From positions 1,024,001 to 1,088,000 of the forward strand of contig OZ242358.1 in NCBI GenBank assembly GCA_965208835.1: DNA of 64,000 nucleotides. Direction: 5' to 3'. The position numbers and the translations under genes are program-made. Shown here piece after piece: positions 1-64,000 of the stretch. The stretch comes from Candidatus Latescibacterota bacterium. GTDB lineage: Bacteria > Latescibacterota > UBA2968 > GCA-2709665. Numbering within the stretch: position 1 is the stretch's first letter; each line of letters opens with the position of its first letter. Under the pieces are notes generated by a model that ran no database searches, was not told where the DNA came from, and saw nothing but the letters and a program-made list of their open reading frames with translations.

Positions 1-863
1 TAGGCCAGGTACCGATCCGCTTCCGGGAGCGACAGCGTGCCCAACAGGTCGTGTGAGCGGTACCAGAAATGGGGATGACAATACACGTCCACGACACAGC
101 TTCGCGGCCATAGACTGTCGAATGACCACATTGCCAGGCCCGCCACGGCCGTGGTTTCCCGCTGCCGCAGCACCATCACCCGTGCGCTTTTGCCGTCCGT
201 TCTGCGCGTAGACGCGTCCCGAATGAACGGCAGGAGCGGGCCTTCGGTAGACTGCCGACCGAAGATCCGCATACCGGCACACCGCGTCACACCGGGAAAA
301 CCTCCTGCGAACAGCGCCGTCGACGCAGGCCAGTCCCGCCAGTCCAGTGCGGCCACCTCCGCCGGTCCTCTCGCGAAATAGCCCGTTTCGAATGCATCCC
401 TTGAAGTCGAGTAGTAATCCATATAGCCACTGTGAGGTTCCAGGCCTTCAAATCCGTGCGCCCGGTATATGTGATAGGGATGTGAGTCGTAACCCGTTCC
501 GAGGTAGAGCGCCTGTCCGCCCCGCCGTCTGAAATGATCCATCATCACGCGCATCAGTTCCATCGCCGCTCGCTTCCGCCGGTCCTCCGGCTTTGTGAAC
601 ACGTGCCCGAATATGCCCACCCCTCGCGTTTCGACCGTGCTCATATTGGCAAAGGGAATCCCGCCTCGATGCAGAATATAAAAGTACGCCTCGACGTCCA
701 GACGTTCTCGAAGCACCATCGTGTTTCCCCAGCGCCAGGTCTCCCCCTTGTGCTCCAGAAGCGCCTCGATCCGTTCCGCCCAATCCGGGTCCGGCCCTTT
801 CACAACTCCGACTTCCACTCGTTCGCCTGACTTCAGCGTAATCGTGTCAACCGGTTCGTACAT
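1..863 (-). CDS. GNAT-domain protein with C-terminal extension (3' end runs off window)
   Basis: Not in ORF track (no stop in window). Manual translation from ATG 863: MYEPVDTITLKSGERVEV...GIFGHVFTKPEDRRKRAAMELMRVMMDHFRRRGGQALYLGTGYDSHPYHIYRAHGF, i.e. GNAT motif A and YxxxGF. Confidence 0.7.
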   Translation of the reverse strand, partial: MYEPVDTITLKSGERVEVGVVKGPDPDWAERIEALLEHKGETWRWGNTMVLRERLDVEAYFYILHRGGIPFANMSTVETRGVGIFGHVFTKPEDRRKRAAMELMRVMMDHFRRRGGQALYLGTGYDSHPYHIYRAHGFEGLEPHSGYMDYYSTSRDAFETGYFARGPAEVAALDWRDWPASTALFAGGFPGVTRCAGMRIFGRQSTEGPLLPFIRDASTRRTDGKSARVMVLRQRETTAVAGLAMWSFDSLWPRSCVVDVYCHPHFWYRSHDLLGTLSLPEADRYLA

Positions 864-935
864 GGCATTCCTCATTCCCGAAACCGGATACGGAAACCCC
901 GCCGGCCCGCCCGGTCTCACGTTTCCGCAGAGACA

Positions 936-2450
936 CTATTTCGCCCACTCGGGTACGCCCGTGAGCTCAATTCCCAAAGCAGACCCGCCCAGCAGATAGA
1001 TGGCGCCGGCGACGATGGCGACCCCCGTCAGATTCAGAATCAGCCCCACGCGGACCATATCCGTCATCCGGACGCGGTCCGTTCCGAACACGATCGCGTT
1101 CGGCGGCGTGGCGACGGGCAGCATGAACGCAAATGAACAGGAGAGCGTGGCCGGAACCATCAGGAGAAGCGGATTCACCTGTATCGCGACACCCAACGCC
1201 GCCAGGATGGGCAGGAACATCTCTGCCGTGGCTGTATTCGACGTCAATTCGGTCAGAAACGTAATCATCAGGCAGAGGATGGCCACCAGAAGCAGGGGAT
1301 GTACCGCACTGAGACCTGAGAGGCGATGCCCGAACCACATGGACAAACCCGATTCGATAAACCCTGTCGCCAGGGCGAACCCTCCGCCGAAAAGCAGTAT
1401 GATATGCCAGGGCAGCTTCGCCACGGTCTGCCGGTCCAGTATCTTCCTCGCGGACGGGCCGCGCGCCGGGATCAGAAAAAGCAGGAGCGCCATTCCCATT
1501 GCGACCGAGCCGTCATTCAAGAACGCTCCGCCGGGAAACAGCCCCGACCACCCCGGGATCACCGAATCGCCAATCCGGATCTCGTTCCGGAAGAGCCAGA
1601 GAAACGCCAGCAGAACGAAATCCGCCAGAACCACCGCCTCCTCGTACGAGAGGCGCCCCAGCGCTCTGTACTGATCCCGAAGAACGCTCTGGTCAAAGGT
1701 TTTCTCGTGCCGGCCGCCAGCGTGGAAGAAACTCAACAGCAGCCATGCCACAACCAGAAACAGCATGGAAATGGGGAATGCAAACAGCAACCAGCTTGCG
1801 AACGAGATCTCCGGCGCGTCAGGGAAGTGAATGTTCAGAATCCGGGCGAACGAGAGATTCGGCGGCGTGCCCACAAGCGTTGCCACGCCACCGATGGAAG
1901 CGCCGTACGCCACACCCAGAAACAAACCGGTAGCAAGTCTGTCATGCGCCGTTCCTTCCTCCAGCTTCATCACCACCGCCAATACGATCGGCACCATCAT
2001 CATCGTGGTGGCCGTATTGGAGATCCACATCGACAAAAACGCGGTTGAAACCATGAATCCCAGCAGAATCCAGCGCGGGCGAACGCCGCACCACAGGAGT
2101 ACGCGCAATGCGATCCGCCGGTGCAGATTCCAGCGCTGCATGGCCAGGGCCACCATAAAGCCGCCAATAAAGAGAAAGATGACGTGGTTGAAATAGATGG
2201 GCGCGACTTTCCTGCCGTCCATAATCCCCAACAGCGGGAACAGCACGACCGGGAGCAGCGCGGTTGCCGCGAGCGGCACCGCTTCCGTCATCCACCACAC
2301 GGCCATCAGCAGAGCCACGGCTGCCGTCCTGGTCACGGCCGGCCGGCCGGGCTCCAGATCGAAGAACAGGAGAAGTGCCAGCGCCAGAACGGGACCCGCG
2401 AACAGACCGATTCTCTGCATGCTCGTGCCGGATGTTTTCCTCTTGTCCAT
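936..2450 (-). CDS. DASS/SLC13 family sodium:dicarboxylate or sulfate symporter
   Basis: Highly hydrophobic 504 aa; SMWISNTAT, GTPPN, TELTSNTAT, PVATPPNAIVF motifs. Confidence 0.93.
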   Translation of the reverse strand: MDKRKTSGTSMQRIGLFAGPVLALALLLFFDLEPGRPAVTRTAAVALLMAVWWMTEAVPLAATALLPVVLFPLLGIMDGRKVAPIYFNHVIFLFIGGFMVALAMQRWNLHRRIALRVLLWCGVRPRWILLGFMVSTAFLSMWISNTATTMMMVPIVLAVVMKLEEGTAHDRLATGLFLGVAYGASIGGVATLVGTPPNLSFARILNIHFPDAPEISFASWLLFAFPISMLFLVVAWLLLSFFHAGGRHEKTFDQSVLRDQYRALGRLSYEEAVVLADFVLLAFLWLFRNEIRIGDSVIPGWSGLFPGGAFLNDGSVAMGMALLLFLIPARGPSARKILDRQTVAKLPWHIILLFGGGFALATGFIESGLSMWFGHRLSGLSAVHPLLLVAILCLMITFLTELTSNTATAEMFLPILAALGVAIQVNPLLLMVPATLSCSFAFMLPVATPPNAIVFGTDRVRMTDMVRVGLILNLTGVAIVAGAIYLLGGSALGIELTGVPEWAK

Positions 2451-2530
2451 ATCTGAGCCCCCGACGGACGGCGATTCGCCAACCGCCTAATATATGCACG
2501 GCCCGATTGCTGAAAAGCGTAAAATGCCCG

Positions 2531-2559
2531 TTGACATCCTGATGGGCATATCCTACATT
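2531..2559 (+). promoter_or_regulatory. sigma70-type promoter for the tandem Gfo/Idh/MocA genes
   Basis: TTGACA-17 nt-TACATT; ATGCCC...GGGCAT inverted repeat (2524-2549) straddles the -35. Confidence 0.6.
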
Positions 2560-2646
2560 GCACTCTGCTCGAAATTGTCCTGGCACGGCCCGGTGTCGCA
2601 ACTTTCCATTGCGTCCGCCGGGATTCCGAGAGAACGGAGTCAGTGA

Positions 2647-3720
2647 ATGAAAGACGGCAAATTCGGTTTCGGCATCATCGGCTGCGGCGTTATCGCGCCC
2701 ACCCATCGCCTGGCGATCGATGCCTGCGACGAGGCCGAACTGGTGGCTGTCTGCGATACCGACGAGAAACAGATCCGGTCATTCCTCGCCGGTATGGATG
2801 GCGGTGCGGCCGGCGTTCGCACGTATTCAGATTACAGAGAGCTTGTTCGGGACCCACAGGTCGACATCGTCAGCGTCTGCACGCCCTCCGGCCTTCACTG
2901 CGAAGGCGTGACCGCGGCCGCGAGGGCCGGCAAGCACGTGCTGTGCGAGAAGCCCCTTGAGATCGACGCCGGCCGGATGACTGAAATGACGGCGGCATGT
3001 CGCGATGCGGGGGTAAAACTCGGCTGCGTCTTCCAGAGCCGCACCAGTCCGGACATGATAAGAGCCCGCCAGGCCATTCAGGACGGCATGTTGGGCCGGA
3101 TGGTTCTGGCAGACGCCTATCTCAAGGACTACCGCTCCCAGGCCTATTACCGGAGCGCGGGCTGGCGCGGCACCTGGGCGCTGGACGGCGGCGGCGCCCT
3201 CATGAACCAGGGCGTACACGGCGTGGACCTTCTCCTGTGGCTTATGGGCAGTCCCGTCGTCTCCGTGTTCGCTCGCGCCGAACACAAGGTGCGCGAAATC
3301 GAAGTCGAAGACACGGCCGTGGCCAATCTGAAATTCAAAAACGGCGCGTACGGCGCGCTTATCGGCACCACTTCCTGCAACCCGGGCGAAGCCCGTCGCA
3401 TCGAACTGCACGGAGACCGAGGTACCATCACGGTCAGCGGCAGTTCGATAACTCGTTGGGCAAACACCATCGAAGATGACGGCCGCGCCGAAGACAGCGA
3501 ACCACCGAGAGAAATCGAGATTGAAGGCGCGGTGGCCGACCCCAGCGACATCGGAAGTTCGGGGCACGTATTCCTGGTCGATGACCTTGTCCGGGCAATC
3601 GGAGAAGACGGTGAACCTTACGTTACCGGCGAGTCCGCTCGTGGCGCGGTCGATCTCATTCTGGCGATCTACGAGTCCGCGCGTTCCGGCCGGGAAGTCG
3701 AAGTGCGGCACACAGGCTGA
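2647..3720 (+). CDS. Gfo/Idh/MocA family oxidoreductase
   Basis: GIIGCGVIA, CTPSGLH, CEKP, GGGALMNQGVHGVD. Confidence 0.93.
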   Translation: MKDGKFGFGIIGCGVIAPTHRLAIDACDEAELVAVCDTDEKQIRSFLAGMDGGAAGVRTYSDYRELVRDPQVDIVSVCTPSGLHCEGVTAAARAGKHVLCEKPLEIDAGRMTEMTAACRDAGVKLGCVFQSRTSPDMIRARQAIQDGMLGRMVLADAYLKDYRSQAYYRSAGWRGTWALDGGGALMNQGVHGVDLLLWLMGSPVVSVFARAEHKVREIEVEDTAVANLKFKNGAYGALIGTTSCNPGEARRIELHGDRGTITVSGSSITRWANTIEDDGRAEDSEPPREIEIEGAVADPSDIGSSGHVFLVDDLVRAIGEDGEPYVTGESARGAVDLILAIYESARSGREVEVRHTG

Positions 3721-3780
3721 CCCCATGCGGCGACTGCACGGTGTGCCGCTCTCCAACACATAATCAGGGACAATGAGAAA

Positions 3781-4839
3781 ATGGCGAAAAACAACAAACT
3801 CGGCTGGGGCATCATCGGCGCCGGCATGATCGCAGGCCATTTCCGGTCCGGCATCGAAGCCTGCCCCGACGCGGAACTGGTTGCCGTATGCAATTACAAC
3901 GAGGAGAAGGGAAGGAAATTCGCCGCTGAGTCCGGTGGGATCAGATATTACAAGAACTATCAGGACCTCGTCGCGGATCCCGAAGTGCACATCGCGGGCA
4001 TCTGTACACCGTCAGGCATGCACGCTGACAATGTGATTGCGGCCGCCCGGGCGGGCGTACACTCCCTGTGTGAGAAGCCGCTGGACGTCACACGTGAGAA
4101 AATGAGCCTGATGATCAACACCTGCCGCGATGCCGGCGTCAAGCTCGGCTGTATTTTTCAGAGTCGAACCAGCGATGAAGCCATAAAAGTTCGAAACGCC
4201 ATCAAGGACGGAGAACTCGGCAAACTGGTGCTGGCAGATGCCCTGATGAAGAATTACCGCTCTCAGGCGTACTACAACAGCGCCGGCTGGCGCGGTACGT
4301 GGAAGGACGATGGCGGCGGCGCGCTGATGAACCAGGGGGTACACGGGGTGGACCTTCTGCTGTGGCTGATCGATGACGACGTCGAATCCGTGTTCGCGCG
4401 CGCGGAACACAAGGTGCGCGACATCGAAGTGGAAGACACCGCCGTCGCCACGATCAAATACCGGAGCGGTGCCTTCGGGACGCTCATCGGCACCACGTCC
4501 TGCAACCCGGGAGAGGCGTCTCGTATCGAACTCCACGGCAATTGCGGGACCATCACCATGAGCGGCACCCAGATCACGCGCTGGGCGACCACGACCGAGG
4601 AAGACGGACGCGCTGCCGACGCGTTTCCCCCGAGGCAGATCGCCGCGGCAGGCAACGTGGGCGCCGCCAGCGCGGTCGCGCCCGGCCATGGCTTTCTTGT
4701 AAACGATATTACCCGCGCCGTACTGGAAGACCGCGATCCCCACATCCCGGGCGAGTCCGCGCGGAAGTCCGTGGACCTGATCCTGGCCATCTACGAATCC
4801 GCCCGGACCGGACGGGAGATTGTCATGGACGCGTGGTAG
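3781..4839 (+). CDS. Gfo/Idh/MocA family oxidoreductase (tandem paralog of upstream gene)
   Basis: GIIGAGMIA, CTPSGMH, CEKP, GGGALMNQGVHGVD; long segments identical to 2647-3720. Confidence 0.93.
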   Translation: MAKNNKLGWGIIGAGMIAGHFRSGIEACPDAELVAVCNYNEEKGRKFAAESGGIRYYKNYQDLVADPEVHIAGICTPSGMHADNVIAAARAGVHSLCEKPLDVTREKMSLMINTCRDAGVKLGCIFQSRTSDEAIKVRNAIKDGELGKLVLADALMKNYRSQAYYNSAGWRGTWKDDGGGALMNQGVHGVDLLLWLIDDDVESVFARAEHKVRDIEVEDTAVATIKYRSGAFGTLIGTTSCNPGEASRIELHGNCGTITMSGTQITRWATTTEEDGRAADAFPPRQIAAAGNVGAASAVAPGHGFLVNDITRAVLEDRDPHIPGESARKSVDLILAIYESARTGREIVMDAW

Positions 4840-4874
4840 TCTCCGGATCGGGCGCGAACGTGTCGGGACAGCAA

Positions 4875-4919
4875 AAAAGGAACAGCCGGTTGCGAAACCA
4901 GAAACCCGCTGTTCCTTTT
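4875..4919. terminator. Bidirectional intrinsic terminator between convergent genes
   Basis: AAAAGGAACAGC...GCTGTTCCTTTT inverted repeat with A and T tails. Confidence 0.7.
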
Positions 4920-4942
4920 GATTTTTACGATGTCCTGCGTAT

Positions 4943-6016
4943 TCAGGCGCCGCCGTTTTTCAAATTCACGACCTTTCCATGCTCTGCGGAGGCGTAAATC
5001 GCTTCCACGACCTCTACGGCCTTCAGCCCATCGTTGCCCGAAATCCCGGGAGGTCTCCCATGCAGAATGGCGTCGACCGTCTCGCTCAGATACACCCGGC
5101 CGGAAACACCGCCGTAACCGTCTGCCGCTTCGGAAGCGATCTTCAACGTCGTCCGGGGTCCGTCTGGAAAGTCGGGATCGTCGCTGACCACAAAGACTTC
5201 GTCGGCGGTTCCCCCCCACGCCGGGCTCCACGACACCGTGCCCAGGCTGCCTCGAAGGCCAATGAAGAGATCCCTGCCGGCGGGATAGGCTTTCGGTACG
5301 GAATAACTGATATCCAGCGTGGCTGTGGCGCCGCTTCTGAATCTTACGATACCGAAGCTGTTGTCTTCAATATCCAGCCGGTGTTGCAGGTGGCTCACCA
5401 TGCCTGTCGCCTGCCGAACCTCGTCCTTCAGGAACCACCGGAACAGATCGATCCAGTGCGTACCCAGATTGTGCATCGGGCCGCCGCCCGCGATCGCCTT
5501 CTGGTTCAGCCAGGGTGATATCCCGTCATCCAGATATCGCAGGGGCGAACCCGCCGCGCACCGGCCCTCGAGCGCGACAATCTGCCCCAGTATGCCGCGA
5601 TCAACAAGCTCCTTGATCTTTCTGGATGCCGGATGCGCGCGCCAGCAGTAGGGCGAGGACAATGTCACACCCGCCGATTCAGTGGCCGCGATCATGCGCC
5701 GGATACCCTCGGACGTATCCGCCATCGGCTTCTCCACAATCACATGCTTACCGGAGGACGCGGCCCGTTCCACCGCGTCCGGGCACTCCGCGTGCGGCAG
5801 CAGGATCACCACCAGGCCGATATCCTCCCGCGCGAGAAGCGTATTGTAGTCCTCATACCCATCGATCCCGGTCTGCCGGCACACCCGCTCCAGATACGCC
5901 GGGTCCGCTTCCGCGACGGCGCGCACCTCCGACCTGGCGATGGCATCGAAATGTGGAAGATAATCCAGCGAATGAAGGTGATGAAATCCGACTATCCCAA
6001 CCCCGAGCCTGTTCAT
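4943..6016 (-). CDS. Gfo/Idh/MocA family oxidoreductase
   Basis: Start moved to ATG 6016 (MNRLGVGIVG, SD AAGGAG); VEKP, GGGPMHNLGTHWID. The longer ORF start lies inside a MITE. Confidence 0.88.
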   Translation of the reverse strand: MNRLGVGIVGFHHLHSLDYLPHFDAIARSEVRAVAEADPAYLERVCRQTGIDGYEDYNTLLAREDIGLVVILLPHAECPDAVERAASSGKHVIVEKPMADTSEGIRRMIAATESAGVTLSSPYCWRAHPASRKIKELVDRGILGQIVALEGRCAAGSPLRYLDDGISPWLNQKAIAGGGPMHNLGTHWIDLFRWFLKDEVRQATGMVSHLQHRLDIEDNSFGIVRFRSGATATLDISYSVPKAYPAGRDLFIGLRGSLGTVSWSPAWGGTADEVFVVSDDPDFPDGPRTTLKIASEAADGYGGVSGRVYLSETVDAILHGRPPGISGNDGLKAVEVVEAIYASAEHGKVVNLKNGGA

Positions 6017-6035
6017 CGAATCGCATTCTCCTTTA

Positions 6036-6245
6036 GAAGCTGTTTTAAAATTTCCAGCGGTCTTCGCGCGGCTGCAAAAGCGCCGGTCGGCGTTGGTCAA
6101 ATCCACCCGTCCTATGAGATCGAGGCTGCGCTTGCTCGCCTCTCATAGGCGGATTTTCCCGTCGGCGCTGCACGCCCCTCGCGCCTCATAACCGCCACTT
6201 TTTCGCTCGCGCTCGGGAACTCACCGGTAATTTTAAAACAACTTC
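6036..6245 (-). mobile_element. MITE family A, copy 1
   Basis: TIR GAAGCTGTTTTAAAA / TTTTAAAACAACTTC, flanked by TTA on both sides (3-bp TSD); homologous to 11403-11563 and 59005-59213. Confidence 0.85.
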
Positions 6246-6292
6246 TTACGGCCGGACGCGAATACCTGTCCTCGGTATCCGGCTGTGTGCAT

Positions 6293-7528
6293 TCAGCCGC
6301 ACCAATCGACGATGGCGCGTGCGAGGACTTCCGCACCGGCTGCCAGACTTTGAACGGGGATCTGTTCCTGGCTTGAGTGCGCCACGCCCAGCGTTCCCGC
6401 GCCGATCACCACGGCGGGGACGCCGATCAGATTGGAATAGAACCACGCATCGCAGGACGCCGGCATCGCCGCCACCTCGGCGGCTTGTCCGCTTGCAAGG
6501 CAAGCCTGTTCCAATGTCCTGACGATGGGATGATCCACGGGTACCTCGTTGCAGTCGTGACGGTACATGAACTCCATATCGAAATGGTCCGGGAGCCAGT
6601 CTCCTCCCTCGGCCTTCAGCGCTTCCTCCATCTCGCGCATCACATCTTCTTTGTTCCTGTTCGGCAGGAATCCGAGAACGCCCTTGAACGTCGCCTTTCT
6701 CGGAGCCATCGCGGGCCAGTCACCGGCCTCCAGCGTTCCGAACGTAATGGGCATCGGGTTGTCATATGAATCGTAAAGCGGGTGTCCTTTGGATTCAGCC
6801 AACAGTCTCCCGTGATATCTTTCCAGAATCTCGATGGCGCGTATGGCCTCCTTCAGCGCGCTCACCGTGCGTCCGGCCTGTCCGCTGTGGCCCGCCCGCC
6901 CGTAAACATCCACCGTAAACCATACCGCGCCGCGTATCGACGGGAGGATCTTCAGTTCGGAGGGCTCCAGAACCAGGGCCACGTCGGCCCGGTCGTTTCC
7001 ACGTACGAACGCGAGCGTTCCGTTGCCGCCGCACTCCTCCTCGACCACAAGGTGCCCGATCAGGTCTCCCTTAAGTTCCACGCCCATCTCTCTCAGGGCG
7101 GCGAGCGCAAGGTACAACATGGCCGCCTGACCCTTGCAATCGCACGCTCCACGGCCGAATACGACCCCGTCTTCCACGCGCCCGTCGAACGGACGGTCCT
7201 GGTCCGATGAGGCGGGAACGACGTCCAGGTGGGTATTCACGATCAACGAACGTCCGCCGCCGACTCCCTTTTTGATCACCCTCAGATTCGGTCGATCCGC
7301 ATAACTGAGATCCGGAAGCCTGAACGAATAGTCGGGATCCTCCTGAATCGTGTCCGCAATGGGCACAAGTTCACGTTCGTCGACCACCTCCTGCATCCGG
7401 GCGTGCAACACGCGAATCGCCTGACCTTCATTTCCGCGCACGGACGGGATGCGGATCAGATCGCAAAGCAGCGCTACCGCATCTTCCTTGTGAGACTCGA
7501 CTGCGGACTTCAATAACCGGTTATCCAA
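6293..7528 (-). CDS. M20A (ArgE/DapE family) deacylase
   Basis: NTHLDVVP, GRGACDCKG, VVEEECGG, VLEP, AHS motifs; start set to TTG 7528 (GGGAG SD 7 nt upstream). Confidence 0.88.
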   Translation of the reverse strand: MDNRLLKSAVESHKEDAVALLCDLIRIPSVRGNEGQAIRVLHARMQEVVDERELVPIADTIQEDPDYSFRLPDLSYADRPNLRVIKKGVGGGRSLIVNTHLDVVPASSDQDRPFDGRVEDGVVFGRGACDCKGQAAMLYLALAALREMGVELKGDLIGHLVVEEECGGNGTLAFVRGNDRADVALVLEPSELKILPSIRGAVWFTVDVYGRAGHSGQAGRTVSALKEAIRAIEILERYHGRLLAESKGHPLYDSYDNPMPITFGTLEAGDWPAMAPRKATFKGVLGFLPNRNKEDVMREMEEALKAEGGDWLPDHFDMEFMYRHDCNEVPVDHPIVRTLEQACLASGQAAEVAAMPASCDAWFYSNLIGVPAVVIGAGTLGVAHSSQEQIPVQSLAAGAEVLARAIVDWCG

Positions 7529-7598
7529 GAGCGCACTCCCGGGATCCGGCGCGTGTGATTCCGGATCCTCAGCTACAGGTACTGCATGACCGTCCGGG

Positions 7599-8936
7599 TC
7601 ATCCGGCGAGTTCTTCCAGGGCACGGTCGAGGATGTCGATGCCCAGTCCCGCTTCCTCCTCGGAAATAACCAGCGGCGGAGCGATCCGTACGACATTTCC
7701 GTATAATCCGACCTTGCCGAGCAGAAGACCGTACTCCCCGGCCCTCAGAAGCAGATTCGACGTCAGTTCCGGCGCGGGTGTCTTGTCCTCGGGGTCCAGT
7801 ACGAACTCGAGACCGATCACGAGGCCCTGCCCGCGTACGTCGCCCAGCACCGGGTACTTCGCCTTCATTGCCTGAAACCGTGCTATCATATAGGCGCCAA
7901 CGCGTCGCGAGTTTTCCGGCAACCGCTCGTCTTCCATTGCGTCCAGTACAGCGTGGGACGCGGCGCTGGCCAGCGGATTTCCGCCGCAGGTGCTGGACAT
8001 TTCGCCGGTTCCCATGCATTCGAAAATCCGACTTTCGCCGGCAAGCGCGGAAGCCGGCATTCCGCTGCCGATACCCTTGCCAAGACAGACCATATTCGGC
8101 TGCAGGTGCTCCCAATCCAGCGCGAACAGCTTTCCGGTCCGCCCGAACGACGACTGCACTTCGTCCAGAATGAAGACCAGTCCGCGCTTCCTCGCCCACG
8201 CTTCGAGACCCTTCAGCCAGCCTGCTGGCGGGAAAATGAAACCCGCGCCTCCCTGGTAGGGTTCGGTGATCACGGCGCCCAGGTCGCCCGTGGACGTCGA
8301 ATCGATAATCCTGTCCAGGTTTTCGAGACAGCGCTGCGCGCATTCTTCTTCGGTTTCGCTCCTGTAGAAGTCCCGATAGAAATAGGGAAACGGCGCCAGA
8401 ATTCCGCCTGGCAACTGAGGTCCGAACGCGCGCCTGGTATTCTTGCTTCCTGCCACGCTCATCGGTCCGTAAGTGCGACCGTGGAATCCCCCGTAAAACG
8501 AGAGCACCTCGTGCTTGCCCGTGAACCGTTTTGCAATGCGGATCGCCGCCTCCGTGGCCTCGGCGCCCGTTGTCAGCAGGAACGTCTGATCGATATTGTC
8601 AGGCAGCAGATCGGTCAGGCGCTTTGACAGCGTAACCCGCTCCGGCGTGGGGAAGGAGTAACAGTTCATCAGCCTCCCGGCCTGTTCCCGGATACGCTCC
8701 ACGTGGCGCGGGTGCGAGTGGCCGAGATTCGTCACCAGCACACCGGAGGTAAAATCCAGAAACCGGTTGCCGTCCACGTCCCACACCCAGACCCCCTCAC
8801 CATGGTCCCACACCACCGGCACCTGATCGGCCATACAAGGCGGCTCGTATTCCCTGGAAACCTCGAGCAGTTCGGCGGAACCGGGTCCCGGTATCTTGCG
8901 TTTCTCCAATGTCATCGAGTTCGCCACCTGCGCCAT
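7599..8936 (-). CDS. Class-III PLP aminotransferase (GabT/ArgD-like)
   Basis: DFTSGV, GFHGRT, EPYQG, DEVQSSFGRTG, LGKGIG. Confidence 0.92.
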   Translation of the reverse strand: MAQVANSMTLEKRKIPGPGSAELLEVSREYEPPCMADQVPVVWDHGEGVWVWDVDGNRFLDFTSGVLVTNLGHSHPRHVERIREQAGRLMNCYSFPTPERVTLSKRLTDLLPDNIDQTFLLTTGAEATEAAIRIAKRFTGKHEVLSFYGGFHGRTYGPMSVAGSKNTRRAFGPQLPGGILAPFPYFYRDFYRSETEEECAQRCLENLDRIIDSTSTGDLGAVITEPYQGGAGFIFPPAGWLKGLEAWARKRGLVFILDEVQSSFGRTGKLFALDWEHLQPNMVCLGKGIGSGMPASALAGESRIFECMGTGEMSSTCGGNPLASAASHAVLDAMEDERLPENSRRVGAYMIARFQAMKAKYPVLGDVRGQGLVIGLEFVLDPEDKTPAPELTSNLLLRAGEYGLLLGKVGLYGNVVRIAPPLVISEEEAGLGIDILDRALEELAG

Positions 8937-8961
8937 TTCAGATCTCCCGACAGGTTGATGT

Positions 8962-9951
8962 TCAAGCGAGTTCCTTGTTGATCAGGAACCGTGGCGGACG
9001 CCCTTCTATGAATCGCACAAAGTCCTCCATCACCTTTTCGCGCATGCTCCAGTTCGCCTCTTCCGAATACCACGCCAGATGGGGCGCCAGGAGCGCATTC
9101 TCCAGGTTGAACAGATCCATCTCCGGATCGGGCGGCTCCTGTTCGTACACGTCGACGGCCGCGCCGGCGATCCAGCCGTCCCTCAAGGCACGCGCAAGGG
9201 CATCCGCGTCGACCAGACCGCCGCGCGCCGTATTTACGAGATAGGCGTGGGATTTCATCGCCCGGAGTTCTCTTTCGCCGATGAGATGATACGATTCCTC
9301 GTCGAGCGATGCGTGAACCGTAATCATATCCGCTTCATTCAGTACCGTGTCCAGATCCACCGTCCGAACACCCAGCTCCTCCTGGCGTTCTTCGGACAAG
9401 TACGGATCGCAGACCAGGATATCCACCTCAAAACCGGCCAGCTTCTGAAGCGTCAGGCTCCCGATGCGTCCGCAACCGATAATGCCCACGGTCTTTCCCT
9501 TGACGGAATAGACCGGATAGACCTCGGTGAAATCCCAGATCCCGTTCCGGCTCGACGCCTCCAGAATCTTCCTTCCCACATTCAACTTCCGCCAGCCGGA
9601 CAACATCAGCGTAATGGCGTGTTCCGCCACCTCATCCGAACAGTAGTCCGGCTCGTAGGCGACGCGAATTCCCTTCTTCGTCGCGGCGCTCACGTCCACG
9701 TTGTCGTATCCGACGCCGTGCCTCAAAATCAGCTTGCACCTTTCCAGCTGATCGATCACGCCCGCGGTCATCTTGACCATATTTACGAGAATCATATCCG
9801 CGTCGACGATCTTTTCGACCAGCTCTGACTCCGGCATGAACTTGAGCTGATGATATTCGAAGGTGACGTGCCCGTACTTACCGAGTTCCTCCTCTTCCCA
9901 TTTCAGGTCGGGCTCGATATAGTCGGTCACGACAATCTTGATCGGTTCCAT
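8962..9951 (-). CDS. D-isomer 2-hydroxyacid dehydrogenase (CtBP/SerA-like)
   Basis: GVGYDNVD, GIIGCGRIG, NTARGGLVD, DVYEQEP, PHLAW. Confidence 0.92.
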   Translation of the reverse strand: MEPIKIVVTDYIEPDLKWEEEELGKYGHVTFEYHQLKFMPESELVEKIVDADMILVNMVKMTAGVIDQLERCKLILRHGVGYDNVDVSAATKKGIRVAYEPDYCSDEVAEHAITLMLSGWRKLNVGRKILEASSRNGIWDFTEVYPVYSVKGKTVGIIGCGRIGSLTLQKLAGFEVDILVCDPYLSEERQEELGVRTVDLDTVLNEADMITVHASLDEESYHLIGERELRAMKSHAYLVNTARGGLVDADALARALRDGWIAGAAVDVYEQEPPDPEMDLFNLENALLAPHLAWYSEEANWSMREKVMEDFVRFIEGRPPRFLINKELA

Positions 9952-9982
9952 AAAAAGCTCCCGGTAGAATAGAAAATCCTAG

Positions 9983-10139
9983 CAGCCCGTTGAAAGAGTC
10001 CATCTGGTCTGCGGCCGGCCATTGCGGTCGAAATTCTGCGTTGCGCTCCCTCGCCGAATCGCAGGATGGGACTCGGTTGCGCGCCTTGTCTTCGGCCACA
10101 ATACCCCGGCCTCTGCAGAGCGACTTTATCAACGGACTG
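9983..10139. mobile_element. MITE family C (single copy)
   Basis: Imperfect TIR CAGCCCGTTGAAAGAGTC / GACTTTATCAACGGACTG, flanked by CTAG and CTCG; fills the intergenic gap. Confidence 0.65.
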
Positions 10140-10144
10140 CTCGT

Positions 10145-11188
10145 TCACCCGCTGAGAGGCAGCGCCACGGGGTCGCCCGATCTTGCGGATTCGTAAATCG
10201 CCAGAATGACTTCGATCGCCCGCTTCGATTCCGGACCGTCGATTGTCGGCTCACCGCCTTCGTTCAGAATACGAACCATCTCGGTTATCTGCGCCTTGTG
10301 TCCCTCCGTTCCGAAAGTTTTCGAATCCGATGCCGCCCTGGCCACGTCCGTCGTGTCCGCCGCCGTCTCCTCCACGCTCTCGCCGTCGACGTCCCATTTC
10401 GTTATCTGGTCGGCTTCCACAACAATCGTCCCCCGGTCTCCTGAAAACTCCATCCGTGCCGGCAACCCGGGATACGCCGCGGAAGACGCTTCGATCACAC
10501 CCAACGCTCCGTTTTCGTATTCCAGTGTGGCGACCACGGTATCTTCCACTTCGATGTCGTGGATCAACGTGCCCATCCTCGCATAGACGCGTTTTACGGG
10601 TCCCATAATCCACTGGAGCAGGTCCACCGTGTGGCTGCCCTGCGTCATCAGCGCCCCGCCGCCCTCCATCGCCCAGTTGCCACGCCAGTCGTCCGCATCG
10701 TAGTAATCCTGGGGTCGGAACCACTTGATATAGGCGTCAGCAAGCACCATTCTACCGAGAGCGCCGGCCTGGACGGCGTCACGCACCCTGTTGACAGCCT
10801 GTCCATACCGCAACTGGAACACCCCCATCAGCTTCACCCCCGCGTCCCCGGCGGCCCGGATGATGCGGTCCATATTCCGTATGGATACATCCAGAGGCTT
10901 TTCGACGATCAGGTGCTTTCCCGCCTCCGCCGCGTCCGTCACGATTGGAATCCGGACACCGCTGGGCGTGCAGATGCAAACCACATCCACTTCCTGACGG
11001 CGCAGGATGGCTTCGTGATCGGTAAACCAGGGCACGCCGTGCGCCTCTCCGGTGGTTCTGGCGCGTGTTTCGCTTCGACTGTAAACGGCGACCAGTTCCG
11101 CCCCGTCGGATTCCTGCACCGCGCCGATGTGATAATCCGCGACCACGCCGCATCCGATTATTGCAAAACCGATGGTCCGATGGCCCAT
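10145..11188 (-). CDS. Gfo/Idh/MocA family oxidoreductase
   Basis: IIGCGVVA, CTPSG, VEKP, GGGALMTQGSHTVD. Confidence 0.92.
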   Translation of the reverse strand: MGHRTIGFAIIGCGVVADYHIGAVQESDGAELVAVYSRSETRARTTGEAHGVPWFTDHEAILRRQEVDVVCICTPSGVRIPIVTDAAEAGKHLIVEKPLDVSIRNMDRIIRAAGDAGVKLMGVFQLRYGQAVNRVRDAVQAGALGRMVLADAYIKWFRPQDYYDADDWRGNWAMEGGGALMTQGSHTVDLLQWIMGPVKRVYARMGTLIHDIEVEDTVVATLEYENGALGVIEASSAAYPGLPARMEFSGDRGTIVVEADQITKWDVDGESVEETAADTTDVARAASDSKTFGTEGHKAQITEMVRILNEGGEPTIDGPESKRAIEVILAIYESARSGDPVALPLSG

Positions 11189-11402
11189 AGACGAATCCTC
11201 CAGGAACTTATTCCAAACTGTTGTGAGATTCCCGCGGCGCTGTCGCCGGCCCGAAGGCGATGCGTCGCCACCGGTTCATCCAGGCTTGCCCGAATTCCTT
11301 TGGCGGTGTATCTTTTTCCGACTTTCCGCTACCTGCCATACCGGAACGCATCTCCGGAAAATGACAAAATCAACCTGCTTTGCGAGACACGCTGTCAACT
11401 AA

Positions 11403-11563
11403 GAAGCTGTTTTAAAAATACCGGCGAGTTCCCGAGCGCGAGCGAAAATGTGGCGGCCAAGGCGGGTGAAGCCGCCCATATCCAAAGATACGGGTGGCTT
11501 CACCCGCCTTGGCCGGCGCTTTTGCAGCCGCGCGAAGACCGCTGGGAGTTTTAAAACAGCTTC
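11403..11563 (+). mobile_element. MITE family A, copy 2 (short variant with long internal hairpin)
   Basis: Perfect TIR GAAGCTGTTTTAAAA / TTTTAAAACAGCTTC, flanks TAA/TAT; internal hairpin 11455-11514. Confidence 0.85.
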
Positions 11564-11581
11564 TATGGAGGTCATGACCAG

Positions 11582-12409
11582 ATGGATTACGTACATCCTG
11601 AACTCCTGGCCGGCAAGGTCGTCTGGGTCACGGCTTCAGCTCGCGGCCTTGGCCGTGCGATCGCGGAACGTCTTTCACGTTGCGGGGCTTCCATTGCTGT
11701 TCATGCGAGATCCGACCGGACGGCGGCCGAATTCAATGAATCACCTTCCACGACTCACGCGGCGCGCGAAATCGCGGAAACGGGCAACGCGGTGATCACC
11801 GTATTTGCTGACGTATCGGATCCCGAACAGGTCAAAGCGGCGGTCGAACACATCGAAACCGAACTCGGACCGATCGACATTCTGGTCAACAACGCCGGGG
11901 GCGACATCGCCGCGGCGGGCGGCAAACCGAAACCCAACGACACTCTGGGTATCCCGCTGGATGACGTTGAAGCCGTGTTCAAGAGGAATTTTGACACAAC
12001 CATGCACTGCTGCCGCGCTGTCGTTCCGGGCATGATTCAACGCGGAGAAGGCAGAATCGTAAACATCGGCTCGGTGGACAGCTTTACCGGAGAGCCCGGG
12101 GGAGGCCCCGTTTACGCCACGGCCAAAGCGGCACAGACCCAATATACCCGCTGTCTGGCAGCCCAACTCCGACAACACAACATCACCGTGAATATGGTGG
12201 CGCCAGGCGACTCTCCGAGCGGCCGTTTTCTTGCCACGGGTCAGGCCGACCCGGAGTTTATGGACGCAATGAACCGGCCCACGTTGATCCGTTACGCGTA
12301 TCCCGACGAGATCGCGCGGGCCGTGCAGTTCTTCGTCTCGCCCCTCGCAAGCTTTGTCAGCGGACAGATCCTGCGTGTGGACGGCGGAGCGCAGCTTTCG
12401 CCCGCGTAG
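11582..12409 (+). CDS. SDR family oxidoreductase
   Basis: VTASARGLG, LVNNAG, IVNIGS, YATAK, SGQILRVDGG. Confidence 0.9.
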   Translation: MDYVHPELLAGKVVWVTASARGLGRAIAERLSRCGASIAVHARSDRTAAEFNESPSTTHAAREIAETGNAVITVFADVSDPEQVKAAVEHIETELGPIDILVNNAGGDIAAAGGKPKPNDTLGIPLDDVEAVFKRNFDTTMHCCRAVVPGMIQRGEGRIVNIGSVDSFTGEPGGGPVYATAKAAQTQYTRCLAAQLRQHNITVNMVAPGDSPSGRFLATGQADPEFMDAMNRPTLIRYAYPDEIARAVQFFVSPLASFVSGQILRVDGGAQLSPA

Positions 12410-12439
12410 ATTGGTACCGGGCAGAATAGAACACCCCAC

Positions 12440-13039
12440 CTATCGGATCCTGTCCAGTTCCGCCCGGTATTCCTCCGGTGTATCGATGTCCCTCAATACG
12501 CCCTCGTCCGCCACCTCCACCTCCAGCGTGTCGTCCGGGTTTCCCCGCATTACGGGTTTCAGCCCGTCCTCTCCGGTCAGAGACCGGATCTCCGAGAGAT
12601 AACGACCCAGATCCACCAGGGCCGGATGCCCTCGTTTGCCACGGTAAATCGGAACGACGATACCTTTATTGCCCTTCCGATACGCCGCAGCCACCTTCCT
12701 GACCACGCTCGCGCGGACGTTCGGTTGATCCCCCAGGGCGATCAGCGCGGCATCGGCTGACTTCTCCAGGGCGGCAAGCCCGGACAGGACACTCGTAAAC
12801 ATCCCGTTGCGATAATCGCGATTCAGGTGAAACAACACCGGTCGCTCCGCGAGACTGTCCCGCACGGAATCGGCACGGTGACCCAGTACGACCAGGATAC
12901 CGTCCAGATCGGCTTCCAGCAGCGTATCGACCACGGTTTGGAGTACCGTCTTTTCGCCAAAGGGCAATAACTGTTTGGGAGACCCCATACGAGTCGACAT
13001 CCCGGCTGCCGGCACAAGCGCACAGATGCGTTTTTTCAT
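12440..13039 (-). CDS. MocA/YgfJ-like nucleotidyltransferase (molybdenum cofactor cytidylyltransferase-like)
   Basis: PAAGMSTRMGSPKQLL, LGDQP, GKRGHP, DIDTPEEY; start set to ATG 13039. Confidence 0.85.
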   Translation of the reverse strand: MKKRICALVPAAGMSTRMGSPKQLLPFGEKTVLQTVVDTLLEADLDGILVVLGHRADSVRDSLAERPVLFHLNRDYRNGMFTSVLSGLAALEKSADAALIALGDQPNVRASVVRKVAAAYRKGNKGIVVPIYRGKRGHPALVDLGRYLSEIRSLTGEDGLKPVMRGNPDDTLEVEVADEGVLRDIDTPEEYRAELDRIR

Positions 13040-13294
13040 TTGGATGCCAAGTATAATAAAAAAAAGCCGGTGATACCACAACTTCTGAACCGCGACTGCA
13101 AATGCCTGCGCATGCGGCTGATCCGCGTTTAAAAACAAACACTTAATCGTCAACGGTCAAGGCATTTCAATGGAAGGGGGACAATGTGAGTGCACCGGCG
13201 GCGGCAACGCGGGGGAAGGACAGCGACAGCGACGCTAGATTATTCATAAAAAATTAAAAAACAGTAAATTAAACCAATCCCTTTGCGCTTTGAC

Positions 13295-13322
13295 TTGACT
13301 TTTTCCCATTAAATAGTACATT
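13295..13322 (+). promoter_or_regulatory. Candidate sigma70 promoter in an AT-rich island
   Basis: TTGACT-16 nt-TACATT within AT-rich 13240-13340. Confidence 0.4.
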
Positions 13323-13389
13323 ACATTTCTTTAAAATATCGAGGGGGTCGATTTTCGCGCAGTGTCAGCTTCCGGAGAAGCCATTTCAG

Positions 13390-13635
13390 GTGCTCTGTGA
13401 AACGTGTGAAACGCGTCCCGCCACACGGATCTCCACCCGGGTTTTGAACGGTGAGAAACAGGTCACTTACCGTTGCGAAGTCTGCGAAGCGTTGCCTGAA
13501 CCCGGTTCGAAACCCCGCCTGGAGCGCCCGTGCGAGCGTTGCGGAGAGAATGAGGGACGGATCAAACTCACCCGCCTCGCGGAACGTTATCGAACCGTAA
13601 CGTATCTGTGTGAAACCTGTGCGACGCGCAGGTAG
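13390..13635 (+). CDS. Small four-CXXC zinc-finger protein (two McsA N-terminus-like repeats)
   Basis: MLCETCETRPAT...VLNGEKQVTYRCEVC and CERCGENEG...YLCETCA; SD GGAG upstream of GTG start. Confidence 0.7.
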   Translation: MLCETCETRPATRISTRVLNGEKQVTYRCEVCEALPEPGSKPRLERPCERCGENEGRIKLTRLAERYRTVTYLCETCATRR

Positions 13636-13778
13636 CACGACGGCGTCAGCGGGTTCTCCGGCCTCACGGGCGAGTGTAGACATAGTTTCGATAACGGGTA
13701 CCCGGAAACGGAATCACGCCCGTTCTCGTGCGCGGGCGACACCCGCTTCCTGCGCGCTTCAGCAACCGGACAGCCTGC

Positions 13779-16700
13779 ATGATGGATACAAGCACATTCC
13801 TGAATCCTCCGGCGCCATACCGGATCCTGCCTTCCTGGGCGTGGAACAGCACGATCGAGGAGGGCGAGATCGTGCGCCAGATCCGGGAGATGAGCGAAAA
13901 GGGTCTTGGGGGTTTCTGCCTCTCCTCGGGTCCGGGGCTGAGAATTCCGTACCTCTCCAGAATCTGGTTCGATCGAGTCCGGCTTGCGGTCGAAACCGCC
14001 AGGGAGTGCGGACTTCAGGTCTGGCTGCACGACGAATTCCCGCACCCGCATGGCCTAAGCGGCGGGCAGGTATCGTTGGGCCATCCCCAGTATAGGGGCC
14101 AGCACCTTACTTTCGATGAAATCACGGTTCAGGGCGGCCAGCAGGTGGACATGGAATTGCCGTGGGGCACCGTTTTGCGAGCCCTCGCCGTGCCGCTCAA
14201 GCGGGACCGGTGTCTGTGGGAGAGTGTTGAGGACATCGGTGATTATATTGGCGCGAACCAGCGCCATGAGATTTACCGGGAACACGATGTCGATGGGGAG
14301 TACCACAACAAGAGATTTCTGGCCCGCCATCTCACCCATCGCCTTTTCTGGAAGGCGCCGCCCGGACGCTGGAGAGTGCTTGTCTTCATCCAGAGGGAAA
14401 GCGATGCGGAAGAACCCCATGGAATCCACTTCGATCCGTTCAACGCCGACGCCGTCGCCTGTTATCTCGAGACCACCCACGGAAGGTACGCCAGCGGGTT
14501 GGCAGACGGTTTCGGCGGCGCGATCCAGGGCATTCTGACCACGGAGGCGTTTTCCATTCCGGGCAGATGGCCCTGGTCTCCGACTTTGCCCGGGGTATTC
14601 CGGGAGCGCAACCAGTATGACCTGCTCAACTGTCTCCCTGCGCTGATGACCTATTTCGGTCCGAATACGGCCCGGATCCGGTACGATTACTTCCAGACCC
14701 TGAGTGAGATGCTCAGGGACAATTACCATAAGGCATTCGAGACGTGGTGCGCGAAACACAACGTGCTGCACGCGTCCGACGTGACGGTATTCAGGAACGC
14801 CCACAGGCGCAACGTCCACATTCCAGGTACCTGCGGAGGCGGCGAAAAGATTGGCGGATTCAGAGATCGGGACGCGAACGCCGCCGCTTACCGCCGCAAC
14901 CCCAGATTTTCAGTATCCGTCCACGACGGTGGCCGCGCGTTCAACACGTGTTTTCAGGATACGGGGTGGTCGCTGACGCTCCAGGATATGAAGTGGACGA
15001 TCGACCGGATGGGCGCACTTGGCGCCAATCTGTTTCATGCGCAGGGATTGTCCTACACCCTCGACGGGCTGCGCAAGCACCACTGCCCTCCCTCCATATT
15101 CCACCAGAACCCCTACTGGAAACACTTCCGGCTTCTGGCGGACTACACGGGCCGTCTCTCATACGCCCTCAGCCAGGGTCGCCGAAGGCCCAATCTGGCC
15201 CTGCTGGATCCGGTGACGAGCCTTTGGGCGCACCTCGGCAGCCCGGGTCTCGGATGGCAGTATATCGGTTACGATGAGGATGAAGCCAAGCTCACCCAGC
15301 GGCTCGCGACGGATTGGGCATATCTCATCGAGTCCCTTTGCCAGATGCAGAGGGATTTCGACACCGTGGATCCTGAAGTCCTGGCGGCTGCGCGGGTCAC
15401 CGGTAATCGGCTGCAGACAGAGGAAGGCAGCTACGATGTACTCATCCTGCCGCCCATTGCAAACCTGGAGCGAGACGCGTTTGAATGCATCCGGCAGTTT
15501 ATCAACGCCGGCGGCAAAGTCATCTGTCTCGGCCTGCTTCCGATCGAAGATATCCAGGAAGGCCCCTCGGTCGTGGAGGCGTTCTCCCGCCTGACCGACA
15601 TGGAACCCGGCCGAATGAGGCGCGACTATAGCGGCCACGAGCTGGGCGTACATCTCATCCAGAGAGGAGACCTCTATTTCATCCGTACGGGCGGATCCGT
15701 CGAAAAAAACCGCGGTGCGCGAATGCTGTCGGATTTGCTGCACCGAATTCTTCCTCCCGACGTGATCGTGGAGACCGACAAGAAGAACGGTTCGGCGATC
15801 ATGGCGCAAAGAAGAGAAACGCCGAACGGAGATCTGTTTTTCTTTGCGAATACCGACCGAAACGCCTTTACGTCCCGGGTCACGGTACAGGTGCCGTCTC
15901 ATCGGCGAAAGGTGGAACGGTGGGACCTCGAGACCGGCCGGCGATCTCCGATGGCGGCGGAGCGGGACGCCGATCGGATACAGTTCAACCTCAATTTCGA
16001 TCGCCTGCAATCCCACCTTATTGTCGTGTCGGAAGACAAACCCCAGCCGCTGACGGAGTCGGAAACGCCAGCCGTCTTGCGTCCCGACGCCAATGGCGCG
16101 TGGAAAGTCGATGCGGAAGAGGACAACTGTCTTCGAATGGACAGGTTCCAGATGCAACTCGATCCACAGAACAAGGGAATCGAGCAGGGCTGGCACAAGC
16201 CCGGCTACAGGGACAACCGCTGGACGTCCATAACGCCCAAACCCGTTATCGATCAGATCGGTGATCTGCCGTCCCTTTCCGGCCTGCCTTTCACGTTCAA
16301 CAGCGGCGGCGAGGGAGAGACTGCGGGTCCGGACATCAGGTTTCCGCTGGTCTGCTGGTTCAGAACGGCATTCTCAGCCGACGTCGTGCCGTCCAAGCTC
16401 TCCCTTGTGATGGACCGCAGCGCCATTCTGGGGAACTACCAGATCTACCTGAACGGCGTCCGCCTGCCCGGAAAGGCCTTCCGTCCGACGTTTCGTTATG
16501 ACCATAACAACGTTACCTGCGCGGTTGTACGCCGCGTGAACACCGGCAGGAACGTCCTCGCGATCCGCGTGGAGCTCGACAATCTCGATCAGGGCCTGGT
16601 CGATGCCTTCTATCTCTTCGGGAAGTTCGGCGTAAGGCGCTGGCTCAACCACTATCTGCGAATGGTCGCGCCGGTCGACCGGGGTTTCCCGGGCGAACTC

Positions 16701-17021
16701 GATGAACAGAAAATGCCCTATTATGCGGGCACGGTTGTATATACGAAGGATATGACGTTTGCCGAGCCTCCCGAGTCCGAGCAGTTCGTCTTCTCGCTCG
16801 AGGAGGAACTGAAGGACGTTACCGATATTGTCGAGGTGACCATCAATGGCCGCTCCCTGGGGACGAGAGCATGGGCGCCGTACAAGTGGACGGCCAGGTC
16901 CGAATGGCTCAAAACCGGGAAAAACCGTATTGTCGTCCGGATGACCAACACGCTTTCCAGGTTGCTCACCGGATGTGAGTTTGAAAGCCGCACCCATTCC
17001 CTGAAACCCGTCGAGCTGTAG
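13779..17021 (+). CDS. Large GH106 (alpha-L-rhamnosidase-like) family protein
   Basis: FLNPPAPYR..WAWN, WLHDE, RIRYDY, YTLDGLRKHHCPPS, C-terminal YAGTVVY and RAWAPY..NRIVVRMTNTL beta-sandwich; start at ATG 13779. Confidence 0.75.
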   Translation: MMDTSTFLNPPAPYRILPSWAWNSTIEEGEIVRQIREMSEKGLGGFCLSSGPGLRIPYLSRIWFDRVRLAVETARECGLQVWLHDEFPHPHGLSGGQVSLGHPQYRGQHLTFDEITVQGGQQVDMELPWGTVLRALAVPLKRDRCLWESVEDIGDYIGANQRHEIYREHDVDGEYHNKRFLARHLTHRLFWKAPPGRWRVLVFIQRESDAEEPHGIHFDPFNADAVACYLETTHGRYASGLADGFGGAIQGILTTEAFSIPGRWPWSPTLPGVFRERNQYDLLNCLPALMTYFGPNTARIRYDYFQTLSEMLRDNYHKAFETWCAKHNVLHASDVTVFRNAHRRNVHIPGTCGGGEKIGGFRDRDANAAAYRRNPRFSVSVHDGGRAFNTCFQDTGWSLTLQDMKWTIDRMGALGANLFHAQGLSYTLDGLRKHHCPPSIFHQNPYWKHFRLLADYTGRLSYALSQGRRRPNLALLDPVTSLWAHLGSPGLGWQYIGYDEDEAKLTQRLATDWAYLIESLCQMQRDFDTVDPEVLAAARVTGNRLQTEEGSYDVLILPPIANLERDAFECIRQFINAGGKVICLGLLPIEDIQEGPSVVEAFSRLTDMEPGRMRRDYSGHELGVHLIQRGDLYFIRTGGSVEKNRGARMLSDLLHRILPPDVIVETDKKNGSAIMAQRRETPNGDLFFFANTDRNAFTSRVTVQVPSHRRKVERWDLETGRRSPMAAERDADRIQFNLNFDRLQSHLIVVSEDKPQPLTESETPAVLRPDANGAWKVDAEEDNCLRMDRFQMQLDPQNKGIEQGWHKPGYRDNRWTSITPKPVIDQIGDLPSLSGLPFTFNSGGEGETAGPDIRFPLVCWFRTAFSADVVPSKLSLVMDRSAILGNYQIYLNGVRLPGKAFRPTFRYDHNNVTCAVVRRVNTGRNVLAIRVELDNLDQGLVDAFYLFGKFGVRRWLNHYLRMVAPVDRGFPGELDEQKMPYYAGTVVYTKDMTFAEPPESEQFVFSLEEELKDVTDIVEVTINGRSLGTRAWAPYKWTARSEWLKTGKNRIVVRMTNTLSRLLTGCEFESRTHSLKPVEL

Positions 17022-17213
17022 GTGACTCGCCGCAGGCGGCGCGGATCGACTACGTAAACAGGGTAACCGGATGAGCCGTTTGGCCCGATCTCCAGGGTCG
17101 GATATACCGGATTGCGAAAAGACAGAGCGGCCTCAATTAGAGGTCGCTTTTGTGTTGAAATCACGAGCGGAAATCGCCAATCCCGACGGAGTACCTTTCA
17201 AACGGAGACGAAT

Positions 17214-17483
17214 ATGAAAAAAGGATGGATCGCGGCAGGCGTGATGGCAGCGCTTCAGGGATTTCTCTTGCTGGCGGCAGGGCTCATCTTCGCGGCCCTG
17301 TTCCTCATCAAGATCCTCTGGGCGTGGACGATTCCCGATCTCTTTCCCGGCGCGGTGGAACAGGGACTCATCGCGGGTGAAATTTCGTGGTTTGCATCCC
17401 TGAAGCTGGCCCTGTTCCTCGGCATCCTGTCGGCGATTGTCGGTAACAGAAGCGTGTCCACGTCGTACTCCAGCTCCAGATAG
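17214..17483 (+). CDS. Small membrane protein, unknown function
   Basis: 89 aa, hydrophobic, LWAWTIPDLFPGAVEQGLIA; SD GGAG. Confidence 0.7.
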   Translation: MKKGWIAAGVMAALQGFLLLAAGLIFAALFLIKILWAWTIPDLFPGAVEQGLIAGEISWFASLKLALFLGILSAIVGNRSVSTSYSSSR

Positions 17484-17533
17484 AAAAAGCCCTGCGTTTT
17501 CAGACGATTGTCTTCTGGAGACAGGAAAGTCAA

Positions 17534-18292
17534 TTGAACTTCGACGACAGCACCTACTTCAAGGCATACGATCACAATTATCGTGTCGCGTATGAAGAAG
17601 GCCTGGCGTTCCTTGGTGAAGGTGGATCGCAGGGGGTACTTCGGCGTCTGGAGGGAATGCTCCGAAAAGTCACGCACTCGCCGCCGGAAACCCGGATACT
17701 GGACGTGGGATGCGGGGACGGCACTGTCGGACTCTTTCTGGTCGGACTGGGATATCGATACCTGGGTATCGACATCTCGGAGGCAGCCATCGTACGCGCA
17801 AGACAGCGGTGTGCGGAAGCCGGTGCAGGCGCGAAATTCGAGGTTGCGAATGCGCTGGTTCCGGATACCTTGCCGGCACACGGGTTCGACATCGTCCTGG
17901 ACTGCTTTTGCTTCAATATGCTGGTTGTCGACGCGCACAGGAAAGACTACCTTGGAAACGTGAGACGGGCCATGCGGGACGGAGGATATTTCATCCTGTT
18001 CGGTTCGCATGACACGAACGCCTGCGAGGGTCCGGTGGATTCGTTCGCAGGGTTCTGCAGGAAGACGGGCGCCAATACGTCCGGCGTCCCTCTCCAGAAG
18101 CGCCAGGGAGACCGTTGGGTGGCCGTGAATGGCAAGATTGTATTCCTGATAGGCCGCTCACAGAGTTTGAAGGGATATCGCGAGGAAGTGACCGCGGCGG
18201 GTTTCAGGATCCTGTACCGTACGACCTATCGTCGTGACCGCCGTGACGCGGGATTCCTGATGCGGAAGGAAATGGATGCGCCTGAATCGTAA
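17534..18292 (+). CDS. Class I SAM-dependent methyltransferase
   Basis: ILDVGCGDG, GIDIS, FDIVLD. Confidence 0.88.
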   Translation: MNFDDSTYFKAYDHNYRVAYEEGLAFLGEGGSQGVLRRLEGMLRKVTHSPPETRILDVGCGDGTVGLFLVGLGYRYLGIDISEAAIVRARQRCAEAGAGAKFEVANALVPDTLPAHGFDIVLDCFCFNMLVVDAHRKDYLGNVRRAMRDGGYFILFGSHDTNACEGPVDSFAGFCRKTGANTSGVPLQKRQGDRWVAVNGKIVFLIGRSQSLKGYREEVTAAGFRILYRTTYRRDRRDAGFLMRKEMDAPES

Positions 18293-18302
18293 AGGAAGCA
18301 TT

Positions 18303-18995
18303 ATGCCGACTCTCCCGCGTGGAGACGTCGTACAATCCGGCGCTCACGACGCCTTGCCACGAAAGACGGACTACAACGGCAAGTTTGTTACCCTGTCGCC
18401 GGTCAGCCCGAAAGCCGACGCCGGGGAACTCTTCGAGGGCTCCCACGGGTCCGAAATGTATGAGCAGATATGGACTTACATGGGTTACGGCCCATTTGAC
18501 AACGTGCAAGCCATGCGAGCGTGGCTCGAGGATTGGGTGGGGTCGAACGATCCGCTCTTCTTTACCGTCCACCATCGTGAGTCTGGCCGGCGGGTCGGGA
18601 TGGCGAGTTTCCTGAACATCGCTTCGGATATGAGACGCCTGGAGCTGGGCCACATCTGGTATTCGCCGGATTCTCAGCAGTCGAACGTCAATACCGAGGC
18701 TGTGTACCTGATGCTTTGCGAGGCCTTCGACACGCTCAAATACCGGCGGGTCGAATGGAAATGCGATTCGCTGAACGAGCGATCCCGATTGGCGGCCCTG
18801 CGTCTAGGCTTCCGGTTCGACGGGATTTTCAGACAACACATGATCATTAAGGGACGAAACCGGGACACAGCCTGGTACGCGCTCATGGACAGCGAGTGGC
18901 CCGAGGCCAGGAAGAACATGCGGAAGTGGTTGTATCAGAACCCGGGTGGGCGGTTGTCACTGAGGAAACTCAATGGTGCTGAGCCCGTAGTCTGA
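18303..18995 (+). CDS. GNAT acetyltransferase (RimJ/RimL-like)
   Basis: ELGHIWY, YRRVEWKCDSLN, LGFRFDGIFRQH, GRNRDTAWY. Confidence 0.9.
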   Translation: MPTLPRGDVVQSGAHDALPRKTDYNGKFVTLSPVSPKADAGELFEGSHGSEMYEQIWTYMGYGPFDNVQAMRAWLEDWVGSNDPLFFTVHHRESGRRVGMASFLNIASDMRRLELGHIWYSPDSQQSNVNTEAVYLMLCEAFDTLKYRRVEWKCDSLNERSRLAALRLGFRFDGIFRQHMIIKGRNRDTAWYALMDSEWPEARKNMRKWLYQNPGGRLSLRKLNGAEPVV

Positions 18996-19088
18996 CCAGC
19001 GGTTTGAATCGTTCTGCCCCCTCGGAATATCCGACGCCAGACCTGCGCTCAGTGATAGACATTTTCGCTACAAACCATACCTGGAGGT

Positions 19089-19505
19089 ATGCGACCTATG
19101 ACGCCGTGGAAGATCAATCTGGACGACGTGCCTGAAGAACATCAGAAGTGGTCGTGGAGCACTGGAAACTACGAACGCTATCGTCGCCATGTCTCGGTTG
19201 CTCTGGGAAACTCCCCGGAAACGCCACATCCGTTCGACGTTGAACTGACGCGCCTGCCCCCGGGCGCGCGCCCGTGTCCCGTGCATTCGCACGACCGGAT
19301 GTGGGAGTTCTTCATCGTCGTATCGGGCCGCGCCGTGGTGGACCGCGAAGGGGAATCCACCGAAGCCGTCGCCGGAGACTGCTTCATGCAGCCGGCCTGC
19401 ACACGGCACCGGATCCGGAACGCCAGCGACACCGAAGACCTGGTCTTCTACGTGATCGCCAACGACCCCGGCGTTCCCATTGTGAGCCGCAAATACGAGG
19501 TCTGA
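19089..19505 (+). CDS. Cupin-domain protein
   Basis: PVHSHDRMWEFF...G and HRIRN cupin motifs. Confidence 0.85.
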   Translation: MRPMTPWKINLDDVPEEHQKWSWSTGNYERYRRHVSVALGNSPETPHPFDVELTRLPPGARPCPVHSHDRMWEFFIVVSGRAVVDREGESTEAVAGDCFMQPACTRHRIRNASDTEDLVFYVIANDPGVPIVSRKYEV

Positions 19506-19685
19506 TCGGGGCCAGCGAAGCGCACAGCCCGCCCGCCCGCCGTAGTCATCCAACGCGAACGCTCGTACCCGCGGGTTCCCCGTTGACGCCATGCCGGGCG
19601 AACTTCCGGTGCCTGTCATCGGATCGCCGAATCACCTCCACCGACAGTCACGTATTGATATACTCAACGCGCTTGGGGAGTCAAT

Positions 19686-20573
19686 TTGGGGTTCTCGATC
19701 TCCGCAGGTGAGATCTTTGGACTGTCTTGCTCGCTGGTCTGGGCGGTGAACAGCCTGATGGTCCGCACGCAGTCGCAGGCCATCCCGCCGGCGATGATGA
19801 ACGGCATCCGGTGCGCCGTGGCCACGGTCTTCTTCTGGGCGATGCTTCCGTTCGAACCGCCGCTTTCCAGCTATTCACTGGTAACCGGAACAGAATGGGC
19901 GCTTCTGGTGGGCGGCCTGCTGATCGGGATGGCCGTTGGCGAAACGATGTACCTCGCGGCGATCAAGGAGATCGGCGTATCCCGCGCGATGGCGATGTCG
20001 GGGACCTTCCCGCTGTCCACGTTTTTCTTCGAGTGGGCCCTGCTGCAGAATCCGTTCAGCCGGCGCTTCTTCCTGGGAATCTGCCTCGTGGCCGTGGGGG
20101 TCATCTTTCTTTCAAGCCGGTCTCGACAGCCTGCCCGTGAGCGGCCCGACCGGCTCGTGCTTGGCACCTTTCTCGCGCTGTTCGCCTGCCTGCTTTGGGG
20201 CCTGAGTACGGTAATGCTCAAACCGGCGATCGCAAATATGACGTCGGTACAGGCCAACAGCGTCCGCGTGCCGCTCACGGCCGCCGTTCTCTTTCTCGCC
20301 CGCGCATGGGCGGGACCGGTGATGCGCATCCGGGATATCGACAGGCGGGCGCTGTTTATTGTCGCCGCGAGCGGGATTGTGGGCGTGGGCGGCGGATCGT
20401 TGCTGTATGTGATGGCGATCGCCCGGATCGGCCCCGCGAAGATGGCCACGCTTGCGTCTGTGTCTCCGGTCCTGGGGATGTTGATGTCGGTGTTCTTGCT
20501 CAAGGAGAAGCTGACGCTGCCGCTGCTGGCGGGCGTGATACTCTGTGTGAGCGGCGTGTGGATGGTACTGTGA
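19686..20573 (+). CDS. DMT/EamA family transporter
   Basis: Two-repeat, about 10-TM hydrophobic protein; LLKEKL near C-terminus. Confidence 0.88.
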   Translation: MGFSISAGEIFGLSCSLVWAVNSLMVRTQSQAIPPAMMNGIRCAVATVFFWAMLPFEPPLSSYSLVTGTEWALLVGGLLIGMAVGETMYLAAIKEIGVSRAMAMSGTFPLSTFFFEWALLQNPFSRRFFLGICLVAVGVIFLSSRSRQPARERPDRLVLGTFLALFACLLWGLSTVMLKPAIANMTSVQANSVRVPLTAAVLFLARAWAGPVMRIRDIDRRALFIVAASGIVGVGGGSLLYVMAIARIGPAKMATLASVSPVLGMLMSVFLLKEKLTLPLLAGVILCVSGVWMVL

Positions 20574-20698
20574 CGAGAGTGGACTATCGAGACCACACAC
20601 ACTCGTGTGTGTAGGCCGTGTGTCTATGGTTCGTCGGTTGGGGTTCAGTTCAGTACCCGGGCTGCGGCAGATGGACCGGGAAAACACTGGGCGAGCTA

Positions 20699-20905
20699 GT
20701 GCCCTGTCCCTAAAATTCCTCACCATTCAACCGCCGATTCATCCCGCCTCGCTACGTTGCTTGTGCTGAGCCTGTCGAAGTGCCCTCGCTCGTCGACCTT
20801 TCGCAGGTCGCCTGCGCTCCGTCACTGGTTCCTGAGCCTGTCGAAGGATGCGAGCCGGGCGACTCGTCAGTCCAATATTGGCAACTTATTTCAGGGACAG
20901 AACAC
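20699..20905 (+). mobile_element. MITE family B, copy 1 (with two nested REP-like inserts)
   Basis: TIR GTGCCCTGTCCC / GGGACAGAACAC, TA on left flank; homologous to 46903-47057 and 52961-53123. Confidence 0.82.
20766..20846 (+). repeat. Two direct copies of CTGAGCCTGTCGAAG (REP-like motif)
   Basis: Identical 15-mers at 20766-20780 and 20832-20846; absent from the other two MITE B copies. Confidence 0.75.
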
Positions 20906-20907
20906 CT

Positions 20908-21627
20908 GTGATTCGAGAAATCCTGGATGACCTGTTCGGCAGGGAACTGCTCGACGCCCACGCGGATGAATGGGGAATTGCAGATCATTGCGGACATCCG
21001 TCCGCGGTGGGTTATGCGACCACGATTACGCAGGAGACGATTCGGGCGGCCGTCGATTTGAATGTGGACCTCATCGTCACGCACCACGACGCCTGGGATT
21101 TCATGTTCGAGCAGCGGGACGAGGTCCAAACCCTGTTGAAGGAAAACGGTCTCACGCACGTGTGGGCGCACCTCCCTCTGGATCTTGCGGATTTCGGGAC
21201 CTCTGCAACGCTGCTGTCGGAGCTGGGTTGTTCTCAGGTGGCGGTATTGCCTCATGCGGAAGCGAGAGTGGGCGAATTCTCCGAGCCTGGCAGCCTGGCT
21301 ACGGTGCAAGCGAGCCTCACATCACTGTTGTCCGAAGCGCCGTGCAGAGTGCACGACGCCGGCCGACCTGTGCTGAGGGTGGCAGCGGCAACCGGTGCGG
21401 GAATCTATACCACGCTTGTAAGAGATGCGCTGAGTTACGATATCGACCTCTACATCACCGGGGAGACGAATCTCTACCTGCTGGAGTACGCGAAATATAA
21501 AGACGTCAACGTATTGGTGTATTCGCACAACTATACCGAACTGCCCGGTGTACGCGCCTTCGCGGATAGAATCGCCGGCGCGCTCAGTCTCGATATGAAG
21601 GGACATCTCGGGGATTCACACTGGTAG
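20908..21627 (+). CDS. Nif3/YbgI-like dinuclear metal-centre protein
   Basis: VDLIVTHHDAW, AHLPLD, YITGE, SHNYTE; start uncertain (GTG just after MITE). Confidence 0.8.
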   Translation: MIREILDDLFGRELLDAHADEWGIADHCGHPSAVGYATTITQETIRAAVDLNVDLIVTHHDAWDFMFEQRDEVQTLLKENGLTHVWAHLPLDLADFGTSATLLSELGCSQVAVLPHAEARVGEFSEPGSLATVQASLTSLLSEAPCRVHDAGRPVLRVAAATGAGIYTTLVRDALSYDIDLYITGETNLYLLEYAKYKDVNVLVYSHNYTELPGVRAFADRIAGALSLDMKGHLGDSHW

Positions 21628-21766
21628 CGGCACGTGCTTCGAGTGGACAACGGAATTCCGTTCGAATAATTGTCCTGGCCCCTTGTGTCTTAATTCGACG
21701 GGCGGTATATTTTCAGGGGCATTCAGACGTCTGACAATTGAGAAGACCAAAATCGGAGACTTCGCA

Positions 21767-22027
21767 ATGGCGGATCGAGAACGAAACACGATAGATCTGC
21801 AAAGGGTTGTTTCACGTGATCCTGAAATTCACAGTGGAGATCTCGTATTCGCCGGCACTCGGGTTCCGGTAGACAGCCTTGTGTGTTATCTCAAAGGGGG
21901 GTATTCGATCGAGGAGTATCTCAAGGAATTTCCTTCGGTGCAGCGATGGCAGATCGAATCGTATCTCGAACTCTCCACTGAGGGATTGGATCACTTGAGG
22001 ATGCAGAATGCGGGTGCTTCTCGATGA
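21767..22027 (+). CDS. DUF433 family antitoxin
   Basis: SRDPEIHSGDLVFAGTRVPV...FPSV; overlaps the downstream PIN gene. Confidence 0.88.
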   Translation: MADRERNTIDLQRVVSRDPEIHSGDLVFAGTRVPVDSLVCYLKGGYSIEEYLKEFPSVQRWQIESYLELSTEGLDHLRMQNAGASR

Positions 22028-22337
22028 GGATATTCCCGTAGGCTTACGGCTCTACTTTCGTTCGGAAGTAGAGGTCGAAACAGTGGAGTACCGGGGCTGG
22101 AAGGGACTGAAAAACGGCGAATTGCTTCGTGTAGCTCAACGACATTTCGATGTTCTGGTTACGATGGACGACAACTTACCGCATCAACAGCCCGTTCGAC
22201 AATTCGACCTGGCGGTGGCGGTCTTGCGTGCATCCAGTGAAGCGCTTGACGACCTGATTGCGGTCGTACCGGAACTCGAACGATTGCTTCCAAGAATTCG
22301 ACCAGGTCAGGCAGTGCGGATCTTTCCCGTGAGGTAG
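22008..22337 (+). CDS. DUF5615 family PIN-like toxin
   Basis: MRVLLDEDIP, GWKGLKNGELL, FDVLVTMD. Confidence 0.88.
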   Translation: MRVLLDEDIPVGLRLYFRSEVEVETVEYRGWKGLKNGELLRVAQRHFDVLVTMDDNLPHQQPVRQFDLAVAVLRASSEALDDLIAVVPELERLLPRIRPGQAVRIFPVR

Positions 22338-22504
22338 ATTCGCTATTGTGCCGGCCCGCTAACCGCGGAGTCATCCGTGCGATGCTCGTTTCGTGCGCTC
22401 TTTCTCTTCCGCTGGGATGGATAGCAGGTAGCTCGTGGCTCCTCGCCCCAATTTCAGATTCCTACCTCGCACAGCCCCTGCCGACAAGATTCGGAGCACC
22501 TCGA

Positions 22505-23224
22505 ATGGCAGGCATTCCCCGTAAACCGATTCTTACTTCGGAAGAAGCAGCGTTATTCGATCGTGACCTGCCTGAAGTCGTAGAATGGGAGTCCTTCTAC
22601 GCAGAGGGTACGCGGACGCCGCCGTTTCTAAGGAACGTCCCGGACGAGAATCTGGTCGGATTCGTAGAGAAGGGGCGCCTCGAGTCCGGAAGCGCAATCG
22701 ATCTGGGATGCGGGATCGGTCGGAACGCGATCTATCTGGCGAAAACAGGCTTCCGGGTTGACGCCATCGATCTGTCGCGGACCGCGATCAGTCGAGGTCG
22801 TCTGTTTGCAGAGGAAGGGCGGGTTCGCGTCAATTTCGTCATCGGGTCGGTCTTTGACGTGCCATTGCGTGAAAACCGCTACGACGTTGCGTACGACTCC
22901 GGTCTGTTCCATCATTTACCGCCGCATCGAAGGCCAACCTATCTCGACCTGGTTCGAAGGGCGCTGAAGCCGGATGGATTCTTCGGCATGACCTGTTTCG
23001 ACGCGACTGGCGGGCAACCTGTGGAAGACCGGGAAATATACGAACGTGGAAAGATGCCGCCGGGCATCGGCTACTCTGAAGATCGATTGAGAGGCATTTT
23101 GCAGCGCTTTTTCGAGATCGTCGAGCTTCGGCCGATGAAGGTCTGTCCCGAGGACGCCGAAGTACTCGGCATGCCGGGTCTTTGGACCGTTCTGATGAAG
23201 CCGAACAGATCCGCCTCACTGTAG
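22505..23224 (+). CDS. Class I SAM-dependent methyltransferase
   Basis: IDLGCGIGRN, DAIDLS, YDSGLFHH; start at ATG 22505 (SD GGAG). Confidence 0.88.
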   Translation: MAGIPRKPILTSEEAALFDRDLPEVVEWESFYAEGTRTPPFLRNVPDENLVGFVEKGRLESGSAIDLGCGIGRNAIYLAKTGFRVDAIDLSRTAISRGRLFAEEGRVRVNFVIGSVFDVPLRENRYDVAYDSGLFHHLPPHRRPTYLDLVRRALKPDGFFGMTCFDATGGQPVEDREIYERGKMPPGIGYSEDRLRGILQRFFEIVELRPMKVCPEDAEVLGMPGLWTVLMKPNRSASL

Positions 23225-23524
23225 CGCAGTTTGTAATTTACGACAGCGTCTGTGAGAAACGGTTTGGCTGCGACTACGGTAAATTGCTATCTTTAGCTTG
23301 ATTCTGTGGATTCGCGAAAACACCTTTCTTCCGACGCGGACAAGACCAAGACTACTGTAAAGCACTGCTAATGAGCGATTTGTGCCGTTTATTCCCATCA
23401 GTCCTGCGACAGGCCAGACTGAACCACCTTACATTGTTTGATTGCAGAATGCAGTTCGTTTCGTTTTGGCATTCTTGTCCTGTGTCTCAGCGAATCTGAA
23501 GAGATCCCGAGTTTGGAGGTCCCA

Positions 23525-23743
23525 ATGGAAGGCATTTACGTCAGTCGCGACTCGGAAATCATGAGTGGGGCACTGTGTTTCAAGGGAACCCGGGTACCCG
23601 TACAAAACCTATTTGACTACCTTGAGGGAGCCTCTTCCCTCAATGACTTTCTGGATGACTTTCCCTCCGTTTCCCGAGAGGCGGCCGTAGCTGTGCTCGA
23701 GACCGCTAAAGCACGCCTCTTCGCCGATGCGTCTACTTCTTGA
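23525..23743 (+). CDS. DUF433 family antitoxin
   Basis: SRDSEIMSGALCFKGTRVPV...DFPSVSRE; SD GGAGG. Confidence 0.88.
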   Translation: MEGIYVSRDSEIMSGALCFKGTRVPVQNLFDYLEGASSLNDFLDDFPSVSREAAVAVLETAKARLFADASTS

Positions 23744-24047
23744 TGAATCTGTTCCCCGTCCCGTCAGACGATTCCTGCCCGGCCATACCGTACTGACAGT
23801 AGTTGAGATGGGATGGGGCGGCGTCACGAACGGTGAGGTACTCCAGCTCGCTGCATCGGAATTTGACGCTTTCATCACGGTCGACAAGAGTCTTCGGTAC
23901 CAACGGAACCTGTCCGGCCTTCCCATCGCGGTTGTGGTCCTGCATGCTCATTCAAACGAACTTCAGGTCCTGATACCGCTCCTGCCCAGGCTTGAAGAAG
24001 TCCTTGCTTCGCTGCAACCACGTTCCTTCGTTCAAGTCGGGGCATGA
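23727..24047 (+). CDS. DUF5615 family PIN-like toxin
   Basis: MRLLLDESVP, MGWGGVTNGEVL, FDAFITVD. Confidence 0.88.
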   Translation: MRLLLDESVPRPVRRFLPGHTVLTVVEMGWGGVTNGEVLQLAASEFDAFITVDKSLRYQRNLSGLPIAVVVLHAHSNELQVLIPLLPRLEEVLASLQPRSFVQVGA

Positions 24048-24211
24048 CAAGCCGCTTCCTTCGACGTCTTTTTCTCTCGATGTTCCACGATGCTTAGACA
24101 AAACTCGCAGTGACGTCAGCTATTGCGAAAGGGAGCGATTACGACCTCTGACGCAATGCGTACAATGTCGGCGTGTAACTTTCCTATTCTTCATGCCTCG
24201 GAAAATAGACA

Positions 24212-24694
24212 ATGAGACCTGCAATCACAACCCGCCGTGCGGTTAAGGCGGACGTCCCGGCGCTCATCGACCTGGCGCAGCGGTCCTGGCTTTCCGGAAA
24301 CTGCGAACTGGCGCCGATTCAGGCTGTGCGGGATTGGATCGAAGCTGATTCCGAGAGCGAGAGGTTTTCGGATATCTGGCCGAAGGTCACGGTCGCGGAG
24401 CAGGGATCCCGAATTCTCGGCCTGACGAGCACCGACGGCCGGGATGTCGCCGATCTGTGGGTCCATTCCTCCTTTCAAAGGCAAGGGATCGGGAGTTTGC
24501 TGTTGCAGGTGGCCGAGGAGGAGATTCAGCGCGCCGGCCATCACACCGCCCGGCTGTGTTATACGGAATACAACGTCGCGGCGCCCCGCTTCTACCACGC
24601 CCACGGGTACACGGAGGCAGGCCGGTCTCCGGAAACGCTTCCTTGCGGGATTGTGCGCGACGTCATTGTGATGGAGAAAAAGCTGAAGAACTGA
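24212..24694 (+). CDS. GNAT acetyltransferase
   Basis: LWVHSSFQRQGIGSLLL, NVAAPRFYHAHGY. Confidence 0.87.
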   Translation: MRPAITTRRAVKADVPALIDLAQRSWLSGNCELAPIQAVRDWIEADSESERFSDIWPKVTVAEQGSRILGLTSTDGRDVADLWVHSSFQRQGIGSLLLQVAEEEIQRAGHHTARLCYTEYNVAAPRFYHAHGYTEAGRSPETLPCGIVRDVIVMEKKLKN

Positions 24695-24742
24695 GGAATG
24701 CCAGGGCGATGTGCGACCCGACAGCCGAGGAGGGTGCGATCC

Positions 24743-25126
24743 GTGAGAGTCAAGGCGATCGACTTCGTGATTTCCCACGTGACCGATACGAGGGAGGCGG
24801 TTCGTTTCTATCGCGAAGTGTTGGGGCTGGATCAGGATTTCATCGACGACGGGGTGATCAACGGTGACGGAAGCCGGGACACTTGGACGGAATTCGACAC
24901 GCGTCCAGTCAGCCTGGCGCTGGTGCGCTGGGACGCTGAGGCGGGACGACCGGGGATCGCGCTTGCGGTGGACGACGTGGACGAGGCCGTGGAGGAGCTG
25001 CGCGGGAAGGGCGTCGAAATCGTGATGGAGCCCGCCGATAGCGGTTGCTGCCGCATGGCATGGATCAAGGACCCGTGGGGGAACCTGTTCTGTATCCATC
25101 GGCGAGACGACGGTACCGCGGGTTAG
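24743..25126 (+). CDS. VOC/glyoxalase family protein
   Basis: FYREVLGL, IALAVDDVD, WIKDPWGN. Confidence 0.87.
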   Translation: MRVKAIDFVISHVTDTREAVRFYREVLGLDQDFIDDGVINGDGSRDTWTEFDTRPVSLALVRWDAEAGRPGIALAVDDVDEAVEELRGKGVEIVMEPADSGCCRMAWIKDPWGNLFCIHRRDDGTAG

Positions 25127-25163
25127 TTATTGTGCGCAAGAACAGGAAGAACCAAGTAGGGGA

Positions 25164-26039
25164 ATGGAAAAGATGGCGAATCGAAAGTTGCAGAATCGGA
25201 CCGCAGCACGTAATGGCGACGCATCTCTACGAGTAGGCGATGTCACGACGCTGGGCGACGAGATCACCCGCGGACTGGGCGAGATCACGCTCGTGCATCC
25301 GCCGGGTACGACACCCATCACGCCGGCCAGCATGATTTCCGTTGAGGCGATAGCCGGCCATGGAGATCTGCTCGAGGGAGTCGGCATCGACTGGGGAAGC
25401 GGTGGAGGATGCCTGTCCGTGATGGCCGCGCGGACGTCCGGGGTAACCCGCGTTGTCGGGCTTGAAATCGACGAAACCAACGTGTCCGTCGCCCGGAGGA
25501 ACGCCAGGTTGAACGGCGTCGAAGAGAAGGTAGAGTTCCTGCGGTCGGACTCATATTCGCCGTTCGCGGATGGCGACAGGCGTACTCTCGAATCGCTCAA
25601 AGGCCGCGCGGATTTCCTGATCGCCAACCCGATTTCGAGCGAAGATGATGACGGATTCGGATATAGACGGACGGTCCTGGGGGGCGCCAGGGAGTTTCTG
25701 CGCGACGGCGGCCGGGTCTTCCTGAGCATTTCGTATCAATACGGCAGACGGAGGATTGCGGGGCTGGAACGCGACGTCCCCGGGTTTTTCCACGAGGGAA
25801 TCCTGGCCAGAAGCGCGTGCGTTCCATTCGATCTCCGGCGATCCGATCTTCTGAACTGTCTGAAGGTGTACGCGAGAGAGGAATCAAGGGGAGGACTGGG
25901 ATACGAATTCTGCAATCCTTTACGACGCGCTCAGGCCATGGATGCGCGTGATTCCCTTGCGTTCTACGAAAGGACCGGCAGGAGCCCCCTGTCGCAATGG
26001 CAGACGCATCTCTTCCGGTACCTTCCACATCGCCTTTGA
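25164..26039 (+). CDS. Class I SAM-dependent methyltransferase (PrmC/RsmC-like motif layout)
   Basis: IDWGSGGG, GLEID, DFLIANP. Confidence 0.78.
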   Translation: MEKMANRKLQNRTAARNGDASLRVGDVTTLGDEITRGLGEITLVHPPGTTPITPASMISVEAIAGHGDLLEGVGIDWGSGGGCLSVMAARTSGVTRVVGLEIDETNVSVARRNARLNGVEEKVEFLRSDSYSPFADGDRRTLESLKGRADFLIANPISSEDDDGFGYRRTVLGGAREFLRDGGRVFLSISYQYGRRRIAGLERDVPGFFHEGILARSACVPFDLRRSDLLNCLKVYAREESRGGLGYEFCNPLRRAQAMDARDSLAFYERTGRSPLSQWQTHLFRYLPHRL

Positions 26040-26064
26040 TTCCTATGTGACAGGGAATCCGCCA

Positions 26065-26559
26065 ATGGAACCGATCGTCACGCCGATGACGCCGGCCGAC
26101 TGGGAAACCGTGCGTCGGATTCTCCAGGACGGCATCGCCACAGGACACGCTTCCTTCGACACGGAAGTCCCCGATTGGGACGCCTGGGACAGAAGCCATC
26201 TTGAGGCATGCCGGCTTGTCGCCCGGGTAGAGGGACAGATTGCAGGTTGGGCCGCCCTGAGTCCGGTCTCCACCCGGTGCGCCCAATCGGGAGTCGCAGA
26301 AGTCAGCGTATACGTCGGATCCGGGTTCAGGGGACGAGGGGTCGGCACGGCCCTGATGACGGAACTCGTCGACGCGTCTGAACGCGAGGGAATCTGGACC
26401 CTACAGGGCGGGGTGTTTCCGGAGAACGCCGCCAGTATTGCACTCCAGAAGGCGTTCGGGTTCCGGGAGGTCGGCAGGCAAGTGCGACTGGGGAAGCTGA
26501 ACGGTGTCTGGCGGGACGTCGTACTGATGGAACGGCGCAGCAGAATTGTGGGGAAATAG
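26065..26559 (+). CDS. GNAT acetyltransferase (phosphinothricin/YncA-like)
   Basis: GIATGHASFD, EVSVYV..RGRGVG, ENAASIAL..FGFREVG, WRDVVLMERR. Confidence 0.9.
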   Translation: MEPIVTPMTPADWETVRRILQDGIATGHASFDTEVPDWDAWDRSHLEACRLVARVEGQIAGWAALSPVSTRCAQSGVAEVSVYVGSGFRGRGVGTALMTELVDASEREGIWTLQGGVFPENAASIALQKAFGFREVGRQVRLGKLNGVWRDVVLMERRSRIVGK

Positions 26560-26650
26560 TGGCAATTAGGGTACCTGGGAGACGGAGCAGCGTCGCCCGG
26601 ATGCCAAACACAACCCGGAGCACGCGGGGAGCACATATTGGGACGCGGGA

Positions 26651-27412
26651 TCATCCTGACTCCGCGTCCGATTTGTGTACGGCGACGAATTTGTCGATCT
26701 GGCGGAAGATTCTGTGCATGGTGGCAACGTCCCGACGATCCATGGAGATGCGGCCGAAGAGACGCCGGATGGAACGGGGGAAGGCCTTGGGCATGTAGTC
26801 GGCGGGAAAGCCCAGCTTGTCCAGCGCGGAATCGAGATGGGCGTAGAGCGACTCCATCTCTTCAAAGGTAGGCAGGTCCAGTTCCGGTTGCTCGCCTGGA
26901 TCCGCCGCCGCGCGGTAGAGTTCATAGCCGAAGATGAGGACGGCCTGCGAGAGGTTCAGCGAGGGGTATCGGTGTGCGGTGGGGATATTGGCGATCAGGC
27001 TGCACAGGCCCAGTTCGTTATTGGTCAGGCCGTTCTCCTCCCGACCGAAAACGAGGGCGGCTTCCTTGTCCCGGGGCAGGGAGACCAGCTTCTCCGCCAC
27101 GTGCCGCGGTCCGTACATGACGTCGAAGTGCTCCCGTTTCCGGTGGGTCGTCCCCACCGAGAGTACCGTGCCGGACAGGGCTTCTTCAAGCGATTTGCAA
27201 ACGGTTGCGCCGTAGAGTACCTCGCCGGAGCCGTGAGCCATCTTTCGGGCATCTCCGCACGTATGGTCGGGTGGGTCCACAAGGTAGAGCCTCGAAAGTC
27301 CCATGTTCTTCATGGCGCGCGCCACCGACCCGATGTTGCCGGGCTCCTTGGTGCCCGCCAGGACAACGCGGATGCGGTTCAGCGCTTCCGGTGCGGTGGT
27401 ATGTTGCCGCAT
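26651..27412 (-). CDS. trmJ: SPOUT RNA methyltransferase, TrmJ/TrmH family
   Basis: PGNIGSVARAMKNMG, VFGREENGLTN, YPSLNLSQAV. Confidence 0.85.
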   Translation of the reverse strand: MRQHTTAPEALNRIRVVLAGTKEPGNIGSVARAMKNMGLSRLYLVDPPDHTCGDARKMAHGSGEVLYGATVCKSLEEALSGTVLSVGTTHRKREHFDVMYGPRHVAEKLVSLPRDKEAALVFGREENGLTNNELGLCSLIANIPTAHRYPSLNLSQAVLIFGYELYRAAADPGEQPELDLPTFEEMESLYAHLDSALDKLGFPADYMPKAFPRSIRRLFGRISMDRRDVATMHRIFRQIDKFVAVHKSDAESG

Positions 27413-27511
27413 CTGTTGCTCCTTGTCTGGTCTCGGTCGGGCACTGTCCCTGGAAGCCCGATCCGAAAGCCGTCTCCGGATACCCGGCGCGCCGCCCGCC
27501 CCGCCGACCCG

Positions 27512-28726
27512 CTATTGACTCAACAGTCGTTTCCACCCATGGGGAACCGTATTGGTTTCGAGCAGCGTCTGCACCGCCTGCCGCTGCGCGGTCTCCAGGC
27601 TGTCTTCCCGGGCTTTCCAGTAGGCGGCGCCGCGCCGGGTGGCATCCGGACGCATCGAAAAGGGGTCCCGATTGACCAGGGAGTCGTGGAGTACGGGGTT
27701 CAGGGAATAGCTGCCGATGCGCGTGGTCTGTTCGGCCAGGGCGCCGGAGTCGGTCGTAATGCGCACGGTTTGAAGAACGGGCAGCCAGTAGCGGTCGTAG
27801 TACAGCGCGTTTTGCTGATAGGTGCGCAGTTCCTTGACGCCGAGCGGTTTTCGGCCCCTTTTGTTCAGGCGCAGGTCGTAGCCCACCAGGGAGAAGTCGT
27901 TTGCGGAAATCCAGATGGCCCCTTCCAGACCGGGGCGTCTTTTTTTGCGGGGTTCGACTTGAATCTTGTGTACCGCCACGTCGCCCATCTGTACGGTACT
28001 GACCAGACGATAGCGATAATCCCTCCTGGCGTCGGACTCCAGCGGCAGAGGACCCAAGTTGAAATCGTGTCCGTTGAGGCGGCCGCTCCGGATATTGACG
28101 ATGACGCCGGGGTGCATGCCGAATTGCTGCGCCGGTGCGTGGCGCGACCGGTACGCCGTGATGTCCTGGGCGATCTGGCCGGGATTCCGATAATATCCAC
28201 GACCGTCGAATTCGATCTGCGCCAGGACGTGAGCGCCTGGCCGGTCATCGGCGTACAGGGTCTGCGTCCCGCCTAATACGAACTGATATGACCTGAGATC
28301 CCTGTAACGCGTGTGGAAGACGTTTTCTCGTGGTTCCCGACCGATTCCTTCGAGAACGTCTTCCAGGGAAGGGCGCGGCATGCCCGCGACGGATTTGAAG
28401 GTTAATGGAGACGGGGAGAGCAGGATGTCCGGACGTCGATCCGCGACGTCGGGCACGATGATCTCGCGCGATACGGTCCGGTAACCCACATACGAGACCC
28501 GGATGCGAATGGGGCCGGCAGGAAGGTCGGAAACCGCGAAGCGTCCATAGAGGTCGGTAAGGTCCCCGCGCCTGAGTTCCGGCAGGATAACTGTGGCGTA
28601 CGGCAATGGCGCGCGCGATGCACTGTCCCGTACCGTGCCGCTAAGGGTCGCCGGGTTCGAGGGCGCGGGAACGAGGTGCAGCGCGAAGATGCCGGCGATT
28701 ATCTTAAAAAAAGGCCGCACGGACAT
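27512..28726 (-). CDS. Secreted protein with CarboxypepD_reg-like domain followed by DUF5686-like region
   Basis: Signal-like N-terminus; SGTVRD..PLPYATV..TDLYGRF..VSYVGY; YRYRLV..KIQVEP..GAIWI..YQQ..WLP. Confidence 0.65.
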   Translation of the reverse strand: MSVRPFFKIIAGIFALHLVPAPSNPATLSGTVRDSASRAPLPYATVILPELRRGDLTDLYGRFAVSDLPAGPIRIRVSYVGYRTVSREIIVPDVADRRPDILLSPSPLTFKSVAGMPRPSLEDVLEGIGREPRENVFHTRYRDLRSYQFVLGGTQTLYADDRPGAHVLAQIEFDGRGYYRNPGQIAQDITAYRSRHAPAQQFGMHPGVIVNIRSGRLNGHDFNLGPLPLESDARRDYRYRLVSTVQMGDVAVHKIQVEPRKKRRPGLEGAIWISANDFSLVGYDLRLNKRGRKPLGVKELRTYQQNALYYDRYWLPVLQTVRITTDSGALAEQTTRIGSYSLNPVLHDSLVNRDPFSMRPDATRRGAAYWKAREDSLETAQRQAVQTLLETNTVPHGWKRLLSQ

Positions 28727-29867
28727 CTGCCATCGCCTGGATGAGACGGTTGATATGAACCTCGCTGTGGTTGGCCATGAGCGTGAGCCGGAGGCGGCTC
28801 TCGCCATCGGGAACGGTTGGCGGCCGGATGCCGCTGAGGTAGATGCCCTCCTCAAAGAGATGGTTCGAAATCGCCATGGTACGCGCCGCGTCGCCGATAA
28901 GGACCGGAACAATCTGGGATTGCGAGTCCATGATATCGAAGCCCAGGTCATTCAGGGCGTTTTGGACCGTATGGACGTTACGCCAGAGGTCTTCCCGAAG
29001 GTCAGGACGTGTTTCGATTAGCTCCAGGGCAGCCGTGGCTGCCGCGCAGGCGTCGGGCGGCAGGGCCGAGGTGTAGATGAAGGCCTGCGCCCGATTGATC
29101 AGCAGGTCGACGAGTTCCGCGTTTCCGGCGACGAATCCGCCGTACGCGCCGAGGGCCTTGCTGCCGGAGGTCGTCAGAATGTCGATGCCTTGCGTGATGC
29201 CGAAGTGTTCGTGTGTGCCCCGGCCGGAAGCACCCAGGACCCCGGTCCCGTGGGCGTCGTCAACCATCAGGATGGCGTTGTGCCGGTCCGCTGCATCCGC
29301 GAGGTCGGGGAGGGGCGCAAGGTCTCCGTCCATGCTGAACAGCCCGTCGGTGACGATCAGCCGTCGCCGGTACTCGCGTTCGGTCAGGAGCAGATGATCC
29401 AGATGGTCCACGTCCCGGTGGCGATAGACGAAGGTCTTCGCCCGGGACAGCCGACACGCGTCGATGATGCTGCGATGGTTCAGGCGGTCGCTGAAAATCG
29501 CATCGGCCTCGCCGACAAGCGCGCTCACAGCGCCCAGGTTCGCCATATAGCCCGTGGGAAAGCAGAGTCCGGATTCGGTTCCCAGGAAACGGGCGATCCT
29601 GTGTTCCAGTGTCCGATGCGGTTCCATGTTTCCTGAAATCAGCCGGGATGCCGCCGCGCTCGACCCATACGCACGGAGTGCGGCGAACGCGCTCTCTCTG
29701 AGGACAGGGTGGTTTGCTAGCCCGAGGTAGTTGTTGGAACAGAAGAGGAGACGCTCTCTGCCGTCTATGCAAACTCTGGGATCCTGCGCACCTCCCACGA
29801 GATGGAGGCTGCGATAGAGCCCGCGGGACTTGAGATTGTCCAGCTCCGTGGAAAGATGAGGAAGCAT
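28704..29867 (-). CDS. bioF: 8-amino-7-oxononanoate synthase
   Basis: FCSNNYLGL, SRLISGN, TGYMANLG, LNHRSIIDA, DGLFSMDGD, DDAHG, GSKALG, IRPPTVP. Confidence 0.85.
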   Translation of the reverse strand: MLPHLSTELDNLKSRGLYRSLHLVGGAQDPRVCIDGRERLLFCSNNYLGLANHPVLRESAFAALRAYGSSAAASRLISGNMEPHRTLEHRIARFLGTESGLCFPTGYMANLGAVSALVGEADAIFSDRLNHRSIIDACRLSRAKTFVYRHRDVDHLDHLLLTEREYRRRLIVTDGLFSMDGDLAPLPDLADAADRHNAILMVDDAHGTGVLGASGRGTHEHFGITQGIDILTTSGSKALGAYGGFVAGNAELVDLLINRAQAFIYTSALPPDACAAATAALELIETRPDLREDLWRNVHTVQNALNDLGFDIMDSQSQIVPVLIGDAARTMAISNHLFEEGIYLSGIRPPTVPDGESRLRLTLMANHSEVHINRLIQAMADVRAAFF

Positions 29868-29970
29868 TGGAAGGAGACCGTTTCAAAGGGGTTGAAGACA
29901 AGCGAAAGGTGGACGGAAATTATGGAAATCACGCTGGCTTGTCAAGCGAGGGGGAGGCCATGGTACCGGT

Positions 29971-29998
29971 TTGACAAAAGGGTCCGTTCGTTTATATT
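29971..29998 (+). promoter_or_regulatory. Candidate sigma70 promoter for the lnt-tatC operon
   Basis: TTGACA-16 nt-TATATT; a divergent TTGACA for bioF lies at 29945-29940. Confidence 0.55.
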
Positions 29999-30029
29999 CT
30001 AACGTATTTTTGAGGTTGGGTTCAACCAT

Positions 30030-30074
30030 ACCGGTTGGCGGGACTCACTGCTTGCGGCCAACCGGTTTTTCTTT
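30030..30074 (+). terminator. Terminator-like hairpin in the lnt-tatC leader
   Basis: ACCGGTTGGC / GCCAACCGGT 10-bp stem followed by TTTTCTTT. Confidence 0.5.
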
Positions 30075-30142
30075 GATCCAGCCTGAATCCTTTAATTGCC
30101 GCCGGCGACGTTCCGGCGGGCGGGTTCGGAGGACGCGGCACG

Positions 30143-32464
30143 ATGACCGAGGCGCGACAGGGCACGGACTGGAGATGGATGGTGTTGTTTCCGGCGGTCT
30201 CGGGCCTTGTCCTTGGCGCGGCATTTCCACCCCTGCCGTTTGGTTTTCTGTCTTACGTCGCGCTGATTCCGCTTCTGCTTTCGGCGGAACGGCTGCGCGG
30301 CAGGGCGGCTTTTAGCGCCGGGTTCGTCCAGGGGATATTTTTCTACGGTACGACACTCTATTGGATCGGATCGATCACGCCGCCCGGCATGGCCGGGGCG
30401 GCGATTTACATGTCCCTGTTCCGCGGTCTGTTCCTGTGGACGTTCGCCCGCGCAGTCAGGCGGTACGGTATTGCGGGGATGTGGAGCGCGCCCTTCCTGT
30501 GGGTCGCGTTCGAGTATTTCAACTCACTGGGAGACATGGGTTTTCCCTGGGTGGTTCTGGGAAACTCGCAGACGGCCTATCTGTGGCTGATCCAGTACGC
30601 GGAAGTGACGGGCGTGTACGGGGTGTCGTTCTGGATTGTGCTTGTCAATCTGAGCATAATGATGCTCTGGAGGAACCGGTCGCGCCGACGGGTGTGGGCA
30701 GCCGCGTTGGCCGTGCTTTTCGCGGGACCGGCGGCGAACGGGTATCTGGCGCTGAAGGACGATCCGGACGAACAGGCCGTGGCGGTGGGCCTGGTCCAGC
30801 CGGATATGCCGCCGGTGGCCAAGGAATACCGGGGATTCGACTACAATTTCGGCAAACTGAAGCCGATGACCGCGGAGGCGGCAGGGCAGGGTGCGAAGCT
30901 TGTAGTGTGGCCGGAAACGGCGGTCGGCTATCTGAAAGGGGAACTGTACCGGCACCATCGCGAGCGGGTGCAGGCGATGGTGGACTCGCTCGGGATTTAC
31001 TTGTACACGGGCGCATACAGACTGGAAGCTGGCGACCCGGTGAAGGTGTTCAACTCGTCTTTTCTGTTCGTGCCCGAAAAAGGGATCTCCGGATACTACG
31101 ACAAGACCCGCCTGGTGCCGTTCGGCGAACGGGCGCCGTTCCCGGAGATACTTCCTTTCTTGCGAAAGATCCGGTTCACCGGCGGCGGATTCGTGGGGGG
31201 CAACTGGGATTCCGGTGAGACCCGTACCGTCTTCGACGGCCCCGACGTCCGATTCTCCGCGTTGATCTGTTACGATTCGGTCTTTCCGGGATTCGCAAGG
31301 TCATTTGTGGACCTGGGCGCTGAATTCCTGGTGATCATCACCAACGATGGCTGGTTCGGCCGGACCTCCGGACCCTATCAGCATGCCGAGGCCGCGGTGT
31401 TTCGCGCCATCGAGAACCGGCGTGACGTGGTACGCTGCGCGAACACGGGCGTTTCCACGTTCATCGACGCCTATGGACGGAAATCGGGCACGACGGGAAT
31501 CTTCCATCCGGCGGTATTGACGCAGGGGGTGACTCCGCGAACCGCGAAGACGTTCTATACGAAGCACGGAGACCTGTTCGCGCAACTCTGCATGGTACTG
31601 GGCGCGATTCTGGTTTTGATGGCCTTCCGAGGCTACGCTGTGGATGCAGAGCATTCCATTCTGCCCCCCGGCACAGACACGCCTTCCGAGAGCGCGCCTG
31701 TACCGGCTCCGGCGGCCGACGACAGACCGATGCCTTTTCTGGACCATCTGGAGGAACTCCGCTGGCGTCTGCTGAAGGGGCTGGCGGCCCTGGTTGTCGG
31801 CGCCGTGATCTGCGGGATTTTTGGCGACACGATTCTGGGATGGCTGGTGTTGCCGGTCAGGGAAGCGACCCCGGTCATGAAGCTGTTGGGCGTGGCGCCG
31901 GTTGAGCCGCCGGTCAAGCTGATATATTTGAAACCGATGGGGATGTTTCTCGTTAAACTTCAGATTGCCCTTGTCGGCGGCGCGGTGCTGGCGCTGCCGG
32001 TTCTCCTGTATCAACTGTGGATCTTCGTGGCGCCCGGACTGTTGACAACCGAGCGGCGGTACGTATCTTTCATTGTCTTTTCGTCGTCGATATGTTTCGT
32101 CCTGGGAGGCGCCATCGCATACCTGAGCGTGGTGCCGCTGTCGTTTCGATTCCTGATTCTGATCGGCGAAGGAACCGGCGTCGACCCCCAGTTCGACATC
32201 GGCTTCTACATCGGTTTCGTGTTGCGCCTGCTGGTTGCCTTCGGCGTCGTTTTCGAACTGCCGGTCGCGGCGTTCTTTTTGAGCCGGATCGGCCTGCTGA
32301 CCGCGCAGCGGATGCGCCGGGGACGGCGGTACGCAGTGGTGATCGGCTTTGTTCTGGCGGCGCTGCTCACGCCTCCGGATCCGATCTCACAGTTGATGAT
32401 GGCGCTGCCGCTGGTGCTGCTCTACGAATTCAGCATCTGGGTCGCGCGGGTCGCCGGCAGATGA
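30143..32464 (+). CDS. lnt-tatC: Apolipoprotein N-acyltransferase fused in frame to TatC
   Basis: Lnt: GFPW, WPETA, YDKTRLVPFGE, ICYD, TNDGWFG, RCANTG. Pro/Ala-rich linker. TatC from 31730: MPFLDHLEELR, YQLWIFVAPGL, FELP, LTPPDPISQ, PLVLLYE. Confidence 0.9.
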   Translation: MTEARQGTDWRWMVLFPAVSGLVLGAAFPPLPFGFLSYVALIPLLLSAERLRGRAAFSAGFVQGIFFYGTTLYWIGSITPPGMAGAAIYMSLFRGLFLWTFARAVRRYGIAGMWSAPFLWVAFEYFNSLGDMGFPWVVLGNSQTAYLWLIQYAEVTGVYGVSFWIVLVNLSIMMLWRNRSRRRVWAAALAVLFAGPAANGYLALKDDPDEQAVAVGLVQPDMPPVAKEYRGFDYNFGKLKPMTAEAAGQGAKLVVWPETAVGYLKGELYRHHRERVQAMVDSLGIYLYTGAYRLEAGDPVKVFNSSFLFVPEKGISGYYDKTRLVPFGERAPFPEILPFLRKIRFTGGGFVGGNWDSGETRTVFDGPDVRFSALICYDSVFPGFARSFVDLGAEFLVIITNDGWFGRTSGPYQHAEAAVFRAIENRRDVVRCANTGVSTFIDAYGRKSGTTGIFHPAVLTQGVTPRTAKTFYTKHGDLFAQLCMVLGAILVLMAFRGYAVDAEHSILPPGTDTPSESAPVPAPAADDRPMPFLDHLEELRWRLLKGLAALVVGAVICGIFGDTILGWLVLPVREATPVMKLLGVAPVEPPVKLIYLKPMGMFLVKLQIALVGGAVLALPVLLYQLWIFVAPGLLTTERRYVSFIVFSSSICFVLGGAIAYLSVVPLSFRFLILIGEGTGVDPQFDIGFYIGFVLRLLVAFGVVFELPVAAFFLSRIGLLTAQRMRRGRRYAVVIGFVLAALLTPPDPISQLMMALPLVLLYEFSIWVARVAGR

Positions 32465-32551
32465 GCCGCACGTTCGGCCGCTGCCGTCGAAGTCCCGCTG
32501 TACGGGCTTGGTAAGAAGCGTCAGTCTGGATTGATAAAGGGTTCTTTTTAT

Positions 32552-33529
32552 ATGAGCATAACGGTTGCGGTCGGGGTTCTGGCGCTGTGTTTCGCGGTGC
32601 TATCCAAATGCGCGTCCTGGTTTGTGGACGGTGCGGTCGGGATTGCCGAGTACCTGAATGTGCCGAAGATGCTGATCGGCATCGTGCTGGTGAGCCTGGC
32701 AACGACCTCACCCGAGCTGGCCGTTTCCGTGCTCGCCGCGCTCGAGGGCCATCCCGAGATGGCGCTGGGCAATGCCATCGGGTCGGTGATCGTTGACGAC
32801 GGTGTTGCGCTGGCGCTGGGCGTTCTCGTGGCCGGGTCGCCGATCCTCATCAATCCCTATCTGCTGTGGACGACAGGGATCTTCCTGATTGTCGTGGATC
32901 TGGCCGCGTACGCGATGGCGTTCGACGGAACGCTGGATCGGATCGAGGGCGGCGTTCTGCTGCTCCTCTTCGTGGCATACACGGTCTTTACCTATGTGAC
33001 GCGCCGCCGCTCCTCCCAGGCCGAAGGGAACCGGATGGAGGAGCTCAAGGAGATCGAGGCTTCCATTGAGGGGCGAGGTCTCGGGACATTGATGCTCTGG
33101 TTTTGCATCGGGCTGGTCGGGGTGCTGATATCCAGTCATTTTATCGTGGAATCCGCCGTGGTCATCGCCGAGGCATTGGACGTCAGCGAAGCGGTGATTG
33201 CGCTCACGGTGATCGCCATCGGCACGTCGCTGCCGGAGATCGCCACCGGGGTGACGGCCGCCAGGAGAGGACACGGCGAGATCGTGGTCGGTAATATCCT
33301 GGGTGCGGATATCCTGAACATCTGCTGGATCGCCGGCGCATCCGCGGTGGTGAATCCACTCGTGGTGACGCAGAAAGTAATCCACTTTTCGTTTCCGGCG
33401 ATGCTGGTGATCGTTTTTGCGATGCTCATCATGATGCGCACAGGCTACCGTATGACTCGAATCGAGGGATTCGTCTTGCTTGCGATATACGGGGCGTACC
33501 TGGCATTAACGGGGTTTTTGTTCTTATAG
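32552..33529 (+). CDS. Calcium/sodium antiporter (CaCA, YrbG-like)
   Basis: Alpha repeats ATTSPE..GNAIGS and GTSLPE..GNILGA. Confidence 0.9.
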   Translation: MSITVAVGVLALCFAVLSKCASWFVDGAVGIAEYLNVPKMLIGIVLVSLATTSPELAVSVLAALEGHPEMALGNAIGSVIVDDGVALALGVLVAGSPILINPYLLWTTGIFLIVVDLAAYAMAFDGTLDRIEGGVLLLLFVAYTVFTYVTRRRSSQAEGNRMEELKEIEASIEGRGLGTLMLWFCIGLVGVLISSHFIVESAVVIAEALDVSEAVIALTVIAIGTSLPEIATGVTAARRGHGEIVVGNILGADILNICWIAGASAVVNPLVVTQKVIHFSFPAMLVIVFAMLIMMRTGYRMTRIEGFVLLAIYGAYLALTGFLFL

Positions 33530-33538
33530 GGGACCACT

Positions 33539-34573
33539 ATGGGCGGGATATTCGTGACGGGCGGGGCGGGGTTCATCGGCGCCACCTTCATTCGGTACTG
33601 GCTGTCCAGATACCCGGACGACAGCGTTATCAACTACGATCTGCTCACCTATGCCGGAAATCCGGAAAACCTGGCCGACGTGGCCGAGATCTATCCCGGC
33701 AGGTATGAATTCGTCCAGGGCGATATCGGCGACTATGGGCTGACACGGGATCTTCTCGAGCAGCACAGGCCGGACACCATTGTGAACTTTGCCGCCGAGT
33801 CGCACAACAGCCGCGCGGTTGTCAATCCCGGCGTCTTCTTCGAAACCAATGTGCTGGGTACCCAACGCCTCCTGCAGGCGGCTCACGACGCCGGTGTGCC
33901 CAGGTTCCACCACATTTCCACCTGCGAGGTCTACGGGGACCTGCCACTGGATTCGGAAGCGAGCTTTTCAGAGACCGACCCGTATCAGCCGCGTACGCCG
34001 TACAACGCATCGAAGGCGGCGGCCGATCTGGCTGTCAGGGCGTACCACCTCACGTTCGGATTGCCGGTTACGATTTCCAATTGCGCGAACAACTACGGGC
34101 CTTATCAGTTCCCGGAAAAAGTAGTCCCGCTGTTCGTCACACAGCTGCTTGACGGAAAGAAGATGACGCTCTACAAGAGCAGCCGGAACAAGCGGGAGTG
34201 GCTGCACGTGGAGGACCACTGCCGTGCGATCGACCTGATCCTGAAACGGGGAAAGATCGGGGAAACGTACAACGTCGGGAGCGGCGTTGAGGTGGACGTC
34301 GAGACGATCGCGGACACCATACTGGATGTACTGGGGTTGGACGGATCTCACAAAGTCTACGTTCCGGACCGCCCCGGACACGACCGCAGATACCTTCTCG
34401 ACTCGAAAAAGCTGCGTACGCAGCTCGGATGGCGTCCGGAAATTTCATTCGAGCGGGGTTTCAAGGAGACGGTACTCTGGTACACCGATAACCGGGCCTG
34501 GTGGGAACCTCTGCTGAAACGTCTGGACGTGGACGAAGAAGGCTGGAGGCAGGCGACGTCCCGGAAGTCGTGA
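33539..34573 (+). CDS. rfbB: dTDP-glucose 4,6-dehydratase
   Basis: VTGGAGFIG, LTYAGN, NFAAESH, PYNASKA, NNYGPYQFPEK, DRPGHDRRY. Confidence 0.95.
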   Translation: MGGIFVTGGAGFIGATFIRYWLSRYPDDSVINYDLLTYAGNPENLADVAEIYPGRYEFVQGDIGDYGLTRDLLEQHRPDTIVNFAAESHNSRAVVNPGVFFETNVLGTQRLLQAAHDAGVPRFHHISTCEVYGDLPLDSEASFSETDPYQPRTPYNASKAAADLAVRAYHLTFGLPVTISNCANNYGPYQFPEKVVPLFVTQLLDGKKMTLYKSSRNKREWLHVEDHCRAIDLILKRGKIGETYNVGSGVEVDVETIADTILDVLGLDGSHKVYVPDRPGHDRRYLLDSKKLRTQLGWRPEISFERGFKETVLWYTDNRAWWEPLLKRLDVDEEGWRQATSRKS

Positions 34574-34610
34574 TCTGCGTCTTGCGATCTTGCCCTCGAA
34601 AGGAAACTGA

Positions 34611-35183
34611 ATGCCGTTCCGGTTCCAGAGATTGGGAATTCCCGACCTTATTCTGGTTGAACCCCGGGTCTTTGAGGACAGTCGCGGTTTTCTGATGGAG
34701 TCATACAAGAAGTCGGATTTCGAGGCCAACGGGATTCACGCCGAGTTCGTACAGGATATCCATTCCCATTCGGTAAAGGGCGTTCTGAGGGGAATGCATT
34801 ATCAACTGCATCCGAAGGCGCAGGCCAAGCTGGTGCGGGTTGTCAAGGGCGAGGTGTTCGACGTTGCCGTGGATATCCGAAGGAATGCGCCCACTTTCGG
34901 AAAGTGGGAGGGGGTTGTGCTGTCGGAAGGGAATTTCAGGATGTTCTATGTTCCGGAGGGTTTCGCTCACGGGTTCTGCGCGCTGAGCGACGAGGCGGAA
35001 TTCGTCTACAAGGTCACGGCGGAGTTTGCGCCGGACCTCGACCGGGGCGTCCTGTGGAACGATCCGGCCATCGGCATCGACTGGCCGGTTTCCGATCCGA
35101 TACTGTCAGGGAAGGACCTCGAACTCCCCGCACTGGCCGACGCCGAGAATAACTTCGACTATGAACCCGGTGCGGGAGTATGA
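34611..35183 (+). CDS. rfbC: dTDP-4-dehydrorhamnose 3,5-epimerase
   Basis: DSRGF, GVLRGMHYQ, DVAVDIR, GFAHGF, WNDPAIGIDWP. Confidence 0.95.
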   Translation: MPFRFQRLGIPDLILVEPRVFEDSRGFLMESYKKSDFEANGIHAEFVQDIHSHSVKGVLRGMHYQLHPKAQAKLVRVVKGEVFDVAVDIRRNAPTFGKWEGVVLSEGNFRMFYVPEGFAHGFCALSDEAEFVYKVTAEFAPDLDRGVLWNDPAIGIDWPVSDPILSGKDLELPALADAENNFDYEPGAGV

Positions 35184-35265
35184 GACAGAAGCGAGATCGA
35201 ACTGATTCGGCGGGGGTGACGCAGGTACCAAACGCGCAAGTGGAAACGCAGGATCCGGTCTGATA

Positions 35266-35907
35266 TTACCCTAGCGGGCCGCTGCCGCCGAAGAGGTCTT
35301 CGCCTTCTTCGGCGGTTTCTTCTTTGTTCGAGATGCCCCAGATCAGGCCGTGGGGGTCCAGCTCGTTCAGCGGGGGACTGTCGTAATCCGGCTGCAGATC
35401 GCCGCCGCAGATGGGGCAGCAGTCGTAGGAGGGATGATACAGGACGCCGTTGTTGCAGGTCTTGCAGGACTTCACCATCGTATCCAGCTTCTCGCCGCAG
35501 CGCACGCAGTGCTGGAAGTATCCGTCGTAGGGCGTGTTCTTCCCGCAAGACGAGCAGTTCACGACGTCGTGCAGTCCCAGCTTTTCCGCGGGAGGCTGCT
35601 CGAGAGATATCGCCTGCCGGTCCGGAACGGAGACGTATTCGGCACGGAAAGTCTGGAATTTCTCGCGGATCTGGCTGGTTTGAACGCCCAGGTATTTTTC
35701 CGAAATCGTGATCGTGAAAACCAGGTTCGGCGAGATTCCCAGGAAGTGGATGAGGTCGCGCGTGTTCCAGTCCCGCTGCTCGACGATCGTGGCCTCGTGC
35801 GTTTCACACAGGCTCAGAAAGTCCTGGATTTTTTTCCGGTTTTCACGCCGCCGGCTGTTGTCTTCCCGTTCAAATTCGTACAGCGTGCCGAAGTCGATGC
35901 GGATCAT
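35266..35907 (-). CDS. Hypothetical protein with C-terminal double zinc ribbon
   Basis: CSSC, CVRC, CKTC, CPIC; acidic tail; ATGA overlap with uvrA stop. Confidence 0.8.
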   Translation of the reverse strand: MIRIDFGTLYEFEREDNSRRRENRKKIQDFLSLCETHEATIVEQRDWNTRDLIHFLGISPNLVFTITISEKYLGVQTSQIREKFQTFRAEYVSVPDRQAISLEQPPAEKLGLHDVVNCSSCGKNTPYDGYFQHCVRCGEKLDTMVKSCKTCNNGVLYHPSYDCCPICGGDLQPDYDSPPLNELDPHGLIWGISNKEETAEEGEDLFGGSGPLG

Positions 35908-38675
35908 CTCCCGATCACCTCTTTGAGAAAGCGGCCCGTGTGGGACGCGGGCGCCGCGGCAATACGCTCCGGGGGACCCTCGGAAATGATCCGGCCGCCG
36001 GAATCGCCGCCGTCCGGACCGAGGTCGACAATCCAGTCCGCCCTTTTCACCACATCCAGGTTGTGTTCGATCACAATGACGGAGTTGCCCTTATCCACCA
36101 GCCGGTCAAGCACCGCAATGAGCGACCGGATGTCCTCAAAGTGCAGCCCGGTTGTCGGTTCGTCCAGAATATACATGGTTTTTCCGGTTGCCACACGGGA
36201 AAGTTCAGCGGCCAGCTTTATGCGCTGGGCCTCGCCTCCGGAGAGGGCGGTTGCCGATTGGCCCAGCCGGATGTATCCCAGGCCGACCTCCGCAAGCGTC
36301 TTCAGTTTCCGGCTTGCGCCCGGTATATCCCTGAAGAAAGTGAGCGCCCTTTCCGCGGTCATGTTCAGAACGTCGGCGATCGAACAGCCCTTGTAGCGGA
36401 TTTCCAGGGTCTCCCTGTTGTACCGGCTTCCGCCGCAGGCGTCGCAGGTCACATAGACGTCGGGAAGGAAGTGCATTTCGATCCGCCGAAGGCCGTCGCC
36501 CTGGCAGGGCTCGCAGCGCCCGCCCTTCAGATTAAAGCTGAAACGGCCCGGCGTATAGCCGCGAACCCTTGATTCCGGCAGCTGCGCGTAGAGATCGCGG
36601 ATGTCAGAGAAGAGGTCGGTATAGGTGGCGGGATTCGATCTGGGTGTGCGGCCGATCGGCGCCTGATCGATTCGAATGATCTTGTCGATCAGGGAAAGGC
36701 CCTCGATACCGTCGTGTGCGAGAGGTGTGGCCGAAGCGTTGTGCAGCCTGCTCGCCAGCGCCGCATAGAGTGTCCCGTTGATCAGGGTGCTCTTGCCTGA
36801 TCCGGACACGCCTGTGACGCAGACGAGTACGCCCAGCGGGAGGGAAACGTCAATGGACTTGAGATTGTGCCCTCGAGCGCCCTTCAATACGATCCTGCCG
36901 GTGGGTTTCCGTCTGTCGGGCGGCGGGGGAATGGTCTTCCGCCCGGAGAGATACGCACCCGTGACGCACTCGCCTGCGGCCATTATTTCCCGGGCTGTGC
37001 CCTCGGCCATGAGTTCGCCGCCCCGCTCGCCCGCTCCCGGACCGAGGTCGATCAGACGATCCGCGGCCAGCATGGTTTCCCGGTCGTGTTCCACCACCAG
37101 AACGGTATTGCCGTGGTCGCGGAGCATTTCGAGCGTATGGATCAGCTTGCGGTTGTCCCGGGGGTGCAGCCCGACACTGGGTTCGTCCAGAACGTACAGC
37201 ACGCCGGACAGGCGGGCGCCGATTTGCGTGGCCATGCGGATCCGCTGTGTTTCGCCGCCTGAGAGCGAGGCAACACTTCGTTCAAGGGCGAGATAGCCCA
37301 CGCCCACCTCGTTCAGGAAGACAAGCCGATTGCGGATCTCGCGAAGAATGGGGTCAACGACGTCCCTGGGTCCAAGCCTCCCCTCAAGGAGATCCATGAA
37401 ATCGATTGCTTCGTCGACGCTCATGGCCGACACCTGCGCGATGTTCCTGCCTTCGATTCTGACCGCCAGGGCCTCCGTTCGCAGGCGGGCGCCTCCGCAG
37501 TCGGAACAGTCGACGGTTCGGACGTACGGCTCCTGCCTGGATCCTGCGTCATCCGGCCCGGCATCCGCAAGCCGTTTTTTCAGGTAAGGGATTACACCGT
37601 CGAAGCCGAGAGAACGATCGCCCCACAGGATGGCCTCCCTCGCCTTGGGCGGCAGGGACGCGAAAGGCGCAGCGAGATCGAAGCGAAAGCGGCCCGCAAG
37701 GCGCTCGAGCAGATCGAGCCTCGCACGGCCCTTGGGGACGCCCCAGGGCGCAATCGCGCCTTCGGCAATAGAGCGGCGCGCGTCCGGGACCACGCGGTCA
37801 GGGTCGATATCGGCCCTCACCCCCATTCCATTACACGCCGGGCAGGCACCGTGCGGACTGTTGAACGAGAACAGGCGGGGAGCCAGTTCCACAAAACCGA
37901 TGTCGCAGGTTCTGCAGATCAACCGGGTGGAAAAGTGCAACTCGCGGCCTTCGAGGACATCCAGAGCGACCATTCCGCCGGAAAGGGAAAGGGCGGTCTC
38001 CAGCGAGTCGGCGAGGCGCCGTTCGATTTTCGGTCGGACGATCAGACGGTCCACAACGGCGTCGATGGTGTGCGATTGCGTCGGATCCAGACGTATCTCT
38101 TCGTCCAGGGCGCGTTCGTTTCCGTCAATTCGCACACGCACATAACCGTCGCGCCGCAGACGATCCAGCTCCTGATCGAAACGACCCTTACGGTTTCGAA
38201 TCCTGGGCGCCAGAATCCGCAGGCGCGCGCCGTCCGGCAGCGCCATCGCGGTGTCGACTATCTCGCCCACGGTCTGGGAGGCAACGGGATTGCCGCAATT
38301 CGGGCAATGCGGCAGCCCGGCGCGCGCGAAGAGGATTCTGAGATGGTCGTGGACTTCCGTCAGGGTGCCGACCGTCGACCTGGAATTACCGGATGCGCGG
38401 CGCTGTTGAATCGCCACGGCGGGAGAGAGTCCGTCGATGCTGTCCACGTCCGGTCTCTCCATCACCTCCAGGAACCGCCGCGCGTGGGCTGACATTGCCT
38501 CGACGTACCTGCGCTGTCCTTCGGCGTAGATCGTGTCGAACGCAAGCGAGGTTTTTCCTGAGCCGGACGGCCCGGTGATGACCACGAAACGGTTCTTGGG
38601 TATGTCGAGATCGAGATCCCGGAGGTTGTGCTGGCGGGCGCCCCGTATTCGGATCGCATCGTTGGCAATTGGCAT
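35904..38675 (-). CDS. uvrA: Excinuclease ABC subunit A
   Basis: GARQHNL, GPSGSGKT, YAEGQRRY, two ABC modules (LSGGE, LDEP), Zn fingers; start set to ATG 38675. Confidence 0.97.
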   Translation of the reverse strand: MPIANDAIRIRGARQHNLRDLDLDIPKNRFVVITGPSGSGKTSLAFDTIYAEGQRRYVEAMSAHARRFLEVMERPDVDSIDGLSPAVAIQQRRASGNSRSTVGTLTEVHDHLRILFARAGLPHCPNCGNPVASQTVGEIVDTAMALPDGARLRILAPRIRNRKGRFDQELDRLRRDGYVRVRIDGNERALDEEIRLDPTQSHTIDAVVDRLIVRPKIERRLADSLETALSLSGGMVALDVLEGRELHFSTRLICRTCDIGFVELAPRLFSFNSPHGACPACNGMGVRADIDPDRVVPDARRSIAEGAIAPWGVPKGRARLDLLERLAGRFRFDLAAPFASLPPKAREAILWGDRSLGFDGVIPYLKKRLADAGPDDAGSRQEPYVRTVDCSDCGGARLRTEALAVRIEGRNIAQVSAMSVDEAIDFMDLLEGRLGPRDVVDPILREIRNRLVFLNEVGVGYLALERSVASLSGGETQRIRMATQIGARLSGVLYVLDEPSVGLHPRDNRKLIHTLEMLRDHGNTVLVVEHDRETMLAADRLIDLGPGAGERGGELMAEGTAREIMAAGECVTGAYLSGRKTIPPPPDRRKPTGRIVLKGARGHNLKSIDVSLPLGVLVCVTGVSGSGKSTLINGTLYAALASRLHNASATPLAHDGIEGLSLIDKIIRIDQAPIGRTPRSNPATYTDLFSDIRDLYAQLPESRVRGYTPGRFSFNLKGGRCEPCQGDGLRRIEMHFLPDVYVTCDACGGSRYNRETLEIRYKGCSIADVLNMTAERALTFFRDIPGASRKLKTLAEVGLGYIRLGQSATALSGGEAQRIKLAAELSRVATGKTMYILDEPTTGLHFEDIRSLIAVLDRLVDKGNSVIVIEHNLDVVKRADWIVDLGPDGGDSGGRIISEGPPERIAAAPASHTGRFLKEVIGR

Positions 38676-38691
38676 GCAGGACCGGGGAGGC

Positions 38692-38715
38692 AAAACCCCG
38701 ATCGGATGACCGGGG
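38692..38715 (-). terminator. Hairpin/terminator directly after the tRNA-like element
   Basis: Minus strand CCCCGGTC-ATCC-GATCGGGG-TTTT. Confidence 0.5.
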
Positions 38716-38722
38716 CTCCGGA

Positions 38723-38790
38723 TGGCGCGGCAGAGCGGACTCGAACCCCCAACGGTCTGGTCCGAAGCCGAATGCCGGGCAGTTGCCGCG
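38723..38790 (-). tRNA. Degenerate, D-arm-less tRNA-Arg(UCG)-like element (pseudo-tRNA?)
   Basis: Minus strand CGCGGCA-actgcccggca-TTCGG-CTTCGGA-CCAGA-ccgtt-GGGGG-TTCGAGT-CCGCT-c-TGCCGCG-CCA: acceptor pairing, TCG anticodon loop, T-loop and CCA, but no D arm. Confidence 0.55.
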
Positions 38791-38803
38791 AGAATGTTGT
38801 CCA

Positions 38804-38831
38804 AATATACGTCGCGCGGGCCGCGTCGCAA
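38804..38831 (-). promoter_or_regulatory. Candidate promoter for the tRNA-like element and uvrA
   Basis: Minus strand TTGCGA-16 nt-TATATT, 13 nt upstream of the element. Confidence 0.45.
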
Positions 38832-39128
38832 GCCCAAAAATCGCCACTTGACATTGCCTGAGAAAATCCGAAAATTATGGGCTGGTGTGCAAGATCGGAA
38901 GATCCCATGGGCGCCATTAACCTTAATTCGACAAAAACAGCAACTCGGCGTCCTGAGAAGACCTTCCGAAACGGGCCGAAAAGGGCGTCCAAACGGACAT
39001 CTCTTCCGTTCACGTCCAGTGACGTGAAGTATCCCGGCATTCCGACGTCAAATCGCCTTAATTAACGTGCTTGTATTCGATTCAACTTCCCCGAAAAACG
39101 ACGAATCCTGGTTAATGGGGGGTGTTAA

Positions 39129-40418
39129 GTGGGAGACCTTTCGGCAGCGTTATTCGAAGCTGCGCAGCGGGTGATTCCAGGCGGGGTGAACAGCCCTGCG
39201 CGGGCGTTTGGCCCGGTGGGGGGCCAGCCGCTTTTTATCACGCGGGGACGCGGTTCGAAGGTCTACGATGCAAACGGGCGAGAATATATAGACTACGTCT
39301 GCTCGTGGGGTCCATTGATTCTCGGCCACGCGCCGGAGGTCGTGGTTGAGGCGCTCAAGGGGGTCTGCGAGCATGGTACGAGTTTCGGCGCACCCACGGA
39401 AATTGAAGTCGAAATGGCACGGCTGGTCACCGACCTCGTGCCAGGCGTGGAAATGGTGCGTATGGTGAACTCGGGCACGGAGGCCACGATGTCCGCGGTG
39501 CGCCTGGCCAGGGGGTATACCGGACGGGAGAAGGTCATCAAGTTCGAAGGCTGCTGGCACGGGCACGCGGACAGCTTTTTGATTCAGGCGGGGTCGTCTG
39601 CGCTGACCACGGGCGTGCCCAGCAGCCCGGGCGTGACCGCCGGAACGGCCTCCGGTACGGTCACCGCGACCTACAACGACCTTGACGCGGTCAGGCGGAT
39701 CGTGGCGGAGAATCCGGACGAGATCGCGGCGGTCATCGTAGAGCCGGTGGCTGGAAACATGGGTGTGATTCCCCCGGCGGAGGGGTTCCTGCAAGGGCTG
39801 CGCGAGCTCACCCATGATAACGGTATCGTGGTGATTTTCGACGAGGTCATTACGGGTTTCCGGGTTCATCCTGGCGGCGCCCAGGGGTTATACGGGATTA
39901 CGCCCGATCTGACCACGCTCGGAAAGATTATCGGCGGTGGCCTGCCCGTGGGTGCGTTCGGGGGCCGGCGGGAGATCATGTCGCACATTTCACCGCTGGG
40001 CAAGGGGGTATCGCAGGCAGGGACGCTATCGGGTAATCCTCTTGCGATGACGGCCGGCTTTGAGACGCTGATGCAACTCCGCGAACCGGGCGCCTACGAG
40101 TCGCTCGAGGCAAAATCCGCCGCACTGGAAGCCGGTTTCCGGGAAAACCTGAAGTCGCTCGGGCTGCCCTTCTGCCTGAACCGGGTTGGGTCGATGATGA
40201 CGCTGTTCTTTACGGACCGCGCCGTGACACGATACGAAGCCGCCGTGGCTTGCGACCAGGACGCCTTCGCGCGTTACTTCCGTCTGATGCTGGAACAGGG
40301 TGTGTACCTGGCGCCCTCTCAATTCGAAGCCACATTTGTCTCGCTGGCGCATTCTGATGAGGATATCGACCGAACGGTAAGCGCGCAACTCACGGCCCTG
40401 AAACAATGCGTGGATTGA
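39129..40418 (+). CDS. hemL: Glutamate-1-semialdehyde 2,1-aminomutase
   Basis: [50 protein letters not shown]. Confidence 0.96.
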
Positions 40419-40870
40419 AGTTGATTCTCATGTTGTCGCTCGGATTGACGGGATGCGGCGGCGACAATGATCATTTTACGCGGCTCCGGTCCGGAACGCC
40501 GCGGGAACGCGAGGATGCGGCGGCGTATCTGGGCGCGCACCGCGTGCCCGGGGCGGTACCCCATTTGCGCCAGGCGCTGAGAGACACGGTTCCTGAAGTG
40601 CGGGCCAAGGCCGTCTGGGCGCTGGGGATGTTGGGGGCCGGCGAAGCGCTTCCCGATCTGGTGCCGTTCCTCAGAGACAGCAGCCGACGGTTACGCCAGC
40701 AGGCCGCCGTCGCAATCATGCATATCGAACAGCCCGAGGCCATTGCCGTTCTGGAGTTCGCGATGCGGACGGAACGAGATCCGTGGGTCAGGAGCGATCT
40801 GGCAAGGGCTGTAGAGCACCTCAAGCAATTCGTGGGTGAATCGGATATCGCGGAGGGCGCGTTTCGGTAG
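40406..40870 (+). CDS. HEAT-repeat lipoprotein
   Basis: Lipobox LTGC; HEAT repeats ([14 protein letters not shown]). Confidence 0.8.
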
Positions 40871-40975
40871 GCGTCTACTGAGCGTGACGAAGGACATCGA
40901 ACCGCGCAGAACCGTATCGTTGGATGAATGGTGGGATTTTTCGGGGACAGAAGCTAATTCAGGGGTATTGCAATT

Positions 40976-43150
40976 ATGTACAAGTGGATTAAAACTCGCA
41001 TTCTCGTGGCATGCATGGCCGGCGCCTTGCCTATCGGCTGGTCTATGCCCACCGGGGCATCGGACTGGACCCACTGGCGCGGGCCGACGCAGACCGGCGC
41101 GTCTCCGGAAACCGGTCTGATTTCCAGCTGGTCTCCGGACGGAGAGGGCATGGCCTGGCGGTCGGAGTTCATCGGCCGTTCCACGCCGGTGATTGTAAAC
41201 GGGCGGGTCTACGTAATCGGAAGAACCGGGGAGGGAGTATCCCGGCAGGAACACGTCGCCTGTTTTGACGCGGAGACCGGACGGCTGGTGTGGGAGCGCA
41301 AGTTCAATGTGTGGCATTCCACCATAACGTTCAACCGCCTGGGCTGGGCGAATCTGGGCGCCGACGCGGAAACCGGCTATGTGTACGCGCACCTGGTGAA
41401 CGGTCTGCTCCTGTGTTTCGACGGTGACGGCAGGATCCTGTGGACCAGGTCGTTGACCGAGGAATTCAACAGGTTTTCGGGCTATGGAGGCAGGCTTCAT
41501 ACCCCCGTGGTCGACGGTGACCTGGTGGTCATCAGCATGGGAAACCGGGGCTGGGCGGACCGCCCGCCCTCCCACCGGTACATGGCCTTCGACAAGCGGA
41601 CTGGAGAGACTGTTTGGATGTCGCGACCGGGCGGGGGCGGGCAGGCCGATCTGACCGTATATTCCACGCCGATCGCGGCGACTGTCGACGGCCGTAGGCT
41701 GTTGATCGCGGGGAACGGAAACGGAGGGATTTTCGCCTTCAAGGCCTCGACGGGCGAGGTCGTATGGGGTTTCCCCTTAAGCAAACGGGGTATCAACACC
41801 TCTCCGGTTGCGGCTGACAATCGCGTTTACGCGACCCACAGCGAAGAGAACCTGGACAATACCACGATGGGCCGGGTCGTTTGCCTCGATGCGGGTACCG
41901 GAAAAGAAATCTGGCGCCAAGACGGGATCGCGGCAGGGTATGCTTCTCCCGCCCTGCACGCGGGGCGTTTGTACGTCATCGACAATTCGGCCAACGTTCA
42001 CTGCCTGGACGCGGAGTCCGGTAGGAAGTACTGGGAGCAGAATATCGGTACGGTAGGCAAGGGCTCTCCTACGTGGGCGGATGGCAAACTATACGTCACG
42101 GAAGTCAACGGCGGATTCCGGATCCTCAACGTGAATGACGCGGGTGCGAACGTTCTGGACGAGGAAAAGGTCCTGATGCCCGGCGGGAGGCCCGCTGAAA
42201 TCTACGGTTCGGTCGCCATCGCATACGGCCGGGTCTACTTCGCAACCGAAGCGGGATTGTTCTGCCTGGGAGACCGGGAATCTGCGTTCACGCCAAAGTC
42301 CACGCCTTATGCAGGGCCCCCGCGTACACCGTCCCGCGCCGAACCTGCCGCGCTACTGGTCTCGCCGGCCGAGAAGACAATGACATCGGACGAGACGCTG
42401 ACGCTGAGCGCCCGGGCGTACGACACGCAGGGACGGTTGATTGGAGAGGTCGACGCGGAGTGGGCCCTCGACCGACTGATGGGAAAGATAGAGAACGGCC
42501 GGTTCACGCCGGCGAATCCCGGACAGGCCGGGTGGGTGATTGCCACCTCCGGTGCATTGACCGCGCGGTCATGGGTGCGGGTGGTCCCCTCACTACCGTG
42601 GACGGAGGACTTCGAAGGGATCCCTGCGGGTGGAAATCCGCGCCACTGGGTGTGGGGCGGCAGAGGATTCAGGGTCGACGAACAGGATGGCAACAGGGTC
42701 CTGGTTAAGCCACCAGCGGCGCGCGGACTGGACAGGTCCAATCTGTATATCGGACCACCTCATTTGAAAGGATACACAGTCCAGGCCGATCTGATGGGGG
42801 GCAGGCGCAGACGGTGGCTGCCGGACATGGGCCTGATCGCTCACCGATACCTCCTGGATCTACAGGGCGCATACCAGCGGCTGGAAGTCCGGTCGTGGTC
42901 CTCGGATCTGCGGATGGTGCAGCGCGTCCCCTTCGAATGGGAACCAGATGTGTGGTATACCATGAAGATGAGGGTGGACGTCGAGGCCGGTCGGGCCGTT
43001 GTCCGGGGTAAAGTCTGGAAGCGCGGCGACGCGGAGCCCGACGCCTGGACGATCGAGGCGGAGGACCCGCTGCCTATACGGGAAGGGAGCCCCGGGATTT
43101 ACGGGTACTCGCCGGCGAATATCTACTATGACAACGTAAGCGTGTACTGA
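40976..43150 (+). CDS. Secreted PQQ-like (BamB-type) beta-propeller protein with C-terminal beta-sandwich domains
   Basis: Signal peptide; DWTHWRGP; repeated CxDAxTGxxxW and S/TP blades. Confidence 0.85.
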   Translation: MYKWIKTRILVACMAGALPIGWSMPTGASDWTHWRGPTQTGASPETGLISSWSPDGEGMAWRSEFIGRSTPVIVNGRVYVIGRTGEGVSRQEHVACFDAETGRLVWERKFNVWHSTITFNRLGWANLGADAETGYVYAHLVNGLLLCFDGDGRILWTRSLTEEFNRFSGYGGRLHTPVVDGDLVVISMGNRGWADRPPSHRYMAFDKRTGETVWMSRPGGGGQADLTVYSTPIAATVDGRRLLIAGNGNGGIFAFKASTGEVVWGFPLSKRGINTSPVAADNRVYATHSEENLDNTTMGRVVCLDAGTGKEIWRQDGIAAGYASPALHAGRLYVIDNSANVHCLDAESGRKYWEQNIGTVGKGSPTWADGKLYVTEVNGGFRILNVNDAGANVLDEEKVLMPGGRPAEIYGSVAIAYGRVYFATEAGLFCLGDRESAFTPKSTPYAGPPRTPSRAEPAALLVSPAEKTMTSDETLTLSARAYDTQGRLIGEVDAEWALDRLMGKIENGRFTPANPGQAGWVIATSGALTARSWVRVVPSLPWTEDFEGIPAGGNPRHWVWGGRGFRVDEQDGNRVLVKPPAARGLDRSNLYIGPPHLKGYTVQADLMGGRRRRWLPDMGLIAHRYLLDLQGAYQRLEVRSWSSDLRMVQRVPFEWEPDVWYTMKMRVDVEAGRAVVRGKVWKRGDAEPDAWTIEAEDPLPIREGSPGIYGYSPANIYYDNVSVY

Positions 43151-43224
43151 ACGGGCTTTGGTTCGGATGGGCTTGTTCAATGTGCAACCAATACGAACAA
43201 AGATACCTGGAGAAGAATACAACT

Positions 43225-44652
43225 ATGAAATCAGGATGGATATACAGCGTCGTCGTCATCATGTTCTGGGCGGTTTCCGGCGTGTGCGCCCAGGAAACCT
43301 CGATGTGGGGATTCACGCCCTCACGAAACCTGGTGTCCGACGAGACAGATCTGCCAGCGGACTGGGATCCGGCAACGGGCAGGAATATCAAGTGGAAGGC
43401 CGCCCTCGGCTCCCAGTCCTACGCCGGTCCGGTACTGCTGGGCGGGAAGGTGTTTATGGGGACGAACAACCGCGCCGAACGAAATCCCGATATCCGGGGA
43501 GACCGTGGCGTGATAATGGCGTTCCGGGAAACCGACGGGAAGTTCCTGTGGCAGTCGGCCCATCCGAAGCTGCCCGCCGGAAGGGTGAACGACTGGCCTT
43601 TGCAGGGAATCTGCTCCGCGCCGTTTGTCCAGGACGAACGGCTGTACTACGTTTCCAACCAGGGCCGCGTCGTCTGTGCGGATACCGAGGGTTTTCTGGA
43701 TTCGGAGAACGACGGGCCGTACCAGGGTGAGGACGTGACCGGTGAAATCGGCGTGGATATCGTCTGGGAATTCGACATGATGAATGAGCTGGACGTGTTC
43801 CCTCACAATCTGGCCACGTGTTCTCCCGTGGGAGCGGACGGCCTGCTGTTCGTGATTACCAGCAACGGCGTGGATGAGGGCCACGTTGCCATCCCTTCTC
43901 CCCTCGCGCCCAGTTTCATTGCACTCAGCCTGAAGACCGGGAAACTCGCCTGGGAAAAGGCTTATCCCGGCACGAATATCCTGCACGGGCAGTGGTCCAA
44001 CCCGGCCTACGGAACGATCAACGGCCAACCCCAGGTCATCCTTCCGGGCGGGGACGGCTGGGTCTATGCCGTGGCACCGAAAACGGGTGAATTGATCTGG
44101 AAGTTCGACTGCAATCCGAAGGACTCCGTGTGGGAGCTGGGCGGACGGGGTACCCGAAACGCGATTATCGCCACGCCCGTGATCTACGAAAACAAGGTCT
44201 TTATCGGGGTGGGGCAGGACCCCGAACACGGCGAAGGGGTGGGTCATCTGTGGGCGATTGACGCTACCGGAACGGGCGACGTTACGGACACCCATGCCGT
44301 CTGGCACCTGGGAGGCAGGGATTTCAACCGGACGATGTCAACGGTCGCCATCCACGACGGGCTTCTGTATGCGGCAGACCTGAGCGGATTCGTGTATTGC
44401 CTGGATCTGAAGACAGGGAAGCCGCACTGGACCTACGACGCCTATGCCGCCATCTGGGGCTCACCGTTCGTCGCCGACGGAAAGGTTTACATTGGCGACG
44501 AGGACGGTGACGTGATGATCTTCAAGGCATCGTCGAAGCTTGAGAAGATCAACGAAGTCAATATGGGCAGCGCGGTATACACAACACCCGTTGCGAGAGA
44601 CGGGGTGCTGTACATCGGGACCCGGAACACGCTGTACGCAATAGCCGAATAA
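43225..44652 (+). CDS. Secreted PQQ-like (BamB-type) beta-propeller protein
   Basis: Signal peptide; NIKWKAALGSQSY; repeated TGKxxW blades; GSPFVADGKVYIGD. Confidence 0.85.
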   Translation: MKSGWIYSVVVIMFWAVSGVCAQETSMWGFTPSRNLVSDETDLPADWDPATGRNIKWKAALGSQSYAGPVLLGGKVFMGTNNRAERNPDIRGDRGVIMAFRETDGKFLWQSAHPKLPAGRVNDWPLQGICSAPFVQDERLYYVSNQGRVVCADTEGFLDSENDGPYQGEDVTGEIGVDIVWEFDMMNELDVFPHNLATCSPVGADGLLFVITSNGVDEGHVAIPSPLAPSFIALSLKTGKLAWEKAYPGTNILHGQWSNPAYGTINGQPQVILPGGDGWVYAVAPKTGELIWKFDCNPKDSVWELGGRGTRNAIIATPVIYENKVFIGVGQDPEHGEGVGHLWAIDATGTGDVTDTHAVWHLGGRDFNRTMSTVAIHDGLLYAADLSGFVYCLDLKTGKPHWTYDAYAAIWGSPFVADGKVYIGDEDGDVMIFKASSKLEKINEVNMGSAVYTTPVARDGVLYIGTRNTLYAIAE

Positions 44653-44763
44653 CGGCCTGCGGTGAGACGGGCGCGCCCGTCCGAAGTATTGATTTCCGGA
44701 CTTGCGCGTGGAGATGGAAGAATCGCCTCGCCCCGCAGTCGTCATTCGACCCTCGAGGCTGGA

Positions 44764-45498
44764 ATGCTGCTGGAAAAGAAGGTGATTCTGGTAACCGGAG
44801 GCGCCTCGGGCATCGGCCGCGCGGCGTCGTTCTGTTGTGCGCGGGCCGGCGCCCTCGTGGCCGTGGCGGACTGCGACCGGGACGGCGTTTCAGCGACCGT
44901 AGGTGAAATCGAGGGGTCCGGGGGTGAAGCCCGCGGTTTCGCGGTGGACGTACGGGAGGAGGCCGGCGTCCGGGCGATGGTGGAGGACGTGGTCCACGCG
45001 TTCGGACGTATCGATGGTCTGATTCACTCTGCGGGGATTCTCGAAGGAGCGCTGGTCCCTGTCGACCTGTTCGAAGCGGATACATGGGATCGCGTATTGG
45101 ACGTGAATCTGAAAGGCAGTTTCCTGCTGTGCAAACACGTGGCGCCGGTTCTGGAGCGGTCTGGCGGAGGGGCGCTGGTTCTGGTGTCATCCGGCGCCGG
45201 GGTCCGGGGAAGCAGTTCGTCCGCGGCCTACGGTTCGAGCAAGGGGGGCGTACACGGCCTCTCTCTGGTGCTCGCGCAGCAGCTGGCTTCCAGGGGCATC
45301 CGGGTGAATGCGCTGTGTCCGGGAAGCCTCGAAACACCGCTGAAAATGGAAGTTTTAAAGAAGCAGGCGGAACTGGAGGGGCGGTGCCTGCAGGAAATGA
45401 GAGCCGGGCTGGGTAAGCCCGAGGGTGTGGGAAGGGTGCTCGCGTTTCTGGTCTCTGACGATGCGGACTACGTAAGGGGTACCGTTTTTACGAGATGA
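44764..45498 (+). CDS. SDR family oxidoreductase
   Basis: VTGGASGIG, AYGSSKGG, RVNALCPG. Confidence 0.9.
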   Translation: MLLEKKVILVTGGASGIGRAASFCCARAGALVAVADCDRDGVSATVGEIEGSGGEARGFAVDVREEAGVRAMVEDVVHAFGRIDGLIHSAGILEGALVPVDLFEADTWDRVLDVNLKGSFLLCKHVAPVLERSGGGALVLVSSGAGVRGSSSSAAYGSSKGGVHGLSLVLAQQLASRGIRVNALCPGSLETPLKMEVLKKQAELEGRCLQEMRAGLGKPEGVGRVLAFLVSDDADYVRGTVFTR

Positions 45499-45619
45499 CC
45501 TGCGCTAACAGCCCGTTCCCGGACGCGCGGTCGTCGGGACGGTCCGGACCTTTGTGCCGGCCGGCGGGTCCTTTTGCCTGCGGTGACGAAATCGACAAAC
45601 GGGGAAAGCGAGGTAACGA

Positions 45620-46903
45620 ATGCAGCGCACGATGAAAATCGCACTGATCGGCGCGGGGATGTTTGGCGGCGACGTACACGCGAGGGCATTCGCGGATCTG
45701 CAGCGGATGGGAATTAGCGGAAACCTCGGACGGGTGGGGCTGGACCGGTGGGCGCGGGACCTGGCGGATATACAGTTCGACCTGGTGGCCGTGGCCACGC
45801 GGTCTCAGGCGTCGGCGGAACGGGCGCGCGGGAACTTCAAGGCGTCCACCGGGCGCGAGCCGAGAGCCTATTGGGGAGAAAAACCCTGGGAGGACGTGTT
45901 GCGCGACGTTCCCGATCTGGACGTCATGGCCGTGGTCACGCCGGATCACCTGCATACGGAGGTGACGCTGGCCGCGTTGCGAAACGGTACGCACGTGGTC
46001 ATGGAAAAACCGATGTGTCTTTCGATCGAGGAGGCGGACGAAATCATTGAACTGGCCGACGCAAAGGGACTGGTGGTCTGCGTGGATATGCACAAGCGGT
46101 ACGATCCCGACCATCTGCGCGTCCAGAACGATCTCTCCACACGGATCGGAGAGCCGCTCTATGGACAGGCCGTGCTCGAAGAGCCGCTTGAAGTGTCCAC
46201 GAGTACGTTCAAGTGGGCGGAACAGAGCGACCCGTTCAGCTACGTCGGTCCACACTGGACGGACCTGATTTACAGCTATTTCAGGAGCAAACCGGTCGCG
46301 CTTTCCGCTGTCGGCCAGAAGAAGCGGCTGGTTCGCGAAGGCATTGATGCCTACGACGCGGTTCAGGTGCGCGTGGAGTTCGAGAACGGCATGAGCATCT
46401 ATTTCCATAATAACTGGATCACGCCCGACGACTTCGAGGGCCCCGTGAATCAGGGTCACGAAATTGTGGGTACCGACGGCAAGGTGGAGTCCGACCAGCA
46501 GTACCGGGGTCTGCGATTCTGGTACAACGGGGGCGGCAGCCGAACCGTGAACAATCACATGACGCGCGACGTCAGACGTCCGGACGGGTCGGAGGCGTAT
46601 ATCGGATACGGCGTGGATAGCATCACGGTGGGCCTTGTTGCCGCCTGCCGGATCAAGTTTCAGGGGGAGACGCGGGAGGACGTGGACGGGATCTATCCGA
46701 CCGCGGCGGACGGGCGGATCACGGTTGCGATCGTCGACGCGGCCAGGCGGGTGAGGGACCTGAACTTCAAGTATCTGCAGGAGGGCAAGGGGACGCCGGT
46801 GACGGCCCGATTCGGGGATGACGGCATCACCCTCATCGATCCCTGCCGGATTGACGAGGGACCGGAAGCGGTCTTTCAGCGTATTTACAAAAAGCCGATA
46901 TAG
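45620..46903 (+). CDS. Gfo/Idh/MocA family oxidoreductase (long variant)
   Basis: LIGAGMFG, VTPDHLH, MEKP, DMHKRYDP, VGPHWTD. Confidence 0.88.
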   Translation: MQRTMKIALIGAGMFGGDVHARAFADLQRMGISGNLGRVGLDRWARDLADIQFDLVAVATRSQASAERARGNFKASTGREPRAYWGEKPWEDVLRDVPDLDVMAVVTPDHLHTEVTLAALRNGTHVVMEKPMCLSIEEADEIIELADAKGLVVCVDMHKRYDPDHLRVQNDLSTRIGEPLYGQAVLEEPLEVSTSTFKWAEQSDPFSYVGPHWTDLIYSYFRSKPVALSAVGQKKRLVREGIDAYDAVQVRVEFENGMSIYFHNNWITPDDFEGPVNQGHEIVGTDGKVESDQQYRGLRFWYNGGGSRTVNNHMTRDVRRPDGSEAYIGYGVDSITVGLVAACRIKFQGETREDVDGIYPTAADGRITVAIVDAARRVRDLNFKYLQEGKGTPVTARFGDDGITLIDPCRIDEGPEAVFQRIYKKPI

Positions 46904-47057
46904 TGTCCTGTCCCAAAAATCCCTCACCATTCGACCGCCGACTCATCCCGTCTCGCTACGTTCCCCTCGCTCGCCGACCTTGCGCAGGTCGGAGGCGCCT
47001 TGCGAGACGGGCGACTCGGCGGTCGAATTCAGGCAACTTATTTCCGGGACAGAACAA
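46903..47057 (+). mobile_element. MITE family B, copy 2
   Basis: TIR GTGTCCTGTCCC / GGGACAGAACAA, TA on both flanks; left TA+G forms the upstream gene's TAG stop. Confidence 0.85.
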
Positions 47058-47146
47058 TAGCGGCGGAGCGAATCGGGTCGTGAGACGCCGCGCCGGCGGG
47101 TTCGGACGGCAAATTGCGGTCCGACGCTTTTATTCAGGAGAATGCG

Positions 47147-48517
47147 ATGGGCAGGGAGTTCGATATCACACCCCGTGAGGTTCCCCGCGTAGACACGAAA
47201 TACAGGCGAATCGTCTCCAGATTGCCCCATCCGGAGTCGGTTCCCGTACTCGAGGCGTTGCGGACTTACGAACCGACTTCGATGCGAGGGCAGCCGCCCG
47301 TCGTGTGGGATCGGGCGGAGGACGTCCGTGTCTACGACATGTACGGGAATATGTGGCTGGATTGGAGTTCCGGGGTGCTGGTGACCAACGCGGGCCACGG
47401 GATGCCGGAGGTCAGGAAGGCGATCCTGGATCAGGTCAACAACGGACTTCTGCACAGTTACGTGTTCCCCAACGCCGCGAGGGCACAGCTCGCCGAGTTT
47501 CTGATTCGGCTGGCGCCGGACGGGCTGGACAAGGTGTTTCTGCTGACAACGGGTTCGGAAGCGACCGAGAACGCAATCAAGTTGGCGCGCACCTGGGGAA
47601 TCGCGCAGGGCGGGAGCCGCAAGATCGGGATCGTGGGATTTGAACGGGGGTTCCATGGGCGAACGCTTGGGGCGCAGCAGGCCGGCGGCATGCCGGGGCA
47701 GAAGGATTGGGTTGTAAACGAGGATCCCGCCATCGTACAGGCTGCCTTTCCAGACGGGTACTGGACAGGGAATACCGATTTCGACCACTTCTGCACGACC
47801 CTGAATGAAAAGGGCATGAATGCCGACGACGTCGCAGGGGTGATTGTGGAGACCTATCAAGGCGTGGGCCCGGACTTTCTGCCTGTCGAATACGCGCAGG
47901 CCCTGGCCGAATGGTGTCGGGCGCACGGGGCTCTGCTGATCTTCGACGAAGTCCAGGCGGGGTTCGGAAGAACCGGAACCATGTGGGGTTTCGAGCACTA
48001 CGGCATCACTCCGGACCTGATCACGTTCGGTAAAGGCGTGAGCAGCTCCCTCCCGCTTTCGGGCGTGATCGGCCGGACGGAAGTGATGGATCAATATCCT
48101 CCCGGATCCATGACCAGCACACATACAGGCAATCCGGTCTGCGCGGCAGCGGCGCTGGCCAGCCTGAAGAAAATCGTGGGGGACGACCTGGCGGCCAATG
48201 CCGCCCGGATGGAGCCGGCGATGATGGAAGGATTGCGCGCGATTCAGGCACGTCATCCGCAGGTGATCGGCAATTGCACTGGCAGGGGACTGGTCGCGGG
48301 GCTGCAGATGGTCAGGCCGGGTCTGAAGGAGCCGGATCCGGACCTGGCGTTCGACGTGGTCGAACGCTGCTTTCACAAGGGACTGCTGTTTTTCGCGCCG
48401 GTGGGGTCCTGGGGGCAGACCGTAAAGATCTCGCCGCCCCTGACCATTACCGCGGAAGCCGTGGTCGACGGACTGGCGGTACTTGGCGAGGCCGTGGACC
48501 AGGCGGCCGGAATCTGA
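47147..48517 (+). CDS. Class-III PLP aminotransferase
   Basis: DWSSGV, GFHGRT, ETYQG, FDEVQAGFGRTG, FGKG. Confidence 0.92.
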   Translation: MGREFDITPREVPRVDTKYRRIVSRLPHPESVPVLEALRTYEPTSMRGQPPVVWDRAEDVRVYDMYGNMWLDWSSGVLVTNAGHGMPEVRKAILDQVNNGLLHSYVFPNAARAQLAEFLIRLAPDGLDKVFLLTTGSEATENAIKLARTWGIAQGGSRKIGIVGFERGFHGRTLGAQQAGGMPGQKDWVVNEDPAIVQAAFPDGYWTGNTDFDHFCTTLNEKGMNADDVAGVIVETYQGVGPDFLPVEYAQALAEWCRAHGALLIFDEVQAGFGRTGTMWGFEHYGITPDLITFGKGVSSSLPLSGVIGRTEVMDQYPPGSMTSTHTGNPVCAAAALASLKKIVGDDLAANAARMEPAMMEGLRAIQARHPQVIGNCTGRGLVAGLQMVRPGLKEPDPDLAFDVVERCFHKGLLFFAPVGSWGQTVKISPPLTITAEAVVDGLAVLGEAVDQAAGI

Positions 48518-48615
48518 ACGGAAGCCGGACCCGTCGGGGCAAAACGGTATGAATCAGGAGAAAAGGCGGGCGGTGGGGATCGTCGCTCGCTTTTCGTCTG
48601 TACGGAGGAACGACA

Positions 48616-49803
48616 ATGGACTTGTACGAGAAATACCGGATGACCCGCGTCATCAACGCCTGTGGGAAAATGACGCATCTGGCAGGGGCGGTCGTATTGC
48701 CGGAGGTGGTTGAAGAGGTGACGCACGCGATGGGTTGCTTCTACGACCTGGATGAACTCCAGGAACGCGCGGGAGAGGTAATCGTACGCGCCACGGGCGC
48801 ACAGTGGGGGTGCGTGACCTCCTGTACTGCGGCCGGCATCACGTTGGGTGTGGCTGCGTCCATGACCGGAAACGACCTCGGCAGGGTCGGGCAGCTTCCG
48901 GACACAACCGGGATGGCCAGCGAGGTCGTGATTCAGAAGGGCCACGCGGTGAACTTCGGCGCCCCCGTAACGCAGATGATCCGACTGGCCGGCGCCTCAG
49001 CCGTGGAGGTTGGAACGGTGCACGGTTCGACCGAAGAACAGATGAGGCACGCCATTGGAGACCGGACGGCGGCGGTTCTTTTCGTGGTGTCGCACCACAC
49101 TGTCCGGTACGGCGCCCTGCCTCTGACGAGGGTGGTCGGGATCGCGCACGAACACGGCGTCCCCGTGATCGTGGACGGGGCGGCGCAATCGTTCGTTATC
49201 AGAAAAATCCTGGACGCGGGCGCGGACCTTGTCGTCTGCAGCGGCCACAAGTATCTTTCAGGAACCACGGCCGGCGTGGTCTGCGGCCGGGAGGATCTGG
49301 TGCGGGCGGTGAACCTGCAGAACCGGGGCATCGGACGGCCGATGAAGGTGGGAAAGGAGGGGATCGTCGGCGCGATGGCGGCGCTGGGGTACCGGATGCG
49401 TCTGGACGTGGCGGGCTGGGAGGCGGAGCAGAACCGGAAGATGAACCGGGTGATGGCGCGCCTTGAAGGGGTTGACGGCGTCGAACTCGGCGTGGATCCC
49501 GATCCCAACGGGAATCCGTTCAGTCGCGCGCGGGTGACCGTGGATGCGGAGAAGACGGGATTGAGCGCCGCCGTGATCAACCTCGCGATGATGGAGGGAG
49601 ATCCATCCATCCGTCTACGCGCGCACCATACCGACGAGGGATACTTCACCGTGGATGCGATGGAGATGACGGACGAAGAGGTGGAACTGACGTGCGACCG
49701 GCTGGTGGGCCTGCTCTCGGCTTCGCCTGCCGAAAAAGCGATGCTGAGAGATCGCTACGGCGAGGAGGGCGAAGTGTCCTCTCGGTGGTCGTGGCTGCGT
49801 TGA
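48616..49803 (+). CDS. SelA-like PLP enzyme (DgaE-like ammonia-lyase family)
   Basis: VINACGKMT, IQKGH, IVDGAA, CSGHKYL, GIGRPMKVGKE. Confidence 0.85.
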   Translation: MDLYEKYRMTRVINACGKMTHLAGAVVLPEVVEEVTHAMGCFYDLDELQERAGEVIVRATGAQWGCVTSCTAAGITLGVAASMTGNDLGRVGQLPDTTGMASEVVIQKGHAVNFGAPVTQMIRLAGASAVEVGTVHGSTEEQMRHAIGDRTAAVLFVVSHHTVRYGALPLTRVVGIAHEHGVPVIVDGAAQSFVIRKILDAGADLVVCSGHKYLSGTTAGVVCGREDLVRAVNLQNRGIGRPMKVGKEGIVGAMAALGYRMRLDVAGWEAEQNRKMNRVMARLEGVDGVELGVDPDPNGNPFSRARVTVDAEKTGLSAAVINLAMMEGDPSIRLRAHHTDEGYFTVDAMEMTDEEVELTCDRLVGLLSASPAEKAMLRDRYGEEGEVSSRWSWLR

Positions 49804-49876
49804 AACGGCAACCCGTTCACCTGGTACAGGCAGCCAAACCTTTGGCGCGTTCCGGCTGGCAGACCCGCGCGGATAA

Positions 49877-50515
49877 CTACAGTTTCTCGACCCGGATGTT
49901 GCGGTATTTCGCGCCGGTGCGCTGGACTTCCAGCCAGATGGAGACCGGAAACACAGGTATGTAGGGATGACTCAGCTGCACGTTTCCGGAGCTGACCGTA
50001 AAGTCCGCCCCGTCCACGGTGCAGACCACGTCGTACCACATTCCGGTCTGAACCTGAAACTCCGCTGCGGCCTCACGATTCCACGGTCCGTATATTCCGG
50101 ATGGATCGATGTACTTGCGGCCGCTGTCGATCTGAATCGTATGCGGCGCGTCGTCATCCATCGCCACCAGCATATTGTCGCCTTCAGCGTCCACGAAGCC
50201 CACGATCTTGCCGTCACTGCTTGATCGCTCGACGAGCAACACCTGGTAACGGAGTCGAAACGGACTGTCGACAACCCGCTCCGAAACGAGGAAGTGAATG
50301 CGCTTCGACGTGGGACAGACAATCGCGCTATCCTGGACGGTCCACTGATCGGAAAGCGGCCGCCACCCCTCCAGCGTTTCCCCGTCGAAGAGATTCCCGC
50401 TGTCGCCCTCAACTTTCTTCCGCTGTTCCTCCACCACACCCGTTCTCGTCAGCAGAAGCGCGATCAGGACGACGTTGGCCAGGAGGCTGGCAACCGTCAC
50501 CGCTTTTCTGTTCAT
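49877..50515 (-). CDS. Membrane-anchored DUF1080 (3-keto-disaccharide hydrolase-like) protein
   Basis: N-terminal TM segment; LFDGETLEGW..WTVQD; C-terminal YRNIRV. Confidence 0.7.
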   Translation of the reverse strand: MNRKAVTVASLLANVVLIALLLTRTGVVEEQRKKVEGDSGNLFDGETLEGWRPLSDQWTVQDSAIVCPTSKRIHFLVSERVVDSPFRLRYQVLLVERSSSDGKIVGFVDAEGDNMLVAMDDDAPHTIQIDSGRKYIDPSGIYGPWNREAAAEFQVQTGMWYDVVCTVDGADFTVSSGNVQLSHPYIPVFPVSIWLEVQRTGAKYRNIRVEKL

Positions 50516-51783
50516 GGATGCGAGTCTCCCTTCGGTTTCCGTGCAAAAAGTGAGCCGCCACCGAACATCCGGGCGATGTCATTTCGGATGTCCTGTTCGG
50601 TCAGCGGCCAGCCTGCGACTCCCAACGCCTCGTACTTCCCGACGAATACCGGAGCGATGGCTCTGATGGAATGGGTCCATTTGTAGAGCAGCTGGTCCAG
50701 GACCCGGGCGTCTGAGTGTTGAGGCACGAAGCCGGATCCCAGCAGTTCAAGGCGTTCGGCCGTGATTTCCCGGATAATGCTGGGGTTGTTCAGGAACCAC
50801 CAGCAGCCGAACGGCGTGATGTTGGGGAATTTCCTGGCGGCAACGCAGAGTTCATGCTGGTTTTCGCGGGAAAGCAGCGTGACGAGGAAGTTCACGTCGG
50901 GCCATTCGCGGGCGATGTTCTCGAGAAAGGTCACATCCCATTCTCCAACGCCGTCGCCCCCGTCCCGCAGCAGGGGGTTGACCCCGCGTCTGACGCCCAC
51001 CATCATGGCTGTCGGAATTCCGTGTTCCCGGGCCGTGGGGTAGACCGCGGCGCCCAGCAGCTTCGCAACGGCGGATTCGGAAGGATAGGCGAAGTCGGGC
51101 GGGAGGGAGATGGCCAGATAGCGGGCATTCATTCGCGCGATCCAGTCGTCGAGGTAACGTCGAAGTTCTGCAATCGTCCTGGACGAAAGATCGCTGTCCA
51201 CGGTATAACCGAGCTCCCTTAAATTCGCCACCGGTGCGGGCCACCCGGCCAGCGCGCTGTCCAGCCGGAGGGCGGCTTCAAACCGGGGATCCCGCTCGAA
51301 GCCCTTCCTCCAGACGGGTCCCTCCTGGTCGTCCAGGGGATCATTGGTCATATAGACGCGGGAGACGCCGGACTTGCGGAAGATGAGATCAACGTAGTCT
51401 TCCGGGTTTGTCTCCGAGAACAGGGCACGGAATTCGGACAGGGTGTCCGCCCGGGGGTTCAGGCCCAGCGACGACATCACCGTGACCACGCCCAGTTGGG
51501 CTTCAGAGAGCGGGCTGCCGTTTCCCGCGAAGAGGGCGCGCCAGACGATATCGGCCTGCCGGGGTTTCGGCAGTGCGTTGAACTGTGCGACGGTAGTTCC
51601 GGGGGGAAGCTGGCGGCAGGTTTCGACCTTGAGGTAGTGGTAGGTAAGCAGTTCGTCAGGCCCCATCAGGCAGAGCGGACCCATCTGTGCCGGATAGAGG
51701 TGGGTATGGATATCGACGATCGGCTGGTTTTCGAATGCGCGCGATACCGCTTCGCTGACGGAGAAAGCGGCAGGGGGTGGCAT
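50512..51783 (-). CDS. uxaC: Uronate (glucuronate) isomerase, divergent amidohydrolase type
   Basis: DIHTHL, LLTYHYL, MTNDP, FGCWWF, QHSDARVLDQLLYKW. Confidence 0.85.
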   Translation of the reverse strand: MPPPAAFSVSEAVSRAFENQPIVDIHTHLYPAQMGPLCLMGPDELLTYHYLKVETCRQLPPGTTVAQFNALPKPRQADIVWRALFAGNGSPLSEAQLGVVTVMSSLGLNPRADTLSEFRALFSETNPEDYVDLIFRKSGVSRVYMTNDPLDDQEGPVWRKGFERDPRFEAALRLDSALAGWPAPVANLRELGYTVDSDLSSRTIAELRRYLDDWIARMNARYLAISLPPDFAYPSESAVAKLLGAAVYPTAREHGIPTAMMVGVRRGVNPLLRDGGDGVGEWDVTFLENIAREWPDVNFLVTLLSRENQHELCVAARKFPNITPFGCWWFLNNPSIIREITAERLELLGSGFVPQHSDARVLDQLLYKWTHSIRAIAPVFVGKYEALGVAGWPLTEQDIRNDIARMFGGGSLFARKPKGDSHP

Positions 51784-51878
51784 GAAGTCTCCTCGATCGA
51801 AAGAGCCGTAAACCGGGTCCTGTAAGAACCGGGGCATTCGCGCAAAACCGTTTTGCAAAGGCGTCAGGAAAACTACTT

Positions 51879-52847
51879 TCAGGCAGTTTGTATAAGATAT
51901 CCCTTTTTCTTGTTCACCACGTTCATGAGGGGTTCTTCAGCCAGGTAGCGCCGGAGGTTTTCCTTGAAGATTCGAAGGATATTTCCACGTCCCTCTGGAG
52001 AGTACCCGGCTGAGTGGGGAGCGAACACGACGTTGGGCATGTCCCACAACGGGCTGGAATCCGGCAGCGGTTCCTCTTCGAAGACGTCGAGGCCCGCCCC
52101 GGCGATACGTTTCTCCAGGAGAGCCCGGACCAGATCGGTTTCGTTGACGATGGGCCCGCGTGCGATATTCACCAGAAAGGCCGAATCTTTCATCCGGTCG
52201 AAGCAGGTCTCGTCGATAAGTGAGTTCGTGTCTTCGGTCTGAGGCAGCGCCACAATGACGTAGTCTGCATCGGCGATGGCATGCAACAGCTCATCCGCCA
52301 TGAACAGGCGTCTAACGCCGGTTGGCGGCGTTGTGACCTGGGCGTCTACAGCGGTCACCATGAGCCCGAGGGCGTTGAGCCGGGCGGCGATGCTGCGTCC
52401 GATGGAACCCAAACCGAGCACACAAGCCGTTTTTCCATGGATCTGAGTGACCGTGTCAGTATGCCGGTCCCAGATGCGGTCCTTTCTGTCGCGTTCGTAG
52501 CGCATGAGCCCACGGGCGTGGGCGAGCATGAATGCCAGGGCCTGTTCCGCCATCGCGGCGTCGAAGGCACCCGCGGTGTTCGTGATGACCACGTCGCTCT
52601 CGACCATCTCGGGATACAGCATGGTCTCGAATCCCACGCCGATACTCTGTACCCATCGAAGTTTTCCGGCTCTGAGAAAGGGCGCTCGGGGCAGTCGTCC
52701 GTAGACGACTTCCGCGTCGGGAATCTCCCGCAGCAATTCCTCGTCGGAACGCGCGGCGATCGCTTTCACTCGCGGAGAAAGCGATTCGAGTTGTTCCCGC
52801 CATTCGGTCCATGGACCGGCCATCATGACGACTTTAACGGTTGACAT
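51879..52847 (-). CDS. D-2-hydroxyacid dehydrogenase
   Basis: LGLGSIG, NIARG, DVFEEEPL, PHSAG. Confidence 0.9.
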   Translation of the reverse strand: MSTVKVVMMAGPWTEWREQLESLSPRVKAIAARSDEELLREIPDAEVVYGRLPRAPFLRAGKLRWVQSIGVGFETMLYPEMVESDVVITNTAGAFDAAMAEQALAFMLAHARGLMRYERDRKDRIWDRHTDTVTQIHGKTACVLGLGSIGRSIAARLNALGLMVTAVDAQVTTPPTGVRRLFMADELLHAIADADYVIVALPQTEDTNSLIDETCFDRMKDSAFLVNIARGPIVNETDLVRALLEKRIAGAGLDVFEEEPLPDSSPLWDMPNVVFAPHSAGYSPEGRGNILRIFKENLRRYLAEEPLMNVVNKKKGYLIQTA

Positions 52848-52960
52848 TGCAATCCCTCATGAAGCGCGGATCAAATAAACGCCGGAATGGCGACAGCACG
52901 TTCAGGCGCGGGAACTGGACCGCCGGCCGGCCGCGCCGGCAGGTCGCTTCCGCGATCCTG

Positions 52961-53123
52961 GTGTTCTGTCCCGAAAATAAGTTGCCAAAATTCGACCGCC
53001 GAGTCGCCCGGCTCGCAAGGCGCCGGAGCGCAGGCGACCTGCGTAAGGTCGGCGAGCGAGGGGAACGTAGCGAGACGGGATGAATCGGCGGTCGAATGGT
53101 GAGGAATTTTTGGGACAGGACAC
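52961..53123 (-). mobile_element. MITE family B, copy 3
   Basis: Reverse-oriented homolog of 46903-47057; TIR GTGTTCTGTCCC / GGGACAGGACAC followed by TA. Confidence 0.85.
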
Positions 53124-53741
53124 TACAGGGCAGTAGTATATTCCTTTAGCCGGCGCAAGTCAAGAAGCGACAAGTGTTGGTACGCCTCGCCCGGTGACAA
53201 CAGGAAACGAGCCGGATTTCCGGTCAGACCGCGGCCTGAGCAGCTTACTTGCGCCTTTGGGAAAGCGGGGCGGTCATCGCAAATCGGAATTCGGCCTTGA
53301 ATTGCGCAAAATATCGGAAATTTTTTCGCTCATTCATTGCCATTTGCGGCGATTTTACTATATTAGTAACAGAATTGCAGTATTTCAGCCTACCCGGCGC
53401 GCTTTTCCCCATGGGCTCTCGTTTCCGAAACGCGCCAGGTACAACCTCCCCTGGAATCTCTTAGCGGTCAAGAGACACCCGATGACATCCTGTCACACCG
53501 CAATAGGAGAAACTGCCTATGGTGATTAGGGAGGAGTCGTTTGTACGCCCTTCTGTCACGATAACGATCGGGATCCGGTAGTCACAGGGTCCGGGTATTG
53601 ACGGACAACACCAGGTTCAGTCCATATGGGTCGTCATGAGCCGATTCACCGCAAACGCCGCAGCTGCCGGCGGCCGCTTTCACGGCGAATCAAACCCATC
53701 ACCAGCCCGATCGCGAAACCCGAAACATAAGGAATTGCGCT

Positions 53742-56393
53742 ATGAAGTCCAGTTTCAGTTTCAAAATGACGAAGTTCGTATTGTGGCCCGTCGTGTTTGC
53801 AATGTCCATCCTTCATTTGACGACCGGTGTCTCGGTGTCGCAGGAAACCGAGGGGACGGCCGAATCCGATTCCTCGGAAATCATACTTGACGAGATCGTC
53901 GAACTGGAAGAGCTGGTCGTGATCGGCTCTCGCAGACCGCGCTCCGCGACGAAATCGGTCGTGCCCATCGACGTCGTCACCAGCGAGGATTTCGTCAAGC
54001 AGGGCGGCACGGATATGACCGACCTGTTGCGAAATGTGATTCCGTCCTACAACGTCAACTCACAGCCCATCAGCGACGCTGGCACGGTCGTCCGGCCGCC
54101 GAACCTGCGAGGCCTTGCGCCGGACCACGCACTGGTGCTCGTCAACGGCAAGCGCCGGCACCGGGCGGCGGTGATTCACTGGCTGGGCAACGGCGTCGCA
54201 GACGGCGCGCAGGGCCCCGACCTCACCGCCATCCCCGCCATCGCCCTGAAACGTGTGGAGGTCCTCCGCGACGGCGCCTCGGCGCAATATGGATCCGATG
54301 CGATCGCGGGCGTGCTGGACTTCCGCCTGAAAGACAGCCACGAAGGAATGGCCGCGGACGTGAAGGTGGGGAGCTTTCAGGATGGGGAAGGAAAGTTCCT
54401 GGGCGACGGCGAGATGTTCACGGCCGCGTTCAATATTGGTCTGGGCAACGAGAACACCTGGGCCAACCTCAGCCTGGAATATGGAAATACCGGCGAAACA
54501 ATCCGCTCGGTGCAGCGCAATGACGCCGCGGGGCTGATTTCGGCGGGCAATACCGAGGTGGCGAATCCCGCCCAGATCTGGGGTCAGCCATTCGTTCGCG
54601 ACGACCTGAAAATCTTCGCCAACTACGGCGCCACCCTTGGCGAAACCGTCGATTTCTACGGCCACGCGAATTATGCCGATAAGGAAACGGAGGGCGGGTT
54701 CTATTTCCGGAATCCACATACCCGCAGCGGCGTGTTCAAGGGGCCGCTGATTGACCTGGACGGGGACGGTGAGGCCGAGACGCCATCCCTGCTGGTCGGC
54801 GACCTGGACGGCGTGGGTCAGGGCGGTGAATGCGTGCCGGTTCCCATCATTAACAACAGACCGGAACAGAACGCATGGCTCCAGGTTCGGGACGATCCCA
54901 ATTGCTTTTCCTTCCTGAAGATGTTTCCGGGGGGATTCACGCCGCGATTTGGCGCGTTTACAACGGATGAATCCATCCTGATGGGCATCAAGGGCACCGG
55001 TATCGGGGGGCAAGCGCTCGGATCGTGGGACCTGAGCATGTCTTACGGGCGTCACGAGGCGGACTACTTCATCTTCAATACCGTGAACGCATCCATGGGT
55101 CCCGCAACGCCCACGTATTTCGATCCGGGTTCCTACGTCCAGTCGGACGTCGCCGTAGATTTGGGTGTGACCTATCCAGTGAACCCGCAGGTCTTCCTTG
55201 CGGCGGGCGTGGAGTACCGGAAAGAAACGTTTGAGATCGTCGAGGGCCAGATCGAGTCCTATATTATCGGCCAGCCGCTGGCCAGCCAGGGATTTCAACC
55301 GGCGACGAACGGCTTTTCCGGCTTCAGCAAAGTGGCCGCCGGCAGGTGGTCGAGACCGAACATAGCGGTTTACGCGGAAGGGGACATTCAGCCCTCGGAC
55401 CGAGCGTCATTTTCCCTTGCTCTGCGCCAGGAGCGTTTCGACGAATTGAAAACGTTGTCGAATACGCCGCCGCTGACATCCGAGAAGTACAATTCCAGCA
55501 ACTACAAGGCTGCTTTCAACATAGGCTTAACCGAGAACGCCAGGGTTCGCGGCAGTTACAGCACAGGCTTCAGGGCGCCCACGCCCGGCCAGCAGAGCGC
55601 CTTCAACATCACCACCGAGTTCAACTTCGAGAAGAACGACCTGGTGAACAACGGAACGGTCCCCTCCACAAGCCGGGCGGCCGCGTTGAAGGGTGCCAAG
55701 CCTCTGGTGCCCGAGAAGTCCAAAAACCTCTCGCTGGGTGTCGTCCTGGATATGGGCAATGCAAGCATGACCGTCGATTACTTTGACATCAGGGTGAACG
55801 ACCGCCTGACGGTTTCGCAGGACTTTGCACTTACTGATTCTGAGAGGGAGCAACTCATCAGGGAGGGCCTCACCAGCGCGGCAGGCCTGCAGGAATTCCG
55901 CTTCTTCACCAACGACTTTAACTCCAAGACCCAGGGGATCGACGTGGTGTTTTCGGCACCGGTGGGTCTGGGCGTGATGAACATCGCATACAACTACACC
56001 GGTACGAAGGTTACGGAACACAATCCGGAAATTCTGGACGACCTTCGGCTCAGGGAACTGGAGGAGAATCTTCCCAAACAGCGCGGGAACCTGACCATCA
56101 CCCAGACGCTCACGAGCCGATGGGACGTGCTGGGCCGCATCAGCTATTTCGGCGAGTGGTACGACTCCGAAGACGATCAGGTCTACAGCGGCAAGGTCCT
56201 GATCGACGCCGAGACCAGTGTATCGTTCGACGACTACAGGTCGAAGGTTGCGATCGGCGCGCAGAACATCTTCAATACCTATCCCGACGAACACGAGAAG
56301 GCCAGGGACAGGACGGGCAACAAGTACAGCCAGTTCAGCCCGTTCGGATTCGGCGGCGCGTTCTGGTACGCGAAATACAGCTTCCATTATTAG
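53742..56393 (+). CDS. TonB-dependent receptor
   Basis: Signal peptide; ELVVIGSR; plug LVLVNGKR and RVEVLRDGASAQYGSDAIAGV; STGFRAP; aromatic C-terminus. Confidence 0.93.
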   Translation: MKSSFSFKMTKFVLWPVVFAMSILHLTTGVSVSQETEGTAESDSSEIILDEIVELEELVVIGSRRPRSATKSVVPIDVVTSEDFVKQGGTDMTDLLRNVIPSYNVNSQPISDAGTVVRPPNLRGLAPDHALVLVNGKRRHRAAVIHWLGNGVADGAQGPDLTAIPAIALKRVEVLRDGASAQYGSDAIAGVLDFRLKDSHEGMAADVKVGSFQDGEGKFLGDGEMFTAAFNIGLGNENTWANLSLEYGNTGETIRSVQRNDAAGLISAGNTEVANPAQIWGQPFVRDDLKIFANYGATLGETVDFYGHANYADKETEGGFYFRNPHTRSGVFKGPLIDLDGDGEAETPSLLVGDLDGVGQGGECVPVPIINNRPEQNAWLQVRDDPNCFSFLKMFPGGFTPRFGAFTTDESILMGIKGTGIGGQALGSWDLSMSYGRHEADYFIFNTVNASMGPATPTYFDPGSYVQSDVAVDLGVTYPVNPQVFLAAGVEYRKETFEIVEGQIESYIIGQPLASQGFQPATNGFSGFSKVAAGRWSRPNIAVYAEGDIQPSDRASFSLALRQERFDELKTLSNTPPLTSEKYNSSNYKAAFNIGLTENARVRGSYSTGFRAPTPGQQSAFNITTEFNFEKNDLVNNGTVPSTSRAAALKGAKPLVPEKSKNLSLGVVLDMGNASMTVDYFDIRVNDRLTVSQDFALTDSEREQLIREGLTSAAGLQEFRFFTNDFNSKTQGIDVVFSAPVGLGVMNIAYNYTGTKVTEHNPEILDDLRLRELEENLPKQRGNLTITQTLTSRWDVLGRISYFGEWYDSEDDQVYSGKVLIDAETSVSFDDYRSKVAIGAQNIFNTYPDEHEKARDRTGNKYSQFSPFGFGGAFWYAKYSFHY

Positions 56394-56456
56394 AGCGGGG
56401 ATGAGTCTGACGCGGGCGGGACCGCCGCGTCGATTCACTCTGAAACGAAACACAAG

Positions 56457-56496
56457 AAAACGCAACGGCAGGATGTATTGCCGTTGCGTTTTTTTT
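56457..56496. terminator. Intrinsic terminator, probably bidirectional
   Basis: AAAACGCAACGGCA / TGCCGTTGCGTTTT 14-bp stem with T8 tail, between convergent genes. Confidence 0.85.
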
Positions 56497-56514
56497 CTAA
56501 TGGGAGACGGCGTG

Positions 56515-57324
56515 TCAGCCCGTCGGAGGCGAATCCGGTGTATCGGCGTCGTACACGACCGGGCAACAGTCCGTGTTGTGAATGAACTGGGCGAGGGTGC
56601 CTTCCGACGGGGCAACGGGGCACGAGTTTTCCGTGCGCATGTGGATGGCGAAACTCCGCCGGGGCGCGCCGGAACGGTTGGGACGGCTTCCGTGGAAGGT
56701 GAGGCAGTGGTGGAACGAAATGCCCCCCGGCGGAAGGATCGCTTCCTCTTCACGCCACGTTTCGCCTCGAGGCAGGGTGATCTGCTCGCGCTGAATCTCG
56801 ATATCGTCGAAGTAAAAATCGCCCTGGTTGAGCAGTCCCCATCTGTGCGAACCCTTCACGAAGGCCATGGGGCCGGTGTCAGCGCTCACGTTGGAAACGG
56901 CGACCCACGCGGTGAACAGCTCGCTGCCCTCCTTCCAGGTCTTCCAATACTGCCGGTCCTGGTGCCATCCTACGCTGACGCCGGACCCGGATTCCGTTCT
57001 TACGGGCGGCTTGGAAAGGAGCTGGACCCACCAGACCTGTACCCTACTCGCGCCGGTGACTTCCGCTGCAAGCCGTCCGATAGCGGGATGGCTGACAAGC
57101 TCCATAATGGCGTGGTTGGCAAGCTGGGGCATTTCGACCTTGCCCAGCTTGTTCGGGTCGTCGCCGGGGTTCCAATAGGAGGGTTGCGGGGGAATACCTG
57201 TCTCGTATCGACCAGCCAGCACGTCATCCATGCCATCCATGCAGCGTTGCACGAGTTCTGCGGGAATCACGGGTTGCGGGTGGATGACGTAGCCGTCGCT
57301 CAGGTAATCTTCGTGGCGTGCCAT
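56515..57324 (-). CDS. PhyH family Fe(II)/2-oxoglutarate dioxygenase
   Basis: GWHQD, TAWVA, VKGSH, FHGSRPN; start at ATG 57324. Confidence 0.9.
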   Translation of the reverse strand: MARHEDYLSDGYVIHPQPVIPAELVQRCMDGMDDVLAGRYETGIPPQPSYWNPGDDPNKLGKVEMPQLANHAIMELVSHPAIGRLAAEVTGASRVQVWWVQLLSKPPVRTESGSGVSVGWHQDRQYWKTWKEGSELFTAWVAVSNVSADTGPMAFVKGSHRWGLLNQGDFYFDDIEIQREQITLPRGETWREEEAILPPGGISFHHCLTFHGSRPNRSGAPRRSFAIHMRTENSCPVAPSEGTLAQFIHNTDCCPVVYDADTPDSPPTG

Positions 57325-57352
57325 GGCGTGTTCCTCTCGTCCATCCCGGATC

Positions 57353-58990
57353 TCACCAGGCCGCGGCATAGCCGTCCCGGCGCGGGTCCGACCCGCCGAT
57401 GAGCGTGTTGGTTTCCGGGTGGATGGTGATCGCCTGCGCACTGCCGGGACCGCCCCAGTCGCCCAGGATCCGGAGGTCGTGGCCGAGCCGGGCTAGGCCT
57501 TCACGGACGTCTTCGGAAAACCTTCCCTCGAGCTGAAGGACGTCTTCGCAGGTATGCGGGACCGTGGACTCCATCGGGTTCTGCAGGCTGCGCCATCGCG
57601 GCGCCTCAACGGCTTCCTGCGGGGTCATGCCGAAATCCAGAATATGGGTGATGAGCTGAAGATTGGTCTGTACCTGGGTGTCCGCGCCCGGCGTGCCGCA
57701 GACGAGTACGGCCTTGTTGCCCCGGGTGACGATGACCGGGTTCATGGTATGGCGTACCCGTTTCCCGGGCATGAGGCAGTTAGGATGGTCCTCTTCCAGG
57801 TGCCAGTACGTCATCCGGTTGTTGAGAAGGATACCCGTATTTCCGGCGATCAGGCCGGCGCCGAACCCGGACTGGATGGACTGCAGCACGCAGACGGCGT
57901 TTCCCCACCGGTCGGCCGTGCAGAAGCACGTGGTGTCCTCGTGGGACCCGGGCAGCCCGGCAGGGACGTCGGTTGCCGCGCGGTGAAGGTCGATTCGCCG
58001 CGCTTGCCGTGCGGCGTACGATTTGGAAAGCAGGCCCCTGAGCGGGATGTCCAGCCAGTCCGGGTCGGCAACAAAGGCTTCTCTGTCGGAGAACGCGAGC
58101 TTCTTGGCCTCCACCATCAGATGGATACACTCGGCCGTATTGCAGCCAAGGGACTGCAGATCGAAGCGCTCGACGATATTCAGCTCCTGGAGAAGGATGT
58201 GGCCGCTGGAGTTGGGCGGTGTTTCGTACACCGTGTGGCCCCTGTAGGTGGTGTGAATGGGATCTGTCCACCGGGCGTGGTGGTCCGCCAGGTCTTCTAT
58301 GGTAAGCAGGCCGTCTCTGGAACGGCTGAATGCGACGATGGCCTCCGCGATGTCGCCCTCGTACAGGGCCGACCGGCCTTCCGCGGCGATTCGGCGCAGC
58401 GTAGCGCCCAGGTCGCTCTGGCGAAGGACGTCGCCGGGACCGAGGGGCTGGCCGTCATTTGTAAACACGTTGCGGGTGAACGGGTCGGAGGCAAAGTTCG
58501 CGGTCCAGCCGGAAAGGCTTCCAGACAATTGGTGACTGACGGGAAACCCGTCTTCGCAGAGTGAGACAGCGGGTTCGAGGACCCGTTCGAGACTGAGCAG
58601 GCCGTGGCGTTCGTGGGCGATCAGCCAGCCGTCCACCAGGCCGGGGATGGAGACGCTCAGAATACCCCGCATGGGAATACCGCCGCGTTCCATATAGAAT
58701 TCCCGTGTGGCCGCCCGCGGTGCGGCGCCGGTGGCGTTGACGGCCGAGACTGCGCCCGTATCGGACCGGTAGATGAGCAGAAAGCCGTCGCCGCCTGCGC
58801 CCGATGCGGCTGGTTCGACAACGCCCAGCGCTGCGGCCGTCGCAACGGCGGCGTCGATGGCGTTTCCGCCTGCCATCAACGTGGTGATGCCGGCCTGGGA
58901 TGCCAGAGGGTGGCCGGAAGCGACGAGCCCGTTCCTTCCCATCACGGATGGGCGAAAGGCAGGATGGCCGATACCATGTGGAGATTGCAT
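57353..58990 (-). CDS. ggt: Gamma-glutamyltransferase family protein
   Basis: GGNAIDAAVA, GAGGDGF, TPPNSSG, DTTCF nucleophile, GILLNNR, PGKR, SDPRRDG. Confidence 0.92.
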   Translation of the reverse strand: MQSPHGIGHPAFRPSVMGRNGLVASGHPLASQAGITTLMAGGNAIDAAVATAAALGVVEPAASGAGGDGFLLIYRSDTGAVSAVNATGAAPRAATREFYMERGGIPMRGILSVSIPGLVDGWLIAHERHGLLSLERVLEPAVSLCEDGFPVSHQLSGSLSGWTANFASDPFTRNVFTNDGQPLGPGDVLRQSDLGATLRRIAAEGRSALYEGDIAEAIVAFSRSRDGLLTIEDLADHHARWTDPIHTTYRGHTVYETPPNSSGHILLQELNIVERFDLQSLGCNTAECIHLMVEAKKLAFSDREAFVADPDWLDIPLRGLLSKSYAARQARRIDLHRAATDVPAGLPGSHEDTTCFCTADRWGNAVCVLQSIQSGFGAGLIAGNTGILLNNRMTYWHLEEDHPNCLMPGKRVRHTMNPVIVTRGNKAVLVCGTPGADTQVQTNLQLITHILDFGMTPQEAVEAPRWRSLQNPMESTVPHTCEDVLQLEGRFSEDVREGLARLGHDLRILGDWGGPGSAQAITIHPETNTLIGGSDPRRDGYAAAW

Positions 58991-59004
58991 TGTGTTCTCC
59001 GGAC

Positions 59005-59213
59005 GAAGCTGTTTTGATATTACCGGTGAGTTCCCGAGCGCGAGCGAAAAGCGGCGGTTATGAGGCGCGAGGGGCGCGCAGCGCCGACGGGAGAATTCGC
59101 CTATGAGAGGCGAGCAAGCGCAGCCTCGATCTCGTAAGACGGGTGGGTTTGACCAACGCCGACCGGCGCCTTTGCAGCCGTGCGAAGACCGCTGGGAATT
59201 TTAAGACAGCCTC
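59005..59213 (+). mobile_element. MITE family A, copy 3 (eroded TIRs)
   Basis: Near-identical to the reverse complement of 6036-6245; ends GAAGCTGTTTTGATA / TTTTAAGACAGCCTC. Confidence 0.85.
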
Positions 59214-59276
59214 CAAGTCGATGGTTGATATCCGACCGGTTCAACAGCCAGTTGGATCCGACGAAGGAAGCGTGAA

Positions 59277-60560
59277 TCAGGTTTTGGTACGGAACATCCC
59301 GGAGTAGGGTACGGGATCGAGGAATATACCGCCGCTTTCCCGGTAGTAGTCCTCGTCCAGGACAAATGCGCCCGATCCGGGCGTGAGCCATGGCGCGTCC
59401 GGGATGGGGTACGCGGCAATCAGGTCGGCCCAGTTTCCGTAGTTCTCCGGCCCGTTGGATTCGATCAGACCGCCCCGGATACCCGGGAATGCCGGCAGGC
59501 GGGCCGCGACGTTCTTGTTCCACTCCACCAGGAGGGGAATGCACCCGTTGTCGGCCACGAAACACGGTACGCCGGCTTCCGCCGCGGCGCGCACCATCCC
59601 GAAGGCGAGCGAAAGGGTCTTGCCGGCGGGCTTGATGGCGACGGCCCCATACCCCTGGCTTGCCCGTGTGCCCACGTCCTCCACCGTCTGTACGCTCTCG
59701 TCTGCCGCAAACCTGGCCGGCAGGTCGCCCACGTCGAATTCATCGGGATTCCGAAAGGGCTCTTCGATGAGGACGATGTGTTCGTGTATTCCGGTCTTGA
59801 GCGCGTGGTCCAGCAGGCGAGTCAGGGTTTCTTTTTTCGCGTAACGTGCGTTCGCGTCCAGATAGTAGAGGATTTTTCCCGAATCCGTCATCGGCGTACT
59901 GTATTGCGAGCCAACACGATGGATGCGGTCCAGCCACTCGATGTCCTTCCGGACCATGTCAGCTTCGGCGCCGGGTTGGCCGATCTTGATCTTCAGGATG
60001 TAGACACCCGTGTCCAAGATGGCCCGCAGTTCATCGACGGGCATCCCATAGCCTGCGGCAGGGGCAAGGCCGAGATGGGACTGGCGGTCCGCAAGAAACG
60101 GTCGGTACGCAACGGGAATGAGGTTGTCGAACGTGGCGATCCCGTTACGCTTCGCATGAAGCATCCACGCGGCGTTGTCCAGGGCGACCAGGGCGATCAG
60201 AGAAAACGTGAGTCGCAGACCGCGGTTCCGGGTGACGGTCCTGCCGTAGTCGTGTACGTGCGGCAGGAGTTCCGACAACATCGCGGGCGGGTCCGGGAAC
60301 TCCCGGTCCACCGCCTGCTGAATCGCGAATTCCAGGAGCGCGGCCATGAGCAAATTGCCGCCGACTTCGGTCTGGTTTGAAAACACGTCGGGATCGGACC
60401 AGAGTACGGCGGTGCCGCCCACGCCCACAGCTTCGGTACCGTCTTCGTCTGTAAGGCGCACGATCAGATTCCACTTTTCGTGGAAGGCGGCGCCCTTGAA
60501 CGCGAACGGCCTCGCGAAGGGTTGACGCTGCATTTCGAGATCGGCGCGGACGATTCGCAT
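59277..60560 (-). CDS. Enolase-superfamily enzyme (mandelate racemase/epimerase-like)
   Basis: LKIKIG, LDAN, IEEP, ADES, IKP; start at ATG 60560. Confidence 0.82.
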   Translation of the reverse strand: MRIVRADLEMQRQPFARPFAFKGAAFHEKWNLIVRLTDEDGTEAVGVGGTAVLWSDPDVFSNQTEVGGNLLMAALLEFAIQQAVDREFPDPPAMLSELLPHVHDYGRTVTRNRGLRLTFSLIALVALDNAAWMLHAKRNGIATFDNLIPVAYRPFLADRQSHLGLAPAAGYGMPVDELRAILDTGVYILKIKIGQPGAEADMVRKDIEWLDRIHRVGSQYSTPMTDSGKILYYLDANARYAKKETLTRLLDHALKTGIHEHIVLIEEPFRNPDEFDVGDLPARFAADESVQTVEDVGTRASQGYGAVAIKPAGKTLSLAFGMVRAAAEAGVPCFVADNGCIPLLVEWNKNVAARLPAFPGIRGGLIESNGPENYGNWADLIAAYPIPDAPWLTPGSGAFVLDEDYYRESGGIFLDPVPYSGMFRTKT

Positions 60561-60567
60561 GCTCGCG

Positions 60568-61578
60568 CTACTCCCAGCGGGTAAGGTCAAAGAGGACGCC
60601 GAGGAAGGCGCCTTTTTCGTTGAGGAGTCCGCGGTATGCCGCGTCGGCCTGCGAGGCCGGGAGGACATGGGTAAGCAGAGGGGCGACTTTCAGGCGTTCG
60701 CGGGCGATATAGTCCAGCATGAGTTCGTCGGGGTCCGGATCTCCGAATTGCGACGCGTCGGGCTGCCTGGAACCGTGCGCGCCAATAACGGACACGCCGG
60801 TGCGGTGAAGGTCGAAATACAGGTCGATCTCGGCGCTGCCGCGCGGGCTGCCCAGAAGGACAACCTGTCCCATCTGTGACGCGGTTCGGATCGCCGGCGG
60901 GGCCACTTCCGGGTTGCCCGTAGCCTCGACGACGATCTGGCAGCCCTCTCCGTTCGTGATGGCGTTGACGCGGTCCTCCAGATCCTCCGCTTCCGGATTG
61001 ACGCAGGCGTCGATGCCGCAGGTTCTTGAAATGGCGAGCCGTTCCGGAACCGCGTCTATGCCGATGACCAGGCGGGCGCCTGAGAGAATCATCAGCTGCG
61101 CGGCGAGATTGCCGACCAGGCCCTGACCGAAAACGGCGACGGTGTGGCCGAGCCGGACGTTTGAAAGGCGGACCGCGGTGAGCGCGATCCTTGCGATAAC
61201 CGCAAACGGCGCGTGTTGAAGCGACACATCCTCAGGCAGTCTCAACAGAGACCGGTCGGCGGGCACGAGGGCATGCGAGGCGTGCTTGCCCCTTACGTAC
61301 ACCGGATCGCCTTCACGCACGGCGTCCACGTCCCGCCCCGTGAGGAGTACGCGGCCCACCGATGCATAACCGGGGTCGAAAGGAAAACTGGCATAGCCGA
61401 AGTCCTCCCGCGTAAAGCCCACGTGTGTCTGCGTAAACATCGCCAGTTCGGTGCCGGGGCTGATCAGGCCGTACAGGTTTTCGACAAGGACCTCGCCGGG
61501 TCCAGGCGTGTCCTGGATTTCGACGTCGACGGTTTCGACCTTCATTCTTTCCGTAAACACAAGCTGTCTGGCCTTCAT
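60568..61578 (-). CDS. MDR (zinc-binding ADH-like) oxidoreductase
   Basis: ISPGTE, PGYASVG, FGQGLVG, VEATG. Confidence 0.85.
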   Translation of the reverse strand: MKARQLVFTERMKVETVDVEIQDTPGPGEVLVENLYGLISPGTELAMFTQTHVGFTREDFGYASFPFDPGYASVGRVLLTGRDVDAVREGDPVYVRGKHASHALVPADRSLLRLPEDVSLQHAPFAVIARIALTAVRLSNVRLGHTVAVFGQGLVGNLAAQLMILSGARLVIGIDAVPERLAISRTCGIDACVNPEAEDLEDRVNAITNGEGCQIVVEATGNPEVAPPAIRTASQMGQVVLLGSPRGSAEIDLYFDLHRTGVSVIGAHGSRQPDASQFGDPDPDELMLDYIARERLKVAPLLTHVLPASQADAAYRGLLNEKGAFLGVLFDLTRWE

Positions 61579-61618
61579 GATACGATCCTTCGCGACGGAT
61601 GGCCGCGCAATGCGCGTG

Positions 61619-62992
61619 TCAATGTCCGAGCCCTATTCCCGTCAGGCCGGATGTATCCACCGTGCCGTCAGTAATATTGAAGACCGATGGATAGCGGTCC
61701 GCCCAGTCGCCGTTGGCGCCCGGGCAGTATTGCCGTGCGTTGCCCTCGATGGCCGTCACCGCGGGCACCCGCGCGGCAAGGCCGGCGGAGTGCAGAAACG
61801 CGGCCCCCGGGCAGGTGAGGTCCTGCACGCAGAGGAACATGCCGTATTTCTCAGCCGCGGCGCCCATGAGCAGGGCCTGTGACTGACCCTTGCAGGTCTT
61901 GAGCGCGACGCCGGAATAGCCCAGATCACGGGCGAGCAAAAGGCTCTCGAAATCCTCCAGGGACTCGTCGATCACCACGGGTCGGATTCCCGCGGCTTCG
62001 TGCATCCTGTTCTCCGGGTTCGCACGCAGGTTGCGGGCCGTAGGCTGTTCGATGTAGGCCACGCGCTCGAAGGCGCCGCCGCTCTTTTCCCGGATTTGCG
62101 CGAGAAAGTCCAGCAGGTAGCCCACGTCGCGGCATTGTTCGTTGAAGTCGAGCGAATAGGCCCAGTCCGAAACGCCGCGTTCGGCCTGTGTCTGAGCAGT
62201 GACGGCGTGAATGCCGCATACGCGGTCCACGTCCCATGCCAGATCATCTCCGTTGAGTTTGACTTTGAGGTGGGTCAGGCCGTCAGCGCGGATCCACTCC
62301 GGCAGCGTTTCGGGCAGGCTGTCGTCGAGCCGTTGATCGATGTCCGCGTCTGAGAGTGGATCGAGGGCGCCAACCAGATGGTAGAGCGGCATCCGGGGTT
62401 TGGGTTCGCGCAGGGTGTAACGGTCCAGGTGTTCGCCTTTGAAGTCATCGTTCAGATATCTGGCGAGATCGTGGTTCATCCATTCCGCAGAGAGACCGTC
62501 GTACGCGTTGATCCGGTTGACCTTGCCGTAGGCATCGTGCAGCGCGGCGTCGATCGGACTTGCGGTGACCAATGTACAGAGTTTCGGTATGGGTTCCGCC
62601 AGGTTCAGTTCCGCGCCGGTTTCCTCCGCGAGATCGAGAAACAGGGCTTCCAGTTCGGCCATGATGTCGATCGGATGCCCACGGTCTCGGTAGGTGCGAG
62701 TGCAGGCGACCATGCGTTCGCCGAGACTGACCATCGCCTGCATGGACTCATCGAAGCCGACGGTCCGGGAGGGAAAGGACCAGGCATTCCCGAGGGGCAT
62801 GGAGCCGAACCCGGATGCCCGCCCGCCGGCGCCGTTTTCGACGTCGACGGTTACGTTCATCAGTTTGCAGTGCGTCGTGACCACACCGCCGAACTTGAGC
62901 GGGGTGCGGTAGGGGTATGCCTCGAAGTCGAGTTCGACGTTACGGATGCGGATGTCAGAAGGTCCGGGCATAAGCGCTCCGTTGATCGGCAT
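61619..62992 (-). CDS. Enolase-superfamily enzyme (mandelate racemase-like)
   Basis: YRTPLKFGG, LKVKL, LDFNE, YIEQP, IDES, LKTCKG; start may be 62971. Confidence 0.82.
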   Translation of the reverse strand: MPINGALMPGPSDIRIRNVELDFEAYPYRTPLKFGGVVTTHCKLMNVTVDVENGAGGRASGFGSMPLGNAWSFPSRTVGFDESMQAMVSLGERMVACTRTYRDRGHPIDIMAELEALFLDLAEETGAELNLAEPIPKLCTLVTASPIDAALHDAYGKVNRINAYDGLSAEWMNHDLARYLNDDFKGEHLDRYTLREPKPRMPLYHLVGALDPLSDADIDQRLDDSLPETLPEWIRADGLTHLKVKLNGDDLAWDVDRVCGIHAVTAQTQAERGVSDWAYSLDFNEQCRDVGYLLDFLAQIREKSGGAFERVAYIEQPTARNLRANPENRMHEAAGIRPVVIDESLEDFESLLLARDLGYSGVALKTCKGQSQALLMGAAAEKYGMFLCVQDLTCPGAAFLHSAGLAARVPAVTAIEGNARQYCPGANGDWADRYPSVFNITDGTVDTSGLTGIGLGH

Positions 62993-63030
62993 GTGTTAAA
63001 GTCGTTGTGCCATTGCTGTCGTGTGGACTC

Positions 63031-64000
63031 CTATCCGCCCATGTGACGTTGCACGCCCGCCTTGAGAGCGGCATCGATGCGGGTGACGCTCTCCTCCAGG
63101 TGGGCGCGGGTCTGGCGGTCCAGGCCCTTGTCGACAAGGGCGTTCCGGATGGCGGTTGCCAGGGTCGCCAAATCGGCGCGGGCCAGAGAGGTGGCGTCGG
63201 CCGGGGCGTCGCGGACCGGCTTCACGACCAGGGCCACGACGTGGTCCAGGTGCAGGCGCTGAAGGTTTCTCCGGAAGCTGTTGATGTCGACAGGGGTTTC
63301 CAGCTCCGTCCAGATGGCTTCCCGCAAGCCGTCGAAGAGTTCCGGCATGTCGAATGTGTCTTCGCCCGCCCAGAGTTCCATGTCCTGCAGCCGGCCAAGC
63401 AGCAGCGGATGATACAGCGCGCTGAGGGGACCGCGTTGGATGTTCAGTATCCGGCTGTGGATCGGATAATCAAGCCGCTGCATGCGCCAGATCGCGCCGG
63501 TGAAGCCCCAGAGGCGTTCGGGGGCGAGTTTACGCATCAGTCCGGGGGGAAAGTCAAAGGCATCCGGACCGAATATGTGCGTCTTGAGGAATCCGAACGC
63601 CTCCCGTTGCCTGGCTGCCTTGACCGGTTCGAATGGAAGCCGGTTTCCGGGGTCGCCCACGTGGTCGCGCCGGTGATGGATGCCGCCGATGTATTTCGTT
63701 ACGTTGCGCGCAGCCAGAAAGTACTCCGTGAGTCCCTGGCCGAACACCCTCCGCAGCTTCTGGTAGCGCTTGCCCGGAACCTCGAACTCGCCCTCCATCT
63801 TTCGCCAGAGTTCTTTTGCAAGGCCAATGCGATTCCGGTGGTAGGCCAGCGGATCGGCGCCCAGGTCCCAGGTGTTGACCCACGGATCGATGCCGCGGGG
63901 CGCGCCAAAGGCGTCTTCATCCGTACCGTAGGCGACCCTGGGGTCGGCGACCTTTGCGGCGATCTTGTCCAGTTCCTTCCGTTCCGCCTCCGGGCTGTCC
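63031..64000 (-). CDS. Zinc-dependent metalloprotease (DUF4953/EcxA-like), C-terminal part
   Basis: Frame open to window edge; YGTDED..IDP..WDLGADPL, KYIGG, FRRNLQR, TRAHL. Confidence 0.78.
   Translation of the reverse strand, partial: DSPEAERKELDKIAAKVADPRVAYGTDEDAFGAPRGIDPWVNTWDLGADPLAYHRNRIGLAKELWRKMEGEFEVPGKRYQKLRRVFGQGLTEYFLAARNVTKYIGGIHHRRDHVGDPGNRLPFEPVKAARQREAFGFLKTHIFGPDAFDFPPGLMRKLAPERLWGFTGAIWRMQRLDYPIHSRILNIQRGPLSALYHPLLLGRLQDMELWAGEDTFDMPELFDGLREAIWTELETPVDINSFRRNLQRLHLDHVVALVVKPVRDAPADATSLARADLATLATAIRNALVDKGLDRQTRAHLEESVTRIDAALKAGVQRHMGG

Follow-up and report, generated by a model that had tools for sequence, protein, structure and literature searches.

A Natural Fusion of the Apolipoprotein N-Acyltransferase Lnt to the Tat Receptor TatC in Candidatus Latescibacterota

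Results

Structure of the Fusion Gene

The window analyzed here is a stretch of 64,000 nucleotides from a Candidatus Latescibacterota bacterium. Its forward strand carries an lnt–tatC fusion gene at positions 30143..32464, which begins with ATG and consists of 773 codons followed by a stop codon, with no internal stop in the window sequence. Lnt, which adds the third acyl chain to lipoproteins, and TatC, which recognizes twin-arginine signal peptides, are normally the products of separate genes. An earlier note made from the sequence alone had reported one 773-aa frame holding a full Lnt and a full TatC; the open reading frame and the Pfam and NCBIfam matches confirm this, and relatives keep the same single frame. 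A candidate sigma-70-like promoter (TTGACA-16-TATATT, 11/12 matches to the consensus) is found at 29971..29998 on the same strand, approximately 145 nt 5' of the ATG.

The Lnt module occupies residues 1–498 (30143..31636, forward strand). It gives Pfam matches to LNT_N (residues 20–170, 112.7 bits) and CN_hydrolase (residues 216–446, 98.8 bits) and an NCBIfam match to lnt (TIGR00546, 321.1 bits against a cut-off of 132.9), and it aligns with residues 24–510 of the approximately 512 residues of E. coli Lnt (5xhq), extending into the last helix of that protein. The architecture is that of an eight-helix membrane domain with a periplasmic nitrilase-like domain inserted between the last two helices. 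By homology, the nitrilase domain would be inserted between H7 and H8, with the N- and the C-terminus in the cytoplasm; in the AF2 model, whose pLDDT is mostly 85–96 in this module, a beta-rich domain is flanked by helices that precede residue 205 and by a helical stretch at residues 478–495. Counting the helices from Kyte–Doolittle hydropathy proved too crude, and homology to solved structures was used in its place. The motifs WPETA, YDK, and ICYD, which the earlier note took for the catalytic Glu, Lys, and Cys, do correspond to the catalytic residues: E258 (codon 30914..30916), K321 (31103..31105), and C376 (31268..31270), all on the forward strand, align with E267, K335, and the nucleophile C387 of E. 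coli Lnt, respectively, and none of the three varies among 55 fused homologues. The module resembles the stand-alone E. coli enzyme (PDB 5N6H, 5XHQ, 5VRG) from end to end and retains the triad; it is a complete apolipoprotein N-acyltransferase with intact catalytic residues and probably keeps its textbook activity.

Residues 499–529 (31637..31729, forward strand) form a 31-aa linker, predicted to be cytoplasmic, that is rich in Pro, Ala, Asp, and Glu and includes the [ST]ILP motif conserved in the family. The earlier description of the linker as Pro/Ala/Asp-rich was right in kind: the linkers of 114 fused proteins contain 16% P, 14% E, 14% A, and 13% D. They range from 18 to 95 aa with 42 distinct lengths, are always in frame, and in only 23 of the 114 proteins contain a Met in any position; variable, in-frame, Met-poor linkers are what would be expected if translation of tatC depends on read-through from lnt. 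In the AF2 model, pLDDT falls below 50 at residues 498–530, and the linker is accordingly predicted to be disordered. Comparison with unfused relatives indicates that it derives from the acidic N-terminal tail of a former TatC. At the junction, the sequence GGC TAC GCT GTG, with GAGG at 31629–32, is present as had been claimed; the GTG (V500, 31640..31642, forward strand) is probably a relic of the former tatC start, and its use as a start codon is not conserved.

The TatC module, residues 530–773 (31730..32461, forward strand), has six helices and starts with MPFLDHLEELR at M530, exactly where it had been placed at position 31730. Its matches cover the entire Pfam TatC model (residues 534–756, 226.4 bits, model positions 1–208 of 208) and positions 2–215 of 215 of the NCBIfam tatC model (TIGR00945, 197.1 bits against a cut-off of 132.7), its AF2 helices fall within residues 532–772, and it aligns with residues 1–231 of Aquifex aeolicus TatC (4b4a), from the first residue through the end. 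The same end-to-end alignment of the fold and the same N-terminal motif relate it to canonical TatC generally (A. aeolicus 4B4A/4HTS; the TatC chains of 9DZZ, 9E01, and 9R91). The departure is thus in architecture, with TatC as the last 244 residues of a 773-residue polypeptide instead of a stand-alone protein of approximately 230–300 aa, whereas the domain itself is standard. Residues H535, L536, E537, L539, R540, and E637 are invariant in the 55 fused homologues, and E538 is found in at least 90% of them. The HLxELR motif of the cytoplasmic N-terminal helix and the conserved Glu of the first cytoplasmic loop belong to the signal-peptide binding site, in which E15 and E103 are the E. coli residues. 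The module is a complete TatC and probably retains its textbook activity as the signal-peptide receptor of a minimal TatA–TatC system.

Genome Context and Distribution of the Fusion

The genome is a single contig, 97.8% complete, and a check for further copies, which the earlier note had suggested, showed that the fusion gene is its sole lnt and its sole tatC above the cut-off. The genes for Lgt, LspA, and one TatA lie at other loci, and therefore both pathways need the fusion gene. The window has neither tatA nor tatB, in agreement with the earlier reading; the sole tatA-family gene (TatA/B/E, 78 aa) is at genome position 2,954,543, approximately 1.9 Mb from the fusion. We considered the idea that Lnt stands in for the absent TatB and rejected it, because a single TatA-family gene is the rule across the phylum in fused and unfused genomes alike.

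In a phylum sample of 140 genomes, mostly Candidatus Latescibacterota, the fusion is carried by 79. The hosts are uncultured, sponge- and marine-associated bacteria. In most of the rest of the same class, the two genes are separate and lnt lies directly upstream of tatC: at 26 of the 29 unfused same-class loci fetched, the lnt and tatC matches are at most 292 nt apart, and tatC has its own start (M-S/T-D...) 3–6 nt past the lnt stop. The other Latescibacterota classes of the sample do not link the two genes, and lnt was found within the fetched flanks of tatC at none of 75 loci from other phyla, where the upstream neighbor differs as well, 20 of the 75 having tatA/tatB immediately before tatC. 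The architecture LNT_N + CN_hydrolase + TatC appeared taxonomically restricted, with 2 of the best 150 representatives. The fusion thus arose from adjacent genes, and it did so repeatedly, since four changes of the fused state on a tree of 58 loci imply at least three independent fusions. Fused and stop-separated forms coexist within one genus (g23).

Discussion

Proposed Organization of the Lnt–TatC Protein

We propose, with a probability of roughly 0.8, that the gene encodes a bifunctional inner-membrane protein in which Lnt and TatC are autonomous modules on a cytoplasmic tether, and that it originated by stop loss in an lnt–tatC pair. The lnt stop codon would have been lost in a closely spaced pair, after which the C-terminus of Lnt would continue directly into the pre-existing acidic N-terminal tail of TatC. 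The resulting tether, a putatively disordered, acidic, proline-rich segment of approximately 30 residues, would connect the two modules on the cytoplasmic side, and in this Latescibacterota order TatC would be produced as part of the fusion. Judging from the sequence comparisons, the full-length protein is probably the functional form.

Both termini of E. coli Lnt are cytoplasmic (PMC5500888), and TMH1 of TatC has its N-terminus on the cytoplasmic side (PMC13323110). [quoted passage not shown] The two modules most likely work autonomously, autonomy being an assumption of the model. The AF2 single-chain pTM is 0.68, a value that does not distinguish modules in fixed contact from modules that are independent; in the ESM Atlas, a 97%-identical homologue (P0002) was used for the query. 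A functional link between the modules could account equally well for the repeated fusion and for the synteny across the class.

Alternative Explanations

An artefact, in which assembly or sequencing erased a true stop or frameshift separating lnt from tatC, deserves consideration only because some relatives have the two as adjacent separate genes, and its probability is negligible. All 50 genomes of the same order, many of which consist of a single contig, have an open junction, so that the fusion extends in frame well beyond a single assembly; 49 of the 50 have a TatC-bearing open frame of at least 764 aa, and in the remaining one (G019) the gene is interrupted by a contig end, its fragment covering residues 261–773. 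An independent contig from another study contains the entire gene with 54 substitutions and zero gaps, Logan contigs from two studies span the gene gap-free, and a collection of 5.8 billion proteins holds 56 clusters, at 54–98% identity, with the three-domain architecture. The evidence from sequencing runs consists of contigs, and for positions 31634–36 conservation in relatives was used. The TAC at this site had been suspected of being a lost TAA or TAG. Stop loss as such holds in principle, as the relatives' lnt and tatC are adjacent with 3–6 nt between them, but the loss is ancient: a stop at 31634–36 occurs in none of the 19 other family members, which have other residues at this codon, His or Arg in most members of the genus. 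The fusion is genuine and not an assembly error.

Given a genuine fusion, TatC could still act mainly as a free protein, released by internal initiation at V500 or M530 or by proteolysis of the tether, with the fused form a tolerated by-product. The internal GTG with its GAGG, proposed in the earlier note as a route to free TatC, speaks for this, as the GAGG lies 7 nt upstream in this genome and residue 500 has a start codon (ATG/GTG) in 10 of 15 genus members (GTG in five, ATG in five, GTA in one, GCA/GCG in three, and ACG in one). As a general route, however, it is not supported, since the remaining 5 genus members and all five further genera of the family lack the start codon, and just 2 of the 15 have the GAGG. 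M530, for its part, occurs in all 114 fused proteins, and A. aeolicus TatC does start at the equivalent Met, but we rejected it as a start-codon signature, because it is equally conserved as a clearly internal Met in unfused TatCs with N-terminal extensions of 20–280 aa. A by-eye reading of the 30-nt stretches upstream of M530 revealed no SD-like motif common to the family, and a consensus scan of the junction region 31300–31730 found no promoter-like site. The predicted disorder and exposure of the tether would favor proteolysis, and the presence of fused and stop-separated forms side by side in one genus also points toward a free TatC; against this, none of the 79 fusion genomes has a frameshift or stop in the fast-evolving linker, where they would be neutral if tatC were initiated independently. 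Overall, we regard a mainly free TatC as improbable, but a fraction of TatC may be made free in addition, by initiation within the frame or by cleavage of the tether.

The last alternative goes beyond autonomous modules and assumes functional coupling: three Lnt modules would surround the trimeric Tat receptor and lipoproteins that Tat exports folded would be N-acylated near the translocon exit, or Lnt and Tat would be co-regulated or co-localized. Tat export and lipoprotein N-acylation may be physically coupled, and this would accord with the three or more independent fusions and with a class-wide lnt–tatC synteny that is missing elsewhere; the mycobacterial Lnt–Ppm1 fusion is a precedent. 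The core of the Tat system is a trimer of TatBC units, (TatBC)3, in which the signal peptide binds to TatC TMH1–3 at their cytoplasmic ends and transport has been inferred to take place at the trimer's periphery (PMC13323110), where a tethered Lnt would sit. Five TIGR01409 matches above the cut-off represent the candidate Tat substrates of this genome, and three of the five are Tat signals that carry a lipobox Cys; with a stricter RRxF pattern there were 22 matches (approximately eight credible on by-eye reading) and the PF10518 profile gave three at E ≤ 10, while a loose Tat-signal regular expression on a home-made gene call was rejected as non-specific, its 123 matches being mostly membrane helices and Sec signals. 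On the TIGR01409 count, lipobox Tat signals account for 8 of 22 in fused genomes vs 0 of 12 in three unfused genomes, but these counts are small, repeat the same orthologues across related genomes, and include two ambiguous Cys signals (WTGC in the unfused genome G047 and TWGC in the fused genome G111). Other observations also weigh against coupling. Lnt is not the next step after release from Tat, because Lgt and LspA, both encoded far off, must act first; the tether is predicted to be disordered, and its length, 18–95 aa, is not conserved; and the covalent link is dispensable, because a single genus holds both forms. We therefore consider functional coupling doubtful, while giving it some weight. 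A shade more doubtful is its most specific version, in which the fusion and the class-wide pair may mark a Tat-lipoprotein maturation assembly, with a TatC trimer, three peripheral, flexibly tethered Lnt modules, and N-acylation of folded, Tat-exported lipoproteins at the translocon exit. If true, this assembly would be the first natural link of a protein translocase with a lipoprotein-modifying enzyme.

Significance and Relation to Known Systems

Returning to the bifunctional protein with autonomous modules, its predicted role as the sole source of both activities would mean that a large eight-helix enzyme on each TatC N-terminus, beside the signal-peptide docking site, is compatible with a working trimeric Tat receptor. 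Membrane segments on the N-terminus of TatC are tolerated in engineered E. coli TatB–TatC, in tandem TatC–TatC, and in the natural tandem TatC of haloarchaea; these fusions link Tat components with one another and involve no unrelated enzyme.

To our knowledge, Lnt and TatC, both textbook proteins of envelope biogenesis, have always been studied separately. Searches of the literature for the fusion yielded no paper that describes it; the earlier note likewise knew of none, and the Lnt–TatC fusion thus seems to be undescribed so far. Public records label the fused proteins only "apolipoprotein N-acyltransferase", and therefore annotation-based reconstructions may score tatC and the Tat pathway as missing. 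The natural protein is also a ready means of studying whether Tat export is linked in space to lipoprotein maturation, a question worth asking because the fusion originated repeatedly and because mycobacteria provide a precedent.

That precedent, described in PMC3460810, is Ppm1 (Rv2051c) of M. tuberculosis, a bi-domain protein consisting of Lnt (D1) and a polyprenol-monophosphomannose synthase (D2); in M. smegmatis and C. glutamicum, ppm2 (lnt) and ppm1 are separate genes of one operon, and the mycobacterial ppm2–ppm1 operon ties lipoprotein acylation to glycosylation. The two systems share an N-terminal Lnt with the partner on its cytoplasmic C-terminus, and in both the partners are operon neighbors in some lineages and a single polypeptide in others. 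They differ in the partner itself, which is a glycosyltransferase at the cytoplasmic face in Ppm1 and the six-helix membrane translocase receptor TatC here. Canonical Lnt and TatC are separate proteins; the Lnt–TatC fusion joins them in one polypeptide, in a different phylum from Ppm1, and has arisen at least three times.

The fusion gene and its two modules

The lnt-tatC fusion gene extends over positions 30143–32464 of the forward strand as a single frame of 773 codons without interruption, and a strong promoter candidate, TTGACA-16-TATATT, lies upstream of it at 29971–29998 (+), judged by its match to the consensus only. In the 773-aa protein, Pfam identifies LNT_N (residues 20–170), CN_hydrolase (216–446) and a full-length match to TatC (534–756), and the NCBIfam equivalog models are passed by both parts (lnt, 321 bits; tatC, 197 bits; cut-off 133 for each), confirming the earlier note's description of one frame holding Lnt and TatC. 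Comparison with the solved structure aligns residues 24–510 of E. coli Lnt, through its last helix, to residues 21–498 of the query, with E267, K335 and C387 of E. coli facing E258, K321 and C376; residues 530–772 pair with Aquifex aeolicus TatC over its entire length, beginning with the initial Met. In E. coli TatC, E15 and E103 belong to the signal-peptide binding site. The AF2 pLDDT is about 90 in the Lnt module, 70–85 in TatC and below 50 at residues 498–530.

E. coli Lnt is described as having eight helices, with H7 and H8 flanking the nitrilase domain and both termini cytoplasmic (PMC5500888), and in the (TatBC)3 core complex TatC TMH1 has its N-terminus on the cytoplasmic side (PMC13323110). 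By homology, both ends at the junction would be cytoplasmic, a point that the earlier note raised, so the modules could be joined on that side without an extra membrane pass.

Authenticity of the junction

The genome is a single contig of 5.18 Mb, 97.8% complete, and a check for other copies gave one TatC and one Lnt match above the cut-off, both within the fusion frame. The fusion protein was found in 41 of 41 genomes in a nearest-relative search, and in the phylum-wide sample the junction is open throughout the order of this genome, which comprises families f1 and f2 and 50 sampled genomes with the present one counted; in 49 of these the TatC-bearing open frame measures 764–841 aa, and in G019 a contig end falls inside lnt and the remaining piece covers residues 261–773. 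A collection of 5.8 billion proteins yielded 56 clusters at 54–98% identity that share the three-domain Pfam architecture, plus a further block at 37–42% identity. Logan contigs, which are assembled sequence rather than individual reads at 31634–31636, span the gene from end to end: those of run X1 (maybe the source sample) are identical to it, and those of run X7, which belongs to a different study, differ by 54 substitutions without any gap. The possibility that the fusion is present only in this assembly is contradicted by relatives, protein clusters and run X7 alike, and an assembly artefact is ruled out by the open junction in 50 of 50 genomes, the 56 clusters and the gap-free Logan contigs.

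In genome G029, a single contig, the fused gene (C1:5245440–5247709) is split between two reading frames close to the Lnt N-terminus (residues 8–95 versus 54–771). This reflects either an erroneous frameshift or damage to the start of lnt; the break is away from the Lnt-TatC junction, which is intact.

Linker and translation of tatC

Among 114 fused proteins, the linker is 18–95 aa long, with 42 distinct lengths, and is composed of P (16%), E (14%), A (14%) and D (13%), with Met in only 23. Its counterpart is the acidic N-terminal tail present on unfused TatC of this phylum, which measures 20–35 aa in the class and, in a different class, 185–280 aa in family f10. A long tail at the TatC N-terminus seems to be a phylum-wide feature. 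At the f10 loci L181 (954–2186, G048) and L182 (735–2390, G054), the acidic, low-complexity extension stands ahead of EMPFLDHLEEFRW, and the G054 TatC has an insert in the first periplasmic loop that resembles, by eye, a CarboxypepD_reg domain.

The junction details reported earlier are correct: the sequence, GAGG at 31629–31632, GTG at 31640 (V500) and ATG at 31730 (M530). V500 aligns with the start of the sister lineage's tatC, and GTG 31640 is probably a relic of the old tatC start. As a general route to free TatC, the internal GTG with GAGG is not supported: among 15 genus members the codon is ATG in 5, GTG in 5, GTA in 1, GCA/GCG in 3 and ACG in 1, hence a start codon in 10; it is one in none of five other genera of the family, and the upstream GAGG occurs in 2 of the 15. 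M530 is invariant (114/114) and is not a start marker, because this Met is just as conserved in proteins where its position is plainly internal. No promoter-like site was found within 31300–31730. In-frame length changes are numerous in the linker, yet no frameshift or stop occurs in it across the 79 genomes with the fusion, a pattern that speaks for tatC translation being dependent on the lnt frame.

The proposal of a lost stop at 31634–31636 stands in part. Relatives do have lnt and tatC split by a stop, but none lies at this codon in 19 other family members, and within the genus it is mostly a His or Arg codon.

A [ST]ILP motif (SILP, 31655–31666, residues 505–508) is present in all 20 f1 loci examined despite the variable linker, and a second, G[ST]VP-like motif is found in other genera of the order; both may be short linear motifs.

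Distribution and phylogeny

In 140 phylum genomes of at least 85% completeness, tatC is present in 138 and lies inside a fused frame in 79. These are the 50 of the order together with 29 of the 63 from family f4 (genus g23, 23/28; g27, 2/2; g28, 4/7); G106 and G138, which break off at contig ends, are assigned to neither state. Of the 40 loci fetched from the rest of the class, 29 are unfused, and in 26 of these lnt is directly 5' of tatC, with the matched parts at most 292 nt apart; two others have a gap of 1.5–1.9 kb and one (G095) is broken. In unfused class loci, tatC starts (M-S/T-D...) only 3–6 nt past the lnt stop, and in five loci (G098, G101, G102, G110 (g23), G130) the two genes share a frame split by a single stop. 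In other classes of the phylum, lnt and tatC are distant or on separate contigs. A cross-phylum set of 80 tatC loci, from one-genome-per-species contigs, had lnt inside the fetched flanks (up to 3 kb) only in the five loci of this phylum and in none of the 75 from other phyla, 20 of which carry tatA/B directly upstream of tatC.

A maximum likelihood tree of the concatenated Lnt and TatC parts (58 loci, no outgroup; L058 and L067, with partial TatC matches, and family f2 omitted) places the order as sister to the adjacent-gene genus g13 and requires four state changes, in the order, a g23 subclade, a g28 subclade and g27. On this tree, the fusion was gained at least three times, with a fourth gain or one loss in addition.

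Among the best 150 of 1.84 billion cluster representatives, both modules occur in two, P0024 (the same order) and P0107 (f4); the other 148 align in one stretch of the Lnt part (query residues 1–508), and Pfam found no TatC domain in five of the longer ones checked. The architecture appears confined to this class, because a fused protein of another lineage should have outscored the Lnt-only matches listed. The Atlas cluster has 53 members, 92% with TatC, and is named Candidatus Latescibacterota, as in the titles of loci L070, L072, L073 and L075; some source names in the 5.8-billion collection read Gemmatimonadota or Gemmatimonadetes. Taxonomic names are given here as in the record titles.

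Tat pathway and genomic context

Pathway genes are scattered in the genome (lgt, 4.74 Mb; lspA, 3.42 Mb; a single 78-aa tatA, 2.95 Mb, 1.9 Mb from the fusion gene). The fusion gene has unrelated neighbours, namely a class I/II aminotransferase on the opposite strand, and a Na/Ca exchanger and dTDP-sugar enzymes downstream. Judged by gene content, the Tat system here is a minimal TatA-TatC one. A role of the fusion as a TatB replacement was rejected, since a single TatA-family gene is usual in the phylum whether the genes are fused or not. In many f4 genomes, the single tatA is only 5–10 kb from lnt-tatC (e.g., G083 C4:248777, G141 C1:2063588, G140 C6:143083).

Three of the five TIGR01409 matches in the genome combine a twin-arginine signal with a lipobox Cys. 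They lie outside the window, near 19328 (+), 4913965 (−) and 3708923 (−) of contig C1, and are a TRAP-type solute-binding protein (LAGC), a protein of 327 aa (LAGC) with a very long stretch rich in Glu and Lys at the start of its mature part, and a protein of 1008 aa (AAGC). Sequencing runs from 10 studies contain near-identical DNA (33–48% of sampled words); the labels of several, sponge or marine metagenome, suggest that the lineage is associated with sponges or the sea.

Discussion

We consider it probable (about 0.78) that the gene encodes a bifunctional polypeptide of two autonomous, intact modules, the product of two closely spaced genes that lost the stop codon between them. Loss of the lnt stop codon would yield one polypeptide, and the fusion would be retained because tatC would then have no start of its own.

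That tethering of Lnt to TatC is itself functionally important seems unlikely. Repeated fusion, the class-specific lnt-tatC synteny and the Lnt-Ppm1 precedent (PMC3460810) speak for it, as does the docking of the signal peptide at the cytoplasmic ends of TatC TMH1–3, with transport inferred at the complex periphery (PMC13323110); but tether length is not conserved, Lgt and LspA must act ahead of Lnt, and a single genus contains both fused and stop-separated forms. Lipobox-bearing Tat signals do exist, with 8 of 22 TIGR01409 matches in fused genomes versus 0 of 12 in three unfused ones, although these counts are small, the same orthologues are repeated in related genomes and two Cys-bearing signals are ambiguous (WTGC in unfused G047, TWGC in fused G111).

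Public records name the fused proteins of 773–822 aa (P0002, P0006, P0030, P0060 and others) only "apolipoprotein N-acyltransferase", so that tatC would appear absent from these genomes in annotation-based surveys. Full-text searches, judged by titles and abstracts, found no description of an Lnt-TatC fusion, and PMC5449189 mentions Latescibacteria once, in a context unrelated to the fusion. We class the fusion as real, old, recurrent and, within that literature, undescribed, with both parts well understood and no new mechanism demonstrated.

Engineered TatB-TatC and TatC-TatC fusions exist. Among other top-ranked long Lnt proteins (P0175, P0181, P0186, P0155, P0177) are Lnt+SNase (688 aa), PAP2+Lnt (735 aa) and Lnt+LEA_2 (622 aa) architectures, and two of 826–842 aa have about 350 C-terminal residues without a Pfam match. 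The SNase-, PAP2- and LEA_2-bearing proteins show, at the level of domain architecture, that Lnt fuses readily with neighbours. The genes for Lnt and Ppm1 are reported to sit side by side in one operon in M. smegmatis and C. glutamicum and to form a single bi-domain protein in M. tuberculosis (PMC3460810), and we offer this pair, adjacent genes in some species and one protein in another, as a precedent for Lnt-TatC.
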